A stretch of DNA of 64,000 nucleotides from Actinomycetota bacterium (GTDB lineage: Bacteria; Actinomycetota; Actinomycetes; Actinomycetales; Microbacteriaceae), in contig JBEEOO010000001.1 in assembly GCA_041191585.1 (NCBI GenBank), forward strand, positions 63,097 to 127,096, in the 5' to 3' direction. Below are positions 1-64,000 of the stretch, piece after piece; the first letter of the stretch is position 1; the number at the start of each line of letters is the position of its first letter. A model generated the notes under the pieces. That model ran no database searches, was not told where the DNA came from, and worked only from the letters and a program-made list of their open reading frames with translations. Both the position numbers and the translations under genes were made by a program.

Positions 1-1264
1 AGAACTCGCTTAGGTCTACAGCCTTGCCCTTTGCGTCGGTGACAACTGCGGTCGCTAGAACTGCAGTTAGTGCCTTGCGACGAGCAACCTCGCCCTGGAA
101 ACCAGGAAGCTGTCCCTGCTCAACAATTGCGTTGATGAACTCCTGAGGAGCCATGCCGTACTGCTGCGAAGCCTGGATTAGGTGCTGGATAAGCTCCTGC
201 TCACTAACGGTGACGTTCTCGGCCTCGGCAATTGCATCAAGAATCATCTGACCCTTGAAGCCCTTGGTGCTCTCTTCTAGAACCTCAGCGCGGTGCTCCT
301 TGTCTTCAAGGCGACCCTCGCCTTCAAGGTGACGGTTGACTTCGGCTTCAACTAGCTCGTCTGAAACTGCAACATCAGTTAGCTTGATTAGCTCGTCAGT
401 TAGCAACTGACGTGCCTGAATGCCCTGGCCGTAGACCTTTGACATTGCAATCTGCTTTTCAATGTTCTCTTTTAGCTCGGCAAGGGTGTCGAACTCTGAA
501 GCTAGCTTCGCGAACTCGTCGTCAGCAGCTGGAAGCTCGCGCTCCTTGACTGCAACAAGGGTCACAGCAACCTCTGCCTCCTGGCCGGCCTTGTCGCCAC
601 CAACGAGCTTTGACTTGAAAGTGGTTGATTCGCCTGCAGTCAAGGTGTCTAGGGCGTCATCGATGCCATCAAGCAGATTGCCTGAGCCGATTTCATAGGA
701 GATGTTCTGGGCTGCATCGATCTGTTTGCCATCGATAGTTGCAGTTAGGTCGATAGTGGTGAAATCGCCCTTCTTTGCTGCACGGTCAACGGTCTTTAGG
801 GTGCCGAAGCGGGCACGCAGTGCGTCTAGCTCTGCTTCGACTTCGATTCCGCCAACCTTAGCCTCGTCAACCTTGACCTTTAGGCCTGAGTACTTTGGAA
901 GCTTGATTTCTGGGCGAACCTCGACCTCGATTTCTACGATTAGGTTGCCTGCGAAAGTCTTCTCGTCTGGGGTCTGCTTGATGTCAGCCTGTGGCTGGCC
1001 AAGCGGAGCAAGCTTCTCGGCTGCAAGTGCATCGCGGTAGATGCGGTCTAGGCCGTCGTTGATTGCGTGAGCCAAGATCGCTGGGCGACCAATGCGCTGG
1101 TCAAGAATCGCAGCAGGGATCTTACCTTTGCGGAAACCAGGAACGTTTACTTCTTCGCCGATGTGCTCGTAAGCGTGGTCAAGGCTTGGCTTGAATTCTT
1201 CTGGGGTGACCTCAATGGTTAGCTTTACGCGGGTCGGCTTGATGCGGTCAACAGTGGTCTTCAA
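1..1264 (-). CDS. tig: Trigger factor (3' end runs off the window)
   Basis: Manual translation from TTG at 1264 after AGGAG: MKTTVDRIKPTRVKLTIEV...VPGFRKGKIP, which carries the ribosome-binding signature GFRxGxxP. Not in the ORF track because the stop lies outside the window. Confidence 0.95.
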   Translation of the reverse strand, partial: MKTTVDRIKPTRVKLTIEVTPEEFKPSLDHAYEHIGEEVNVPGFRKGKIPAAILDQRIGRPAILAHAINDGLDRIYRDALAAEKLAPLGQPQADIKQTPDEKTFAGNLIVEIEVEVRPEIKLPKYSGLKVKVDEAKVGGIEVEAELDALRARFGTLKTVDRAAKKGDFTTIDLTATIDGKQIDAAQNISYEIGSGNLLDGIDDALDTLTAGESTTFKSKLVGGDKAGQEAEVAVTLVAVKERELPAADDEFAKLASEFDTLAELKENIEKQIAMSKVYGQGIQARQLLTDELIKLTDVAVSDELVEAEVNRHLEGEGRLEDKEHRAEVLEESTKGFKGQMILDAIAEAENVTVSEQELIQHLIQASQQYGMAPQEFINAIVEQGQLPGFQGEVARRKALTAVLATAVVTDAKGKAVDLSEF

Positions 1265-1279
1265 CTGCGTTCTCCTGAG

Positions 1280-1307
1280 AAAAAGGGTCCGCGGCAAGCC
1301 GCGGACC
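1280..1307 (-). terminator. Intrinsic terminator-like hairpin downstream of tRNA-Pro
   Basis: Inverted repeat GGTCCGCGGC/GCCGCGGACC (1286-1307), followed on the minus strand by CTTTTT. Confidence 0.65.
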
Positions 1308-1342
1308 TCATCGATCTTTATCTTTTTTATCGTTCAGATAAA

Positions 1343-1419
1343 TGGTCGGGATGACAGGATTCGAACCTGCGACCCTCTGTTCCCAAAACAGATGCGCTAC
1401 CAAGCTGCGCTACATCCCG
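1343..1419 (-). tRNA. tRNA-Pro(TGG), CCA encoded
   Basis: Reverse complement CGGGATGTAGCGCAGCTTGGTAGCGCATCTGTTTTGGGAACAGAGGGTCGCAGGTTCGAATCCTGTCATCCCGACCA; anticodon arm TCTGT-TT-TGG-GA-ACAGA. Confidence 0.97.
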
Positions 1420-1523
1420 GTGGATTCTTTTGCTGAAATTCATCAACATCAGAACAACCTCCGCAAGCTTACCCCATAGAATGGACGGGTTGTGTTCTTT
1501 TGAAGAAATTCAACCAACGCCTT

Positions 1524-1597
1524 GCGGGCGTAGCTCAATGGTAGAGCCTCAGTCTTCCAAACTGATGGTGCGGGTTCGATTCCCGTCGCCCGCTCCA
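1524..1597 (+). tRNA. tRNA-Gly(TCC), CCA encoded
   Basis: GCGGGCGTAGCTCAATGGTAGAGC...TCAGT-CT-TCC-AA-ACTGA...GGTTCGATTCCCGTCGCCCGCTCCA folds as a cloverleaf. Confidence 0.97.
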
Positions 1598-1641
1598 TTC
1601 AAATCGAGTCATTCACAGACTCAGGTAATTATTTGAAACAG

Positions 1642-1667
1642 AAAGCAACCAGAGATGGTTGCTTTTT
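1642..1667 (+). terminator. Intrinsic terminator after tRNA-Gly
   Basis: AAAGCAACCA-GAGA-TGGTTGCTTT then TT. A TAGACT -10-like hexamer (1667-1672) follows for the next gene. Confidence 0.65.
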
Positions 1668-1712
1668 AGACTTAAAGCCTGTCGCAAAGTAAAAACACAA
1701 AAACGGAGAATC

Positions 1713-2957
1713 GTGTCTGCACCAACCGCCCTAGATTTTGGCCCTGCTAAAGGCCTGGTTTGTCGCGAGTGCGGCAATCTAGTTGATCTCGGCCCTCGTC
1801 ACGTTTGTGAAGAGTGTTTCGGCCCGCTAGAGGTCAGCTATGAATTCGGCACAGTAACTCGCGAACAAATAGAGGCTGGCCCGCGCAACATCTGGCGCTA
1901 CGCTCCCCTTCTTCCGGTTCCGCAATCAGCTAGAAACCGCCCAGCAGACCTAAGCCCCGGCTTCACCGCTCTTCAAGAGTCAAAGAATTTGGCTGCCCGA
2001 CTTGGCATGAAAAAGCTTTGGATCAAAGACGACCGAGGCAACCCAACCCACTCTTTCAAAGATCGCGTGGTTGCGGTGGCAATGACCGCCGGCAAAACCC
2101 TTGGTTTCACCACGATTAGCTGCGCTTCTACCGGAAACCTGGCAAATTCAGTCGCAGCAGCAGCTGCCCGTGCCGGCATTCGTTCAGTGGTTTTGATTCC
2201 AGACAACCTAGAGCTAGGCAAAGTTTTGACCAGCGCGGTTTATGGAACGACCTTGGTTGGCATCCACGGAAACTATGACGACGTCAACAAGCTGTGCTCA
2301 GAAATCGCCGACGATCGCGGATACGGGTTCGTAAACGTAAATCTTCGCCCCTACTATGCCGAAGGCTCGAAGACTCTTGGCTATGAAATCGCAGAGCAGT
2401 TGGGTTGGCGTCTGCCAGATCAGGTGGTCGTGCCGATTGCCTCAGGTTCGCTAATGACCAAGATCGACAAGGCATTCAAAGAGCTGATCAAGCTCGGTTT
2501 GGTCGAGGCAAAGCCATACAAGATTTTTGGCTCACAGGCCACGGGCTGCAATCCGGTTGCTGAAGCATATGAAAAAGGCTGGGATGTGGTTCGCCCGCAA
2601 AAGCCAAACACCATCGCAAAGTCTTTGGCAATTGGAAACCCTGCCGACGGGCCGTACGCCATCGATGTAGCAAACAACACTGGCGGTGCAATTGGCCACA
2701 TCTCTGACGAAGAGGTTGTCGCCGGCATTCGCTTGCTAGCTGAAACTGAAGGCATTTTCGCCGAAACCGCTGGTGGGGTGACCGTCGGAAACCTAAAAAA
2801 GTTTGTTGAATCAGGGCTGCTTGACCCAGAACTTGAAACTGTTGTGCTCAACACTGGCGACGGACTAAAGACCCTTGATGCGATAGCCGACGAGGTTGGC
2901 TTCAGCGTCACCATCCCACCTACCCTCGAGGCGTTCCGCGCTGCGGTTCCCGAATAG
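1713..2957 (+). CDS. Threonine-synthase-family PLP enzyme with N-terminal Zn ribbon (ThrC-like; possibly a sulfur-carrier-dependent homocysteine synthase)
   Basis: NPTHSFKDR PLP lysine motif, CASTGN, CRECG...CEECFG Zn ribbon. GTG start at 1713 after GGAG. Lies directly upstream of a MoaD/ThiS-like gene. Confidence 0.88.
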   Translation: MSAPTALDFGPAKGLVCRECGNLVDLGPRHVCEECFGPLEVSYEFGTVTREQIEAGPRNIWRYAPLLPVPQSARNRPADLSPGFTALQESKNLAARLGMKKLWIKDDRGNPTHSFKDRVVAVAMTAGKTLGFTTISCASTGNLANSVAAAAARAGIRSVVLIPDNLELGKVLTSAVYGTTLVGIHGNYDDVNKLCSEIADDRGYGFVNVNLRPYYAEGSKTLGYEIAEQLGWRLPDQVVVPIASGSLMTKIDKAFKELIKLGLVEAKPYKIFGSQATGCNPVAEAYEKGWDVVRPQKPNTIAKSLAIGNPADGPYAIDVANNTGGAIGHISDEEVVAGIRLLAETEGIFAETAGGVTVGNLKKFVESGLLDPELETVVLNTGDGLKTLDAIADEVGFSVTIPPTLEAFRAAVPE

Positions 2958-2972
2958 TCAGAAAGCAAATCA

Positions 2973-3251
2973 ATGTCAGTTATCGTTCGCGTTCCAACCA
3001 TTCTTCGCAGCTACACCGGCGGTGACGCCGAAGTTAACGCTTCAGGCGCAACCCTGAACGACGTGCTACATGACCTAGAAACCCGCCACTCTGGCCTGCT
3101 CACCCGCATCCTTGACGACAACGGCAAGATCCGTCGTTTCGTGAACATCTATGTAAATGAAGAAGATGTTCGTTTCGAGCAGGGCCTAGAAACTCCTACT
3201 CCAGCAGGCACAAACATCTCGATTTTGGCTGCGGTAGCTGGCGGTTTCTAA
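2973..3251 (+). CDS. MoaD/ThiS/CysO-family ubiquitin-like sulfur carrier protein
   Basis: VRVPTILRSYTGG, RRFVNIYVNEEDVRF, C-terminus AVAGGF. Confidence 0.92.
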   Translation: MSVIVRVPTILRSYTGGDAEVNASGATLNDVLHDLETRHSGLLTRILDDNGKIRRFVNIYVNEEDVRFEQGLETPTPAGTNISILAAVAGGF

Positions 3252-3254
3252 ACG

Positions 3255-4055
3255 CTATCTCTGGCAGCTAGGGCAAAAATACAGCTTTCTCGTTGCCATT
3301 ATCTCGATGGCCACATGAGTTTTGCAGACCCGGCAGTTCAGGCCTTCGCGCTTATAGACAAAGTTGCGATCGCTTTTCGTCGGGTTTTTAGTCAGCAATT
3401 CGTCTCGCGTAATCATTACGCCTTTTTTCACGCCAACCTTGAGTAGTTTGACGCTGTCTTGCCAAAGTGCATCCAGTTCTTCGCGAGTCAGTTGGTTCGC
3501 TGGGCGATACGGGTTGATTCCGGCCCGAAATAGCAGTTCGGCGCGATAGACGTTGCCGATGCCGCTGATTGCCTCTTGGTTCATCAAAAGCTGACCAATT
3601 GGGGTCTTTGTCTTTGCGGCTCGAACTGCGAACCTCTCAAACTCCGCGCCTGTTGGGTCTGGGTTTAGCGGATCTGGTCCGAGGCGCTTTTCGATAGTCG
3701 AAACTTCATCAACGCCAATAACCTCGCATACCGTTGGGCCACGAAGGTCGGCGAAGTGATCCTGATTTGCAAATCTGGCGCGTACTTCGCCTATTGGATC
3801 CGGCAATCCCTCGTCACTAAGTGACGAAAACGCCCATTTTCCGTAGATTCCGAGGTGAATTCTGAGCGTTAGATCATTGTCGAAATTCAAGAATAGCTGC
3901 TTGCCGATAGCCTTTGCAGCCATCAGTTTGCGGCCTGAAATGAGCGCGGCACCTGACGCGAATCGCCCTTGCGGCGAGCTTATTTCTATCGGTTTAGAGC
4001 TGAAAAGTTCATTGAACTGATTGGCAGTCCGATGTACGGTGTGACCCTCAGGCAA
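3255..4055 (-). CDS. nei: Fpg/Nei-family DNA glycosylase
   Basis: N-terminal PEGH, H2TH motif GIGNVYRAE, C-terminal CxxC...CPSCQ zinc finger. Confidence 0.92.
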   Translation of the reverse strand: MPEGHTVHRTANQFNELFSSKPIEISSPQGRFASGAALISGRKLMAAKAIGKQLFLNFDNDLTLRIHLGIYGKWAFSSLSDEGLPDPIGEVRARFANQDHFADLRGPTVCEVIGVDEVSTIEKRLGPDPLNPDPTGAEFERFAVRAAKTKTPIGQLLMNQEAISGIGNVYRAELLFRAGINPYRPANQLTREELDALWQDSVKLLKVGVKKGVMITRDELLTKNPTKSDRNFVYKREGLNCRVCKTHVAIEIMATRKLYFCPSCQR

Positions 4056-4526
4056 TTAGAGAATGTCTCCAGTAGTTTCATAGGTCGCGATTTTGCCAAT
4101 TCGACGAACGTGACGCTCATCATTGCTGAATGGCTCAGCCACGAACAACTCGATCAGGCGCAAAACCTCATCTTGGCTGTGCTGACGCGCGCCAACTGCG
4201 ATCACATTTGCGTCGTTGTGCTCACGGGCAAGCTTTGCGGTCGACTCGTTCCAAGCAAGAGCGGCACGGATGCCCTCAACTTTGTTGGCGGCAATCTGCT
4301 CGCCGTTTCCAGAACCGCCAAGCACAATTCCTAGCGCTTCAACGCCAGCCTTCTGGTCTGCCACAACTGCAAGGGCAGCATTAATGCAGAAACTTGGATA
4401 GTCATCAAGCGGGTCATAGCTCTGTGGTCCGTGATCGAAAACCTCGTGACCCTGCTTGGTTAGCTCGCGAATCAAGAAGTGACTTAGTTCGAGACCTGCA
4501 TGGTCAGTGGCAATGTGAATGCGCAT
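4056..4526 (-). CDS. rpiB: Ribose-5-phosphate isomerase B
   Basis: DHAG, DDYP, GGSGNGEQIAANK, AREHNDAN motifs. Confidence 0.95.
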   Translation of the reverse strand: MRIHIATDHAGLELSHFLIRELTKQGHEVFDHGPQSYDPLDDYPSFCINAALAVVADQKAGVEALGIVLGGSGNGEQIAANKVEGIRAALAWNESTAKLAREHNDANVIAVGARQHSQDEVLRLIELFVAEPFSNDERHVRRIGKIATYETTGDIL

Positions 4527-4604
4527 TTGAGCTCTTTCGGTAGGCAGTTAACTGATTATTTCACGCTCGCAACCGGCAAGCCCTCGTCTGGTTAAGCTAG
4601 TCGC

Positions 4605-7160
4605 ATGCCTGGAGAGAACCTAACCCGCAAAGAAGCCCAAGACCGCGCAGCAATTCTGAAGGTCGAAAGTTATGAGATCCACCTAGATCTGACCAGTTCA
4701 GATGTCACATTTAGGTCAGAGACCACTGTGAAGTTCAGCAGCAGCCAGCCGGGAGCCAGCACTTTTATTGATGCCATAACCGATCAGGTGCATCAGGTGA
4801 CACTCAACGGTGAGGCTCTGGATCCTTCGGTTGTTGCCGATGGCACCAGAATTCAATTGCCTAACCTGGCTGCCGACAACGTGCTGACTGTTATCGCAGA
4901 TGCGAAATACATGAATACTGGCGAGGGTCTGCACCGATTTGTTGACCCGGTCGATAACGAGGTTTATCTCTATACCCAGTTCGAAGTGCCTGACTCGCGT
5001 CGTGTGTTCGCAGTTTTTGAGCAGCCTGACCTCAAAGCGACTTTCCAGTTCAACATCACTGCTAAGTCTGACTGGAAAATAGTCTCAAACCAGACCACTC
5101 CTGCCCCAACCACTCTAGAAACAGGCAAGTCGGTTTGGCGTTTTACTCCAACCCCACGAATTTCCAGTTACATCACCGCTTTGATTGCCGGCCCGTATGA
5201 AGAAGTGCGCAGTGAGCTGACCAGCGCCGATGGACGCGTGATTCCGCTGGGTGTTTTCTGTCGCGCTTCGCTGGCGCCTTACCTAGACGCAGATTATGTC
5301 TTCGAAAAAACCCGGCAGGGCTTCGAGTTCTACGAGAAGGCTTTCGAGCTGCCTTATCCGTTTGAAAAATATGACCAGCTATTCGTGCCTGAATTCAACG
5401 CTGGCGCAATGGAGAACGCTGGTGCGGTCACTTTCACTGAGGTTTACGTCTTTAGATCAAAGGTGACCGATGCAACTCGCGAGCGTCGAGTGGTCACCAT
5501 TTTGCACGAGCTGGCCCACATGTGGTTTGGCGACTTGGTCACCATGAAGTGGTGGAATGACCTGTGGCTAAACGAATCTTTTGCTGAGTATGCATCGACG
5601 CTGGCAACCGCCGAGGCTACCGAGTGGCACTCAGCTTGGACCACTTTTGCCTCACTCGAGAAGTCATGGGCTTATCGCCAGGATCAACTGCCTTCAACTC
5701 ACCCGATTGTGGCCGAAATCAATGACCTGCACGATGTTCAGGTGAACTTTGACGGAATCACCTATGCGAAGGGTGCTTCGGTTTTGAAGCAGTTAGTTGC
5801 CTGGGTTGGTCAAGAGCAATTCATGAAAGGCGTAGCTCGCTATTTCAAGAAGCATGCCTATGGCAACACCGAATTGAATGACTTGCTGGTTGAGCTTGAG
5901 ACAACCTCGGGGCGTGAGCTTCGTGACTGGTCAAAGCTATGGCTTGAAACGGCTGGTGTAAACACTCTTCGCCCAGTAATCGAAGTTGATGCGGATGGCA
6001 AAATTTCTGACTTTGCTATCGCTCAGACAGCTATCGACGAGCACCCAACCATTCGCCCCCACCGCATCGCAGTCGGTTTCTATAACTTGGTTGATGGTGT
6101 TTTGACTCGCACGCATCGAGTTGAAACTGACATCGATGGCGCGAGCACTCAGTTAGCTGAATTGATCGGGCATGATCGGCCGGATCTAGTGCTGATTAAC
6201 GATGACGATTTGGCTTATGCCAAAATCCGTCTGGATGCGCAGAGTCTCGCTTTTGCACTAGATAACCTAAAGAACTTTGCCGACCCGCTGCCCCGCACTT
6301 TGATATGGGGCTCTGCCTGGGACACAGCGCGCGACGCAGAAATGTCACCTCGTGATTTTGTTCGCCTAGTGCTGAACAACATCGAGTTTGAAACTGAGTC
6401 AACCACCAGACTGACTTTGCTTCGTCAACTATCCACCGCAGTCCGCTCATTTGTAGCTCCTAAGAATCGCGATGGCGTGCTTATTGACGCAGCAGATCAA
6501 CTTTGGTCACTTGCCAAGCGTGCCGAGGCGGGCTCAGACGCGCAGTTCCAGTTTGTGCGCTTCTTTGCTCAGTTTGCCGTCACCGATGCGCACTTTGACT
6601 CACTGGCTCGCCTGCTGGACGGCTCAGAGAAATTGGCCGGCCTAGAGATTGACGCCGATTTGCGCTGGGAGCTAATTGGTGGCCTGGTTGTTGGCGGTCG
6701 AATCGACGAAGCTGGCATTGCTGCCGCTCTAGCGAACGACAACACCGCAAACGGTCAGAAGGCTGCCGCTGCCGCTCGAGCTTCGTTGCCTACCGCTGCT
6801 GCAAAGGCTGCAATCTGGCACACGCTGGTTGAAACACATGAGCTGTCTAACACGCTTCTTGACGCCGCCAGCTTGTCATTCGGCCGGACTCTCGATGACT
6901 CATTGCTAGAACCTTACATAGACAAGTATTTCGATCGCGCACTGCACATGTGGACCAGCAATACCTTCAAGATTGCCGAATACCTGCTTGAGAACCTGTA
7001 TCCAATTGGAATGGCCAGCGAGAGTTTGCAGAGCAAGACCAAGGCATTCATTGCGCGCCCAGAGGTCGCCGAAATTCCAGCCCTGAAGCGTATTCTGATT
7101 GAGAACTTGGCAAACGTTGACCGCGCCCTAAGGGCACAAGCGGCCGACCTGAAAGGCTAA
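4605..7160 (+). CDS. pepN: Aminopeptidase N (M1 family)
   Basis: GAMEN and HELAH-x18-E (WLNESF) motifs. TAAGCT lies 6 nt before the ATG (likely leaderless). Confidence 0.96.
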   Translation: MPGENLTRKEAQDRAAILKVESYEIHLDLTSSDVTFRSETTVKFSSSQPGASTFIDAITDQVHQVTLNGEALDPSVVADGTRIQLPNLAADNVLTVIADAKYMNTGEGLHRFVDPVDNEVYLYTQFEVPDSRRVFAVFEQPDLKATFQFNITAKSDWKIVSNQTTPAPTTLETGKSVWRFTPTPRISSYITALIAGPYEEVRSELTSADGRVIPLGVFCRASLAPYLDADYVFEKTRQGFEFYEKAFELPYPFEKYDQLFVPEFNAGAMENAGAVTFTEVYVFRSKVTDATRERRVVTILHELAHMWFGDLVTMKWWNDLWLNESFAEYASTLATAEATEWHSAWTTFASLEKSWAYRQDQLPSTHPIVAEINDLHDVQVNFDGITYAKGASVLKQLVAWVGQEQFMKGVARYFKKHAYGNTELNDLLVELETTSGRELRDWSKLWLETAGVNTLRPVIEVDADGKISDFAIAQTAIDEHPTIRPHRIAVGFYNLVDGVLTRTHRVETDIDGASTQLAELIGHDRPDLVLINDDDLAYAKIRLDAQSLAFALDNLKNFADPLPRTLIWGSAWDTARDAEMSPRDFVRLVLNNIEFETESTTRLTLLRQLSTAVRSFVAPKNRDGVLIDAADQLWSLAKRAEAGSDAQFQFVRFFAQFAVTDAHFDSLARLLDGSEKLAGLEIDADLRWELIGGLVVGGRIDEAGIAAALANDNTANGQKAAAAARASLPTAAAKAAIWHTLVETHELSNTLLDAASLSFGRTLDDSLLEPYIDKYFDRALHMWTSNTFKIAEYLLENLYPIGMASESLQSKTKAFIARPEVAEIPALKRILIENLANVDRALRAQAADLKG

Positions 7161-7163
7161 ACA

Positions 7164-8069
7164 GTGATCATTGCAAGCGCATGGCCCCAGTGGGCGCAGG
7201 ATGTCTGGACCGACTGGGCTCCCCTGATCCGCATTGGTTTGATTTTGATCGCAGCAATTGCAATTCGCATCGGCTTGCAATTTGCGATTAGGCGCGCGGT
7301 TCGCTCGATCGAGAACGGTGTCGACGGCAAGCTAAAGGGGCTTGGTGCCAAAGACAGCTCGCCTTTGGCTCAGGCTCGCGTGGTTCAGCGAGCTCGCACG
7401 ATGGCTTCGGTGCTTTCAAACTTTGTCACCTGGAGCGTTGTAATCATGGCGATAGCGGCGATTTTGAGTGAGCTTGGCGTGGCCGTTGGTGCGCTAGTTG
7501 CCGGTGCAGGTGTTCTAGGCGCGGCTATTGGTTTTGGTGCACAGAGTTTGGTTCGAGACCTTATTAGCGGTCTCTTCATCGTTTTCGAAGACCAGTATGG
7601 AGTCGGCGACTTTGTTGATCTCGGTCAGGCGAGCGGTGTTGTAGAGCTGGTTGGTCTGCGAGTGACCCAGGTGCGCGACATCAACGGAACCCTTTGGTAC
7701 GTGCGTAATGGCGAAATTATCCGTGTTGGAAACCACTCACAGGGCTGGTCTCGCGTGGTGCTAGATGTGCCACTGGAATATTCAGCAAACATTGACAAGG
7801 CTCGAGCCGCAATTGCCGCAGCCGCGAACGCGGTTGCCGATGCATTCAAGACAGACGTTATTCACGAACCAGAAATTTGGGGTATCGAAGCGCTTTCTGG
7901 TGAGCAGGTTGTGGTTCGACTAGTTCAACAAGTGAAACCAAGTCATCAGGATGAAATTGCTCGTGCGCTTCGACTTGAAGTGAAGAAGTCACTTGATAAG
8001 GCAAAGATCTCGCTAGCTTCTAGCACCGCGCCGATTTATGTTGAAGTTGCCGGAAAGGCCGTCAAGTAA
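7164..8069 (+). CDS. MscS-family mechanosensitive channel
   Basis: TM helices, GAAIGFGAQSLVRDLISG, EDQYGVGD, GLRVTQVRD. Confidence 0.92.
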   Translation: MIIASAWPQWAQDVWTDWAPLIRIGLILIAAIAIRIGLQFAIRRAVRSIENGVDGKLKGLGAKDSSPLAQARVVQRARTMASVLSNFVTWSVVIMAIAAILSELGVAVGALVAGAGVLGAAIGFGAQSLVRDLISGLFIVFEDQYGVGDFVDLGQASGVVELVGLRVTQVRDINGTLWYVRNGEIIRVGNHSQGWSRVVLDVPLEYSANIDKARAAIAAAANAVADAFKTDVIHEPEIWGIEALSGEQVVVRLVQQVKPSHQDEIARALRLEVKKSLDKAKISLASSTAPIYVEVAGKAVK

Positions 8070-8519
8070 TTGGCAAATGGATTTGAGCAGGCCGCCAAAA
8101 TTGAGCCGGTTCGCATTCGTGGACTTAGCGGCGAACAGGCCGGCGGAAACTTTTATGATCGCGTTGGCGGTTCGGCAACTTTCGAGAAATTAGCCAGAAC
8201 TTTTTATCAGGGCGTCGCAGCCGATGACCTATTGAGGCCCATGTATCCAGAAGAGGATTTGGGGCCGGCCGCAATTCGACTTCAGCTGTTTCTTGAGCAG
8301 TATTGGGGTGGCCCAACAACCTATCAAGAGCAGCGTGGTCACCCGAGATTGAGAATGCGCCATCAACCGTTTCAAATCGGCCCTGAAGCGCGAGCAAGGT
8401 GGCTTATGCACATGCGCGCGGCTGTTGACTCGCTGAAACTACCTCCGCTTCAAGATGCCGAACTCTGGGCTTATTTGGATCGCGCCGCAACTGCGATGCT
8501 AAATAGCCACGAGGGCTAG
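8070..8519 (+). CDS. glbO: Group II truncated hemoglobin (GlbO-like)
   Basis: FYDRVGG, FLEQYWGGP, GHPRLRMRH motifs. Confidence 0.92.
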   Translation: MANGFEQAAKIEPVRIRGLSGEQAGGNFYDRVGGSATFEKLARTFYQGVAADDLLRPMYPEEDLGPAAIRLQLFLEQYWGGPTTYQEQRGHPRLRMRHQPFQIGPEARARWLMHMRAAVDSLKLPPLQDAELWAYLDRAATAMLNSHEG

Positions 8520-9184
8520 AACTTAGTGGCGGCCCTGGCTAACACGTGCCCGTGCATTGCGCTTAGGCGCACCCATCCTTCGGTGTGATACAGGCCGACC
8601 TCTTCATCTTCGGTCAAGAATCCCAAGCCGGCAGCGGCGAAAGCAGCTCCAGTCGGCACTTTTGACTCAAGGTCAATCCCTTTGCCCCAAATTTCACCAC
8701 GGATGCGAGCCGCGATAGGCCCGCCGACAGACTCAGGGATTGCCGCTGCAACCTCGGCGATGCCGTCTCGTGCGATCTGCGTCAAACGCTGCTCTTTGAT
8801 GGTTCCAGCCTCAATCCAAGCGGTGCGAGGCGGTGAGATGCCCGCCCAAGCCGCCCGCTGAGTTATCGGCATCTCAAACTTCAATTCAACAGAACCAGAA
8901 TCGGCTTCGGCGACCATTTTGGCCAGTCGATCCAGCGCTGCACTTAACTGCACCACACCGTCCAACTCGGCTTCCTCGAGAAGTTCAATGGTCCTGAGCC
9001 CCAAAACAGTCGGGCCCGAGTCCATCAGGCTGCCAGCAAAAATAGGTGCTACATAAACCGCAAGAATTTTTCCGAACGCCCTGAAGCGCACCATTCCATC
9101 CGGATCAAGACGCTTGGCGCGGCTCAAAAAGGACTGCAAATCAACGGTCGACTCGATGTCTGGCAACAGAAAGAAATTGTTCAT
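8516..9184 (-). CDS. Conserved actinobacterial hypothetical protein
   Basis: 222-aa ORF with DLQSFLSRAKRLD and WAGISPP; its position between the globin and the thioesterase matches a conserved locus. Confidence 0.75.
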   Translation of the reverse strand: MNNFFLLPDIESTVDLQSFLSRAKRLDPDGMVRFRAFGKILAVYVAPIFAGSLMDSGPTVLGLRTIELLEEAELDGVVQLSAALDRLAKMVAEADSGSVELKFEMPITQRAAWAGISPPRTAWIEAGTIKEQRLTQIARDGIAEVAAAIPESVGGPIAARIRGEIWGKGIDLESKVPTGAAFAAAGLGFLTEDEEVGLYHTEGWVRLSAMHGHVLARAATKF

Positions 9185-9242
9185 AACTGCTGTCTAAACT
9201 AGCCTGTGTCGACAGCAATGTCAGACAGCCGGACACAAAGGA

Positions 9243-10127
9243 GTGCAGTTGAACACCGCCAAAGATCCACTTGAAGACCTTTTGAATGCTTTAGATCTAA
9301 AAGAACTTGGCGAAAACCCAGACGCTTTCGAAGGCCCAAGTCAGTGGATGCCGCATGGAAGAGTTTTTGGTGGTCAGGTTTTGGCGCAGTGCCTAATTGC
9401 GGCACAGCGCACTATCGACGATCGTCCGGTTCACTCGCTTCACGGATACTTTTTGCGAGCCGGCGACATTAATCAGCCAATCACTTTTGCAGTTGACCGC
9501 CTGCGTGACGGACGTTCTTTCAGCACCCGTCGCGTTCAGGCGTTCCAAAACGGCGAGGCGATGTTTTCGATGATTGCTTCGTTCCAGGTTGTCGGCCCCG
9601 GAATTCATCACCAAGATCTAATGCCCGCAGGCATTCCGGCGCCAGAGACCTTGCCTAGCGCTTATGACGTTTTGGGAGAGCATGACCATCCGATGGCTCA
9701 GTTCTGGGCCAAGGCGCGGCCATTCGATATTCGACATGTCGATGGCAATGTTTATGTGCCGAGTGATATCACCCGCGTGGCTCACCAGGCAACTTGGTTC
9801 AAAGCAAACGGTGCAATGCCAGAGGACCAATCGCTGCATCGAGCTGCAATTGCATATGCCAGCGACTATTCAATTCTTGAACCGATTTTTAGACGTCACG
9901 CTTTAACTTGGGCACACAAGGGCTTATCGGAAGCCAGCTTGGATCACGCCATGTGGTTCCACCGTGATGCCCGAGCCGACGAATGGTTGCTATACGTGAC
10001 TGAATCGCCTAGCGCTCAAGGTGGCCGAGGTCTGGCCTCTGGCAAAATCTTCAGTCGTGATGGTGTCTTGGTTGCCACTGTTGCGCAAGAAGGAATGATT
10101 CGCATCCCTGAAATCGGACTCAACTAG
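9243..10127 (+). CDS. tesB: Acyl-CoA thioesterase II
   Basis: GRVFGGQVLAQ, DGRSFSTRRV, ASLDHAMWFH, VAQEG. The start could instead be TTG at 9249. Confidence 0.93.
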   Translation: MQLNTAKDPLEDLLNALDLKELGENPDAFEGPSQWMPHGRVFGGQVLAQCLIAAQRTIDDRPVHSLHGYFLRAGDINQPITFAVDRLRDGRSFSTRRVQAFQNGEAMFSMIASFQVVGPGIHHQDLMPAGIPAPETLPSAYDVLGEHDHPMAQFWAKARPFDIRHVDGNVYVPSDITRVAHQATWFKANGAMPEDQSLHRAAIAYASDYSILEPIFRRHALTWAHKGLSEASLDHAMWFHRDARADEWLLYVTESPSAQGGRGLASGKIFSRDGVLVATVAQEGMIRIPEIGLN

Positions 10128-10134
10128 GAGAGAA

Positions 10135-11490
10135 ATGATTAATCGGCAGTTGCTTGCAGACTTGAATCAAATTGAAGTCTCGCTGTTCGAGGCGAGTCAC
10201 CCTAAATCTAAAGCTGCCTATGCGGCTGCAGACAACCTATTTGGTCGAGTTCCAATGACTTGGATGAATAAGAAGTCAACTGGGTTCCCGATTTATTTCG
10301 AAAAAGCCGAAGGTAACCGGGTATGGGACATCGACGGAAACGAGTACATCGATTTTGCGCTTGGCGACACTGGCGCTATGGCCGGCCACAAATCTCAAGC
10401 TGTTTCTGAAGCGATTGTGAATAGAGTTGCAAACCAAGGTGGCCTAACCACGATGATGCCGACTGAGGATGCTCAGTGGGTAGCCAAGAACTTGACTGAA
10501 CGTTTTGGTATGGCTAAGTGGAGTTTTTCGCTCACGGCCACTGACGCAAATCGTTGGGCCATTCGCCTTGTGAGGGCGATTACTGGCAAGCCGAAAATCC
10601 TATTTCACAGCTACTGCTACCACGGCTCTGTTGATGAGTCTCTAATTGTGACCGGAAACGGGGATCTGGGAGTTAATCGTCCGGGAAACGTGGGTTCACC
10701 GGTAGATGTCACATTGACAAGTCGCGTGGCTGAATTCAACGATCTAGATGGCCTGGAGCGACAACTTGCAGCAGGCGATGTTGCCGCGGTGCTTATGGAG
10801 CCAGCGCTCACAAACATCGGCATTGTTCTGCCCGAGCCGGGCTATTTGCAAGGCGTTCGAGAACTGACTCAAAAATATGACGCCTTGCTGATAATCGATG
10901 AAACGCATACGTTCTCGGCTGACTGGGGTGGCATGACTCGTCGCGACCAGCTAAAACCAGACGTATTTGTGATCGGAAAGGCAATCGCCGGTGGCATTCC
11001 AATCGGAGCATATGGGCTAAGCGATGAGCTTGCGCAGCGCGTTCTTGAGCGCTCGGATCTGGATTTGATTGACATGGGCGGTGTCGGTGGCACCCTTGCT
11101 GGAAACCCGCTTTCGATGACAGCTGCTAGAGCGACGCTTGAAAAAGTACTTACTGAAGAAAACTTCGCCACAATGATCGAATTGGCGACTTATTACACCG
11201 ATGGAGTAAACGAGCTCTTCAATCGCTACAACCTACCTTGGTCAATAAACCAGCTGGGAGCTAGGGCTGAATATCGCTTTGCAAAGCCATATCCAATTAC
11301 CGGAACCGCAGCGCATGAATCTGCTGATTATGAATTGGAAGACTTTATTCACCTCTATTTAGCCAATCGAGGTGTTTTGCTAACTCCTTTTCACAACATG
11401 GCGCTCATGTGCCCAACCACGACCAAGGCAGACGTTGATCGTCACCATGAAGTTTTTGAAGAGGTAATTCAAAAACTTTTGGCGCTATAA
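10135..11490 (+). CDS. Class III PLP aminotransferase (GSA-aminomutase-like fold)
   Basis: WDIDGNEYIDF, CYHG, IIDETHT, IGKAIAGG, GGTLAGNP. Confidence 0.85.
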   Translation: MINRQLLADLNQIEVSLFEASHPKSKAAYAAADNLFGRVPMTWMNKKSTGFPIYFEKAEGNRVWDIDGNEYIDFALGDTGAMAGHKSQAVSEAIVNRVANQGGLTTMMPTEDAQWVAKNLTERFGMAKWSFSLTATDANRWAIRLVRAITGKPKILFHSYCYHGSVDESLIVTGNGDLGVNRPGNVGSPVDVTLTSRVAEFNDLDGLERQLAAGDVAAVLMEPALTNIGIVLPEPGYLQGVRELTQKYDALLIIDETHTFSADWGGMTRRDQLKPDVFVIGKAIAGGIPIGAYGLSDELAQRVLERSDLDLIDMGGVGGTLAGNPLSMTAARATLEKVLTEENFATMIELATYYTDGVNELFNRYNLPWSINQLGARAEYRFAKPYPITGTAAHESADYELEDFIHLYLANRGVLLTPFHNMALMCPTTTKADVDRHHEVFEEVIQKLLAL

Positions 11491-11492
11491 GA

Positions 11493-11526
11493 ACAAAAAC
11501 CCACCGAACTATCGGTGGGTTTTTGT
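11493..11526. terminator. Bidirectional intrinsic terminator
   Basis: ACAAAAACCCACCGA-ACTA-TCGGTGGGTTTTTGT between convergent genes. Confidence 0.88.
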
Positions 11527-11541
11527 GTAGATTTTCGAAAT

Positions 11542-13224
11542 CTAGTCGCGAGTTAGTCGACGATAGGTTGAACGATGAGGCTTGGCTGCGTCAGCGCCGA
11601 GTCGAGCAATCTTGTTCTCTTCGTATGCCTCAAAGTTTCCTTCGAACCAGTACCACGCGTCTGGGTTATCTTCAGTGCCCTCGTAGGCCAGAATGTGCGA
11701 AGCAACGCGGTCAAGGAACCAGCGGTCGTGTGTAATGACCACCGCACACCCCGGGAATGCAAGCAATGCGTTTTCAAGGCTGCCGAGGGTTTCTACGTCA
11801 AGGTCGTTTGTAGGTTCGTCGAGCAGCAGCAGGTTTCCGCCCTGCTTCAGGGTCAAAGCGAGGTTAAGACGGTTGCGCTCACCGCCCGACAAAACACCTG
11901 CCGGTTTTTGCTGGTCTGGGCCCTTGAAGCCGAAAGCGGCAACATAAGCACGAGAAGGCATTTCTTGGTTTCCGACCTGCATGTAGTCGAGACCGTCCGA
12001 GACAACCTCCCAGAGAGTCTTGTCTGGATCGATACCTCCACGCCCCTGGTCTACGTATGAAATCTTTACGGTTTCACCGATTTTGAGGTCTCCACCATCG
12101 AGTTTTTCAAGACCAACGATGGTTTTGAAGAGGGTTGATTTTCCGACACCGTTCGGGCCAATTACGCCGACGATTCCGTTTCGCGGAAGGCTGAAGCTCA
12201 AGCCGTTGATCAATGAACGGCCATCGAAACCTTTTTGAAGGTTCTTTGCTTCAATGACTATGTCGCCGAGACGAGGACCCATCGGGATCTGAATCTCTTC
12301 GAAATCTAACTTTCTGGTGCGGTCGGCTTCGGCTGCCATCTCTTCATATTTAGCTAGACGAGCCTTTGACTTGGTCTGACGGGCCTTTGGTGACGAGCGA
12401 ACCCACTCAAGCTCTTCGCTTAGACGCTTGGCAAGCTTGGCGTCTTTTTTGCCCTGAACCTCTAGACGCTCTTGCTTCTTCTCGAGGTAGGTCGAATAGT
12501 TGCCCTCGTATGGATAGGCGCGACCTCGGTCAAGTTCGAGAATCCATTCAGCCACGTTGTCTAGGAAGTATCGATCGTGTGTCACAGCAAGAACTGCACC
12601 TGGATACTTGGCTAGGTGCTGTTCGAGCCAAAGGACTGACTCGGCATCTAGGTGGTTTGTAGGCTCGTCGAGCAATAGCAGGTCTGGCTTTTCAAGTAGC
12701 AATTTGCATAGAGCAACGCGACGGCGCTCACCTCCCGATAGGTGGGTCACCGGCATGTCGCCAGGAGGGCAACGAAGTGCGTCCATGGCTTGCTCAAGTT
12801 GACTGTCTAAGTCCCAGGCATCAAGGTGATCGATTTCTTCTTGCAAGGTCCCCATCTCGGCAAGAAGAGTGTCGAAATCTGCATCTGGCTCTGACATCAG
12901 CGCCGAGATTTCATTGAAGCGATCAAGTTTTGCTTTTGTCTCTTTGACCGCAAGCTCAACGTTGCCAAGCACGGTAAGTGAATCGTCAAGCGGTGGCTCC
13001 TGCAGCAAAATGCCGACGGTGTATTCAGGGCTCAAACGAGCCTCACCGTTGCTAGGCGTGTCAAGTCCGGCCATGATCTTTAGCACGGTTGACTTTCCGG
13101 CTCCGTTTGGTCCGACTACACCGATTTTTGCGCCTGGAATAAAGGCGAGGGTGACATCGTCAAGGATTACCTTGTCGCCGTGCGCCTTGCGCGCTTTGAT
13201 CATCTGATAGATGAATTCAGCCAT
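11542..13224 (-). CDS. ettA: Energy-dependent translational throttle ABC-F protein
   Basis: MAEFIY start; two ABC domains (GPNGAGKS/LSGGE and GPNGVGKS/LSGGE). Confidence 0.96.
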   Translation of the reverse strand: MAEFIYQMIKARKAHGDKVILDDVTLAFIPGAKIGVVGPNGAGKSTVLKIMAGLDTPSNGEARLSPEYTVGILLQEPPLDDSLTVLGNVELAVKETKAKLDRFNEISALMSEPDADFDTLLAEMGTLQEEIDHLDAWDLDSQLEQAMDALRCPPGDMPVTHLSGGERRRVALCKLLLEKPDLLLLDEPTNHLDAESVLWLEQHLAKYPGAVLAVTHDRYFLDNVAEWILELDRGRAYPYEGNYSTYLEKKQERLEVQGKKDAKLAKRLSEELEWVRSSPKARQTKSKARLAKYEEMAAEADRTRKLDFEEIQIPMGPRLGDIVIEAKNLQKGFDGRSLINGLSFSLPRNGIVGVIGPNGVGKSTLFKTIVGLEKLDGGDLKIGETVKISYVDQGRGGIDPDKTLWEVVSDGLDYMQVGNQEMPSRAYVAAFGFKGPDQQKPAGVLSGGERNRLNLALTLKQGGNLLLLDEPTNDLDVETLGSLENALLAFPGCAVVITHDRWFLDRVASHILAYEGTEDNPDAWYWFEGNFEAYEENKIARLGADAAKPHRSTYRRLTRD

Positions 13225-13354
13225 GAAATTGGATCACTTTCGATTTGAATTGCCGTGCTTAGAAATCTCGCTAGCCGGCCCGCGAACTGCTCGACAAGTT
13301 TAGCTGACCAGCGACAGTAGCCACGTTTTGCCGAAGACACTCGAGAGCGGAGCA

Positions 13355-13387
13355 CCGGCCTGGCTCGAGGGGTTGAAGCCAGGCCGG
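13355..13387 (-). terminator. GC-rich hairpin just downstream of ssb (possible terminator without a U tract)
   Basis: Inverted repeat CCGGCCTGGCT/AGCCAGGCCGG. ettA has its own TAAACT -10-like element near 13297-13302. Confidence 0.5.
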
Positions 13388-13403
13388 CGACTTTATGGTG
13401 CGA

Positions 13404-13826
13404 CTATGCGTCGACCAAATCCTTTTCTTCGTCTAGTTCTTCAATGTCTTCTTCGTTGAACTCTCTGGTCATCACGGTTCGCGTGAAAGATGAATTGCCC
13501 CAGGTCAGGTCGTGGCCCATTGAATCGGCGTCAATTTCAACCGATGTCCCTGAACGCTCACCGTTATCCCAGTCGCGAACGCGAATCTTTCCGGTTACCA
13601 AAATTCGCTCGCCTTTGTTGATTGATGTTGAGGCGTTTATGGCCAGCTGACGAAACGAGGTGACTGTGAACCAATTGGTTTCGCCGTCAACCCACTTATT
13701 TTGTGCTCGATCGAACTTTCGAGCCGATGAAGCGAGTCGAAATGATGTGATCGGCAACCCATCTTGGGTGACCAAATGACGCGGAGTTGTTGCCACTAAA
13801 CCAGTGGCAGTAATTTGCTCTGACAA
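13404..13826 (-). CDS. ssbB: Single-stranded DNA-binding protein, short paralogue (SsbB-type)
   Basis: OB-fold motifs (SFRLASS, DGETNWFTV, EIDADSMGHDL); 140 aa with no terminal PF motif; located upstream of ettA. Confidence 0.88.
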   Translation of the reverse strand: MSEQITATGLVATTPRHLVTQDGLPITSFRLASSARKFDRAQNKWVDGETNWFTVTSFRQLAINASTSINKGERILVTGKIRVRDWDNGERSGTSVEIDADSMGHDLTWGNSSFTRTVMTREFNEEDIEELDEEKDLVDA

Positions 13827-13874
13827 TTTTTTGCCTTTCTCAATGGCCTCGATCGGATGATCGCTGCTGAGATG

Positions 13875-13927
13875 AGGCTTTCAAATGCCCATAGATGTCT
13901 TCACTACTGGTCAGAATCTGTGCATAA
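13875..13927 (-). promoter_or_regulatory. Box-37nt-(-10) promoter of ssbB
   Basis: TTATGCACAG (13927-13918), 37-nt spacer beginning ATT, AAGCCT (13880-13875). Same geometry as the yraN and M23 promoters. Confidence 0.65.
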
Positions 13928-13952
13928 CTGACCTATTTTGGTGGAAAGTCGA

Positions 13953-14474
13953 TTAGTTCAGATACTCAGAAAAAGCCTGTCGAGCTTTTATAACTTTCGG
14001 TTGCACAACAGCTAGGCAATAACCCTGGTTAGGGTTTTTCGCAAAGAAATCCTGATGGTATTCCTCGGCTGGCCAGTAATTAATCAAAGGTGAAATCTCA
14101 GTCACCAGTGTTCCGGGCCATAGTGCAGCGGCTCGAGAAAGCGCTGCCTCAAACTCGGTTTTCTGTGCATCGTCTTGATAAAACATGGCGCTTCGATATT
14201 GCGGGCCAACATCGTGACCCTGACGGTTCAGTTGCCTAGGGTCATGAATCGTGAAAAAAATGCCGAGGACAACCTCTGCCGAAATCACAGTTTCGTCGAA
14301 TGTGATTTTTACCACTTCTGCATGCCCGGTCTCGGCCGAACAAACGGCTTCATAGCTTGGGTTATCTATCCAACCGCCTGAGTAGCCGACCTCGACATCG
14401 ATGACTCCGTTGAACTGAATGAACGCGCTATCTAAACACCAGAAGCAACCGCCGCCTAAAACATACGATTTCAT
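13953..14474 (-). CDS. msrA: Peptide methionine sulfoxide reductase A
   Basis: GGGCFWC, GHAEVV, RQGHDVGPQYRS, AEEYHQ. Confidence 0.95.
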   Translation of the reverse strand: MKSYVLGGGCFWCLDSAFIQFNGVIDVEVGYSGGWIDNPSYEAVCSAETGHAEVVKITFDETVISAEVVLGIFFTIHDPRQLNRQGHDVGPQYRSAMFYQDDAQKTEFEAALSRAAALWPGTLVTEISPLINYWPAEEYHQDFFAKNPNQGYCLAVVQPKVIKARQAFSEYLN

Positions 14475-14496
14475 AGCTCTAGCCTAGGCTTGAACC
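14475..14496. promoter_or_regulatory. Bidirectional leaderless promoter (overlapping TAGGCT -10 elements)
   Basis: Palindrome AGCCTAGGCT gives TAGGCT-N6-ATG on both strands. Confidence 0.75.
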
Positions 14497-15498
<1,002 letters not shown>

Positions 15499-15540
15499 CA
15501 AGCTCGAATAATATTCAACAGAGGTAAAAGGACATAAATA

Positions 15541-15918
15541 ATGGCGACTATTGAATTAAATGAGGCTAACTTCGGCGAGCACGTCACTAGTGCTGGCATC
15601 ACCATTGTTGATTTCTGGGCTGAATGGTGCGGTCCTTGTCGTCAATTCGGCCCAATTTTTGAAGAGGCCTCAACTAAGCACACCGAAATCACCTTCGGCA
15701 AGGTAGACACCGAGGCGAATCAACAGCTAGCCGCTCAGGCAAACATCACATCGATTCCCACTTTGATGGTGTTTCGAGACGGCGTCTTGCTTTACAACCG
15801 CCCAGGCGCTCTTCCGGGCGCTTCGCTCGAGGAACTTATTTCGGCTGTCGAACAGTTAGATATGGATGAGGTGCGAGCTGACATAGCTTCACAGGCCAGC
15901 GCCTCCAAAAACGACTAA
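15541..15918 (+). CDS. trxA: Thioredoxin
   Basis: DFWAEWCGPC and SIPTL motifs. Confidence 0.92.
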   Translation: MATIELNEANFGEHVTSAGITIVDFWAEWCGPCRQFGPIFEEASTKHTEITFGKVDTEANQQLAAQANITSIPTLMVFRDGVLLYNRPGALPGASLEELISAVEQLDMDEVRADIASQASASKND

Positions 15919-15941
15919 GTCGATAGGAATCGAGGCAACAA

Positions 15942-16172
15942 ATGCAGATTCAAAATAATTCAATGGCAATGATCGCCACCGTAGCTGTAGTGGGCGTTTT
16001 AGCCTCGCTAATCGGCTTTTTCGACCCGACAACCTGCTCGAATACACAGATTGATGGCTGGACATCCTGCCAGTCGATTGCAAACGACCGAAAAATTGGC
16101 AGCATCGTACTTTTGACTATTTCGCTGCTTGGCTTTGCTGTTTCAGCGGTTCGAACTAAATCTAAGCGATAG
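15942..16172 (+). CDS. Small two-TM membrane protein of unknown function
   Basis: 76 aa; two hydrophobic helices flank a loop with two Cys; basic C-terminal tail; GAGG upstream. Confidence 0.6.
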   Translation: MQIQNNSMAMIATVAVVGVLASLIGFFDPTTCSNTQIDGWTSCQSIANDRKIGSIVLLTISLLGFAVSAVRTKSKR

Positions 16173-17280
16173 CCTCAGTCAAACTTGCCGACGGCAAATC
16201 AGCGAAAGCGTGCTGAACGCCAGCGTAGGTCACTTTGCCATTCCAAACGTTCAGACCTTTAGCTAGAGCCTCGTCGTTCGCCAAGGCCGTCTTCCAACCT
16301 TTTTCTGCGATCGAGATCACGTATGGCAGAGTCGCGTTAGTCAAGGCGACCGTGGACGTTGCAGGAACTGCGCCTGGCATGTTTGCCACGCAGTAATAAG
16401 TGCTGTTGTGAACTTTGAAAGTGGGCGCGTCATGGGTCGTTGGCTTCGAATTCTCGAAGCATCCACCCTGATCGATTGCAATGTCAACCAAAACCGAGCC
16501 TGACTTCATGGTCTTCACCATGGCATCTGTGACCAGCTTTGGAGCCTTCTCGCCAGGAATTAATACAGAACCGATGACTAGGTCTGCGTCACGCAGCTCA
16601 TTGGAAATCTCGTAGGCGGTTGAAACTCGAGTCTTTACCTGACCGCCAAAGCGTGCATCTAGCTCACGCAATTTAGGCAATGAAATGTCGATTACCGTAA
16701 CGTCTGCCTGCATGCCTAACGCCATTGTCGCTGCGTGTTCACCGGCAACGCCGCCGCCAATCACCACAACCTTTGCTTTTGCAGCACCAGGGACTCCGCC
16801 CATCAAAACACCACGCCCACCCTCATTTTTCATTAGCTGGTATGCGCCAATTTGAGCCGAAAGGCGACCGGCAACCTCGCTCATTGGTTGCAAAAGCGGC
16901 AAGCTACGGTTTGGCAGCTGAACGGTTTCATATGCAATCGCAATCGAGCCGGCGGCCATCAGTGCCTCGGTGCATGGCCTTGAAGCGGCAAGGTGAAGGT
17001 AGGTGAACAGGACCTGATCTTTGCGAAGCTTCGAATATTCCGCTGCGATTGGCTCCTTCACTTTTAGGAGAAGGTCGCCAACCTGCCAAACTTCATCGGC
17101 AGTATCCAGAATTGTCGCGCCCTGTGCCCGGTAGTCAATATCGCTAAAGCTTGAACCCACGCCTGCGCCAGCTTCAATGAAAACCTCGTGACCGCGTCTG
17201 ACCAACTCATGAACCCCCGCTGGCGTAATCGCAACACGGTTTTCGTTGTTCTTTATTTCGGCCGGAACTCCGATGCGCAT
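16162..17280 (-). CDS. ald: Alanine dehydrogenase
   Basis: EIKNNENRV, KVKEP, FTYLHLA, IAIDQGGC, YCVANMPG. Confidence 0.96.
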   Translation of the reverse strand: MRIGVPAEIKNNENRVAITPAGVHELVRRGHEVFIEAGAGVGSSFSDIDYRAQGATILDTADEVWQVGDLLLKVKEPIAAEYSKLRKDQVLFTYLHLAASRPCTEALMAAGSIAIAYETVQLPNRSLPLLQPMSEVAGRLSAQIGAYQLMKNEGGRGVLMGGVPGAAKAKVVVIGGGVAGEHAATMALGMQADVTVIDISLPKLRELDARFGGQVKTRVSTAYEISNELRDADLVIGSVLIPGEKAPKLVTDAMVKTMKSGSVLVDIAIDQGGCFENSKPTTHDAPTFKVHNSTYYCVANMPGAVPATSTVALTNATLPYVISIAEKGWKTALANDEALAKGLNVWNGKVTYAGVQHAFADLPSASLTEAIA

Positions 17281-17340
17281 TTGCTGCCCCTTTGGTCAAT
17301 CGATTGATTTGCAACTCGTGTCAATAGTGCAGGAATCTCG

Positions 17341-17402
17341 TTTCAATTCGGTAAATTCAGCAATTATTCGAGTAAATTCGAATGATTTTCGAATAATCTT
17401 CA
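17341..17402. promoter_or_regulatory. Putative AldR/Lrp operator array
   Basis: AT-rich region with TTCR repeated about every 10-11 bp; GA-N7-TC sites at 17380-17390 and 17391-17401. Confidence 0.6.
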
Positions 17403-17405
17403 ATT

Positions 17406-17909
17406 ATGAAACGTGATCTGACTGATAAACCGAATTATCTACGAACTGAATTAGACGAAACTGATCTCGACATTTTGCGACTGCTCAAGGCAAACGCTCG
17501 CATGACAAATGCTGATTTAGCAGCTGCGGTAGGCATAGCTCAGTCGACCTGCATCGGGCGCGTGCGGGCATTGGTGTCACATGGGGTTATAAGTGGCTTC
17601 CACGCCGAAATTGAGCCAGCCAAGGTTGGGCTAGATAGCCAAGTGTTGATTTCGGTTACGCTTCGCGCTGGGGCTCGCTCTCACCTAAATGAATTCATGG
17701 ATCAAATGCGTCGCCGCCCCGAAGTTGTGCAGGTTTTCTTCCTTGGCGGAACGGAAGACTTCATAGTTCACCTGGCGGTTGCAGACTCTAAAGCTGTGAG
17801 AGAGTTTGTATTGGAATATTTATCTAATAATCCAACTGTGGCATCCACCAGAACCAACTTGGTGTTTGACCACTTCAAAGGCAAAGGAGCCAACTATGAG
17901 GGTATTTAA
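17406..17909 (+). CDS. aldR: Lrp/AsnC-family regulator (AldR-like), divergent from ald
   Basis: LDETDLDILRLLKANARMTNADLA HTH plus a C-terminal RAM domain. Confidence 0.88.
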   Translation: MKRDLTDKPNYLRTELDETDLDILRLLKANARMTNADLAAAVGIAQSTCIGRVRALVSHGVISGFHAEIEPAKVGLDSQVLISVTLRAGARSHLNEFMDQMRRRPEVVQVFFLGGTEDFIVHLAVADSKAVREFVLEYLSNNPTVASTRTNLVFDHFKGKGANYEGI

Positions 17910-18702
17910 CAAAGTCGCGGTGGTCACCGGTGCCGGAAACGGCATGGGTCGCGAAATGACCCTTCAGCTGCTTAGTCGCGGCGCAAAGGTATTTGGCATA
18001 GACCTGAAATCTGATGCCCTCATCGAAACCGCTGCAGTTGCCGGGCATAATCCTAATTTCAAATTTCTCGCTGCCGACATCACAGATCGCGAAGCTGTCG
18101 CTGGGCTGCCTGCAGCCGTAAAGGCGGCTTTTGGCGAAACTGACCTGCTCATTAATAACGCTGGCATCATTCAGCCCTTCGTCAAGGTGAACGATTTAGA
18201 TTTGGCTGCTGCCGACCACGTAATGAATGTCAACTTCAATGGCACGCTAAACATGGTCAAAGCATTTTTGCCGGTGCTGCTGGGCAGGCCAGAAGCGCAA
18301 ATTGCAAACGTTTCATCCATGGGCGGCTATGGCCCTGTGCCAGGACAAACCGTTTATGGCGCTTCAAAAGCAGCCGTAAAGCTTCTCACCGAGGGCTTGC
18401 GTTCAGAACTTCTAGCCACTCCCGTCACTGTGACTTTGATTTATCCTGGTGCTATTGCAACCAACATCGCCGCTAACTCTCTGCCTGGCGCACCCGTTAT
18501 GACCGCCGATAGTGCCGTAGCTTCGAAGTTCAAGATGACTAGCGCCAAAGATGCAGGGCGAATGATGATTGATGGCATTGAGGCTGGCAAGGCTCGAGTA
18601 TTTATCGGATCTGATGCTTCAGGGCTAGACAAAATCATGCGATTGATGCCAGTAAAAGGTGCGGAGATTATTGCCAAGCAAATGAAAGATTTGCTCAAGT
18701 AG
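17896..18702 (+). CDS. Short-chain dehydrogenase/reductase
   Basis: TGAGNGMG, NNAG and YGASK motifs; ATG at 17896 after AAGGAG. Confidence 0.92.
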   Translation: MRVFNKVAVVTGAGNGMGREMTLQLLSRGAKVFGIDLKSDALIETAAVAGHNPNFKFLAADITDREAVAGLPAAVKAAFGETDLLINNAGIIQPFVKVNDLDLAAADHVMNVNFNGTLNMVKAFLPVLLGRPEAQIANVSSMGGYGPVPGQTVYGASKAAVKLLTEGLRSELLATPVTVTLIYPGAIATNIAANSLPGAPVMTADSAVASKFKMTSAKDAGRMMIDGIEAGKARVFIGSDASGLDKIMRLMPVKGAEIIAKQMKDLLK

Positions 18703-18737
18703 CTCAAAAGAGATAAACCGCAAATACACTTGAAAGC

Positions 18738-19718
18738 ATGTCTGGATACATGCTCTTTGAAATCATTTCAATGGTCGCTCTGACCACTTTGCTGCTAGTC
18801 GATGTTCTGGTTATTTCTCGCAAGCCACACATTCCATCTACCAAAGAATCAACAGCATGGGTGCTGTTTTATGCAGTCCTAGCACTTGTATTCTTCGGCA
18901 TACTTTTTGCAACCGGTGAGCGCGTTCGTGCCACTGAGTTTTTGGCTGGTTGGCTCACCGAATACAGCTTGAGCATCGACAACCTTTTCGTTTTCGTCAT
19001 TATCATGACCCGGTTTGCGGTGCCTAAGAAGCTTCAGCAAGAAGTGCTGATGGTAGGTGTGATTTTGGCCCTCGTGCTTCGCGGTATTTTCATTCTCGCC
19101 GGCGCTGCGCTGATTGAGTCATTCAGCTGGATCTTCTACGTGTTCGGTGCGTTCCTGATTTACACCGCATATCACCAGGCATTCCGAAGCCATGAAGACG
19201 AAGAAGAAACCGAGAGCAAGCTGATAATTTGGTTGCGTCGGCACGTTGAAGTCTCAAAAGATTTCGACGGCGCGAAAATTCGCACCACCGTGAACGGCAA
19301 AAAAATCTTTACCCCGATGCTGGTGGTATTCGTCGCGATCGCGGCAACTGACGTAATGTTTGCCTTCGACTCAATTCCAGCAATTTTCGGTATAACCACT
19401 GATCCGTTCCTAGTCTTCACTGCAAACGTATTCGCCCTAATGGGTCTTCGACAGCTGTACTTCTTGCTAGGCGGTTTGCTAGACAAGCTCGACTACCTAA
19501 AGTACGGAATCGCGTTCATCCTTGGTTTCATCGGAGTCAAGCTGGTAGCCCACGCAATGCACGTAAATGAGCTTCCATTCATCAATAACGGCAAGCACAT
19601 TGAATGGGCGCCAGAAATTCCAACCGAAGTTTCACTAGGAGTTATTGTTTCTTCAATTGCCGTTTCAGCGATTGCCAGCGCAATTAAACTTCGCAAAGAA
19701 ACTAAGAACGCGCAATAA
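18738..19718 (+). CDS. TerC/Alx-family membrane protein
   Basis: EYSLSIDNLFVF, FAFDSIPA, FALMGLRQLYF. Confidence 0.92.
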   Translation: MSGYMLFEIISMVALTTLLLVDVLVISRKPHIPSTKESTAWVLFYAVLALVFFGILFATGERVRATEFLAGWLTEYSLSIDNLFVFVIIMTRFAVPKKLQQEVLMVGVILALVLRGIFILAGAALIESFSWIFYVFGAFLIYTAYHQAFRSHEDEEETESKLIIWLRRHVEVSKDFDGAKIRTTVNGKKIFTPMLVVFVAIAATDVMFAFDSIPAIFGITTDPFLVFTANVFALMGLRQLYFLLGGLLDKLDYLKYGIAFILGFIGVKLVAHAMHVNELPFINNGKHIEWAPEIPTEVSLGVIVSSIAVSAIASAIKLRKETKNAQ

Positions 19719-20868
19719 TTCTCGCCTTGAACCAAGCTGTGTCGGTGAATTTTGCTAGCAGCGGCCCGGCAATAATTGTCATCAGCATGTAGGTTGCGGC
19801 CAATGGAACAAATGAAGCATCGAGCCCAGCGCTGATTGCAAGACTTGCAATGATTATTGAAAATTCCCCCCTGGGCGTTAGGGCTAGACCAGTTCTCCAA
19901 CGACCGGGCATGGCTATGCCGGCATTCTTCGCGGCAAGGTAGCCCGTAAAGAATTTCGTGCCCATGGTGACCACCGCCAAAGCCAATGCAGGAAAGAATA
20001 CGTTTGGTATGTCTGCGGGATTAGTTTGAATACCAAAGTAAACGAAGAAGATCGCTGCGAAAAAATCCCTCAAAGGGGTCAAGCTTTTAGCGGCTTGAGC
20101 CGCCACTTTTCCTGACAGACCAATTCCAACCAAGAACGCACCGACGGCTGAAGATACATTCACCTCCGTGGCAATGCCTGCAACCAATATTGCTAAACCA
20201 GCCACTCCAACGATCAGCGACTCTAGGTTTGATACGGAAAAAATTCTGGCAATTTTGGTTCCAAAGAAATAGGTAATTACCAAAACGCTAACCACAAGGG
20301 CGATTGCAATCGCCACTGCATAGGCGCCTTCGATCAGGGATGCGCCAACGGCTATCGCAGACAATACCGGCAAATAGAAGGCCATGGCTAAGTCTTCTAG
20401 CACTAGGACGCTAATAATCGTTGGGGTTTCTCGGTTAGACATGCGACCAAGATCCGAGAGCATCTTCACAATGACTCCAGACGACGAGACCCAGGTGACT
20501 CCGGCAAGTATCAGTGACCCAACAAGTCCCCAACCCATTAGCCAACCCGCGATGGCGCCGGGTATTGCGTTGAATACTGCATCCATCAAACCGATTTTGC
20601 GGTTTGATGCAAGGCTCGACATGAGCTCTTTTGGTGAGTATTCAAGCCCCATCAAGAGCAGCAAAAAGATGACCCCTAGCTCTGAACCGAGCTTAAAAAA
20701 TTCCCAGCTTTCAGCAAGAGGAATGAGACTGCCGCTCCCGAGAAGTAAGCCAAAGGTCATGTAGAACGAGATAGCCGACTGGCGAATTCGCACGGCAAAA
20801 CGGCTCAACAAACTAAGCGCAAGAAGAACTGCGCCTATTTCAACAAAAGTTAGAGCCTCGTGCGACAT
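19702..20868 (-). CDS. CPA2 cation:proton antiporter (KhtU-like)
   Basis: Multi-TM protein with SSSGVIVK, LVLEDL and PRGEFSII. Confidence 0.9.
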   Translation of the reverse strand: MSHEALTFVEIGAVLLALSLLSRFAVRIRQSAISFYMTFGLLLGSGSLIPLAESWEFFKLGSELGVIFLLLLMGLEYSPKELMSSLASNRKIGLMDAVFNAIPGAIAGWLMGWGLVGSLILAGVTWVSSSGVIVKMLSDLGRMSNRETPTIISVLVLEDLAMAFYLPVLSAIAVGASLIEGAYAVAIAIALVVSVLVITYFFGTKIARIFSVSNLESLIVGVAGLAILVAGIATEVNVSSAVGAFLVGIGLSGKVAAQAAKSLTPLRDFFAAIFFVYFGIQTNPADIPNVFFPALALAVVTMGTKFFTGYLAAKNAGIAMPGRWRTGLALTPRGEFSIIIASLAISAGLDASFVPLAATYMLMTIIAGPLLAKFTDTAWFKARIIARS

Positions 20869-20874
20869 TCTTTG

Positions 20875-21369
20875 CTATCCGCGCGGGTCAGACAGAATTG
20901 CAACCAGGGCGTCAAGCCCCTTGCGGGTTCCTACTGCCACCAGAATGTCATCCGCTAGCAGAACTTCCTCTGGAGTGGGCGAAGGCAATATTTCAGAACC
21001 ACGTGCAATTGCGACAATCGAGACACCGGTTTTAGTTCTGGCTTTAGTGCTACCTAGCTCATGGTCAATATATTTCGAATCAGCAGGCAGCGACAGTTGC
21101 TCTGTAAAGAGCCCCGAGACTCCCCCGCCTATTTCACTCAAATAATCCAAAGTCTTTGCGGGGCTAAGAAGTTCAGCTAAGACGCCGGCTTCGGCCGCAG
21201 TAACCGCGATTGTTGCTGCGATCGCGTCAGGATCCTCTTTGGAAAAAATGGCTACTTCTCGTCCGCCATCTCTATAGGTGAGTACGCCAATTCTGGCGCC
21301 GTCCTTAGTGATTACATCGTCACGAAATCCGATGCCTGCAATGTCAGTTCTTTCAACGCGTACGCCCAT
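20875..21369 (-). CDS. Antiporter regulatory subunit with TrkA-C/RCK-C domain (KhtT-like)
   Basis: N-terminal IAGIG...; RTKTGVSIVAIARG...PSPTP; directly upstream of the CPA2 gene. Confidence 0.88.
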   Translation of the reverse strand: MGVRVERTDIAGIGFRDDVITKDGARIGVLTYRDGGREVAIFSKEDPDAIAATIAVTAAEAGVLAELLSPAKTLDYLSEIGGGVSGLFTEQLSLPADSKYIDHELGSTKARTKTGVSIVAIARGSEILPSPTPEEVLLADDILVAVGTRKGLDALVAILSDPRG

Positions 21370-21396
21370 GGACCAAGGATAGCCGGCTATGTGAAG

Positions 21397-21469
21397 CGCC
21401 CCCGGCAGGAATCGAACCTGCGACCAAGAGATTAGAAGGCTCTTGCTCTATCCACTGAGCTACGGAGGC
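21397..21469 (-). tRNA. tRNA-Arg(TCT)
   Basis: Reverse complement GCCTCCGTAGCTCAGTGGATAGAGCAAGAGCCTTCTAATCTCTTGGTCGCAGGTTCGATTCCTGCCGGGGGCG. Confidence 0.95.
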
Positions 21470-21519
21470 ATGGCCAAAAGGCCAGAAGTCAGCTTACCTG
21501 AGGCAAATGCAGTCGGTAA

Positions 21520-21873
21520 CTAGAGAACTTTCTTCACAATGCTTGATTTCAGGTACATCGAACCAAACCCATCAACTTTGGCATCAATATCGTGACCGTC
21601 AACAGGTGAGATAAGGCGAATGTTTTTGACCTTTGTGCCGACTTTTACCGAGGTCGAACTTCCCTTTACTTTTAGATCCTTGACGATTGTCACAGAGTCT
21701 CCGTCTTGAAGAATGTTGCCTGCGGAGTCTTTGACAATGCGCTGCTCTTCGGAGTCATCGGTGTCACTTACCTCTTGCCATTCGTGGGCGCACTCTGGGC
21801 ACACCAGAAGTTCGTTCATCTCGTAGGTGTATTCGCATTGACAAACTGGGCAAGCAGGAAGGTTTTCTGACAT
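21520..21873 (-). CDS. Zn-ribbon protein, YjdM/PhnA family
   Basis: [33 protein letters not shown] at 21873 is preceded by TAGGCT-N7. Confidence 0.92.
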
Positions 21874-21948
21874 GAAGATGAGCCTATCTAATGGAATTTT
21901 GAACGAAGCCACTGGGTTAGTCTGAGATAGCTCAACAAAGGGGTTTTA

Positions 21949-24900
21949 ATGTTCCGTCTGGCCAAGCTCAGTGTCGCCAATCGCTCAGTAGTAGCGCTAA
22001 TCACAATCATCGTTGCCATTTTTGGCTTTGTTTCACTCGGAGCTCTCAAGCAAGAGCTGATTCCTAGCTTCGAGACACCACAGGCTGCGATTGTTACCAC
22101 CTACATCGGGGCCTCGCCTGAGGTGATTGATCAACAGGTTAGCCAGCCGATCGAGACGGCTGTTCGTCAGCTTGACAAACTAACCGCATCAACCTCAACC
22201 TCGCAGAGCAACATTTCAATCGTTCGAGTGACCTTTGACTATGGCACCAAGACTGCCGACGTCAAGGCTGCCCTTGAATCTGCAGTCGCCGGCGTTGATC
22301 TTCCTGCTGAAGCTGACGCCAAAGTGCTCTCGGGAAGCTTTGATTCCGTTCCGATTATCGCCCTTGGTATTTCAGCGAACTCTGGCGATAACGCGGCACT
22401 GAGCAAAATTATCGAAGGTGTGGCTCAAACCGAACTTTCTGAAATCAATGGCGTGCGCGATGTCACTGTTAGCGGCATCAAAGAAAAGCGCGTCAACCTA
22501 ACCCTGAAGAACGATGTGCTGGCCGCTGCGGGGCTTTCACAGCAGTCAATCTCCCAAGCGCTTACTAACAACGGCTTTGTTATTCCAGCAGGCTCAATCA
22601 CCGACTCTGAAGGCGCCATTTCTATTCAGGTAGGTAAGTCAGTTGAGTCAATCGAAGACTTTAAGTCCCTGCCGCTGATTTCATCAACCACTTCTTTCGC
22701 TCCACCTGCAGCTCAGGGCCGTCCATCGCTACCTGCCAAGGTTCTGACCGTGGCCGATGTGGCCGACGTAGCCTATGAAGATGCTCCGACCAGCAGCATC
22801 GCTCGAGTCAATGGCAAAGAATCGCTAGCAATCTCGATTACTAAAACTCAAGACGGCAATACTGTTGCGGTCTCGCATGCTGTTCAAGAAAAGCTAGACA
22901 CCCTAAAAGAGAAGCTTGGCGCAGTCAGCATCGTGACCGTGTTTGACCAAGCTCCATACGTTGAAAAATCGCTAGAGAACCTCTCTACCGAAGGTCTATT
23001 GGGGCTCGGATTCGCGATCCTGATTATTTTGATTTTCTTGTGGTCGGTCAGATCGACTCTGGTGACCGCCATTTCGATTCCAACTTCGGTTCTGATCACC
23101 TTTATCGGTCTTGCCGGGTTCGAATATTCACTCAACCTATTCACACTCAGCGCACTGACGATTGCGATTGGTCGAGTTGTCGATGACTCGATTGTGGTCA
23201 TCGAAAACATCAACCGCCACCTTTCTTATGGTGAACCAAAATCGCGCGCAATTCTGAACGCGGTGCGCGAGGTTTCAGGCGCAATCACCTCAGCAACTAT
23301 CACAACCGTTGCTGTGTTCTTGCCAATTGCCCTGGTTGGCGGTCTGATTGGTGAACTATTCAGACCGTTCGCGCTTACTTTTGCGGTTGCACTGGTGGCT
23401 TCTCTGGTTGTTGCCCTGACTATCGTTCCGGTGCTCGCTTATTGGTTCTTGAAGGCACCGGCAACACCGGCCAACTTGACCAGTTTTGAAGCCGATCGCC
23501 TTGCCGCACAGGTTCGCGAAGCCGAAGAGGCTCGCGAGCGCAAGAGCTGGTTGCAGCGGGGCTATCTTCCGATTCTTTCGGGCACTCAAAAGCACCCATG
23601 GATTACCGTGACGGCTTCATTCTTGATTTTGCTGTTCACTTTCAGCTTGGTTCCGCTGCTGAAGACAGACTTCATCGGCTCAAGCGGGTCAAACGGATTC
23701 GTAATCAACCAGACGCTGTCAGCAGGAGCTACCTTTGAGCAAAAGGATGAAGCAGCGGCAAAGGTTGAGTCAATTCTTTTGGACCGCGAAGAAGTTGACG
23801 TTGTTCAAACCAGCATCGGCTCCTCGGGAGATGGACGCGTGGCCTTTGGCGCCGCGGCCGGAGGCATCTCTATCCAGGTGACTACCAAAGAAGGCATTGA
23901 CCAGGTGGCGCTTCAAGACGAACTAACTAAGAAATTTGAGGCTGACTCAAGCCTTGGCGAAGTGAAGTTTGCCTCGGGTGGTGGGCCAGGTTTTGGCTCT
24001 TCATCAACTGTAGACATCAAGATCACCGCGCTTGATGACGAGGCTTTGAACCAGGCAATCAGCCGGGTTCAGACCGCAATGAACGGTATCGACGGCGTCT
24101 CTGAAATCACCAACTCACTTGCTGAAAAAGAGCGCACTCTTCGAATCGAAGTTAACCGCGAAAAGGCAGCCGCCCTTGGCCTTGCTGAGAACGCTGTCTC
24201 TGGAATCGTGGCATCGATCCTGAGGCCGTCGGCTATCGGCAAGCTAAACATCGAAAACGAATCGACCCAGGTCTATGTGGTTCAAAATGACACTCCTGCG
24301 ACCATCGATGAAATCAAGGCAGTCAAGGTCGGCGGATTCGCGCTGGAGCAAATTGCAACCATTACGCAGGCAGAAGTGCCGGTTTCGATCACCAGTGAAA
24401 AGGGCGACCGCACCGCAAAGGTTTCACTGACCCCTGACACAGACAATCTGGGCGCCTTGACTGCAGACGTGACCAAGCGTCTAGCCGATGTCGAATTGCC
24501 AGTTGGCGCCACCGCATCGCTGGGTGGTATTTCAGCAGATCAGGCTGACTCATTCGGTCAGCTCGGAATCGCACTTCTAGCCGCTGTGGCAATTGTGTTC
24601 GTGGTTATGGTTGCTACCTTCTCGAGCATTATCCAGCCGCTGATTCTGCTTATCTCTATCCCATTTGCTGCGACTGGCGCCCTGGGAATGCTATTGATCA
24701 CTGACACCGCTCTGGGCATTCCAGCGCTTATCGGTATGTTGCTGCTGGTCGGAATCGTGGTCACGAACGCGATTGTTCTAATCGATCTAATCAACCAGTA
24801 TCGAAAGGAAGGTCGCGAGCTTCGTGCGGCCATTATGGACGGTGCTCGACAGCGCCTACGCCCTATCCTGATGACAGCGCTGGCAACCATCTTCGCGCTA

Positions 24901-25179
24901 ACTCCAATGGCACTGGGCCTAACCGGTGGTGGTGGATTCATTTCACAGCCTCTTGCAGTTGTGGTTATCGGCGGATTGTTCTCATCGACGGCCTTGACCC
25001 TTGTTATCGTGCCGGTTCTCTATTGGTTGGTTGAGAGTCGTAAAGACCGCAAAGTAGCTCGAAAGGCTCGCCGATTGAGCAGGAAGGCGGCGCGTCAGAA
25101 TGTAGGTAAGGCAGACCAAAACGCCAACGACATCGTTGTGCTTAGTGCTGGCACCGATTCTGCAAGCACAGCAGATTAG
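21949..25179 (+). CDS. AcrB/SwrC-like RND efflux transporter
   Basis: 1076 aa; GRVVDDSIVVIENI, GIVVTNAIVL, RLRPILMT. Confidence 0.94.
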   Translation: MFRLAKLSVANRSVVALITIIVAIFGFVSLGALKQELIPSFETPQAAIVTTYIGASPEVIDQQVSQPIETAVRQLDKLTASTSTSQSNISIVRVTFDYGTKTADVKAALESAVAGVDLPAEADAKVLSGSFDSVPIIALGISANSGDNAALSKIIEGVAQTELSEINGVRDVTVSGIKEKRVNLTLKNDVLAAAGLSQQSISQALTNNGFVIPAGSITDSEGAISIQVGKSVESIEDFKSLPLISSTTSFAPPAAQGRPSLPAKVLTVADVADVAYEDAPTSSIARVNGKESLAISITKTQDGNTVAVSHAVQEKLDTLKEKLGAVSIVTVFDQAPYVEKSLENLSTEGLLGLGFAILIILIFLWSVRSTLVTAISIPTSVLITFIGLAGFEYSLNLFTLSALTIAIGRVVDDSIVVIENINRHLSYGEPKSRAILNAVREVSGAITSATITTVAVFLPIALVGGLIGELFRPFALTFAVALVASLVVALTIVPVLAYWFLKAPATPANLTSFEADRLAAQVREAEEARERKSWLQRGYLPILSGTQKHPWITVTASFLILLFTFSLVPLLKTDFIGSSGSNGFVINQTLSAGATFEQKDEAAAKVESILLDREEVDVVQTSIGSSGDGRVAFGAAAGGISIQVTTKEGIDQVALQDELTKKFEADSSLGEVKFASGGGPGFGSSSTVDIKITALDDEALNQAISRVQTAMNGIDGVSEITNSLAEKERTLRIEVNREKAAALGLAENAVSGIVASILRPSAIGKLNIENESTQVYVVQNDTPATIDEIKAVKVGGFALEQIATITQAEVPVSITSEKGDRTAKVSLTPDTDNLGALTADVTKRLADVELPVGATASLGGISADQADSFGQLGIALLAAVAIVFVVMVATFSSIIQPLILLISIPFAATGALGMLLITDTALGIPALIGMLLLVGIVVTNAIVLIDLINQYRKEGRELRAAIMDGARQRLRPILMTALATIFALTPMALGLTGGGGFISQPLAVVVIGGLFSSTALTLVIVPVLYWLVESRKDRKVARKARRLSRKAARQNVGKADQNANDIVVLSAGTDSASTAD

Positions 25180-25193
25180 TTCAAAGTAAAATT

Positions 25194-25232
25194 GGGGACT
25201 TCGGGCATTTGTCCGAGGTCCCCTTTACTTTT
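25194..25232 (+). terminator. Intrinsic terminator of the RND gene
   Basis: GGGGACTTCGGGCA...TGTCCGAGGTCCCC followed by TTTACTTTT. Confidence 0.8.
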
Positions 25233-25237
25233 GGGTT

Positions 25238-25852
25238 GTGATTGAAATTTCAGAAAATCTAGTTTGGATCGACTGCGAGATGACTGGGCTGAACCCAGAA
25301 TCTGACTGCCTTGTCGAAGTTGCGGTCGTCATCACCAACTCTGAACTAGAAATTCTGGATGAAGGACTTGATGTAGTCATCAAGCCTGAGCCAACCGCAT
25401 GGGCAAACATGAACGACTTTGTTCGCCAAATGCACACCGATTCAGGGCTAATCAACGAGGTTGAAGACGGGCTTGAGCTTGCCGATGCCGAACAACTAAT
25501 CCTTGATTACATCAAGAAGTTCGTTCCAGAAGCCAAGTCTGCCCCCCTTGGCGGCAACAGCATCGGCACTGACCGCATGTTCCTCAATAAATACATGCCG
25601 AATCTTGATCAACACTTGCACTATCGAAACATCGACGTGTCATCGATCAAAGAGCTAAGCCGCCGCTGGTACCCACGCGTCTATTTCCAGCTTCCTAAGA
25701 AAGATGGTGGCCACCGTGCGTTGGCTGACATCAAAGAGTCAATTGTTGAGCTTCGCTACTACCGCGAAACGCTTTTTGTGGCGCAGCCGGGCCCAACAAC
25801 CGAAGATGCCAAGAAAATCGCCACTGTTGTCGGTTCCGCTGACAACCTATAG
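25238..25852 (+). CDS. orn: Oligoribonuclease
   Basis: LVWIDCEMTGL, HYRNIDVSS, HRALADI. Confidence 0.96.
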   Translation: MIEISENLVWIDCEMTGLNPESDCLVEVAVVITNSELEILDEGLDVVIKPEPTAWANMNDFVRQMHTDSGLINEVEDGLELADAEQLILDYIKKFVPEAKSAPLGGNSIGTDRMFLNKYMPNLDQHLHYRNIDVSSIKELSRRWYPRVYFQLPKKDGGHRALADIKESIVELRYYRETLFVAQPGPTTEDAKKIATVVGSADNL

Positions 25853-25891
25853 CTGGTAGGATTTTCAGGTTGCCTGGTTCACCGGGCACAT

Positions 25892-25965
25892 GGTGGGTAT
25901 AGCTCAGCTGGTAGAGCACCTGGTTGTGGTCCAGGGGGCCGCGGGTTCAAGTCCCGTTACTCACC
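25892..25965 (+). tRNA. tRNA-His(GTG), including G-1
   Basis: GGTGGGTATAGCTCAGCTGGTAGAGCA-CCTGG-TT-GTG-GT-CCAGG...GGTTCAAGTCCCGTTACTCACC. Confidence 0.96.
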
Positions 25966-25968
25966 CGA

Positions 25969-26004
25969 AAATAAAAAAGCCCGGTTTCCCGGGCTTTTTT
26001 ATTT
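25969..26004. terminator. Bidirectional intrinsic terminator
   Basis: AAATAAAAAAGCCCGG-TTTC-CCGGGCTTTTTTATTT. Confidence 0.9.
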
Positions 26005-26013
26005 AACAAGGTT

Positions 26014-27516
26014 TTACTTATTTGCCATTTCGATCAGCAATTCGCGCACTCGGGCTGCGTCAGCAGATCCCTTCATTGCCTTCATAACTGCACCAATAAC
26101 GGCTCCGGCCGCCTGCATGCGGCCTTCGCGAATCGCATTAAGAACATCAGCTTGGCCAACCAATGCCGCCTCGATAGCCGCCACCAGAGCGCCATCGTCT
26201 GAGACAACTTCAAGGCCACGTGCGGCCACAATCTCTGATGGAGAGCCTTCGCCAGCAAGCACAAAGGTTAGAACCTCACGTGCTAGGCGGTCGTTTAGCT
26301 TGCCACCCTCAACTAGTGCTGCCAACTCTGCAACGTGCGCAGGGCTGATTTCTAGGTCTGAGACATCCTTGTCGGCTGCGTTAGCAACACGGGCAATCTC
26401 ACCGGTCCACCATTTGCGAGCCGACTGTGGCTTTGCGCCAGCAGCAACGGTTTCTTCGATCTGGTCTAGCAGACCTGAGTTGACTACATCGCGGAACTCC
26501 AGCTCGGCAAAACCCCACTCGCCCTGCAGGCGCTTGCGACGCTCGGCTGGGTTCTCAGGAAGCTTGGCTCTTAGTGACTCGATTAGCTCGGCTGAAGGCT
26601 GAACTGGAACCAAGTCAGGCTCTGGGAAGTAACGGTAGTCATCGGCATCTGACTTTGGTCGACCCGAGCTAGTTGCACCCTTGTCTTCGTGCCAGTGTCG
26701 AGTCTCTTGAGTGATTGAGCCACCCTTAGCCAAAATCGCAGCCTGACGCTGAATTTCATAGCGAACCGCACGCTCAATAGAGCGAAGCGAGTTCACGTTC
26801 TTAGTCTCGGTGCGAGTGCCCAGCTTCTCTTGCCCATGTGGTCGCAGTGAAACGTTGGCGTCACAACGAACGTTTCCGCGCTCCATGCGGGCATCTGACA
26901 CATTCATGGCCTTCACCATTTCACGAATCAATCGCACGTATGCTGCTGCAAGTTCTGGAGCCTCTGCCCCAGCGCCGAAGACTGGCTTTGTGACAATTTC
27001 AACCAGAGGAACACCGGCACGGTTGTAGTCAACTAGTGAATACTCGGCACCCTGAATTCGACCGGTAGCGCCACCAACGTGGGTCAGCTTGCCAGCATCT
27101 TCTTCCATGTGGGCACGTTCGATAGCGACGGTAAACACATTGCCTGAAGGCACCTCAACATCAATCGAACCTTCGAATGCGATTGGCTCGTCATACTGTG
27201 AGGTTTGAAAGTTCTTGGCAAGGTCTGGATAGAAGTAGTTCTTGCGAGCAAAACGACCGGTTGGGGCAATTTGGCATCCAAGAGCTAGACCGATCGAGAT
27301 GCTTGACTCGACAGCCTTGCGGTTGACGGCAGGCAGCGAGCCAGGCAAACCAAGACAGATTGGGCAAACGAAGGTGTTTGGCTCGCCGCCAAACTCGTTG
27401 CGACAACCACAGAACATCTTGGTGTTGGTGTTTAGCTCAACGTGAACCTCAAGGCCGATAACAACCTCAAACTGTTCAAGAGCTTTTTCATAGTTCATTA
27501 GTTCGTCTTTAGCCAT
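26014..27516 (-). CDS. gatB: Asp/Glu-tRNA amidotransferase subunit B
   Basis: [35 protein letters not shown]. Confidence 0.97.
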
Positions 27517-29021
27517 TAGCCGCGAACCTCCAACTCTGGTGCAAAATCAATCATTCGCTTGCCCCATACCTGCTCATGCATCGCCTCTAGCGCTGCGCCA
27601 ACCTGATAAAGACGTGCGTCTTGGCGAGCTGGTGCAAGAAGTTGGATACCGACTGGCAGGCCATCCTCTTCAGCTAGACCGTTAGGAAGCGACATACCGG
27701 GAATGCCGGCTAGGTTGGCCGGAATGGTTGCGATGTCGTTTAGATACATAGCCAGCGGGTCTTCGACCTTCTCGCCTAGCTTGAACGCGGTGGTCGGTGC
27801 GGTTGGTGAAACCAGCACGTCTGCCTTGGTGAAAGCGGCCTCTAGGTCGCGCTGAATCAGGGTGCGAACTTTTTGAGCTGCGCCATAGTAAGCGTCGTAG
27901 TAGCCGCTTGACAGGGCGTAGGTGCCGAGAATGATTCGACGCTTCACTTCTGGACCAAAACCAGCCTCACGGGTTGCGGCCATAACGCGCTCGATGGTTG
28001 GGTTGCCTTCAGGAGCAACTCGCATGCCAAATCGAACCGAGTCAAACTTTGCAAGGTTCGAAGAAGCCTCAGCCGGAAGAATCAGGTAGTAAGCCGCGAT
28101 TGCATACTCGAAACTTGGGCAATCAACCTCAACGATTTCTGCACCAGCGCCAGCCAAAAGATTCAAGCTCTCTTGGAATCGAGCAGACACACCTGGCTGG
28201 AAACCAGCGCCAGTCAGCTGCTTGATAACACCGATGCGCATGCCCTTGACGTCTTGCTTGCGCGCAGCCTCGGCCATTGATCCGAGTGACTCTGGCAAAG
28301 AGGTGCTGTCATGCGGATCGTGACCGGCAATTAGGTCTTGCAGCAGTGCTGAGTCAAGAACGTTGCGCGAAACCGGACCAATCTGATCTAGCGAGCTGGC
28401 TAGGGCAATAAGGCCGTAGCGAGAAACCGCACCATAGGTTGGCTTGGTGCCAACGGTGCCGGTGACTGCCGCCGGGAATCGGATTGAACCACCGGTGTCA
28501 GAACCGATAGCAAGAGGTGCCTGGAACGAAGCAACTACTGAACTCGAGCCACCGCCAGAGCCACCAGGAATGCGGTCAAGCGCCCATGGGTTGTGGCTTG
28601 GTCCGTAGGCCGAGAACTCGGTTGATGAACCCATTGCAAACTCGTCAAGGTTGGTCTTGCCCAGAATAGGCATGCCGGCGTTGCGAAGTTTGGTGACCAC
28701 AGTTGCGTCATACTGCGGGATCCAGCCTTCAAGGATTTTTGAACCCGAAGTGGTCGGTGCGTCAGTGGTGGTCAAGTTGTCTTTGACCGCAATTGGCAGA
28801 CCGGCAAGTTCGTGAAGTTTTTCGCCAGCCGCACGACGACGGTCGATGTCGGCTGCGGTTGCCAAAGCTGACTCAGGTGAAGTGTGAAGGTAGCTGTGCA
28901 CCTCAGCATCGACTGCTTTGGTGCGGTCAATGTGCGCCTGAGTTAGCTCAACAGATGAAACTTGGCCTGACTTGAGCAGGTCTACAAGTTCGCTGGCATT
29001 TTTGCGTATTAGATCACTCAC
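27516..29021 (-). CDS. gatA: Asp/Glu-tRNA amidotransferase subunit A
   Basis: Amidase signature [32 protein letters not shown]. Confidence 0.97.
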
Positions 29022-29024
29022 GGT

Positions 29025-29321
29025 TTACTCCTCGTCCAGGATTGCTGCAACGCGGAATCGGCCATCGCCGCTGTCTGGTGCGCTTGACAGCGCTTGCTCT
29101 TGAGTCAAAGACTGCTCAATGACGTCGTCGCGGAACACGTTTGCCATCGGAATCGGGTGGCTGGTCGCCGGGATGTCACCTTCTACGGCCTTTTTTACGG
29201 TGGCTACAGAATCAACAATTAGGTTCAACTGCTCGGCAAAGCGCTCGACCTCTTGGTCGGTGACCAGGATGCGCGACAGTCCAGCCAAATGGCGAACTAG
29301 GTCAGGGGTAATTTCAGACAT
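29025..29321 (-). CDS. gatC: Asp/Glu-tRNA amidotransferase subunit C
   Basis: VRHLAGLSRI, NVFRDD; first gene of gatCAB. Confidence 0.94.
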   Translation of the reverse strand: MSEITPDLVRHLAGLSRILVTDQEVERFAEQLNLIVDSVATVKKAVEGDIPATSHPIPMANVFRDDVIEQSLTQEQALSSAPDSGDGRFRVAAILDEE

Positions 29322-29390
29322 GAATCTCTCTCGAAACCGGAGGGTATTTAGGTCAAGTTTAGTCGGCGATGGCCGGTTTTTTAGGCTCGT

Positions 29391-32623
<3,233 letters not shown>

Positions 32624-32657
32624 GCACCGACCACTTTCAAATGTGTACTAGGCAATT

Positions 32658-33827
32658 TTAGGTTGGCAAACCGGCTTTCAGGGCTGCTTCGTGAGCCTTT
32701 GGCAGGGCGGTTAGGAATGCGTCGACATCAGCATCAGTGGTTTGATAACCAAAAGTGACACGAATCGGCCCACAAGCCTCGTCATTGCTGCGACCGATGG
32801 CTAGCAAAACGTGCGAGGCGCCGCTAACTCCGGCTTGGCAAGCCGAGCCGGTTGAGACCTGCACGCCGGCTTGATCTAGCAAGAACAGAAGAGAGTCGCC
32901 GTGGCAACCTGGGAAAGTGAAGTGCGCATTATTTGCCAGCCCAGGTGCATCTCCGCGAGAGAATTTCGCGCTCGGAACTGCTGATTTGACGCCTTCAACC
33001 AAGCGATCTTGCAAACCGGCTAGGCGCTTGGTCTCAAGAACTAAATCACCGACTGACAATCTGGCTGCCACTGCGAATGCTTTAGCGGCAGCTGCGGTTA
33101 GGGTGCCCGAGCGCATGCCGCGCTCTTGACCGCCACCGTGAACCAGTGAAACCAGCTTTGCCGAACGGGCAACCAAAAGCGCACCGACGCCTACAGGTCC
33201 ACCCACTTTGTGGGCTGTGATTGACATTGCCGCTAATCCGGATTTTGCAAAATCAACCGGAGTGTGGCCAAACGCTGCAACCGCATCAGAGTGAACCGGG
33301 ATTTTGTGAGGCTTAGCCAAGTCAACGATTTGCTTGATTGGGTTAATTACGCCGATTTCGTTATTGGCCCACATAACGCTGATCAACGCAACCTGGTCGG
33401 CTCGGGTAGCAAGAATGTCGCTTAGGTGATCGATGTTTATAACGCCACGGTCATCAGTCTCGAGCCAAATCACTTCGGCGCCTTGAAACTTAACCAACCA
33501 TTCAATCGGGTCAAGCACCGCATGATGCTCGGCCAAAGTTGAAATGATGACTTTCTTGGCACGGTCAGTCGACTGCTGCTGCCAAAAGATGCCTTTGATA
33601 GCCAAGTTGTCAGACTCGGTTCCGCCTGAGGTGAAAATCACTTCATTCCGATTTGCGTTGACCGCAAAAGCGATCTCTTCGCGTGCCTCTTCAACGGCTC
33701 TTCTTGCTTGCTGCCCGGCACTGTGAATGGCCGAGGGGTTCCCCACCAGTTGAAGATATTCGGTATACGTCGCAAGTGCCTCTGGTCGTAGCGGCGTCGT
33801 TGCCGCATTATCTAGATAGGCGCTCAT
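32658..33827 (-). CDS. iscS: Cysteine desulfurase (IscS/NifS class V)
   Basis: YLDNAATT, HKVGGP, STGSAC. ATG at 33827 is preceded by TATTCT-N6. Confidence 0.92.
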   Translation of the reverse strand: MSAYLDNAATTPLRPEALATYTEYLQLVGNPSAIHSAGQQARRAVEEAREEIAFAVNANRNEVIFTSGGTESDNLAIKGIFWQQQSTDRAKKVIISTLAEHHAVLDPIEWLVKFQGAEVIWLETDDRGVINIDHLSDILATRADQVALISVMWANNEIGVINPIKQIVDLAKPHKIPVHSDAVAAFGHTPVDFAKSGLAAMSITAHKVGGPVGVGALLVARSAKLVSLVHGGGQERGMRSGTLTAAAAKAFAVAARLSVGDLVLETKRLAGLQDRLVEGVKSAVPSAKFSRGDAPGLANNAHFTFPGCHGDSLLFLLDQAGVQVSTGSACQAGVSGASHVLLAIGRSNDEACGPIRVTFGYQTTDADVDAFLTALPKAHEAALKAGLPT

Positions 33828-33957
33828 GCTTAAAGAATAAATCAGGATGTAAGCGCTACCAGCTTTGGAACGTAACGCTAGGTAGTATTCAAGAGTTGTT
33901 TTGACGGGCTGTTTCGGCCCATTTTGTGTTTTTATGCAGACCAAACGAGAGGGCCGC

Positions 33958-36024
33958 ATGTCGAATCCAGCTGGCCCATTCTTTGCCAAGCTCGGCATCT
34001 CTCATGAAGATGGCAAAGGCACTGCTCGCGTTTATTCCGAAAACGCCACAGCTATCGATCTGCACATTCTGAACCCCGACAATCGCAGCGAAACTACTCA
34101 AGTTGTAAGCCTCGCTCGAGGCGAAAACAACATTTGGTCAGCTACCAGCGCATTTATTCAACCTGGCATCACCTATGCGTTTCGCGCCGATGGCCCTACT
34201 GGCCCGCGCCACAAATTCAAGCCGACTCTGAATCTGATTGACCCGTATGCCAGAGGCATTGTTCGCGAAAGTGCGCGTGAGCTTTACAGCGTTGATATCA
34301 CGGATGAATTCGATTGGCAAGGTGTTCAAAAACCGAACATCCCGATGAGTGAAACCATCGTTTATGAGGCGCACCCTCGAGGTTTGACGCGCGCGAACGA
34401 AGCTCTGCCAGACGACATTCGCGGCACTTACGCGGCGCTGGGCCACCCAAGCACAATCGCTCACTTAAAGAACATCGGCATCACCGCTATTGAGCTGCTT
34501 CCGCTGCACCAAATCATCTCTGAGCCTCGCCTGCTCAACATGGGCCTCTATAACTACTGGGGCTACAACACCATTAACTTCTTCACCCCGCACCACCGCT
34601 ATGCCAGCATGGCAGCGCAGGCGGCCGGGCCGCAGGCTGTGGTTAATGAGCTCAAAACTGCGATTCGCGAACTGCACCGTGCCGGCATCGAAGTAATCCT
34701 TGATGTGGTTTATAACCACACTGCCGAGGGTGGTGGTGGTGGCCTCACCTATTCATATCGCGGCCTAGATAACTCGAGCTACTATCGCCAAGATGATTTG
34801 GGCAACTATCACGACACAACCGGCTGCGGAAACTCTCTGAATTTCGCCAACCCGCATGTGCTTCAACTGGTCATGGACAGCTTGCGCTACTGGACTAACG
34901 AGATGCAGATTGACGGATTTAGGTTTGACCTGATGACGACTCTGGCTCGAAACGAGATCAATCACTTCGATCCATACCATCCGCTTCTAGTTGCTATGAG
35001 CGAAGACAAGTCGCTGCGTGACTCAAAGTTGATTGCTGAACCATGGGACGTAGGTCTTGGTGGCTGGCAAACCGGTAATTTTCCGGATCGATTCTCTGAG
35101 TGGAACGACCGCTTCAGGGATAGCGTTCGGAGATTCTGGCTATCTGACATCGCCAGCGCTCGCACCAGCGGCAAGCACTGGAACGGCGTTGCCGACCTAG
35201 CTACCCGCCTCGCTGGCTCTAAAGACATCATTGACGGTAGTGCGGGCCCAATGGGCGTTATCAACTTTGTCACTGCACACGATGGCTTCACACTTCACGA
35301 CTTAGTTAGCTATGACGTCAAGCACAATCAAGTGAACGGCGAAAGCAACCGAGATGGCACGAACGACAACCGCTCATTCAACCACGGCGCCGAAGGTGAC
35401 TACGCCGACAAAAAGATTCGCCAAGTGCGATACAAGGCGATGCGCAACTTAATGGCGACACTGCTTCTTTCTGCCGGTGTCCCGATGATTGCTGCCGGTG
35501 ATGAGCGCGCCAAGTCGCAACTGGGCAACAACAACGCCTATTGCCAAGACAACGTAATCAGCTGGGTCAACTGGAAGCTGAATGAAGACCAGGCTAACTT
35601 TGAGCAGACTTTTGCCTTCTTGACCAATCTTCGCCGCGAAAATCGCGTTCTGCGCCCGACCAGTTTCGGCAATTTTGATGCGGCCACCCCTGAATCAGAT
35701 CAAATTCGCTGGTATAACCGCGAGGGTGAGATTATGCCTGGTGACCAGTGGGACGATCCGGAGCACCGCACTCTTCAGCGCTACAGCGCTCATCTTGAAG
35801 CCGATGGCAGCCTGAGCGCCATGCTCTTGGTTATTCATGGTTCTGAAGCTGCCACCGAAGCGGCACTTCCAACCGAAATCGAAAACGCTGAATACCAGTT
35901 GCTCTGGGATAGCAATCTAGCTACCCCGCCGAGTTCACAGCCTTCATTCGCAGCTGGCGCAAAATACAAGCTCGCCGGCACCTCAATGAAAATCTTCAGA
36001 GTCAATTTCTTAACGACTATGTAA
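33958..36024 (+). CDS. glgX: Glycogen debranching enzyme (GH13)
   Basis: NYWGY, DVVYNH, DGFRFDL, IAEPWD, TAHDGFTL. Start could be 33934. Confidence 0.95.
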   Translation: MSNPAGPFFAKLGISHEDGKGTARVYSENATAIDLHILNPDNRSETTQVVSLARGENNIWSATSAFIQPGITYAFRADGPTGPRHKFKPTLNLIDPYARGIVRESARELYSVDITDEFDWQGVQKPNIPMSETIVYEAHPRGLTRANEALPDDIRGTYAALGHPSTIAHLKNIGITAIELLPLHQIISEPRLLNMGLYNYWGYNTINFFTPHHRYASMAAQAAGPQAVVNELKTAIRELHRAGIEVILDVVYNHTAEGGGGGLTYSYRGLDNSSYYRQDDLGNYHDTTGCGNSLNFANPHVLQLVMDSLRYWTNEMQIDGFRFDLMTTLARNEINHFDPYHPLLVAMSEDKSLRDSKLIAEPWDVGLGGWQTGNFPDRFSEWNDRFRDSVRRFWLSDIASARTSGKHWNGVADLATRLAGSKDIIDGSAGPMGVINFVTAHDGFTLHDLVSYDVKHNQVNGESNRDGTNDNRSFNHGAEGDYADKKIRQVRYKAMRNLMATLLLSAGVPMIAAGDERAKSQLGNNNAYCQDNVISWVNWKLNEDQANFEQTFAFLTNLRRENRVLRPTSFGNFDAATPESDQIRWYNREGEIMPGDQWDDPEHRTLQRYSAHLEADGSLSAMLLVIHGSEAATEAALPTEIENAEYQLLWDSNLATPPSSQPSFAAGAKYKLAGTSMKIFRVNFLTTM

Positions 36025-36075
36025 AGGCTTTCAGTTAATTGCCTTAGCCCCCGAAATTTTCACTAGATTACGACT

Positions 36076-38106
36076 GTGGCCAAAACTTCTGAGATCAAAT
36101 TTCAGCACTCAAATCCAATTGGGCGTCTGCCGATTCTTTCGGTGACCCCATCAGTTGAAGGCGGCCGATGGCCAGCAAAGGCCTTTGAAGGTGAGGTGCT
36201 GCCTTTTGCGGCCACCGTGTTCAGAGAAGGCCATGATGCCCTTGGGGCCGAGCTGCTGCTCACCTCTCCAGCGGGCAAAACTCAGACCATCCGGATGCAT
36301 GCCGGCGCACCTGGCAGCGATCGTTGGCACGCCGTTGCTCAGCTGACCAGCGTCGGCCACTGGAGTTATCAGATTCGAGCCTTCGGTGATGATTTCGAAA
36401 CTTGGCACCACAACGCGCAGGTAAAGCTTGCGGTTGGCGTAGACGAAGAGCTGATGATGCTCGAGGGCGTAAAGTTGCTGACCGCCGCCGCAGCCGAGAA
36501 ATCTCGAACCAAAGCGAATGCGCAGATTTTGGTTGCCGCAGCCGAAATACTCGGTGATTTCAGCAAATCTGCACAGGCTAGATTTAGCGCCATCGAAACC
36601 CCGGAGCTTTTGGGTGCTGCTCACGACCAACCGATCCGCTCGCTGGTGACCCTCTCAAAGTCATTTGTAATCAACTGTGAACGAACCTTCAGCGGTGCCG
36701 CTGCCTGGTATGAATTCTTTCCTCGCAGCGAAGGTGCAAAATTCAACGCCAAGACCAACACCTGGACTTCGGGCAACTTCAAGACAGCCGCAAAGCGTTT
36801 GCCAGCTGTCGCCGAAATGGGCTTCGACATTCTCTACATGCCGCCGATTCACCCAATTGGCCGAGCGTTTAGAAAGGGTCCGAACAACACCCTAAATGCC
36901 ACCGAAGCTGACCCTGGATCACCTTGGGCGATTGGCTCAGAAGCCGGTGGGCACGATGCAATTCATCCTGAATTAGGCACTGAAAAGGATTTTGCCGCTT
37001 TCGTAAAGAAGGCAAACGATCTCGGGCTAGAAATTGCACTCGACTTGGCGCTGCAGGCCTCACCAGACCACCCATGGGTAAAAACCAACCCAGAGTGGTT
37101 CACTACTCGAGCAGACGGCACGATTGCCTATGCCGAAAACCCGCCAAAGAAATACCAAGACATCTATCCGGTCAACTTCGACAACGACCCTCAGGGCATC
37201 TATCAAGAGGTTTTGCGAATCGTTCGACTTTGGATTTCACGCGGAATCAAGATTTTTAGAGTCGATAATCCGCACACAAAAACCGTTGAATTTTGGGAAT
37301 GGCTAATCGGCGAAGTTAACGCCGAGAACCCTGAGGTAATTTTCCTGGCCGAGGCATTCACTCGCCCAGCGATGATGCACACTCTGGGCAAGGTCGGATT
37401 CCAGCAGTCGTACACCTACTACACCTGGCGAAACTCTAAGACCGAGCTCGAGTCATACCTTCACGAGCTGTCAAAAGAGACCGCGGACTTCTTTAGGCCA
37501 AATCTTTGGGTCAGCACTCCAGACATCCTGACTCAGTTTTTGCAGTTTGGCGGCCCTGCTGGTCACAAACTTCGTGCAGCAATCGCTGCTACGGCTGGCG
37601 CCAGCTGGGGCATGTATGCCGGCTATGAACTCATTGAGTCGGTTGCTAGACCGGGTGCCGAAGAGCACATCGACAGCGAAAAATACGAGTTCAAAGCTCG
37701 CGATTGGGCGGCTGCCGAAAAATCGGGTCGATCTATCGCGCCATACATTTCTAAGCTGAACGAGATTCGCAAGAAGCACCCAGCTGTTAGGCAGCTTCGC
37801 AACCTTGAACTGCACCACATTGACGATGGCTCGATGTTGGTCTTTTCTAAGCACCTGGATGCTGCGCACACCGGAACCAAGAAGAGTGACACCGTGATTG
37901 TGGTTGCCAACCTTGACCCACATGCCGTGCGCGAGAGCACGGTTCACCTTGACCTTGCCAAGCTTGGATTGCCTCAGGACTCACGTTTTGAAGTGACCGA
38001 TCTAATCAGCAACGAAACATACGAGTGGAGCACTTCAAACTATGTGCGCCTGGACCCTCGCGATGAGCCGGTTCACATTCTTAAAGTCGGCAAAGTCACC
38101 TCTTAA
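36076..38106 (+). CDS. glgE: Maltose-1-phosphate maltosyltransferase
   Basis: WYEFFPRS, ENPPKKYQDI, FRVDNPHTK. Confidence 0.96.
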   Translation: MAKTSEIKFQHSNPIGRLPILSVTPSVEGGRWPAKAFEGEVLPFAATVFREGHDALGAELLLTSPAGKTQTIRMHAGAPGSDRWHAVAQLTSVGHWSYQIRAFGDDFETWHHNAQVKLAVGVDEELMMLEGVKLLTAAAAEKSRTKANAQILVAAAEILGDFSKSAQARFSAIETPELLGAAHDQPIRSLVTLSKSFVINCERTFSGAAAWYEFFPRSEGAKFNAKTNTWTSGNFKTAAKRLPAVAEMGFDILYMPPIHPIGRAFRKGPNNTLNATEADPGSPWAIGSEAGGHDAIHPELGTEKDFAAFVKKANDLGLEIALDLALQASPDHPWVKTNPEWFTTRADGTIAYAENPPKKYQDIYPVNFDNDPQGIYQEVLRIVRLWISRGIKIFRVDNPHTKTVEFWEWLIGEVNAENPEVIFLAEAFTRPAMMHTLGKVGFQQSYTYYTWRNSKTELESYLHELSKETADFFRPNLWVSTPDILTQFLQFGGPAGHKLRAAIAATAGASWGMYAGYELIESVARPGAEEHIDSEKYEFKARDWAAAEKSGRSIAPYISKLNEIRKKHPAVRQLRNLELHHIDDGSMLVFSKHLDAAHTGTKKSDTVIVVANLDPHAVRESTVHLDLAKLGLPQDSRFEVTDLISNETYEWSTSNYVRLDPRDEPVHILKVGKVTS

Positions 38107-38116
38107 GGAGTAAAAA

Positions 38117-40327
38117 ATGGCACTAAGAAAGCCAAAAGAAATTGTGCTTCCTGAGGTTTCAAGTGAGCTGATTTGGAAAGTTGCGACCGGCAGCTACCAC
38201 GACCCGCACTCGGTGTTGGGTGCTCACCCGCACGATAACGGCTGGGTTATTCGCACTCTGAAGCCACTGGCCCGCAAGGTTGCTATTGAGCTGGCAGCTG
38301 GTGAGCGAATCGAACTTTCGCACCTTGAGCACGGGGTTTGGCAGGGTTTCGTGGCGGCCAAAAAGACGCCTGACTATCGCGTGGTGGCCACCTTCGAGAA
38401 CGAAGGCAACACCCATGAGTGGCGAATCGACGACCCTTATCGCCACATGCCAACTATCGGCGAGTTTGATCTGCACCTAATCGGAGAAGGTCGTCACGAA
38501 GAGCTCTGGAAGGCTTTGGGGTCACACCTGACCTCGATCAAGGGCTCCCTGGGCGAAAGCTATGGCGTGCGCTTTGCAGTTTGGGCACCGAACGCTCAAG
38601 CTATTCGAGTCATTGGTGATTTCAATCACTGGAACGGCTCGGCCCACTCAATGCGCGTCATGGGCAGCACCGGAGTTTGGGAGATATTCATCCCGGGCAT
38701 CGAAGCTGGCACCAAATACAAGTATGAAATTCTCACCAAATCTGGTGCCTGGATTTCAAAGATTGACCCGCTTGCCCGATTCGCCGAAACCCCACCGAGC
38801 ACCGCTTCGGTGGTTGTGGATTCGACCTATAAGTGGAAAGACTCGGTATGGCTGAAAGACCGCGCTAAGCGCGATGCCCTGAAGTCGCCAATGAGCATCT
38901 ATGAACTCCACGCTGGCTCGTGGCGCAAAGACCTCACCTATCGCACTCTGGCTGACGAGCTGATCCCCTATGTTCAAGAACTTGGATTCACTCACGTTGA
39001 GTTCATGCCGATTGCAGAACACCCATACGCGCCATCTTGGGGCTATCAGGTCACTGGCTATTACGCTCCGACTTCTCGTTTTGGCACACCTGACGACTTC
39101 AAATACTTAGTCGATCGCCTTCACGCAGCGGGCATCGGTGTGATTCTTGATTGGGTTCCTGCGCACTTTCCGAAAGATGACTGGGCGCTCGCTCACTATG
39201 ACGGCGAGGCGCTCTATGAACACGCGGACCCTCGTCGCGGAGAGCACCCAGACTGGGGCACGATGATCTTTGATTTCGGTCGAACTGAGGTCAGAAACTT
39301 TTTGGTCGCCAATGCTCTCTATTGGCTCGAGGAGTTTCACATCGACGGTCTTCGCGTCGACGCCGTGGCATCAATGCTTTATCTTGACTACTCTCGCGAA
39401 GGCAACAACTGGCTGCCGAATGAATACGGCGGACGCGAGAATCTCGATGCCATTAGGTTCATGCAAGAGGTGAACGCAACGGCTTATCGTCGCAACCCAG
39501 GCATCATGATGATTGCCGAAGAGTCAACCAGCTGGGGTGGCGTATCTGCGCCAACCGATGGCGGCGGCTTGGGCTATGGCTTCAAGTGGAACATGGGCTG
39601 GATGAATGACACGCTCGAGTACATTCAAAAAGACCCGGCTTATCGCCGCTATCACCACGGCGAGCTGACTTTCTCGATGCTTTATACCTACGACGAGAAG
39701 TTCATTTTGCCGATTAGCCACGATGAAGTTGTGCATGGCAAGGGTTCGCTTTTGAACAAGATGCCGGGCGATCGTTGGCAGCAGCTGGCAAATGTGCGTG
39801 CCTATTTGACCTTCATGTGGTCACACCCTGGCAAGCAGCTTTTGTTCATGGGTTCAGAGTTCGGGCAGCAGTCTGAATGGAGCCAAGAACACGGCCTTGA
39901 ATGGTGGGTTCTTGACCAGCCAATGCACCAGGGGCTTAAGAGCTTGGTGGCCACATTGAACCGCCTGTATGTCGAAAACCCGGCGCTATGGCAGCTTGAT
40001 CACTTTCACCAGGGCTTTGTATGGATCGATGGCGGCAACGCCGACGCGAACCTGCTGAGCTTCTTGAGATACGACGAGAGCGGCAACCCACTGGCTGTCG
40101 TAATCAACTTTGCCGGTCACCCTCATCACGACTTCAAACTTGGCTTGCCTAAAGATGGCGTTTGGCAAGAGATTTTGAACACAGATGCCGCCGAGTTCGG
40201 TGGTTCAGGTGTTGGAAACTTTGGCAGCGTAGTTGCTAACGGCGAAGGAACTAACGGTCAGCCGCACTCGGCTTCGATTTCGGTTCCTCCACTTGGAGCA
40301 ATCTGGCTAAAGCCAGCCGCTAAATAG
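38117..40327 (+). CDS. glgB: 1,4-alpha-glucan branching enzyme
   Basis: FAVWAPNA, SWGYQ, GLRVDAVASM, AEES, SHDEVVHGK. Confidence 0.97.
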   Translation: MALRKPKEIVLPEVSSELIWKVATGSYHDPHSVLGAHPHDNGWVIRTLKPLARKVAIELAAGERIELSHLEHGVWQGFVAAKKTPDYRVVATFENEGNTHEWRIDDPYRHMPTIGEFDLHLIGEGRHEELWKALGSHLTSIKGSLGESYGVRFAVWAPNAQAIRVIGDFNHWNGSAHSMRVMGSTGVWEIFIPGIEAGTKYKYEILTKSGAWISKIDPLARFAETPPSTASVVVDSTYKWKDSVWLKDRAKRDALKSPMSIYELHAGSWRKDLTYRTLADELIPYVQELGFTHVEFMPIAEHPYAPSWGYQVTGYYAPTSRFGTPDDFKYLVDRLHAAGIGVILDWVPAHFPKDDWALAHYDGEALYEHADPRRGEHPDWGTMIFDFGRTEVRNFLVANALYWLEEFHIDGLRVDAVASMLYLDYSREGNNWLPNEYGGRENLDAIRFMQEVNATAYRRNPGIMMIAEESTSWGGVSAPTDGGGLGYGFKWNMGWMNDTLEYIQKDPAYRRYHHGELTFSMLYTYDEKFILPISHDEVVHGKGSLLNKMPGDRWQQLANVRAYLTFMWSHPGKQLLFMGSEFGQQSEWSQEHGLEWWVLDQPMHQGLKSLVATLNRLYVENPALWQLDHFHQGFVWIDGGNADANLLSFLRYDESGNPLAVVINFAGHPHHDFKLGLPKDGVWQEILNTDAAEFGGSGVGNFGSVVANGEGTNGQPHSASISVPPLGAIWLKPAAK

Positions 40328-40378
40328 CAATCTTTTAGTAGCCTCGGCGGTGCCTAGACGGCTGTTTTTGATATTGGT

Positions 40379-41344
40379 TTAGTACAGCAACAGCGCTAGT
40401 TTTTTGCGTGCATCGGCGACTTCAGGCGAGTCACTCCCCTGCACTTCAAACAGCTCGAGAAGATGCTTGCGAATCTCGTCTCTTTGCTCTGCGGGCGCTG
40501 ACTCAAATGCGCTTAGCAACAAATAAAAACCCTGCAGAGCGTGACCGACTGCGACCAGCACATCGGCTTTTAGCAAGACTGAAGAAAGCTCTGTTGGCTG
40601 AGAGGCCAATATCTCATCGACGTCAACCTCAGCGGTGCGAACCAACAATCTGGCCTGAGCAAGCCCAGCCTTGGCCAGAACATCGCTCGGCATCTCATTT
40701 AGGGCCGCCTGGTATTCAAGAACAGCAGCCTGATAATTGCCGCGATCAATCGCGTCATAAGCCGCCTGGTGACGAGGGCTGAGTTTTGGTGCCGCTGCTT
40801 CGGCTGCTGCATTGGCATCGACAACTGCGGTTCCTGAGATTTGGTTTTCGGCTGCCACTTCAAGAATGCGTTCAAAAACCGTGGCGATGGCTGCCGCTTC
40901 TTGATCACCAGCAAATAGTGGAACCGGTTGCCCCTTGATGACAGCAACAACCGTCGGTGCACCCTCTACCTTGAAAGCCGCTGCGATCTTTGGTTGCGCC
41001 TGAACGTCAACCCTGATTAGCAGAATTCGACCATTGGCTAATTCGGTTTGAGCCTGCAGCTTGGCCGAAAGAGCTTTGCCAGGCTCGCTCCAACTGGCAT
41101 AGAACTCAATGACCAATGGCACTGAATTAGACACTGCGATGAAGTTGTTGAAGTTAGCTTCATTACCTTCGATAACCAGGGCTGGCACAACCGGATTAGT
41201 AGCGTCGGCGGCTTGAGAATTGGCGCCACTGGCTTGGTCAGGATGGACAGGCTGCGCAGCGGGTGAAGGGGTTTGTGCTCGGTTCTTGAGCGAAGACAGA
41301 TCCACTGCCCCAGCCAAACTAGCCCTTGATGAGAAATCAGACAT
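40379..41344 (-). CDS. Thioredoxin-like/TPR co-chaperone (YbbN/CnoX-like, no CxxC)
   Basis: GAVDLSSL N-terminus; Trx fold with WSEP in place of WCxxC; C-terminal ARKKLALLLY. Confidence 0.85.
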   Translation of the reverse strand: MSDFSSRASLAGAVDLSSLKNRAQTPSPAAQPVHPDQASGANSQAADATNPVVPALVIEGNEANFNNFIAVSNSVPLVIEFYASWSEPGKALSAKLQAQTELANGRILLIRVDVQAQPKIAAAFKVEGAPTVVAVIKGQPVPLFAGDQEAAAIATVFERILEVAAENQISGTAVVDANAAAEAAAPKLSPRHQAAYDAIDRGNYQAAVLEYQAALNEMPSDVLAKAGLAQARLLVRTAEVDVDEILASQPTELSSVLLKADVLVAVGHALQGFYLLLSAFESAPAEQRDEIRKHLLELFEVQGSDSPEVADARKKLALLLY

Positions 41345-43056
41345 TAGAGACTCCTAACGCTGACAAGGCCCTGCGTTGCGCCCAACAAGCGAATAGAGGT
41401 CTTGTCTGACAAGGCTGGAACATAGAAAAGCAACATGTTTCCGTACTGGGATCTAACGCCACGGGTCGACCCGTCAGCTCCAAGCAAGAGTTTTTCTTGA
41501 CCCGAGACTGCAACCGCTGATCCAGCGGTCTTTGGCTTGATCTGATAGATGTCGGTCATATAAACCGCAATCAAGGCGCCGGCGCCCGAGGTTGAGAGAG
41601 CCTGAATGTTTGGCTCACCAAGTCGGTGAATAAAGGTGATCTTTGCCGTGCGCAGGTTATTCACCTGATCTTTTTGGCTTTGTGAAACTTGCTTGAAGAA
41701 CTCATCATTCTTCAGATCAAACAATGAAGCACTAAGGCTGCCTTGACCACTGTTGATGACATCGCCATATGCCGCCGGCAACTTGGTTGGTTGCAACTTT
41801 AGGAATAGCGACTTGCGATCAACCGGGATCGAGCCAACCTCAGGAGCCGGAACCGCTGGGATCTTGGCCCCCGGCATCAGTCGAACGTAATACCAAACCG
41901 AATAGTTTGACCTCGGGTTCTGTTGTTGAAGCACGAGCATTTGTGGCAAAGCAGCGTCACCTGGCTCATCGGTCACAGCCATAACTGTGCGAGGCCACTC
42001 TTCAGTGGCCGCCGGAAGGCTGAAAGTGATTGGATTAGCCGCAATGTTCGGAAGTGCAGCAATCTTGTTTGAGCGTTTCATTAACTTGTAGTGAGCCTTG
42101 CGGATTTCAAGTGCTGGGCCAGTGAATCGAGACTCAAGAATTGAATCCTCGTTGCTACTATCGGCAGCCGAAGCAATCTTTGAAATGTTGGCCAGAATTC
42201 GCTGAAGCTGCGCCTTAGTAACGACCGGAGCAGCAAGTTTTTCAACTGGGCCACTTGCGCTAGCGCTTGATGATTCACTTGGTGCTGGCGCAGGCTCGGC
42301 GCTGCAACCAGCAAGCAATGCCAAAGTTAGGCCCGAACCGGCAAGGGCAATCATGTTTCGCTTCGCTGAGCGACGACCCTTGGCTCGGTTGTTAGATTTC
42401 GCGGCTTTGAACCGATACTTCGGCGGCTTTGGCGGCTGATACAGCTTGCGACGCGGGCCACGCTTTTTTCTAATATTTCTAAAACCTAGGTAGTTGAAAA
42501 TCACGGCCGTCATCAGCATCAAAAAGCCGACCAGCAAGAAGATGTTTGACGGCGTTAGGTCATAGGCAATCGGCCAGATGATTTTCACAGATCCGGGTGC
42601 TTGCTTGACACCATTGCTAGCAATAAGCACAGCGCCGTCGGGCGAACTAGAAGCTTGGATGCTGGCGGTTGACTTTGAAATAGCCTCGGCCTGCCAAAGG
42701 TCTGATCCCGATGGGTTGTCTTTGGCTTTGTTGCCGTAGACCTGGTTAGAAGTTAGCTTGCCCGATTTTTTGTCGAACGTGATTCGGGTATAGGCATCGC
42801 GACCAAGCCAGGCAACGACATCGGCTTGAGTTGCTGTGGCGGCGAAAACTTTAGATGCGCCCGATACAGACACTTTTGGTTGCCCAAGGTTTGCACTCAA
42901 AGCCTGACCGTCTACCAACACATATGCCGCAGGTTTGTCTAGCTCGATAGACATCGAAACGCTTGGTGGTGGCGCCCAAATGGTGCGCTGACCCAGTCCT
43001 ACAAGCATCAGCAAAATGGAAACGACAAATAGCGCTGCTGATACCAAAAAGCGCAT
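41344..43056 (-). CDS. Conserved membrane-anchored hypothetical protein with an internal lipobox
   Basis: N-terminal TM, second TM, basic linker, then LALLAGC. Confidence 0.75.
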   Translation of the reverse strand: MRFLVSAALFVVSILLMLVGLGQRTIWAPPPSVSMSIELDKPAAYVLVDGQALSANLGQPKVSVSGASKVFAATATQADVVAWLGRDAYTRITFDKKSGKLTSNQVYGNKAKDNPSGSDLWQAEAISKSTASIQASSSPDGAVLIASNGVKQAPGSVKIIWPIAYDLTPSNIFLLVGFLMLMTAVIFNYLGFRNIRKKRGPRRKLYQPPKPPKYRFKAAKSNNRAKGRRSAKRNMIALAGSGLTLALLAGCSAEPAPAPSESSSASASGPVEKLAAPVVTKAQLQRILANISKIASAADSSNEDSILESRFTGPALEIRKAHYKLMKRSNKIAALPNIAANPITFSLPAATEEWPRTVMAVTDEPGDAALPQMLVLQQQNPRSNYSVWYYVRLMPGAKIPAVPAPEVGSIPVDRKSLFLKLQPTKLPAAYGDVINSGQGSLSASLFDLKNDEFFKQVSQSQKDQVNNLRTAKITFIHRLGEPNIQALSTSGAGALIAVYMTDIYQIKPKTAGSAVAVSGQEKLLLGADGSTRGVRSQYGNMLLFYVPALSDKTSIRLLGATQGLVSVRSL

Positions 43057-43133
43057 GCTGAAATCCAATCAAGCTAAACTTGGGGCGAAGCGAAAGCTTG
43101 AATAATTCTACCCACCGCCCAGGAGTGCCCCTT

Positions 43134-44219
43134 TTGACCGCAGAAGAGACCGAATTTCCGATCGCTATCAGGGGTTACGACAAGCCTTCTGTAGACGACG
43201 CGATTCGTGACCTGCGCAAGGACATCCTTGCCCTGTCGGCACAAAATGCCAGCCTGGTACAAGAGCTTCGCGAGGCCACTGAGGCTCTAAATGCCGCTCG
43301 CCACGAGTTGAGCGAATATGACCGCCCAACATATTCGGGCGTTGGTGCGCGAGCTGCCCTAATTTTGAGCAGTGCCGAAGAGCAAGCCGCCCACATTTTG
43401 AACGTTGCCGAAACCGAGGCGCAGCGTCAACGTCACAACCTTCAGCTTGAGGTAGACAACCAACGCCACGAGGCCAAGGGCTTCTATGACTCTCTTGTTG
43501 CCGAAGCTCAGCGCCGCGCAGACCGCATTATTTCAGGTGCTCGTGCCGACTATGACGAGATCATCAAAAAGGCACACACCGACGCTTTAGCAATTGCCGA
43601 AGAAGCACAGCGCGAAACCGGATCAATCCGTGGCGCAGTAGCCACCGAAGTTGCCAAGATGCGCGCGGCTGCAAAGCGCGAGGTTGAGCTGCTGAAGACC
43701 GCTGTCGAGCGTGAACTTGCAGAGCGCAAGCTGCTGGCTAATCGTGACATCAACGTCAATATCGATGTTGACCGTGCCAACGCACTGGTCACCGATCAGG
43801 CTCGCATCGATCTAGAGCTTGAGCTAACTGCCCGCCGCAACGAAGCCGAGCAAGAATATCTGCGCAAGCACCAAGAAGCTGTCGCAACTACCCAGAAATA
43901 TCTGGATGACGCCAACGCACAGCTTTCGACCGCACTTACCCGCGCAAATGCCGCTCGACTTGAAGCCGAGACCCTAGAGGCAGCCGCTATTTCGATCAAC
44001 CAGCAGACAACTGCAGCCACTCGCCTTAAGGCAGATGGCATCATCGCAGCAGCCGAAGCTGAAGCTCGCACTCAAATCAGCGAGGCCCAGGCCAAGATCA
44101 GCTATGAAATAAAGGCGGCCGAAGCTGATCTCATGAAAATTAAAGCCGAGCGTGATTCGATTGAGGTTTACATTGAACGCCTGCGCAACGTGCTAAACGA
44201 CACCATCAAAAAGCCATAA
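43134..44219 (+). CDS. DivIVA-domain coiled-coil protein (FilP/Scy-like)
   Basis: FPIAIRGYDKPSVD DivIVA motif and a long Ala/Glu-rich coiled coil; TTG at 43134 after AGGAG. Confidence 0.82.
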   Translation: MTAEETEFPIAIRGYDKPSVDDAIRDLRKDILALSAQNASLVQELREATEALNAARHELSEYDRPTYSGVGARAALILSSAEEQAAHILNVAETEAQRQRHNLQLEVDNQRHEAKGFYDSLVAEAQRRADRIISGARADYDEIIKKAHTDALAIAEEAQRETGSIRGAVATEVAKMRAAAKREVELLKTAVERELAERKLLANRDINVNIDVDRANALVTDQARIDLELELTARRNEAEQEYLRKHQEAVATTQKYLDDANAQLSTALTRANAARLEAETLEAAAISINQQTTAATRLKADGIIAAAEAEARTQISEAQAKISYEIKAAEADLMKIKAERDSIEVYIERLRNVLNDTIKKP

Positions 44220-44251
44220 GCAAGCCCGCTGTGCGCTGATAGGTTAGGCAC

Positions 44252-45304
44252 ATGCAAGGCAATTTCAGGATCACTAACGGTTTCAAATTTGGCCTGCTCG
44301 GCGGTCTTGGTGTGCTGGCCGCACTGGTTATCGGCGGGGCAATATCAAACTTGGCCACCATCATTACTTACGTTGCAGCCGCTCTATTCATTGCCCTTGG
44401 CCTAGATCCAGTTATTAAATGGTTTGGCAAGCGCGGCCTAAGTCGCCCAATTTCGACAACTATCGTGACAGCACTGCTACTTGGCACCATCACCGCGGTT
44501 GTTTGGGGCATCGCACCAACTTTGGCTAGCCAGGCCTCTCACCTGATTCAAATGGCACCGACAGCCATCGACACAATCTCTAAGCTCGACCTAATTGTGC
44601 GCATCGACGCTCAGTTCAATGGCGCAGTCAAGAATGCCCTAGACGGCGCTGCTGCCTATCTTGGCGATAGCTCTAACTGGCCAACCATGCTTGGCGGCGT
44701 TGTTCAGGTTGGCATCAACATCTTCAACGGCTTCTTTGGCGGCTTGATCATTCTTATCTTGAGCATCTATTTCATGGCCTCGCTGCAAAATTTCAAAGCC
44801 TGGATCTACAGTTTCGTTCCTCAGAGTCGCCGAGCCAAATTCAAGGACATCGCCGAGCAAATTTCTGAGTCAATCGGCCGCTATGTAATGGGCCAGGTTG
44901 TTATCGGTTTCATTGCCTCTGTGCTGGGCTACATCTTCATGAGCATTATGCAGATTCCGTATGCAATCGTGCTGTCATTCATTGCGTTCCTTCTAGGCCT
45001 TATTCCACTGGTCGGAACAATCACCGCAGCGATCATCATCATCGTTGTCGCACTATCGGTGTCACCAACCACCGCACTTATTGCAGCAATTTACTACTTG
45101 GTTTACATGCAGATTGAGTCATACCTAATCAGCCCAAGAATCATGAACAAAGCTGTATCAGTGCCAGGTTCAGTTGTGGTTATCGCAGCTCTTGCCGGTG
45201 GCACTGTGCTTGGCGTTCTGGGTGCGCTAATCGCTATTCCAGTGGCCGCTTCATTCATCCTGATCACTCGACAGATTATTTTTCCGCGACAGGATCAGGT
45301 TTAG
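44252..45304 (+). CDS. AI-2E-family transporter
   Basis: IALGLDP, LIPLVG, YMQIESYLISPRIM. Confidence 0.9.
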   Translation: MQGNFRITNGFKFGLLGGLGVLAALVIGGAISNLATIITYVAAALFIALGLDPVIKWFGKRGLSRPISTTIVTALLLGTITAVVWGIAPTLASQASHLIQMAPTAIDTISKLDLIVRIDAQFNGAVKNALDGAAAYLGDSSNWPTMLGGVVQVGINIFNGFFGGLIILILSIYFMASLQNFKAWIYSFVPQSRRAKFKDIAEQISESIGRYVMGQVVIGFIASVLGYIFMSIMQIPYAIVLSFIAFLLGLIPLVGTITAAIIIIVVALSVSPTTALIAAIYYLVYMQIESYLISPRIMNKAVSVPGSVVVIAALAGGTVLGVLGALIAIPVAASFILITRQIIFPRQDQV

Positions 45305-45311
45305 TTTCTAA

Positions 45312-46064
45312 CTAGCTGGGCTGCCAAACGGTAGGCAACGGATACTTGGCTGGATTCACGGCTCGAACAATTTCGTTTAGCACTCGGGTGGTCGCAGACT
45401 CGCCAACCCAAAGGTGCTTGGCGCCATCGACGCCAATAATTTCGGCACGCGGAATCACACTAAATTGCTCGCGGGCCTCGTCTGGCTTTAGGTAATCATC
45501 GAATTCAGGCACCAGCGCGACTAGTTTCTTTGCTGAACCAACCCAGCGCTCAAGGTCAGCCCTGTTGGCGCGGTGCAGTGGCGGTGAGAGCAGAATCGCT
45601 CCAAGAATCTGATGATCTGGGCCGTATTTCAGTGCCAACTCGGTGCCGAATGACCAGCCAACTAACCATGGGTTTGGCAATCCGCGCTCGCGTGCAAATT
45701 CAACTGCCGCTCTGACGTCATGCTCTTCGTGCACTCCCTCACCAAAGCTGCCTTCGCTTTTTCCGCGTGGAGACTCGGTTCCGCGAGTGTTGAAACGCAG
45801 CACTGCCAGGTCGGCCAATTCAGGAAGTCGCGCTGCAGCCTTGCGCAAAACGTGGGAATCCATAAAGCCGCCGTGTGTAGGTAGCGGGTGCAGAGTGATC
45901 AACGTAGCTGCAATCGGCTTTGTCAGCGGAGTAGCTAGCTCGCCTACCAAACGCAAGCCATCTATCGTCTCGAGTTCAATGTGCTCTCGATGGGCAGGTA
46001 ATTCGACTGAAGATCGAATTTCGATTGGCTCTGAAGCTGAATTGTGGCTAAATGATTCGGTCAT
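45312..46064 (-). CDS. Alpha/beta hydrolase
   Basis: HPLPTHGGFMD, RFNTRG, GWSFG nucleophile elbow, KHLW. Confidence 0.88.
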   Translation of the reverse strand: MTESFSHNSASEPIEIRSSVELPAHREHIELETIDGLRLVGELATPLTKPIAATLITLHPLPTHGGFMDSHVLRKAAARLPELADLAVLRFNTRGTESPRGKSEGSFGEGVHEEHDVRAAVEFARERGLPNPWLVGWSFGTELALKYGPDHQILGAILLSPPLHRANRADLERWVGSAKKLVALVPEFDDYLKPDEAREQFSVIPRAEIIGVDGAKHLWVGESATTRVLNEIVRAVNPAKYPLPTVWQPS

Positions 46065-46363
46065 AGAAGTTGTCCTTGAAAAGCTTTCCAGCAGGCATTG
46101 TGAAAGTGGCGTCTAGTTTCAATTCCGCGAATTTCATCCCAGGCAACAATGTGGCTTAGGCCCTTAGTTATTTGCAGGTGGCAGTGTGGGCAAACCCAAA
46201 CCTTGCCATCGTCAGCACTGGCACCAACCGAGGTTTGGGTTGTGTATGAAACTCCGCGCTTGATCTCAGTGCGGCGAATGCCGAACCTGACGGAAGATAG
46301 GTCGATTTCTTCTGGCTGTTCGTTGTGCTTCTTGGAATTTCTGGGGCGATTTGAACGACCCAT
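46061..46363 (-). CDS. Small conserved actinobacterial protein with CxxC...HxxC motif
   Basis: MGRSNRPR start, CPHC, HIVAW, RRHFHNACW. Confidence 0.75.
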   Translation of the reverse strand: MGRSNRPRNSKKHNEQPEEIDLSSVRFGIRRTEIKRGVSYTTQTSVGASADDGKVWVCPHCHLQITKGLSHIVAWDEIRGIETRRHFHNACWKAFQGQLL

Positions 46364-47028
46364 TAGTACCAGCCAATTTTGTCTGAGTGAGCCAAAGCGC
46401 CACACGGTGAGCCATAGCGGCCCTTGATGTACTTAACTCCCCAGCGAATCTGAGTTTCTGGGTTGGTCATCCAGTCGGCACCTTCGGTGGCCATCTTTGA
46501 ACCTGGCAGCGACTGCGGAATCCCATAGGCACCGGAGCTTGAGTTGCGTGCCTGCACGCGCCAGTTTGACTCTCGATCCCAAAGCTTCACCAAACACGAA
46601 TACTGATCAACGCCAAGATTCATGGTTTGTAAGAGCTCAAATGCATAGGCCTTTGCTGTGCCCGGTGATGGTGCGTCAGCATTCTCAACAAACATGGCTG
46701 CCGCATCGCTACCGGTCACAATGTTGAATCCACCGCGAGAGAAGCTAATTTTTTGAGTGCTGGCATAGCCGTAGGTTTGCTCAGGGTCGGCCGACGATGA
46801 ATCCCAAACCTGGATAGTTGCCGCACTTGCCATAGTTCCTGAATATGGGTCAACAATCGTGACCATCAAGAATCCGGTGGCGAATAGAAAGCCGAATGCC
46901 GGTCTGAATGCGTGTTTGCGCAACTTAGGTACGCGTGGTTTTTCGAAAGGTAGTTGCTGCCAGACCCAGTTATCAAAACGCTGCATGCGGCGCGCAAACG
47001 TAGGCTCATAAGCCTCGTGTCTACCCAT
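46363..47028 (-). CDS. Membrane-anchored lytic transglycosylase (SLT-like)
   Basis: CLVKLWDRESNW, SGAYGIPQ, NPETQIRWG, RYGSPC, terminal GWY. Confidence 0.9.
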   Translation of the reverse strand: MGRHEAYEPTFARRMQRFDNWVWQQLPFEKPRVPKLRKHAFRPAFGFLFATGFLMVTIVDPYSGTMASAATIQVWDSSSADPEQTYGYASTQKISFSRGGFNIVTGSDAAAMFVENADAPSPGTAKAYAFELLQTMNLGVDQYSCLVKLWDRESNWRVQARNSSSGAYGIPQSLPGSKMATEGADWMTNPETQIRWGVKYIKGRYGSPCGALAHSDKIGWY

Positions 47029-47085
47029 GCGAATCCCTTGCTATCCAGAAGCCAAAATCGGCAACACTCCAGTTTAGCTTTTTAG

Positions 47086-47811
47086 CTATTTCGATAACAG
47101 TTTTTGGTTTGGGCAACTGCGCAAAACAGCCTGAATTGCCGCCTTTTCGGCCGAGGTGACCCAGAGCTTGTATTTGCGCTTTACTGACACCTGTCGCGCA
47201 ACGTATTGACACCTAAAGCTCTTGTTCGGCGGCAGCCAGCTGGCGGCATCTGAATCGCTCTTCTGCGAGTTGGTTGGCCCATCAACGGCAAGCAGGTTCA
47301 GTGGGTCGTTATAGAAGCTGTAGCGGGCCTGTGCGCTCAATTGCTGCGCACCCTTTTGCCAGGCGTCGCTGACTGCTACCACGTGATCAATTTGCACCGC
47401 CAGTGAAGAGCCAACTCCCCTGACGAAATTGATGACTTTTCCGGTGTAAGGATCCTTCAAGGTGCCGGTTGCAACCGTGCAGTCTGGACTATCACGCCAG
47501 GTGAGGTTTTTGAGGTCTCGTTTGAGGATGTAATTGCGCAAGTCACACTGACCAATGCTCCCCCAGCCATCGCTGAATAGTTCGCGCGCGTATCCGGTTT
47601 TTGGTGCTCGGCCTTTGACTGGCAGCTGATTGAGCGCCGAACTTGCAGACAGGGTTGCGGCTTGAGCACTATCTGCAGTCGAAAGCGAAGCGCCAGGGGC
47701 AATTGCCAAGCTGCTCAATAGCAACGCGGCAGTGGCCAGGCCGACTAGCCGTGATGCTTTAGCGGTGAGCTTCGAGCTGCAGAAGCTCAATAACACGGTC
47801 GAGAAACGCAT
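47086..47811 (-). CDS. Secreted DUF1524/HNH-family endonuclease (start uncertain)
   Basis: Signal-like N-terminus, GRAPKTGY, IDHVV, NDPLNLLAVDGPTNSQKSD, WLP. Confidence 0.85.
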   Translation of the reverse strand: MRFSTVLLSFCSSKLTAKASRLVGLATAALLLSSLAIAPGASLSTADSAQAATLSASSALNQLPVKGRAPKTGYARELFSDGWGSIGQCDLRNYILKRDLKNLTWRDSPDCTVATGTLKDPYTGKVINFVRGVGSSLAVQIDHVVAVSDAWQKGAQQLSAQARYSFYNDPLNLLAVDGPTNSQKSDSDAASWLPPNKSFRCQYVARQVSVKRKYKLWVTSAEKAAIQAVLRSCPNQKLLSK

Positions 47812-48310
47812 CAACCTGACCTTCGACATAACCGCCCCTAGATGCCTTGAAAATCGCCCCTCGAACCTCGGCAAAACTTAGCGGCGCGCCAGATACAAGG
47901 TGTCTTTCAACGTGTTCCGCGATGGCGTCAACCTGCTTGCGGTTATAGCCGCGCATAATCCATGAAACTCGGTTGAACTTTGATCCGCCTGGGCGTTCGG
48001 TTCGGCCAATCACAATGTCTTTAATTCGGGCGAATCGGTCGTCAACTGCAAATTTTCCGGCGTTGGCAAGCTGTCGCTCGATCTCGTTTTTTGCAAAGGC
48101 ATCTTCGAGACGCGCGATAGCATCGTCGACGGCAGTAATCAGATAGCCGCCGTGAACTAGATCGAATTCAACGCGACGAAGGTGGTCAGAAGGCAAAATC
48201 TGCGAACTGAAGTCATTGAACTGTGCGCGAGCTTTTGAAATGAATTCGTCAACCTGTGCGACGTCGTATCCGGGTTGATTTTTGTCAGCTAGAGCAAATT
48301 GATGAGCCAT
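47759..48310 (-). CDS. Tandem DivIVA-domain protein
   Basis: GYDVAQVDEFI, GYLITAVD, RGYNRKQVD, GGYVEGQVDAFLD. Confidence 0.87.
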   Translation of the reverse strand: MAHQFALADKNQPGYDVAQVDEFISKARAQFNDFSSQILPSDHLRRVEFDLVHGGYLITAVDDAIARLEDAFAKNEIERQLANAGKFAVDDRFARIKDIVIGRTERPGGSKFNRVSWIMRGYNRKQVDAIAEHVERHLVSGAPLSFAEVRGAIFKASRGGYVEGQVDAFLDRVIELLQLEAHR

Positions 48311-48320
48311 TTTTTAGCGC

Positions 48321-49190
48321 CTAAAAGAGAGTGATTGAAATTAGATAAGCGACCAGAGCTGAAGGCAGGATCGAATCTAGGCGGTCCATGATTCCACCGT
48401 GACCAGGCAGTAGTGAACTCATGTCTTTTACGCCCAAGTCTCGTTTGATAAGTGATTCGGCAAGGTCACCGAACACTGCGGCAATCAGCAGAGCTGAGGC
48501 AAGGATTAATCCGGTGATCCAGTTTCCGCCCAGCAAGAAGAAGTTGAAGGCTAGGGCTGAAACAACACCTGCGGTGATTGAAGCAAGTAGGCCTTCCCAA
48601 GTTTTCTTTGGGCTAACACCAGGGGCCATTTTGTGCTGACCAAATTTGCGGCCGATTAGATAGCCAAAAGTGTCGATAAGTGCTGCGGTCACCACAACGG
48701 TTAGCACCCACCATTGGCCATCACCCTGTTCGCGACGAAGCAACAGGATGATAAAGCTCACGGTAAGTGGCAGGTAGATAACCACAAAAGCGGCCGCTGC
48801 AAAGTCACGCAAAGTGGCTTTTAGGGTCTGTTCGACGGAGCTTCGGCGCTCCCAGATTAGGTGAACTGAGCGCCAAACAATGAGAGTTGCAACGATCGCA
48901 AAGGCCCCGAGCCATTGAGCTGCTGCACCACCGTAGTAGGTGGCTGGCATGATGAGCGCAGAACCGACTGCGGCCGGAACACGCGGCACATACCAGTTCT
49001 TGACCCTAAGTGCCGCCGAGAGCTCCCATGAACCAAATGCTGCTGCCGTGGCGGCTAGCGCAACAAACAACTCTTTGTAGATCAGGATGCTGAGCAAAAA
49101 GACAACACCAAGAACCACGCCCACTGCTACCGATTTAGATAGCGAGCGACCGCCTGCCTGGGCAGGAGTTGATTCAGGCGCTTGACTCAA
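48321..49190 (-). CDS. cdsA: Phosphatidate cytidylyltransferase
   Basis: SPKKTWEG, GDLAESLIKRDLGVKDM, PGHGGIMDRLDS. Confidence 0.95.
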   Translation of the reverse strand: MSQAPESTPAQAGGRSLSKSVAVGVVLGVVFLLSILIYKELFVALAATAAAFGSWELSAALRVKNWYVPRVPAAVGSALIMPATYYGGAAAQWLGAFAIVATLIVWRSVHLIWERRSSVEQTLKATLRDFAAAAFVVIYLPLTVSFIILLLRREQGDGQWWVLTVVVTAALIDTFGYLIGRKFGQHKMAPGVSPKKTWEGLLASITAGVVSALAFNFFLLGGNWITGLILASALLIAAVFGDLAESLIKRDLGVKDMSSLLPGHGGIMDRLDSILPSALVAYLISITLF

Positions 49191-49191
49191 G

Positions 49192-49752
49192 TTAGACCTC
49201 TAGAAGTTCGGCTTCTTTGCGCTTTAGCGCTTCGTCGATCTGTTCAACGTGAGACTTAGTTAGAGCGTCTAGCTCTTTTTCGCCGCGGGCAATGTCGTCG
49301 TCACCGGCTAGGCCGTCTTTTTTAAGAGCAGCCAAGTCGTCGTTGCCCTTGCGACGAATGTTGCGAACAGAAACGCGACCGTCTTCAGCCTTTGCCTTGA
49401 CTAGCTTTACGTAGTCACGGCGACGCTCTTCAGTTAGGTCTGGCAGAGTGATGCGGATTAAGTTTCCGTCGTTCTGAGGATTTGCGTCTAGGTTTGGCAT
49501 CTCGCGAAGAGCGGTCTCGATTGCCTTAAGTGCGCCCTTGTCATAAGGGGTGATCACGATGGTGCGAGCCTCAGGGTTCTGAAGCTGACCCAGCTGGCCC
49601 AGCGGAGTTGGAGTGCCGTAGTAATCGACCATTACCTTCTGAAAAAGCTGTGGGTTGGCACGACCGGTGCGCACCTGCGAGAAGTCTTCGCGGGTTGCCT
49701 CAACGGCCTTGGCCATTTTCTCGGTCACATTGCTGATGATTTCTGAAATCAT
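49192..49752 (-). CDS. frr: Ribosome recycling factor
   Basis: RTGRANP, DYYG, LTEERR. Confidence 0.97.
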
Positions 49753-49794
49753 GATGTCTCCTGTTTTGCTAAAAATTCTGGTCTAAAAACTTGA

Positions 49795-50502
49795 TTAGGC
49801 CGAAACGAATGTTCCGATTTTCTTGCCCTTGATGGCATCTGCCACATTCTGCCCCTGCATGCCAAATACGCGCATTGGCATCTTGTTATCCATGCACAAG
49901 CTGAATGCGGTTGCATCTACGACCTTTAGACCCTTGACCAAAGCATCCTGGTAGGTAATTTCGTCTAGCTTGACTGCGTTTGGGTCTTTTTTAGGGTCTG
50001 CCGAATAAACGCCATCAACACCGTTCTTGGCAACCAAGACCTCATCTGCCTTGATTTCTAGGGCGCGCTGTGCAGCCACCGTGTCGGTTGAGAAGTATGG
50101 AAGTCCGGCGCCGGCACCGAAAATAACAACGCGGCCCTTCTCCATGTGACGAATGGCACGAAGCGGTATGTAGGGCTCGGTAACCTGCGACATGGTGATC
50201 GCTGACTGAACGCGGACATCGACACCGGCCTGCTCCAAGAAATCCTGCAGTGCTAGAGCGTTCATAACAGTGCCCAACATGCCCATGTAGTCAGCGCGAG
50301 TGCGCTCCATTCCACGCTGGCTTAGCTCGGCTCCTCTAAAAAAGTTTCCGCCACCTACGACGATTGCAACCTGTGCGTGCTTAGCGCCCTCTGCGATTTC
50401 TTTAGCGATTTCTGAGACCACATCTGGGTTGACGCCTAGGGTGCCGCCGCCAAATGCTTCGCCCGATAGTTTGAGCAGAACACGGCGGGTTTTTTGTGGC
50501 AC
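49795..50502 (-). CDS. pyrH: UMP kinase
   Basis: [23 protein letters not shown]. Confidence 0.97.
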
Positions 50503-50555
50503 GAGAGCCTCCTGAGCTTGGCTGAATGATCTGTATCTATCCTAGGCGCGACAGC

Positions 50556-50588
50556 AAAAAGGCCCGGTCGAAATCGACCGAGCCTTTT
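50556..50588 (-). terminator. Intrinsic terminator of rpsB-tsf
   Basis: Minus strand AAAAGGCTCGGTCGATTTCGACCGGGCCTTTTT. Confidence 0.85.
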
Positions 50589-50605
50589 GACTTTTTAGCT
50601 ATTTA

Positions 50606-51430
50606 TTAAGCACCAACGCGAACGCGGATGAACTTAGAAACAGTGGTTCCGCTGTTCTCAAGAACCTTGGCAACTGACAACTTGTTGTCCTTTGCGAAGT
50701 CCTGGTCAACTAGAACGTTCTCCTTGAAGAATCCGGTGACGCGACCCTCAACGATCTTGGCCAAAGCTGCCTCTGGCTTGCCCTCGTTGCGAGCGGTCTC
50801 TTCAGCCACACGACGCTCGGTCTCAACAACATCTGCTGGAACCTCGTCGCGGGTTAGGAACTTAGGTGAGAACGCAGCAATGTGAACTGCGATGTCGTGT
50901 GCGGTTGCGTCGTCGCCTGAGTAAGCAACTAGCACACCAACCTGTGGAGGTAGGTCTGCGCTGGTGCGGTGTAGGTAAGCGTCAACAGCTGCATCCTTGA
51001 CGACCTCAACCTTGCGAAGTTCAACCTTCTCGCCCATGATTGCGGCTTCGTCGTTGATTGACTCAGCGACAGTCTTGCCGTTTAGTGGTGCGTTTAGAGC
51101 TGCCTCTAGAGACTCTGCGCCTGAAGCTGCAACAGCGTCGGCAACAGTGTCGGCAAGGGCGATGAACTTCTCTGCCTTTGCAACGAAGTCAGTCTCGCAA
51201 GCAAGCTCGATTAGAACGCCAACGCCACCGTTGACACGTGCGACAACCAAACCATTGCTGGTGCTGCGACCCTCGCGCTTTGCAACGCCCTTTAGGCCCT
51301 TGACGCGAAGAAGCTCCATAGCCTTTTCGATGTCGCCATTTGCCTCGTCAAGAGCACCCTTGCAGTCCATCATGCCTGCGCCTGAACGCTCGCGAAGAGC
51401 CTTTACGTCGGCTGCGGTGTAGTTTGCCAT
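50606..51430 (-). CDS. tsf: Elongation factor Ts
   Basis: MANYTAADVKALRERSGAGMMDCK and ETDFVAK; ATG at 51430. Confidence 0.97.
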   Translation of the reverse strand: MANYTAADVKALRERSGAGMMDCKGALDEANGDIEKAMELLRVKGLKGVAKREGRSTSNGLVVARVNGGVGVLIELACETDFVAKAEKFIALADTVADAVAASGAESLEAALNAPLNGKTVAESINDEAAIMGEKVELRKVEVVKDAAVDAYLHRTSADLPPQVGVLVAYSGDDATAHDIAVHIAAFSPKFLTRDEVPADVVETERRVAEETARNEGKPEAALAKIVEGRVTGFFKENVLVDQDFAKDNKLSVAKVLENSGTTVSKFIRVRVGA

Positions 51431-51432
51431 TC

Positions 51433-52251
51433 TTACTTTGCTTCCTCTACTGCAACAGCCTCTGCTGGTGCTTCGGTGGTCTGTGCTGCCTTGTCGGCAC
51501 CCTGCTCTAGAAGCTCGCGCTCCCACTCAGCTAGTGGCTCGGCTGCTGCTTCTGGCTTTGCGTGACGAGCGATTAGGCCCTCAGCAACTGCATCTGCGAT
51601 AACGCGGGTTAGCAGCTGAACTGAACGAATTGCGTCGTCGTTTCCTGGAATACCGATGGTGACCTCGTCTGGGTCGCAGTTGGTGTCTAGGATTCCGATA
51701 ACTGGAATACCAAGCTTCTTGGCCTCAGTGATGGCCAGGTGCTCTTTGTTGGTGTCTACAACCCAGATCGCTGAAGGAGTCTTGTTGATGTTGCGGATAC
51801 CGCCAAGAGCCTTCTCTAGCTTGTCCTTCTCGCGGCGAAGGATAAGAAGCTCTTTCTTGGTTAGACCGGTCTTAGTTGCGCCGCTGAAGTCCATGACCTC
51901 AAGCTCCTTTAGGCGAGCAAGACGCTTCTGAACGGTCTGGAAGTTAGTTAGAAGACCACCCAACCAACGCTGGTTGATGTATGGCTGACCGACGCGTAGC
52001 GCCTCAGCTGCGATTGCTTCTTGAGCCTGCTTCTTGGTTCCTACGAACAAGATGCTGCCGCCGTGAGCAACGGTCTCTTTGACAAAGTCATATGCCTTGT
52101 CGATGTGGGTCAGTGACTTCTGTAGGTCAATGATGTAGATGCCTGAACGGTCGGTCAGAATGAAACGACGCATCTTTGGGTTCCAACGGCGAGTCTGGTG
52201 TCCGAAGTGAACACCGCTGTCGAGCAGCTGGCGAATGGTTACGACTGCCAT
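51433..52251 (-). CDS. rpsB: 30S ribosomal protein S2
   Basis: [26 protein letters not shown]; ATG at 52251 after AAGGAG. Confidence 0.97.
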
Positions 52252-52446
52252 GAGCAGTTCTCCTTTTTTGGCGCGCAAAGGCGCCACTCAGTTGATTGCA
52301 TCGAGCGGTTGCTTGATGCACCTGGAGTCGGATCTGCTCTGCCAAATTTCTTTGGACCGAGTAGAGCGTTGATCTTGTTCGACTCGCGAAGTCGACATGC
52401 GTCTAGAAGGCACTTGAAATAAGGGCTTTCGCGATGAATGTCGCTA
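52252..52446 (-). promoter_or_regulatory. Structured rpsB 5' leader (probable S2 autoregulatory leader)
   Basis: TATGCT -10 at 52458-52453. Hairpins TGCATC...GATGCA and TGGCGC...GCGCCA lie just before the RBS. Confidence 0.55.
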
Positions 52447-52488
52447 CCGAAAAGCATACCAGCGCCCTTTGGCTAAAAACCAGCACTT

Positions 52489-52541
52489 TTATGCACAGAT
52501 TCAAGAAAAAGATGAAAAGTTTTTGGCCGCAAAATGAAGCT
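52489..52541 (+). promoter_or_regulatory. Box-37nt-(-10) leaderless promoter of the M23 gene
   Basis: TTATGCACAG (52489-52498), 37-nt spacer beginning ATT, GAAGCT (52536-52541), 6 nt, ATG at 52548. Confidence 0.7.
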
Positions 52542-52547
52542 AGCTGC

Positions 52548-53102
52548 ATGAAAAAACTGTGGATTCGGGCCATCGCATTAGGCGGCGCTCTATCGTGCCT
52601 GTTGGGTCTCGGCCTTTCGGCGAGCGCCGCGATAACAACCCAAACATCGATAGAGCCTCAAACGATTTGGCATGTGCCGCTGTTGCCTGACACAAAAGGG
52701 CAGGTTCACCTGCTGAACCCCTATCGTCAACCAAACAGCGACTATTCGGCTGGCCACCGCGGGGTTGATTATCGAGCGCCGGTTGGCACGATGGTCTATG
52801 CCGCCAGCACAGGGGTGGTGGCATTCTCTGGCTTGGTGGTCAGTCGAAGATTGATCACGATTCGGCATGATGCCAACCTGGTGACCGAATATGAACCGGT
52901 TTGCAGTGTTCTCTCGGTTGGCGAACCCGTTAAAGCTGAGCAGTTACTTGGTGAGGTTTGCAGTGAATCACCCAACTACAGCTGGCACTGCGTCGAACCC
53001 TGCCTGCACTTTTCACTTAGATCCGCTGGGGCCTACCTGTCTCCGCTGGCACTAATCGGGGGCCTAGCGCCAAGTCGCCTGCTGCCGATGGGTCACCCTT
53101 AG
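52548..53102 (+). CDS. Secreted M23/LytM-family protein with degenerate active site
   Basis: Signal peptide and HRGVD; YEPV and CLHF stand in place of YxHL and HLH. Confidence 0.85.
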   Translation: MKKLWIRAIALGGALSCLLGLGLSASAAITTQTSIEPQTIWHVPLLPDTKGQVHLLNPYRQPNSDYSAGHRGVDYRAPVGTMVYAASTGVVAFSGLVVSRRLITIRHDANLVTEYEPVCSVLSVGEPVKAEQLLGEVCSESPNYSWHCVEPCLHFSLRSAGAYLSPLALIGGLAPSRLLPMGHP

Positions 53103-53122
53103 GCGCCGCCAAAGCTCCTTAC

Positions 53123-54034
53123 CTATGCCCTTGGGTGCGCGTTCTGATAACCCGCCTTCAGGCGCTCAATTGAAACGTGGGTATAAATCTGAGTGGTGCC
53201 TAGGCTGGCATGCCCTAATAGTTCTTGAACAGCGCGAAGATCTGCACCTCCATCCAAGAGGTGGGTGGCGGCACTGTGCCTGAAAGCGTGAGGGCCGGCT
53301 TTGCCGGTTGGTGTTGCTTCGAGAATCGCAGATACCAGCGCATAGATCTGCCTAACCCCGAGCCTTGACCCCTTGCCGGTGACCAAAAGAGCTGACCCGC
53401 TTTTGTCGTTGGCCATTTCTCGGCGGCCATTAGACATCCAAAGATCCAGGGCGTCATGGCAAGGTTGGCCAAACGGAACCATGCGTTGTTTGTTGCCCTT
53501 GCCTGTAACTCGAATAATGCGCCGAGAATAATCGATGTCCTCGAGATTCAGAGCTGCAATCTCGCTGACACGCGCTCCGGTTGCATAGAGCAGCTCAACC
53601 ACTAGAAGGTCTCTTATGGCTGATGGACTATCTGGCTGAGCTTTGGCGGTCAGGGTTTCAAAAATTTGACTTAGCGATTCGCGCGAAACCACCTTGGGCA
53701 ACGCTTTGGCCAATTTTGGTGAGCGAAGACGCAGACCCGGGTCAACATCGCATAATCCCTGCTGATAACACCAAGCCGTAAAGGCTCGAATAGCGGCGCC
53801 TTTGCGCGCGATAGTGGATTTAGAGAGACCAGACTCGCTCAGCTTCCATAGCCAATCCCTGAGATGCTCCAATTTGAGTTGGTTTGCGTTGCTTATGGAT
53901 GCAGATGACAGTGCCTGGTTTAGGTCTCTTAGGTCAGAAGAGTATGACTTGATGGTGTTAGCCGAATAACCCTTGCCGGCCTCAAGGTGCGTGACAAACG
54001 ACGCTAATGCGCTGTTCAAGTCGTTGGTGGTCAC
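53123..54034 (-). CDS. xerC: Tyrosine recombinase XerC
   Basis: LYATGARVSE, GKGNKQR, HAFRHSAATH, LLGH, TTQIYTH. Confidence 0.92.
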   Translation of the reverse strand: MTTNDLNSALASFVTHLEAGKGYSANTIKSYSSDLRDLNQALSSASISNANQLKLEHLRDWLWKLSESGLSKSTIARKGAAIRAFTAWCYQQGLCDVDPGLRLRSPKLAKALPKVVSRESLSQIFETLTAKAQPDSPSAIRDLLVVELLYATGARVSEIAALNLEDIDYSRRIIRVTGKGNKQRMVPFGQPCHDALDLWMSNGRREMANDKSGSALLVTGKGSRLGVRQIYALVSAILEATPTGKAGPHAFRHSAATHLLDGGADLRAVQELLGHASLGTTQIYTHVSIERLKAGYQNAHPRA

Positions 54035-54037
54035 AAC

Positions 54038-55270
54038 TCAAACTTTAGTTCGAGACACTGCTCGCCACCGTGAACGCTGATAGCTGACTAATCCGAAAAG
54101 CTGCAGAGCTGAAAGGGCAAAGTCTGTCTCGCTTGAGGTCAGCCCAGCCGACAGCGCGATCTCGGGTGCGGTCAACTCTTCAAAGCCAATGGCATCGAGT
54201 GCGCGCGTCTCTAAAGCCCCAAGCGTGAGAGCCTGATTGCCGTGTCCTAACTCTTTCAAGCCTGAAATCTCTAAAAAATCATTTGAACTCTGCACGAGTT
54301 CTGCGACCCGTTCGGCAATCATCATGTTGCAGCCCTGTGATGCAGGCGAGGATATCGGCCCCGGCACAGCAAAAACCCTTCGGTTGAGCGTCGCCGCCCT
54401 ATTGGCGGTGTTTCTGGCTCCGGATTTGAACCCAGCCTCGACCACAAGGGTCGTTTGAGACATAGCCGCAATCAACCTATTTCGCTGCAAAAAGCGCCAT
54501 TTACTTGGGTGCACTCTGGCGGGAACCTCGGCAACTACTGCCCCCTCAGCAATGATTCGACTTAGCAATTGATGATTAGCCCTCGGATAAAGCGAATCAA
54601 GCCCGCCGGCCATCACAGCGATAGTCTTGCCGCCCATTGCAAGAGCGGTGCGATGGGCAATGGCATCGATGCCGTATGCCCCACCCGACACTACGGTTGC
54701 ACCTGCCTCGACAATTGCAGCGGTTAGGTCCTGAGTAATCTTCTCGCCATAGCTGGTGCTTGCCCTAGCACCTACAACCGAAACTGAATGCTCAGCCGAG
54801 GCAATTGCATCCAGCGAACCTCGATACCAAAGCATTCTCGGTCGGTGAAAACCAAGATCTTGCATGCCCGAAGGCCAACGGTGTTCGTGATCGAAGATGA
54901 TTCTTGTGTTGACTCTCGAAAGTATTTCGAGGCTTTCGAGCAATGTCGCGAAGCTCAATCTGGGCAGCCAGCGCTCGAGCCCATCAGCGATTAGCTTTTC
55001 AATTTCACCGATATGCAACTCATCAAAGGCATTGCCTTGCTCTTGCACCTGGAGTGCTAGGAGAGAAACTGAATCGCGATTTATCAGAGAGTTCAAGGCG
55101 GGTTCGGCCCCAAGTGAATCAATAAGTTTTCCGGCAGTTGAATCACCTGGCTCGCATAAAAGATTCCATGCAACTTGGGCCAGCATTTCGCCATTAGGTG
55201 GCAAGTCAGTCAGATTTTCTAGCAGCCGGTAGGCGGCTTGCTCTTCTCTTGTTTTTGTGTTGAGCATCAA
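54038..55270 (-). CDS. dprA: DNA-processing protein A
   Basis: VVGAR, VSGGAYGID, FLQRNRLIAA, VVEAG. Confidence 0.94.
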   Translation of the reverse strand: MMLNTKTREEQAAYRLLENLTDLPPNGEMLAQVAWNLLCEPGDSTAGKLIDSLGAEPALNSLINRDSVSLLALQVQEQGNAFDELHIGEIEKLIADGLERWLPRLSFATLLESLEILSRVNTRIIFDHEHRWPSGMQDLGFHRPRMLWYRGSLDAIASAEHSVSVVGARASTSYGEKITQDLTAAIVEAGATVVSGGAYGIDAIAHRTALAMGGKTIAVMAGGLDSLYPRANHQLLSRIIAEGAVVAEVPARVHPSKWRFLQRNRLIAAMSQTTLVVEAGFKSGARNTANRAATLNRRVFAVPGPISSPASQGCNMMIAERVAELVQSSNDFLEISGLKELGHGNQALTLGALETRALDAIGFEELTAPEIALSAGLTSSETDFALSALQLFGLVSYQRSRWRAVSRTKV

Positions 55271-56844
55271 AAAACCGGCTCCATCGGATTGTCGGATCCC
55301 CTGAAAAACAGGGCCTTAGTCACGTCATCGGCAGTTGGGCTTGAATTGCCGGCGAGATCGGCGATTGTCCAGGCAAGACGCAGGCAGCGGTCATAGGCGC
55401 GCATGCTGATCTGCCCGCGATCAAGAGCTCGGTTCAGGTTTAGAACAGAAGCCCTGGCTGGCATCAGATGCCTTCGCAGATATGGGCCCGAAATTCGAGA
55501 ATTGAGCACCCATGGGGTTGCGGCTAAGCGTTCGGCACTGACCGACCTGGCTAGTTCAACTTTGGCTTTAATGGCAGCCGACGAGACACCGGCACCTTCG
55601 CTTCGGATTATCGCCATTTCAGCTGCGCTGGTCGGCTGAAGGCTCAATCGCATGTCGAGTCGATCAAGCAGCGGACCAGAGAGCTTTGACGAGTATCTGA
55701 CGCGCTGAATCGGGCTGCAGATGCAGGATTTGTTTTGACTAAAGAGTCGCCCGCATGGGCAAGGATTCGCCGCCATGATCAGCTGAAATTTGGCGGGAAA
55801 CCTAACGGTAGCTGCCGAGCGACTTATGGAAACCTCGCCGGATTCGAGCGGTTGCCTAAGAGACTCGAGCGCGGCTAGTCGAAACTCAGGAGCTTCGTCT
55901 AGGAATAGAACGCCGTTGTTCGCCAATGAAATAAGGCCTGGCGATGGTGATCCGGCGCCTCCGCCGACCAACGCAGCAACAGTGCAGGTGTGGTGTGGTG
56001 CTTGAAACGGCGGTCTGGCAATTAGTTCTGGAGCACCGAGCGAGGCCCCCGTTTTGGTTTTGCTGATTGAGAAAAGTGCAGTTGTCTCTAATGCTGAGTC
56101 GAGCTGCAGGTCGGGCAAAATCGACGGCAGCCGCTCGGCGAGCATTGTCTTGCCGGCCCCCGGTGGACCGACCATAAAAACGTGATGACCACCTGCGGCT
56201 GCAATTGTCATAGCTGTGATTGCCGTCTCTTGACCGGCGATGTCGGCGAAGTCTTTGGGTTCAGTTGCGTCTTGTCGACTCGAAACCACTTCAACCGATG
56301 GGGCAATCGCCAGGTTTGGTCGCACGGCCGATTTGGCACCGTGCATTTTGGCAACCTCAGCAAAGTGATCAACAGCGATTATTTCTAACCCTGAAACCAG
56401 CTCGGCTTCAGATAGATTCGCAGTCGGCACAATGGCACTAGAAAAGCCAGCAGCCCGAGCCGCGAGCAAAGCAGGTAACACCCCGGCAACTGAACGAATG
56501 CTGCCGTCAAGCCCGAGCTCACCAATGTGAACATGCTTGGCGACCAAACCTGCCTGAATGTCGCCGGCGGCAGCCAAAACCGCCACCGCTATTGCCAGGT
56601 CAAAAGTTGATCCGTGTTTTGGCAGCGAGGTTGGCGACAGATTCACCGTAACTCGCTGGCCTGGCATTTTCAGCCCCGAGTTTGTTATTGCCGAGCGCAC
56701 GCGGTCGCGAGATTCAAGCAACGAAGAATCGGGCAACCCGACCAAAACAAAGCTTGGCAAATTGCTAGATATCTCGGCTTCGATCTCGATGACTGTTCCC
56801 GAAAGACCACTCAAACCCATCGAAAAGCTTTTAGCCAGTGACAC
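55267..56844 (-). CDS. comM: ComM/YifB AAA+ helicase
   Basis: VGLPD, VNLSP, GPPGAGKT, FLDEAPEF, NPCPCG; GTG start at 56844. Confidence 0.93.
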   Translation of the reverse strand: MSLAKSFSMGLSGLSGTVIEIEAEISSNLPSFVLVGLPDSSLLESRDRVRSAITNSGLKMPGQRVTVNLSPTSLPKHGSTFDLAIAVAVLAAAGDIQAGLVAKHVHIGELGLDGSIRSVAGVLPALLAARAAGFSSAIVPTANLSEAELVSGLEIIAVDHFAEVAKMHGAKSAVRPNLAIAPSVEVVSSRQDATEPKDFADIAGQETAITAMTIAAAGGHHVFMVGPPGAGKTMLAERLPSILPDLQLDSALETTALFSISKTKTGASLGAPELIARPPFQAPHHTCTVAALVGGGAGSPSPGLISLANNGVLFLDEAPEFRLAALESLRQPLESGEVSISRSAATVRFPAKFQLIMAANPCPCGRLFSQNKSCICSPIQRVRYSSKLSGPLLDRLDMRLSLQPTSAAEMAIIRSEGAGVSSAAIKAKVELARSVSAERLAATPWVLNSRISGPYLRRHLMPARASVLNLNRALDRGQISMRAYDRCLRLAWTIADLAGNSSPTADDVTKALFFRGSDNPMEPVF

Positions 56845-57197
56845 TAGAAAACCTGCTTGAGGTGCTCGATGTTGACCCGACCGCCCGAAACCAAAACCGA
56901 AACAGCGTCGAGTCGAACCGAAACTGCCGATATTTCTTTGGCGCGGCACCACTGGGCCACTAACTTTCGCATTCGGGCGAGTTTTTGCGGCGTAATCGCC
57001 TCAAACGGATGGCCAAATCCGCTGCCATTACGAGTCTTGACCTCGACAAATACAAGTCGGTCGTGGTCGCGTGCAACCAGGTCTATTTCTCCGGAATTGC
57101 AGTGCCAGTTGCGATCAATTATTTGATAGCCCAGCTTGGCCAGATATTGCGCTGCCTGCTCTTCGCCGTAGCGACCGAGAATGTGGTTTGCCTTCAT
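56844..57197 (-). CDS. yraN: YraN-family PD-(D/E)xK nuclease
   Basis: LGRYGE, RNW, GEIDLVA, VFVEVKTR. Confidence 0.93.
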   Translation of the reverse strand: MKANHILGRYGEEQAAQYLAKLGYQIIDRNWHCNSGEIDLVARDHDRLVFVEVKTRNGSGFGHPFEAITPQKLARMRKLVAQWCRAKEISAVSVRLDAVSVLVSGGRVNIEHLKQVF

Positions 57198-57203
57198 GAG
57201 GCA

Positions 57204-57256
57204 ATAATCAAATAGCCACGCGGATCAGAAAAGGGGTTTGCGAAATCTGTGCAAAA
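57204..57256 (-). promoter_or_regulatory. Box-37nt-(-10) leaderless promoter of yraN-comM-dprA-xerC
   Basis: TTTTGCACAG (57256-57247), 37-nt spacer beginning ATT, GATTAT (57209-57204), 6 nt, ATG at 57197. Confidence 0.7.
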
Positions 57257-57299
57257 AGTGGCTGTTTTTATAGAAACAGCGAGGGTCAGAAATGACCAG

Positions 57300-57623
57300 C
57301 TACTCGCCTACCGCTAGCTCTTTAGGCAAATTGAAGGCCTTGCCTGTGAGCTCTTCGACGTTGACGTCTTTGAAAGTCAAAACACGAACATTTGCGACAA
57401 AACGGTCGGTGCGATAGATGTCCCAAACCCAAACATCAATCATGTTCAGTTCAAAATAAAAGTCACTGGCGGCGTCTACGCGCTTTAGGTCGACCTCGTT
57501 GGCCAGATAAAAACGGCGCTCGGTCTCAACTACATACTTGAAAGTTCCGACTACGTCGCGGTACTCACGATAAAGCGCAAGCTCTGCGTCTCTCTCGTAG
57601 TCGTCGAAATCGTTTTCTTCCAT
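57300..57623 (-). CDS. DUF2469-family protein
   Basis: LYREYRDVV, VETERRFYLAN, VWVWD, TFKDVNVEEL. Confidence 0.9.
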   Translation of the reverse strand: MEENDFDDYERDAELALYREYRDVVGTFKYVVETERRFYLANEVDLKRVDAASDFYFELNMIDVWVWDIYRTDRFVANVRVLTFKDVNVEELTGKAFNLPKELAVGE

Positions 57624-57633
57624 TTGGCTAATT

Positions 57634-58329
57634 CTAAACTGCTTGCTCGTCAGCCAAAATCCGTGTCAGCCAAGTGACGCGGTGCTCGGCACTGGGGCCC
57701 AGGCTGCGCAGTGCCTCGATGTGACCAGCAGAGGCATAACCTTTATGCCCCTCAAATTGATACCCGGGCACAGAGCGAGCTAAATCGGTCATCAAAGCGT
57801 CTCGCTCAACTTTGGCAACCACCGACGCGCAGGCAACTGAAACGCAATCGCGGTCGGCTTTGGTGCGTGCGATAACCGGGATTCCCGAAGCTTGTGTTCC
57901 TAGCCAGTTGTGCGAACCGTCGAGAATAATAATCGCGCCATCGCGAGCGATTTCAGCCCTTAGTTGCGCTGATTCAAGCAGCTGTTCTAGAGCTCTGCCG
58001 GCGGCAAGCGCTAGAGACTTTGTGATGCCAAGTTGGTCGATCTGAACGGCAGAAATAAAACCGGTATGAACGCCAGCCGCCCACTCTTGCACCAGTGGCG
58101 CTGTTGCTTCACGAGACTTTGCTGACATCAGCTTTGAATCGGCAAGTGCGCTCGGCCAAGGAGTCGTATATGTGTCTGATTTCGAATCGATAAGCGCAGC
58201 TGCTACGGCAACCGGGCCGGCAATTGCTCCACGGCCAACCTCATCGATACCGATCACAAAACGATTGCCCGAGGCAATAAGTTCGTGCTCGAAACTAAGG
58301 CTTGGGAACGTTTTTGAAGACATCGGCAT
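57634..58329 (-). CDS. rnhB: Ribonuclease HII
   Basis: GIDEVGRG, DSK, LDG, ASVVAKV, HKGY. Confidence 0.94.
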   Translation of the reverse strand: MPMSSKTFPSLSFEHELIASGNRFVIGIDEVGRGAIAGPVAVAAALIDSKSDTYTTPWPSALADSKLMSAKSREATAPLVQEWAAGVHTGFISAVQIDQLGITKSLALAAGRALEQLLESAQLRAEIARDGAIIILDGSHNWLGTQASGIPVIARTKADRDCVSVACASVVAKVERDALMTDLARSVPGYQFEGHKGYASAGHIEALRSLGPSAEHRVTWLTRILADEQAV

Positions 58330-59050
58330 AGCTGTCCAGCCAAGTCCAGTGGGCTACCGGAAAAGTGATTACGAATGCGCGACCAACTACGAATTCTTTG
58401 CCGACAAAGCCCTTGGATGGCAGGTCAAGGTGAAAACGCGAGTCGGCACTGCCATCACGGTTGTCACCCATCACCCAAAATGATCCTTCGGGCACGGTCA
58501 CATCGAAATTAATTGAAGAAGGCGCGGCGCCCTTGGCTATGTATGGCTCAGTAATCGAGGTGCCGTTGATTGAAATTTTGCCGTCTGCGTCACAGCAAAC
58601 CACGTGGTCGCCACCAACGCCGATCACACGCTTCACAAGGTGTTGCGCACTGTCAGGAGCCGTGATGCCAAATGCCGAAAGGAACCAGTCAGATGCTTCT
58701 TGGTAGAACGGCTTTGGCTGAGAATCAACCACACCGAGCCAACCGCCCGGGTCTTTGAAGACCACGACGTCGCCGCGGTTTAGCGGAACCAAGTCAGGCA
58801 CGAGCTCATTGACCATGATTCGGTCGTCAATCTGCAGAGTTTCGAGCATTGATCCCGATGGGATGAAGAACGAACGAAGCAGAAATGTCTTGACTAAAAG
58901 CGAAAGCACCAGCGCTGCTCCGACAATTACCAGTAGGTCAATGAAGAAAGAAACAAAGATGTTCTTTCGCATTCGACGCCACTTTTGGCTGATCTTAGAG
59001 CGGGCTGGTGCTTTTGCTTGTGGGCTTTTTAATTGCCCGAAGTCTGTCAT
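58295..59050 (-). CDS. lepB: Signal peptidase I
   Basis: IPSGSM, LVKRVIG, MGDNR..SADSR. Confidence 0.95.
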   Translation of the reverse strand: MTDFGQLKSPQAKAPARSKISQKWRRMRKNIFVSFFIDLLVIVGAALVLSLLVKTFLLRSFFIPSGSMLETLQIDDRIMVNELVPDLVPLNRGDVVVFKDPGGWLGVVDSQPKPFYQEASDWFLSAFGITAPDSAQHLVKRVIGVGGDHVVCCDADGKISINGTSITEPYIAKGAAPSSINFDVTVPEGSFWVMGDNRDGSADSRFHLDLPSKGFVGKEFVVGRAFVITFPVAHWTWLDSYADVFKNVPKP

Positions 59051-59075
59051 AAAGACAAGCGTATTTCAGAAATAC

Positions 59076-59435
59076 TTAGTTTGAAGCTGGGGTGTCGCGA
59101 AGTTCTTTGATCTTCGCCTTCTTGCCGCGAAGGTCGCGTAGGAAGTAAAGCTTCGCGCGACGAACGTCACCACGAGAGACAACTTCGATCTTGTCGATTA
59201 CTGGTGAGTGAACTGGGAAAGTACGCTCTACGCCGACCTGGAAAGAGATCTTGCGAACGGTGAAAGTCTCGCGGACTGAATCGCCTGAACGACGAATTAC
59301 GATGCCCTTGAAAACCTGAACACGGCTGCGGTTACCTTCGATGATGTTTACGTGCACGTTAACGGTGTCACCAACACGGAATGCTGGGATGTCGCTACGT
59401 AGGCTCTTGGCGTCTACTGCATCAAGAATGTTCAT
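59076..59435 (-). CDS. rplS: 50S ribosomal protein L19
   Basis: [26 protein letters not shown]. Confidence 0.97.
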
Positions 59436-59575
59436 TTTGATTCACTCTCTGTCTCTGCACGCAGGTCAAAAACGGGTTAGGTTTTGAAAAAGTTTTTGTC
59501 GTCTTTGCTAGGCCTCGCTCCCCTGCGGCAGAGCATCAAGAGGCGGACAACCTCAATAGTTTAGACGATTTCGGG

Positions 59576-60262
59576 CTATTCAGGCAACAGGTCTGGGCGA
59601 ACTGATTTGGTTCGCTCGATCTGCTGCTCTTTGCGCCACTTGGCGATCAGTGCGTGATTGCCGCTGGTCAGCACCTCTGGCACATCGAAACCGCGCCATG
59701 AAGCTGGCTTGGTGTAGCTCGGGTATTCAAGCAGACCGTCTGAGTGAGACTCCTCGACCAAGCTTTCGGCATTGCCGATAACCCCCGGAATCAAGCGAGC
59801 AATCGCCTCGACCATTGCGATTGCAGCAACCTCGCCACCGTTGAGTACATAGTCACCGAGACTAATCATTCGCACATTGGCCTTGGTTTTTGCATACTCA
59901 ACAACGCGCTGGTCGATGCCCTCATAGCGACCGCAAGCAAACACGAGATGTGGCAGCTTAGCCAACTCGTATGCGGTTTCTTGCTTGAATAGCTCGCCTG
60001 CAGGCGAAGTGAAAATTACCGTCGATGAGCTGTCTTCAGCCAAAATGTCGTCGAATGCTTCGCCCCACGGTTCAGGCTTCATCAGCATTCCCGCACCACC
60101 GCCATACGGTGAATCGTCAACGGTGCGGTGCTTGTCGTGGGTATAGGTGCGAAGATCGTGCGCGTTGAAGTCAAGGATTTGTTTTTCTCGAGCTTTGCCC
60201 AGCAGAGAAAGATCTAGCGCTTGAAAATAGTCAGGAAAAATCGAAATTGCATCGATTCGCAT
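59576..60262 (-). CDS. trmD: tRNA (guanine-N1)-methyltransferase
   Basis: [28 protein letters not shown]. Confidence 0.97.
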
Positions 60263-60264
60263 GA

Positions 60265-60816
60265 TTATTCCTCTGGAAGTTCTTCGAACAAACCACCCGG
60301 CGGAGTGATTGTGATGGTGCCGGCCTTGATGTCAACCGCAGGAACTAATGCCTTTACGAAAGGCAGCAAGACTTCGCCATTGGTGGTTTCAATCGCCAAG
60401 ATGTCCTGTGCGGGCATGTGATCAACGCGGGTGACCTTGCCAACCTCGAGACCATCACGGATAGCCTTGAGGCCGACCAGTTGGTGGTCATACCAGGCAT
60501 CTGGTTCGGTTGGAAGAGTTGCGGTTTCGGCATTGACCAAAAGAATTGCCTTGATCAAGGTCTCGGCCTGATCGCGATCTTCGATGCCCTCTAGAAAAAT
60601 AACCGGAGACTGGTTGTACCAGCGAAGTTCTTTGACAGTGATGGTTTTGCCAAACCAAGGTGAGGATTCAGGAACCTGCAGTTCGAGCACCGCGCCTGGA
60701 ACGAAGCGTTCCTTTGGGCTGTCGGTATAAAGCTCGAGTTTGATTGCTCCTTTGAGGCCGTGAGCTTTGACTAAGCGGCCAACGCGGAGCGTGGTCTTGC
60801 TAGAAATCGGTGTCAA
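60265..60816 (-). CDS. rimM: Ribosome maturation factor RimM (start probably TTG at 60816)
   Basis: [25 protein letters not shown]. Confidence 0.94.
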
Positions 60817-61036
60817 CCACGTCGACACGGACTTTTTTGCCGTCTGCAAGCGCGCTAACTAGCGTGCGCAGAGCTTTGGCAGTGCGGCCGTTGCGCCCGA
60901 TCACTCGGCCCAGGTCATCTGGGTGCACGTGAATCTCAAGCAGGTCTCCGCGTGAGGTTGTGCGTGCTGATACAGAAGCGTCGTCGGGATTGTCGACGAT
61001 GCCCTTAACCAAGTGTTCGAGCGCAGCGGCTAGCAA
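60800..61036 (-). CDS. khpA: KH-domain RNA-binding protein
   Basis: DLGRVIGRNGRTA; located between rpsP and rimM. Confidence 0.93.
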   Translation of the reverse strand: MLAAALEHLVKGIVDNPDDASVSARTTSRGDLLEIHVHPDDLGRVIGRNGRTAKALRTLVSALADGKKVRVDVVDTDF

Positions 61037-61039
61037 TTA

Positions 61040-61627
61040 TTAAGCCTCTTCTGAAGCGGCTTCAGCAGCTGGAGCCTCTTCGGCGGCTGCTTCGGCTGGA
61101 GCTTCTTCGGCGGCTGGAGCCTCAACAGCAGCTTCTTCAACTGCTGGAGCTTCGGTTGCCTCTGGAGCTTCGGTTGCCTCTGGAGCTTCGGTTGCCTCTG
61201 GAGCTTCGGTTGCCTCGACGACTGACTCGTCAGCTGCAGGTGCTTCTTCAGCAACTGGTGCAGCCTTCTTCTTTAGCTCTTCCTTTGGAAGAAGTACAGC
61301 CTTCTTGTTTGAGTCAACAACGAACTCGGCCTTTGGAGCCTTGGTCTGAACGATGTTCTTTGCGTTCTTGTCACCCTTTGAAGCCTGGAAGTCACCAGTT
61401 AGCTTCAGGATTGCTAGAACCTGCTCGGTTGGCTGTGCGCCAACGCCTAGCCAGTACTGAGCGCGCTCTGAGTTAACTTCGATGAATGAAGGGTTCTCGG
61501 TCGGAATGTAACGACCGATCTCTTCGATTACACGACCGTCGCGGTGAGTACGTGAGTCAGCTACGACGATGCGGTAGTGAGGTGCACGGATTTTTCCGTG
61601 ACGCTTTAGGCGGATTTTTACAGCCAC
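61040..61627 (-). CDS. rpsP: 30S ribosomal protein S16 with long acidic C-terminal tail
   Basis: [24 protein letters not shown]; GTG at 61627 after AGGAG. Confidence 0.96.
61144..61215. repeat. Perfect 18-bp x4 tandem repeat encoding (EATEAP)4
   Basis: CTGGAGCTTCGGTTGCCT repeated four times. Confidence 0.95.
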
Positions 61628-61756
61628 AATGCTCCTGATTAGGCACACTCGGAAGAAAAAGCTCTAGGGTTTGCCGCTGTTGCTCGGTTAGAGGGTCGAG
61701 CAGACGGCAACCGCTCTATTCTGCCAGAAGAAAGCCGAAATCGCTAGTTGTTCTAG

Positions 61757-63253
61757 CTAAATTCCGAAAGCCGAGCCGCCGCCCGAGGGCGATCCTGGCT
61801 TCTGCCCGCCTGAACGAGCGGCATCCTCGGCAGCGCGCTTAGCTGGGTTTCCAGACTTCGAGCCTTTTTTGCCCTTGTCTTTCTTTTTGCCACCACCGAT
61901 GTAGCCTCCGCCCATGCCCGGCATGCCCTGCATACCCGGCATCTGTGGAACGCCGCCCTTGGCAACAGTCTTCATCATCTTAGCAGCTTGCTCAAAGCGG
62001 TTCACCAGTGAATTTACGTCGGTGACGGTCATGCCCGAACCCTTAGCGATACGCATGCGACGTGATCCGTTCAGGATTTTTGGCTGACGACGCTCGGCTG
62101 GAGTCATGCTTCGGATAATCGCTTCGGTGCGGTCGATCTCTCGCTCATCGAAGTTTTCAAGCTGCTGACGCATCTGACCGGCACCCGGCATCATTGCCAA
62201 CAGGCTTTTCATCGAGCCCATTTTGCGAAGCTGCTGCATCTGCTCAAGAAAATCTTCGAGAGTGAAAGTCTCGCTGGCCAGTTTGTCGGCAAGCTTCTTG
62301 GCTTCTTCTTGGTCAAAAGCGCGCTGGGTCTGCTCAATGAGGGTGAGAACGTCACCCATATCAAGAATTCTGCTCGCCATGCGGTCTGGATAAAACGGCT
62401 CAAAAGCATCTAGCGCCTCGCCGGTAGATGAGAAAATTATTGGCTTGCCGGTGACCGAAGCAACCGAAAGCGCAGCACCTCCGCGAGCATCGCCATCCAG
62501 CTTGGTGAGCACGACACCGGTGATGCCAACGCCGTCTTCGAATGCCTTGGCTACGTTGACCGCGTCTTGACCAATCATCGAGTCAATGACAAACAAAACT
62601 TCGTCAGGGTTGACCGCATCGCGAATATCGCTAGCCTGCTTCATCAACTCTTCGTCGATGCCCAGACGACCGGCGGTGTCAACGATAACCACGCTGAACT
62701 GCGCCTTTTCGGCATGCTTGATTGCGTCTTTCGCAACCTTGACTGGGTTGCCGACACCGTTTCCTGGTTCAGGCGCAAACACCTGCACACCCGCACGTTC
62801 ACCAACTACCTGAAGCTGATTGACCGCATTAGGTCGCTGAAGGTCGGCCGCCACCAAAAGCGGAGTTTGGTTCTGATCCTTGAGCCACTTGGCAAGCTTT
62901 CCGGCCAGAGTGGTTTTTCCGGAACCCTGAAGACCCGCGAGCATAATCACGGTCGGTGGCTTCTTGGCAAAATTCAATTTGCGCTGTTCGCCACCGAGAA
63001 TCGCGATTAGCTCCTCGTTCACAATTTGAACGATTTGCTGAGCGGGGTTTAGTGCCTTTGAAACTTCGTCGCCCATTGCACGGTCGCGAACCGCACCAGT
63101 GAAGGCCTTGACCACATCTAGAGCAACGTCTGCCTCAAGCAACGCACGTCGAATTTCGCGAAGGGTGGCATCAATGTCGGCCGCGCTTAGCTTGCCCTTG
63201 CTGCGTAGGTTTTTGAAAGTATCGACTAAGCGATCTGAAAGATTTCCGAACAT
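61757..63253 (-). CDS. ffh: Signal recognition particle protein
   Basis: GLQGSGKTT, DTAGR, TKLDGDARGG, M domain. Confidence 0.97.
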   Translation of the reverse strand: MFGNLSDRLVDTFKNLRSKGKLSAADIDATLREIRRALLEADVALDVVKAFTGAVRDRAMGDEVSKALNPAQQIVQIVNEELIAILGGEQRKLNFAKKPPTVIMLAGLQGSGKTTLAGKLAKWLKDQNQTPLLVAADLQRPNAVNQLQVVGERAGVQVFAPEPGNGVGNPVKVAKDAIKHAEKAQFSVVIVDTAGRLGIDEELMKQASDIRDAVNPDEVLFVIDSMIGQDAVNVAKAFEDGVGITGVVLTKLDGDARGGAALSVASVTGKPIIFSSTGEALDAFEPFYPDRMASRILDMGDVLTLIEQTQRAFDQEEAKKLADKLASETFTLEDFLEQMQQLRKMGSMKSLLAMMPGAGQMRQQLENFDEREIDRTEAIIRSMTPAERRQPKILNGSRRMRIAKGSGMTVTDVNSLVNRFEQAAKMMKTVAKGGVPQMPGMQGMPGMGGGYIGGGKKKDKGKKGSKSGNPAKRAAEDAARSGGQKPGSPSGGGSAFGI

Positions 63254-63264
63254 TGGGCTTGATT

Positions 63265-64000
63265 CTAACTAACTAGGCCGGCGGCGAATTCTGTGGCATC
63301 AAAGAAAGCAAAGTCATCAATACCTTCACCAACGCCAACCAATTTAACTGGGATGTTCAGCTCGCGCTGGATTGAGTAGACGATTCCACCACGAGCAGTT
63401 CCGTCAAGCTTGGTGAGCACCACTCCGGTGACGTTGGCAACCTCGGCGAAAGCTTTCGCTTGGGTCAATCCGTTTTGACCTGTGGTTGCATCGAGCACTA
63501 AAAGCACCTCGCTGATTTGAGCGGTCTTTTCAACAACGCGTCTGATTTTGTCGAGCTCTTGCATCAGGTCGGCCTTGTTCTGCAGGCGACCGGCGGTATC
63601 AATGATCAGAATGTCTGCGTCATCTCTGACCGCGGTTTCAGTGGCCTCAAACGCAACCGAAGCTGGGTCTTGACCCTCGATTTTTGGCCTAACCAGCTTG
63701 GCGCCGGCTCGGTCTGCCCAAGTAGCAATTTGGTCTACCGCTGCTGCTCTAAAGGTGTCAGCGGCACCGATTACGACGTCCCACTCTCCTTCTCGCAGCC
63801 AGTTGGCAAGTTTTCCGATGGTGGTGGTTTTGCCAACACCATTCACACCAACAACCAAGAACACGTATGGAAGCTTGCCGTCGCTTAGGTTCAGCGCCTT
63901 GTCTTCACGTTCAAGGTTTGAGGCAATTACGTCAGCCAAAATTTGCTTCAGTTCAGCTTCGGTCTGAGCACCAGTTTGCTTGGCGGTTGCTTTGACCTGG
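63265..64000 (-). CDS. ftsY: SRP receptor FtsY (5' end outside the window)
   Basis: GVNGVGKTTT, DTFRAAA, DTAGRL, TKLDGTARGG. Confidence 0.96.
   Translation of the reverse strand, partial: QVKATAKQTGAQTEAELKQILADVIASNLEREDKALNLSDGKLPYVFLVVGVNGVGKTTTIGKLANWLREGEWDVVIGAADTFRAAAVDQIATWADRAGAKLVRPKIEGQDPASVAFEATETAVRDDADILIIDTAGRLQNKADLMQELDKIRRVVEKTAQISEVLLVLDATTGQNGLTQAKAFAEVANVTGVVLTKLDGTARGGIVYSIQRELNIPVKLVGVGEGIDDFAFFDATEFAAGLVS

Follow-up and report, generated by a model that had tools for sequence, protein, structure and literature searches.

The window analysed here is a stretch of 64,000 nt (contig C1, positions 63097-127096) from an assembly of 1.13 Mb in 57 contigs, with 53% GC and 80% completeness. 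This genome (G000) belongs to a genus with genomes of 0.8-1.6 Mb. Among 12 named genomes compared, its ComM is closest to that of Microbacterium/Parafrigoribacterium (51% identity, vs 40-49% to the others). The genome probably comes from a Microbacteriaceae lineage with small genomes. Genomes G041, G057 and G087 were excluded as a basis for any claim.

A sequence-only reading of the window had reported a 13-mer in three intergenic regions, and we recovered it at all three places. The 13-mer TTWTGCACAGATT has exactly three copies in the window, at 13915-13927 (minus strand), 52489-52501 (plus strand) and 57244-57256 (minus strand), and no match in 100 dinucleotide shuffles of the window. The 10-mer alone has three matches, compared with a shuffle mean of 0.43, and three were reached in one of the 100 shuffles. 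The features around these copies are as follows.

57247-57256, minus strand: DnaA-type box TTTTGCACAG of yraN, forward, 49 nt 5' of the yraN ATG
57204-57209, minus strand: predicted -10 hexamer GATTAT of a predicted leaderless yraN promoter (from sequence), 37 nt from the box, with the ATG 6 nt further on
56844-57197, minus strand: yraN, UPF0102 nuclease family (PF02021, 1e-28), 117 aa, with an identical protein in the collection
55267-56844, minus strand: comM, YifB AAA+ ATPase (TIGR00368, above cut-off); its GTG overlaps the yraN stop
54038-55267, minus strand: dprA (PF02481, 2e-67); its ATG overlaps the comM stop
53123-54034, minus strand: XerC-like tyrosine recombinase gene (TIGR02224, 312 bits, below the cut-off of 335)
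52489-52498, plus strand: DnaA-type box TTATGCACAG of the M23 gene, forward, 49 nt 5' of the M23 ATG
52536-52541, plus strand: predicted -10 hexamer GAAGCT of the M23 promoter (from sequence)
52548-53102, plus strand: M23 peptidase gene (PF01551, 6e-15)
13918-13927, minus strand: DnaA-type box TTATGCACAG of ssbB, kept in orthologues of the genus
13875-13880, minus strand: predicted -10 hexamer AAGCCT of ssbB (leadered); orthologues have NANNNT at exactly 37 nt
13404-13826, minus strand: ssbB (PF00436), the second of two SSB genes in the genome

Because of the two stop/start overlaps (yraN-comM and comM-dprA) and a gap of only 3 nt between dprA and xerC, these four genes are likely to form one operon, of which the XerC-like gene is the predicted last member, placed there by operon position alone. 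The M23 peptidase is likely to be a wall hydrolase for the uptake apparatus. Profile matches bore out the gene identities proposed earlier (SSB, Peptidase_M23, UPF0102/YraN, YifB/ComM, DprA and XerC-like). The proposed spacing of 37 nt between box and hexamer also holds at all three sites, as does the ATG 6 nt past the hexamer for M23 (52548) and yraN (57197). The TAAAAAC...CACTT stretch that had been described upstream of both yraN and M23 is not kept upstream of yraN orthologues, as judged by eye.

Distribution of the box in the genome and its relatives

The pattern TTDTSMACAG has 42 copies in the genome, six of which are forward and exactly 49 nt before a start codon. They precede yraN, M23, comEA (followed by comEC), comF, tadA2 (followed by a T2SSF gene, a Flp-like DUF4244 gene and tadE) and a gene for a one-domain FtsK/EccC-like ATPase. 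Homologues of this FtsK-like gene were not seen within 1.5 kb of tad genes, and its orthology to Mlut_07490 is unsupported. In order to avoid circularity, we scored boxes with a matrix derived only from 152 boxes of the dnaA-dnaN (oriC) regions of the genus. These boxes were cut using a DnaA-like core, so part of the likeness to oriC boxes is built in. At a score of at least 12, the matrix found 95 boxes in the genome. Six were forward at 49 nt, whereas the other distances averaged 0.30 (Poisson p = 7e-7; 2.6e-4 once the two sites of the sequence-only reading that had set the distance are removed). Another six were reversed at 38 nt, vs a mean of 0.23 (p = 1.6e-7, for a distance chosen post hoc among 106). 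In the pattern scan, boxes reversed 38 nt before the start precede tadA1, the A24 prepilin peptidase gene, a gene for a PKD-domain protein and the first gene of the cpaB-cpaE group; with one mismatch each, they also precede cpaB and a gene of no assigned family. The expected concentration of matches at comEA, comF and tad/flp loci was found. The sense direction described for the three copies does not extend to all sites: the genome-wide scan revealed reversed copies, 11 bp closer, that the sequence-only reading had missed.

When the score was lowered to at least 9, 13 sites were found at these two exact distances. T is present at position -7 from the start codon in all 13, A at -11 in nine and a full TANNNT in three, a base pattern that is predicted to mark leaderless promoters with mostly weak -10 elements. 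The earlier statement that the -10 hexamer lacks its first T is correct for yraN, M23, ssbB and their orthologues and incorrect for the 3 of 13 sites with the full hexamer, including comEA. Families of competence genes head 8 of the 13 sites, so that the same element stands before pilus, uptake and processing genes; the other five have no known competence role. We also noted two genes of no family with a box 50 nt before the start (G000:C47:1102-1755, L007, and C2:90133-90720, L018), the first of which encodes a protein with weak winged-helix matches (E ~0.01).

Orthologous loci of the genus were scored with the oriC matrix and compared with background windows. The yraN box was found in 12 of 14 orthologues (background 9/353), and the comEA box in 15 of 16 (background 2/357; 16 of 21 matching genomes were examined), with the best match 48-51 nt from the start in 11 loci. 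A reversed box precedes tadA1 in 25 of 27 loci (background 20/768), and none of the yraN, comEA and tadA1 boxes had the opposite orientation. For ssbB, 20 of 21 orthologues carry the box (background 23/424). Fifteen of its 18 forward boxes have NANNNT at exactly 37 nt, never with T as the first base, and in the three orthologues with a reversed box the hexamer lies at 26 nt. The M23 box is above the cut-off in only 6 of 16 orthologues (background 18/215), and in 10 of the 16 an in-frame start is preceded, at exactly 49 nt, by a box that is often TTATCCACCG. Loci cut by contig ends were left out before these counts (tadA1, 2 of 29; M23, 4 of 20). Since closely related genomes are not independent, the counts show conservation and are not to be read as p-values. 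They agree with the prediction that box and spacing would be conserved in orthologues; the box is neither randomly spaced nor unconserved.

Blind pattern scans of five other genomes of the genus gave 39 forward matches (6 in the control) and 39 reverse matches (17 in the control). Among the 60 matches examined, those at gene starts included comEA (3), yraN (2), tadA2 (2), cpaB (2), prepilin peptidase (2) and the PKD gene (2), as well as an FtsK-like gene and dprA; the remainder were mostly out of frame or intragenic. With the query used, YraN was not found in 10 of 24 genomes of the genus, including G003, G005, G007, G009 and G010, and three of the ten exceed 90% completeness. G005 has the box 49 nt before dprA (L108), which suggests from the sequence that yraN-comM was lost while the promoter was kept. 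In three other relatives (L081, L093 and L105) we saw a box 49 nt before small genes that look antitoxin-like from their sequence; vapB15 is listed among the M. tuberculosis DnaA IDAP windows (PMC7738170). Four comEA loci (L058, L067, L072 and L075) have a second box-like 10-mer ~76 nt before comEA, inside the last leuS codons. It lies 27 nt from the main box, which is the tandem-box spacing of high-GC genera, and may only reflect the encoded leuS residues.

Beyond the genus, 10 of the 15 other families sampled in the order have the yraN box. It is also present in 8 of 12 named Actinomycetes, and in other classes in only 4 of 27 genomes, against a background of 1%; the other-class set leaves out two loci of unpublished genomes and the locus of G000 itself. 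Boxes lie 49-52 nt before comEA in Nocardia, Phytohabitans, Actinophytocola, Nocardioides, Parafrigoribacterium and Arthrobacter. Among 13 comEA loci of the Arthrobacter-like family f9, seven have the box at 49-52 nt, five at 72-79 nt and one at both 61 and 79 nt. The cpaB and prepilin peptidase boxes, reversed at 38 nt in the genus, are forward at 49/50 nt in Arthrobacter sp. G100 and G032. For Bifidobacterium leontopitheci, we found no yraN box and no A24 peptidase, and two reversed boxes before comEA at non-standard distances. The search pattern TCCACA-N37-42-TANNNT-N5-7-RTG gave 14 matches vs 6 in the control across five high-GC genomes, with none in two of them; it was rejected as too strict, yet it recovered comEA twice, cpaB and recA. 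Taken together, the shared box very probably marks a competence regulon in the class Actinomycetes.

Several other promoters drew attention during these comparisons. In Arthrobacter sp. G100, three related genes of 501 aa (L416, L419 and L421), presumably DUF222/HNH nucleases, have a box 47-49 nt before the start, and two of them have a LexA-like GTTCGA site beside it. The yraN genes of family f26, from another class (L266, L273, L274 and L281), are without a DnaA box and have, by eye, a TGTC(G/A)-type element ~10 nt before TANNNT that we take to be PafBC-like. In G000, a DnaA-type box stands 36-39 nt ahead of the hexamer of TGTC(A/G)G-N10-(T/C)ANNN(T/A) at recA, an RNase_H_2-domain gene and dnaB (G000:C4:70178, L004; G000:C54:2173; G000:C3:71605), a composite also present at Streptomyces recA (G102, L411). 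This second element presumably resembles a PafBC/RecA-independent promoter.

Promoter geometry and the reader of the box

Spacings between box and hexamer fall into clusters of 25-27, 35-37 and 47-50 nt. The main classes are a forward box 37 nt or a reversed box 26 nt from a -10-like hexamer, with ~48 nt in Micrococcaceae. Judged from sequence, these steps of ~11 bp, or one helical turn, would be the mark of an activator confined to one face of the DNA. The box lies upstream of the predicted core promoter at a conserved helical phase (with predicted start sites), and each competence promoter has either a single box or two in tandem, spaced 17-28 nt, with a fixed distance to the -10 element. 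Orientation flips with an 11-bp shift between lineages at ssbB (3 of 21), cpaB and prepilin peptidase, and the two are not strictly coupled across the order. A dyad model, in which the two geometries are halves of an inverted repeat centred at -49, was rejected because no residual half-site is present: a search for an inverted partner at every spacer from -2 to 13 came up empty in 30 promoters with a forward box and 26 with a reversed one.

Several observations make DnaA the likeliest reader of the box, in our judgement with good confidence: the box matches oriC boxes including the flanks, the genome has one DnaA domain, and the HTH_17 rival discussed below was not found in the genus. The oriC-only matrix recovers the promoter boxes, which have the same 9-mer consensus, TT(A/G/T)TNCACA, as the genome's own oriC. 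Tolerated variants and flanks are also common to the oriC boxes (A at position 6 in 27%, G at position 10 in 53%, T at position 12 in 68%). The ATT tail noted in the sequence-only reading persists as a preference for NTT and fails as a specific mark, since oriC boxes share NTT. One DnaA_C domain per genome was found in 35 of 35 genomes with a match, which argues against a DnaA paralogue as the reader. The published actinomycete consensus is TT(G/C)TCCACA (PMC4285127), and DnaA activates promoters and contacts RNA polymerase in other bacteria (PMC8203912). DnaA domain I forms a dimer specific to the class Actinomycetes (PMC13270200); its range equals that of the box, which may be a coincidence. 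The earlier suggestion of DnaA as reader is strengthened by the oriC matrix and by the failure to find the HTH_17 regulator in this genus. DnaA probably reads the competence boxes as a transcriptional activator.

Published binding data give a weak signal. In M. tuberculosis, a window 92 nt upstream of Rv2415c, which is ComEA (PMC2587704), was enriched 3.6-5.7x in IDAP-seq with 300 nM wild-type DnaA (PMC7738170, table S8); the comparison covers the enrichment of the window alone. The window belongs to the weak tail (~41st of ~51 loci by our own count), alongside many further intergenic regions that are perhaps non-specific, and rows for Rv289x, Rv324x, Rv365x, Rv366x and recA are absent from table S8. 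In exponential M. smegmatis, DnaA ChIP gave five named sites, none of which is a competence promoter, and nine unnamed weak peaks (PMC7738170). Such screens may miss single boxes under non-inducing growth or in species that, like those screened, are not known to be competent. Given these possible misses, the weak IDAP and ChIP signal lowers the probability of DnaA without excluding it. The same scarcity of competence promoters in the ChIP and IDAP data (PMC7738170) would be expected if the regulon is real and is read by a dedicated activator with DnaA-like specificity, or by DnaA solely when complexed with such an activator. Conditional induction in M. luteus (PMC6667448) also favors such an activator, as does G at position 10, which is near-constant in competence boxes and only 53% at oriC. 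We consider it unlikely because each genome has a single DnaA_C domain, because the box variants and flanks track those of oriC, and because no conserved candidate emerged.

The candidate named in the literature is Mlut_14660, an HTH_17 (excisionase-family) protein to which almost all comEA-reporter up-mutants map and to which the 2021 M. luteus EMS paper points as regulator (PMC8467076). Its gene adjoins cpaB in Microbacterium, Parafrigoribacterium and Arthrobacter and was matched in 56 of 61 genomes of family f9. The HTH_17 and cpaB genes are divergent, and in 26 of 29 loci the region separating them has one box, which can serve both, so that the HTH_17 promoter itself carries the box (4 of 30 loci not beside cpaB were left out by eye). 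The start codons of the pair in Microbacterium oxydans are separated by 97 nt (48+10+39). The 5'RACE starts of the two M. luteus units are given, in ambiguous wording, as "97 bp apart" (PMC8467076); this fits 49+10+38 and is only suggestive, because the same paper calls the units overlapping. It is nevertheless highly improbable that this protein reads the box: it was not found in five of five genomes of the genus that keep the box (G000, G005, G013, G018 and G131, of which two reach 99% completeness; the search used a Microbacteriaceae orthologue as query and had no positive control), it is absent from the syntenic place in G000, and it was modelled as a repressor (PMC8467076). By eye, short TTTGA direct repeats near its promoter are the more likely site. 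In four Micrococcaceae loci (L511, L512, L513 and L516) we also saw TTTG(A/G) direct repeats at intervals of ~10 nt in the stretch from the box to the cpaB -10 element, a possible HTH_17 site. That DnaA binds and represses, or that the boxes titrate DnaA with no transcriptional role, is very unlikely. DnaA does repress many promoters in other bacteria (PMC8203912), and in two loci a forward box lies only 26 nt from the -10 element, but the main box positions precede the -35 region, the 11-bp steps preserve the phase and the -10 element is conserved in weak form; under titration a fixed distance to start codons would be needless. As for MtrA or an alternative sigma factor, which we regard as extremely improbable readers, comF stands directly behind a histidine-kinase and lipoprotein gene pair that we take to be mtrB-lpqB. 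The MtrA site GTCACAGCG has CACAG in common with the box (PMC4285127), yet its T before CACAG is found in only 1 of the 13 G000 boxes, and in none of them is CACAG followed by GCG. The use of both orientations at spacings of 26-48 nt differs from a promoter of single orientation with a 16-19-nt spacing, and a sigma -35 element is excluded because the box works in both orientations, judging by its positions.

With DnaA as the reader, its domain IV would bind the lone box from one face of the helix, and DnaA would recruit the housekeeping RNA polymerase to weak, mostly leaderless promoters. Single boxes would fill only once free DnaA exceeds the uptake by oriC and by the dnaA and dnaB box clusters, and such an excess would tie DNA uptake to the replication state. 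Where present, the Mlut_14660-type protein, whose promoter shares the cpaB box, would add repression on top. DnaA is essential and always present, so a second input would be needed for induction. In M. luteus, competence peaks during exponential growth on minimal medium and drops when the medium is rich or (p)ppGpp is high (PMC12849477 and PMC6667448), a growth dependence with which the mechanism is compatible; in an auxotroph, tadA1, tadA2 and comEA fall together 4-fold (PMC6667448). On balance, we lean slightly towards the broader view in which DnaA serves as master activator for natural competence in the whole class Actinomycetes, with a single box, in either orientation one turn apart, triggering the Tad-pilus, uptake and recombination programme at initiator excess.

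Comparison with known systems

M. luteus is the only worked-out actinobacterial model, and its competence regulon and upstream regulators were called unknown in 2026 (PMC12849477). It is described as having no homologues of ComK, ComX and CodY (PMC4322843, PMC12849477 and PMC6667448), and its transformation needs comEC, both tad clusters and Mlut_14650 (PMC4322843 and PMC8467076). The loci known there are comEA/EC, tad-1, tad-2, Mlut_14650/40, prepilin peptidase and Mlut_14660, and the same families carry the box in G000 and Micrococcaceae. The M. luteus papers report no motif or activator; our boxes were read in G000 and Micrococcaceae relatives rather than in M. luteus itself. "DnaA" has no occurrence in the 2021 (PMC8467076) and 2026 (PMC12849477) M. 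luteus papers, and a literature search that reached few subscription papers found no description of the motif or of a link between DnaA and competence in Actinomycetes. For the M. luteus question our results supply a cis-element together with a list of genes, and they predict start sites and name a candidate activator; each of these can be tested in already existing reporter strains.

If the DnaA reading is true, a competence switch would for the first time be under the direct command of the replication initiator, coupling DNA uptake straight to the control of replication. A latent capacity for induced transformation would then be implied for streptomycetes, Microbacteriaceae and streamlined freshwater lineages. 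The regulon suggests that regulated DNA uptake is kept even in streamlined genomes of 1.1-1.6 Mb, and it adds candidate competence genes: the M23 peptidase, the one-domain FtsK/EccC-like ATPase, the PKD-domain protein, WXG100 and genes of no family. It may also offer a route to induced transformation in hard-to-engineer, non-pathogenic actinomycetes.

Single or few high-affinity boxes upstream of the promoter are likewise found at E. coli nrdAB, lambda pR and the Caulobacter DnaA regulon including hdaA, where activation through RNA polymerase contact is described (PMC8203912). The word "competence" has no occurrence in that review of DnaA promoters (PMC8203912). Those promoters differ from the present case, in which one box geometry spans a whole uptake pathway across a class. 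The oriC, dnaA-promoter and dnaB-upstream regions of actinomycetes have the same 9-mer and flanks, and occur on contig C3 of G000, but they are box clusters, whereas the competence promoters have one box or a tandem pair.

Among competence systems, the closest in logic is that of Haemophilus and Vibrio, where CRP-S sites act with Sxy/TfoX and a global regulator is thus used at special sites. ComK in B. subtilis and sigma-X in streptococci similarly use one cis-element for pilus, uptake and ssDNA-processing genes (PMC8467076). The genes linked by ComK, sigma-X or CRP-S are also those linked here (comEA/EC, comF, dprA, comM and ssbB), while the motif and its reader differ.
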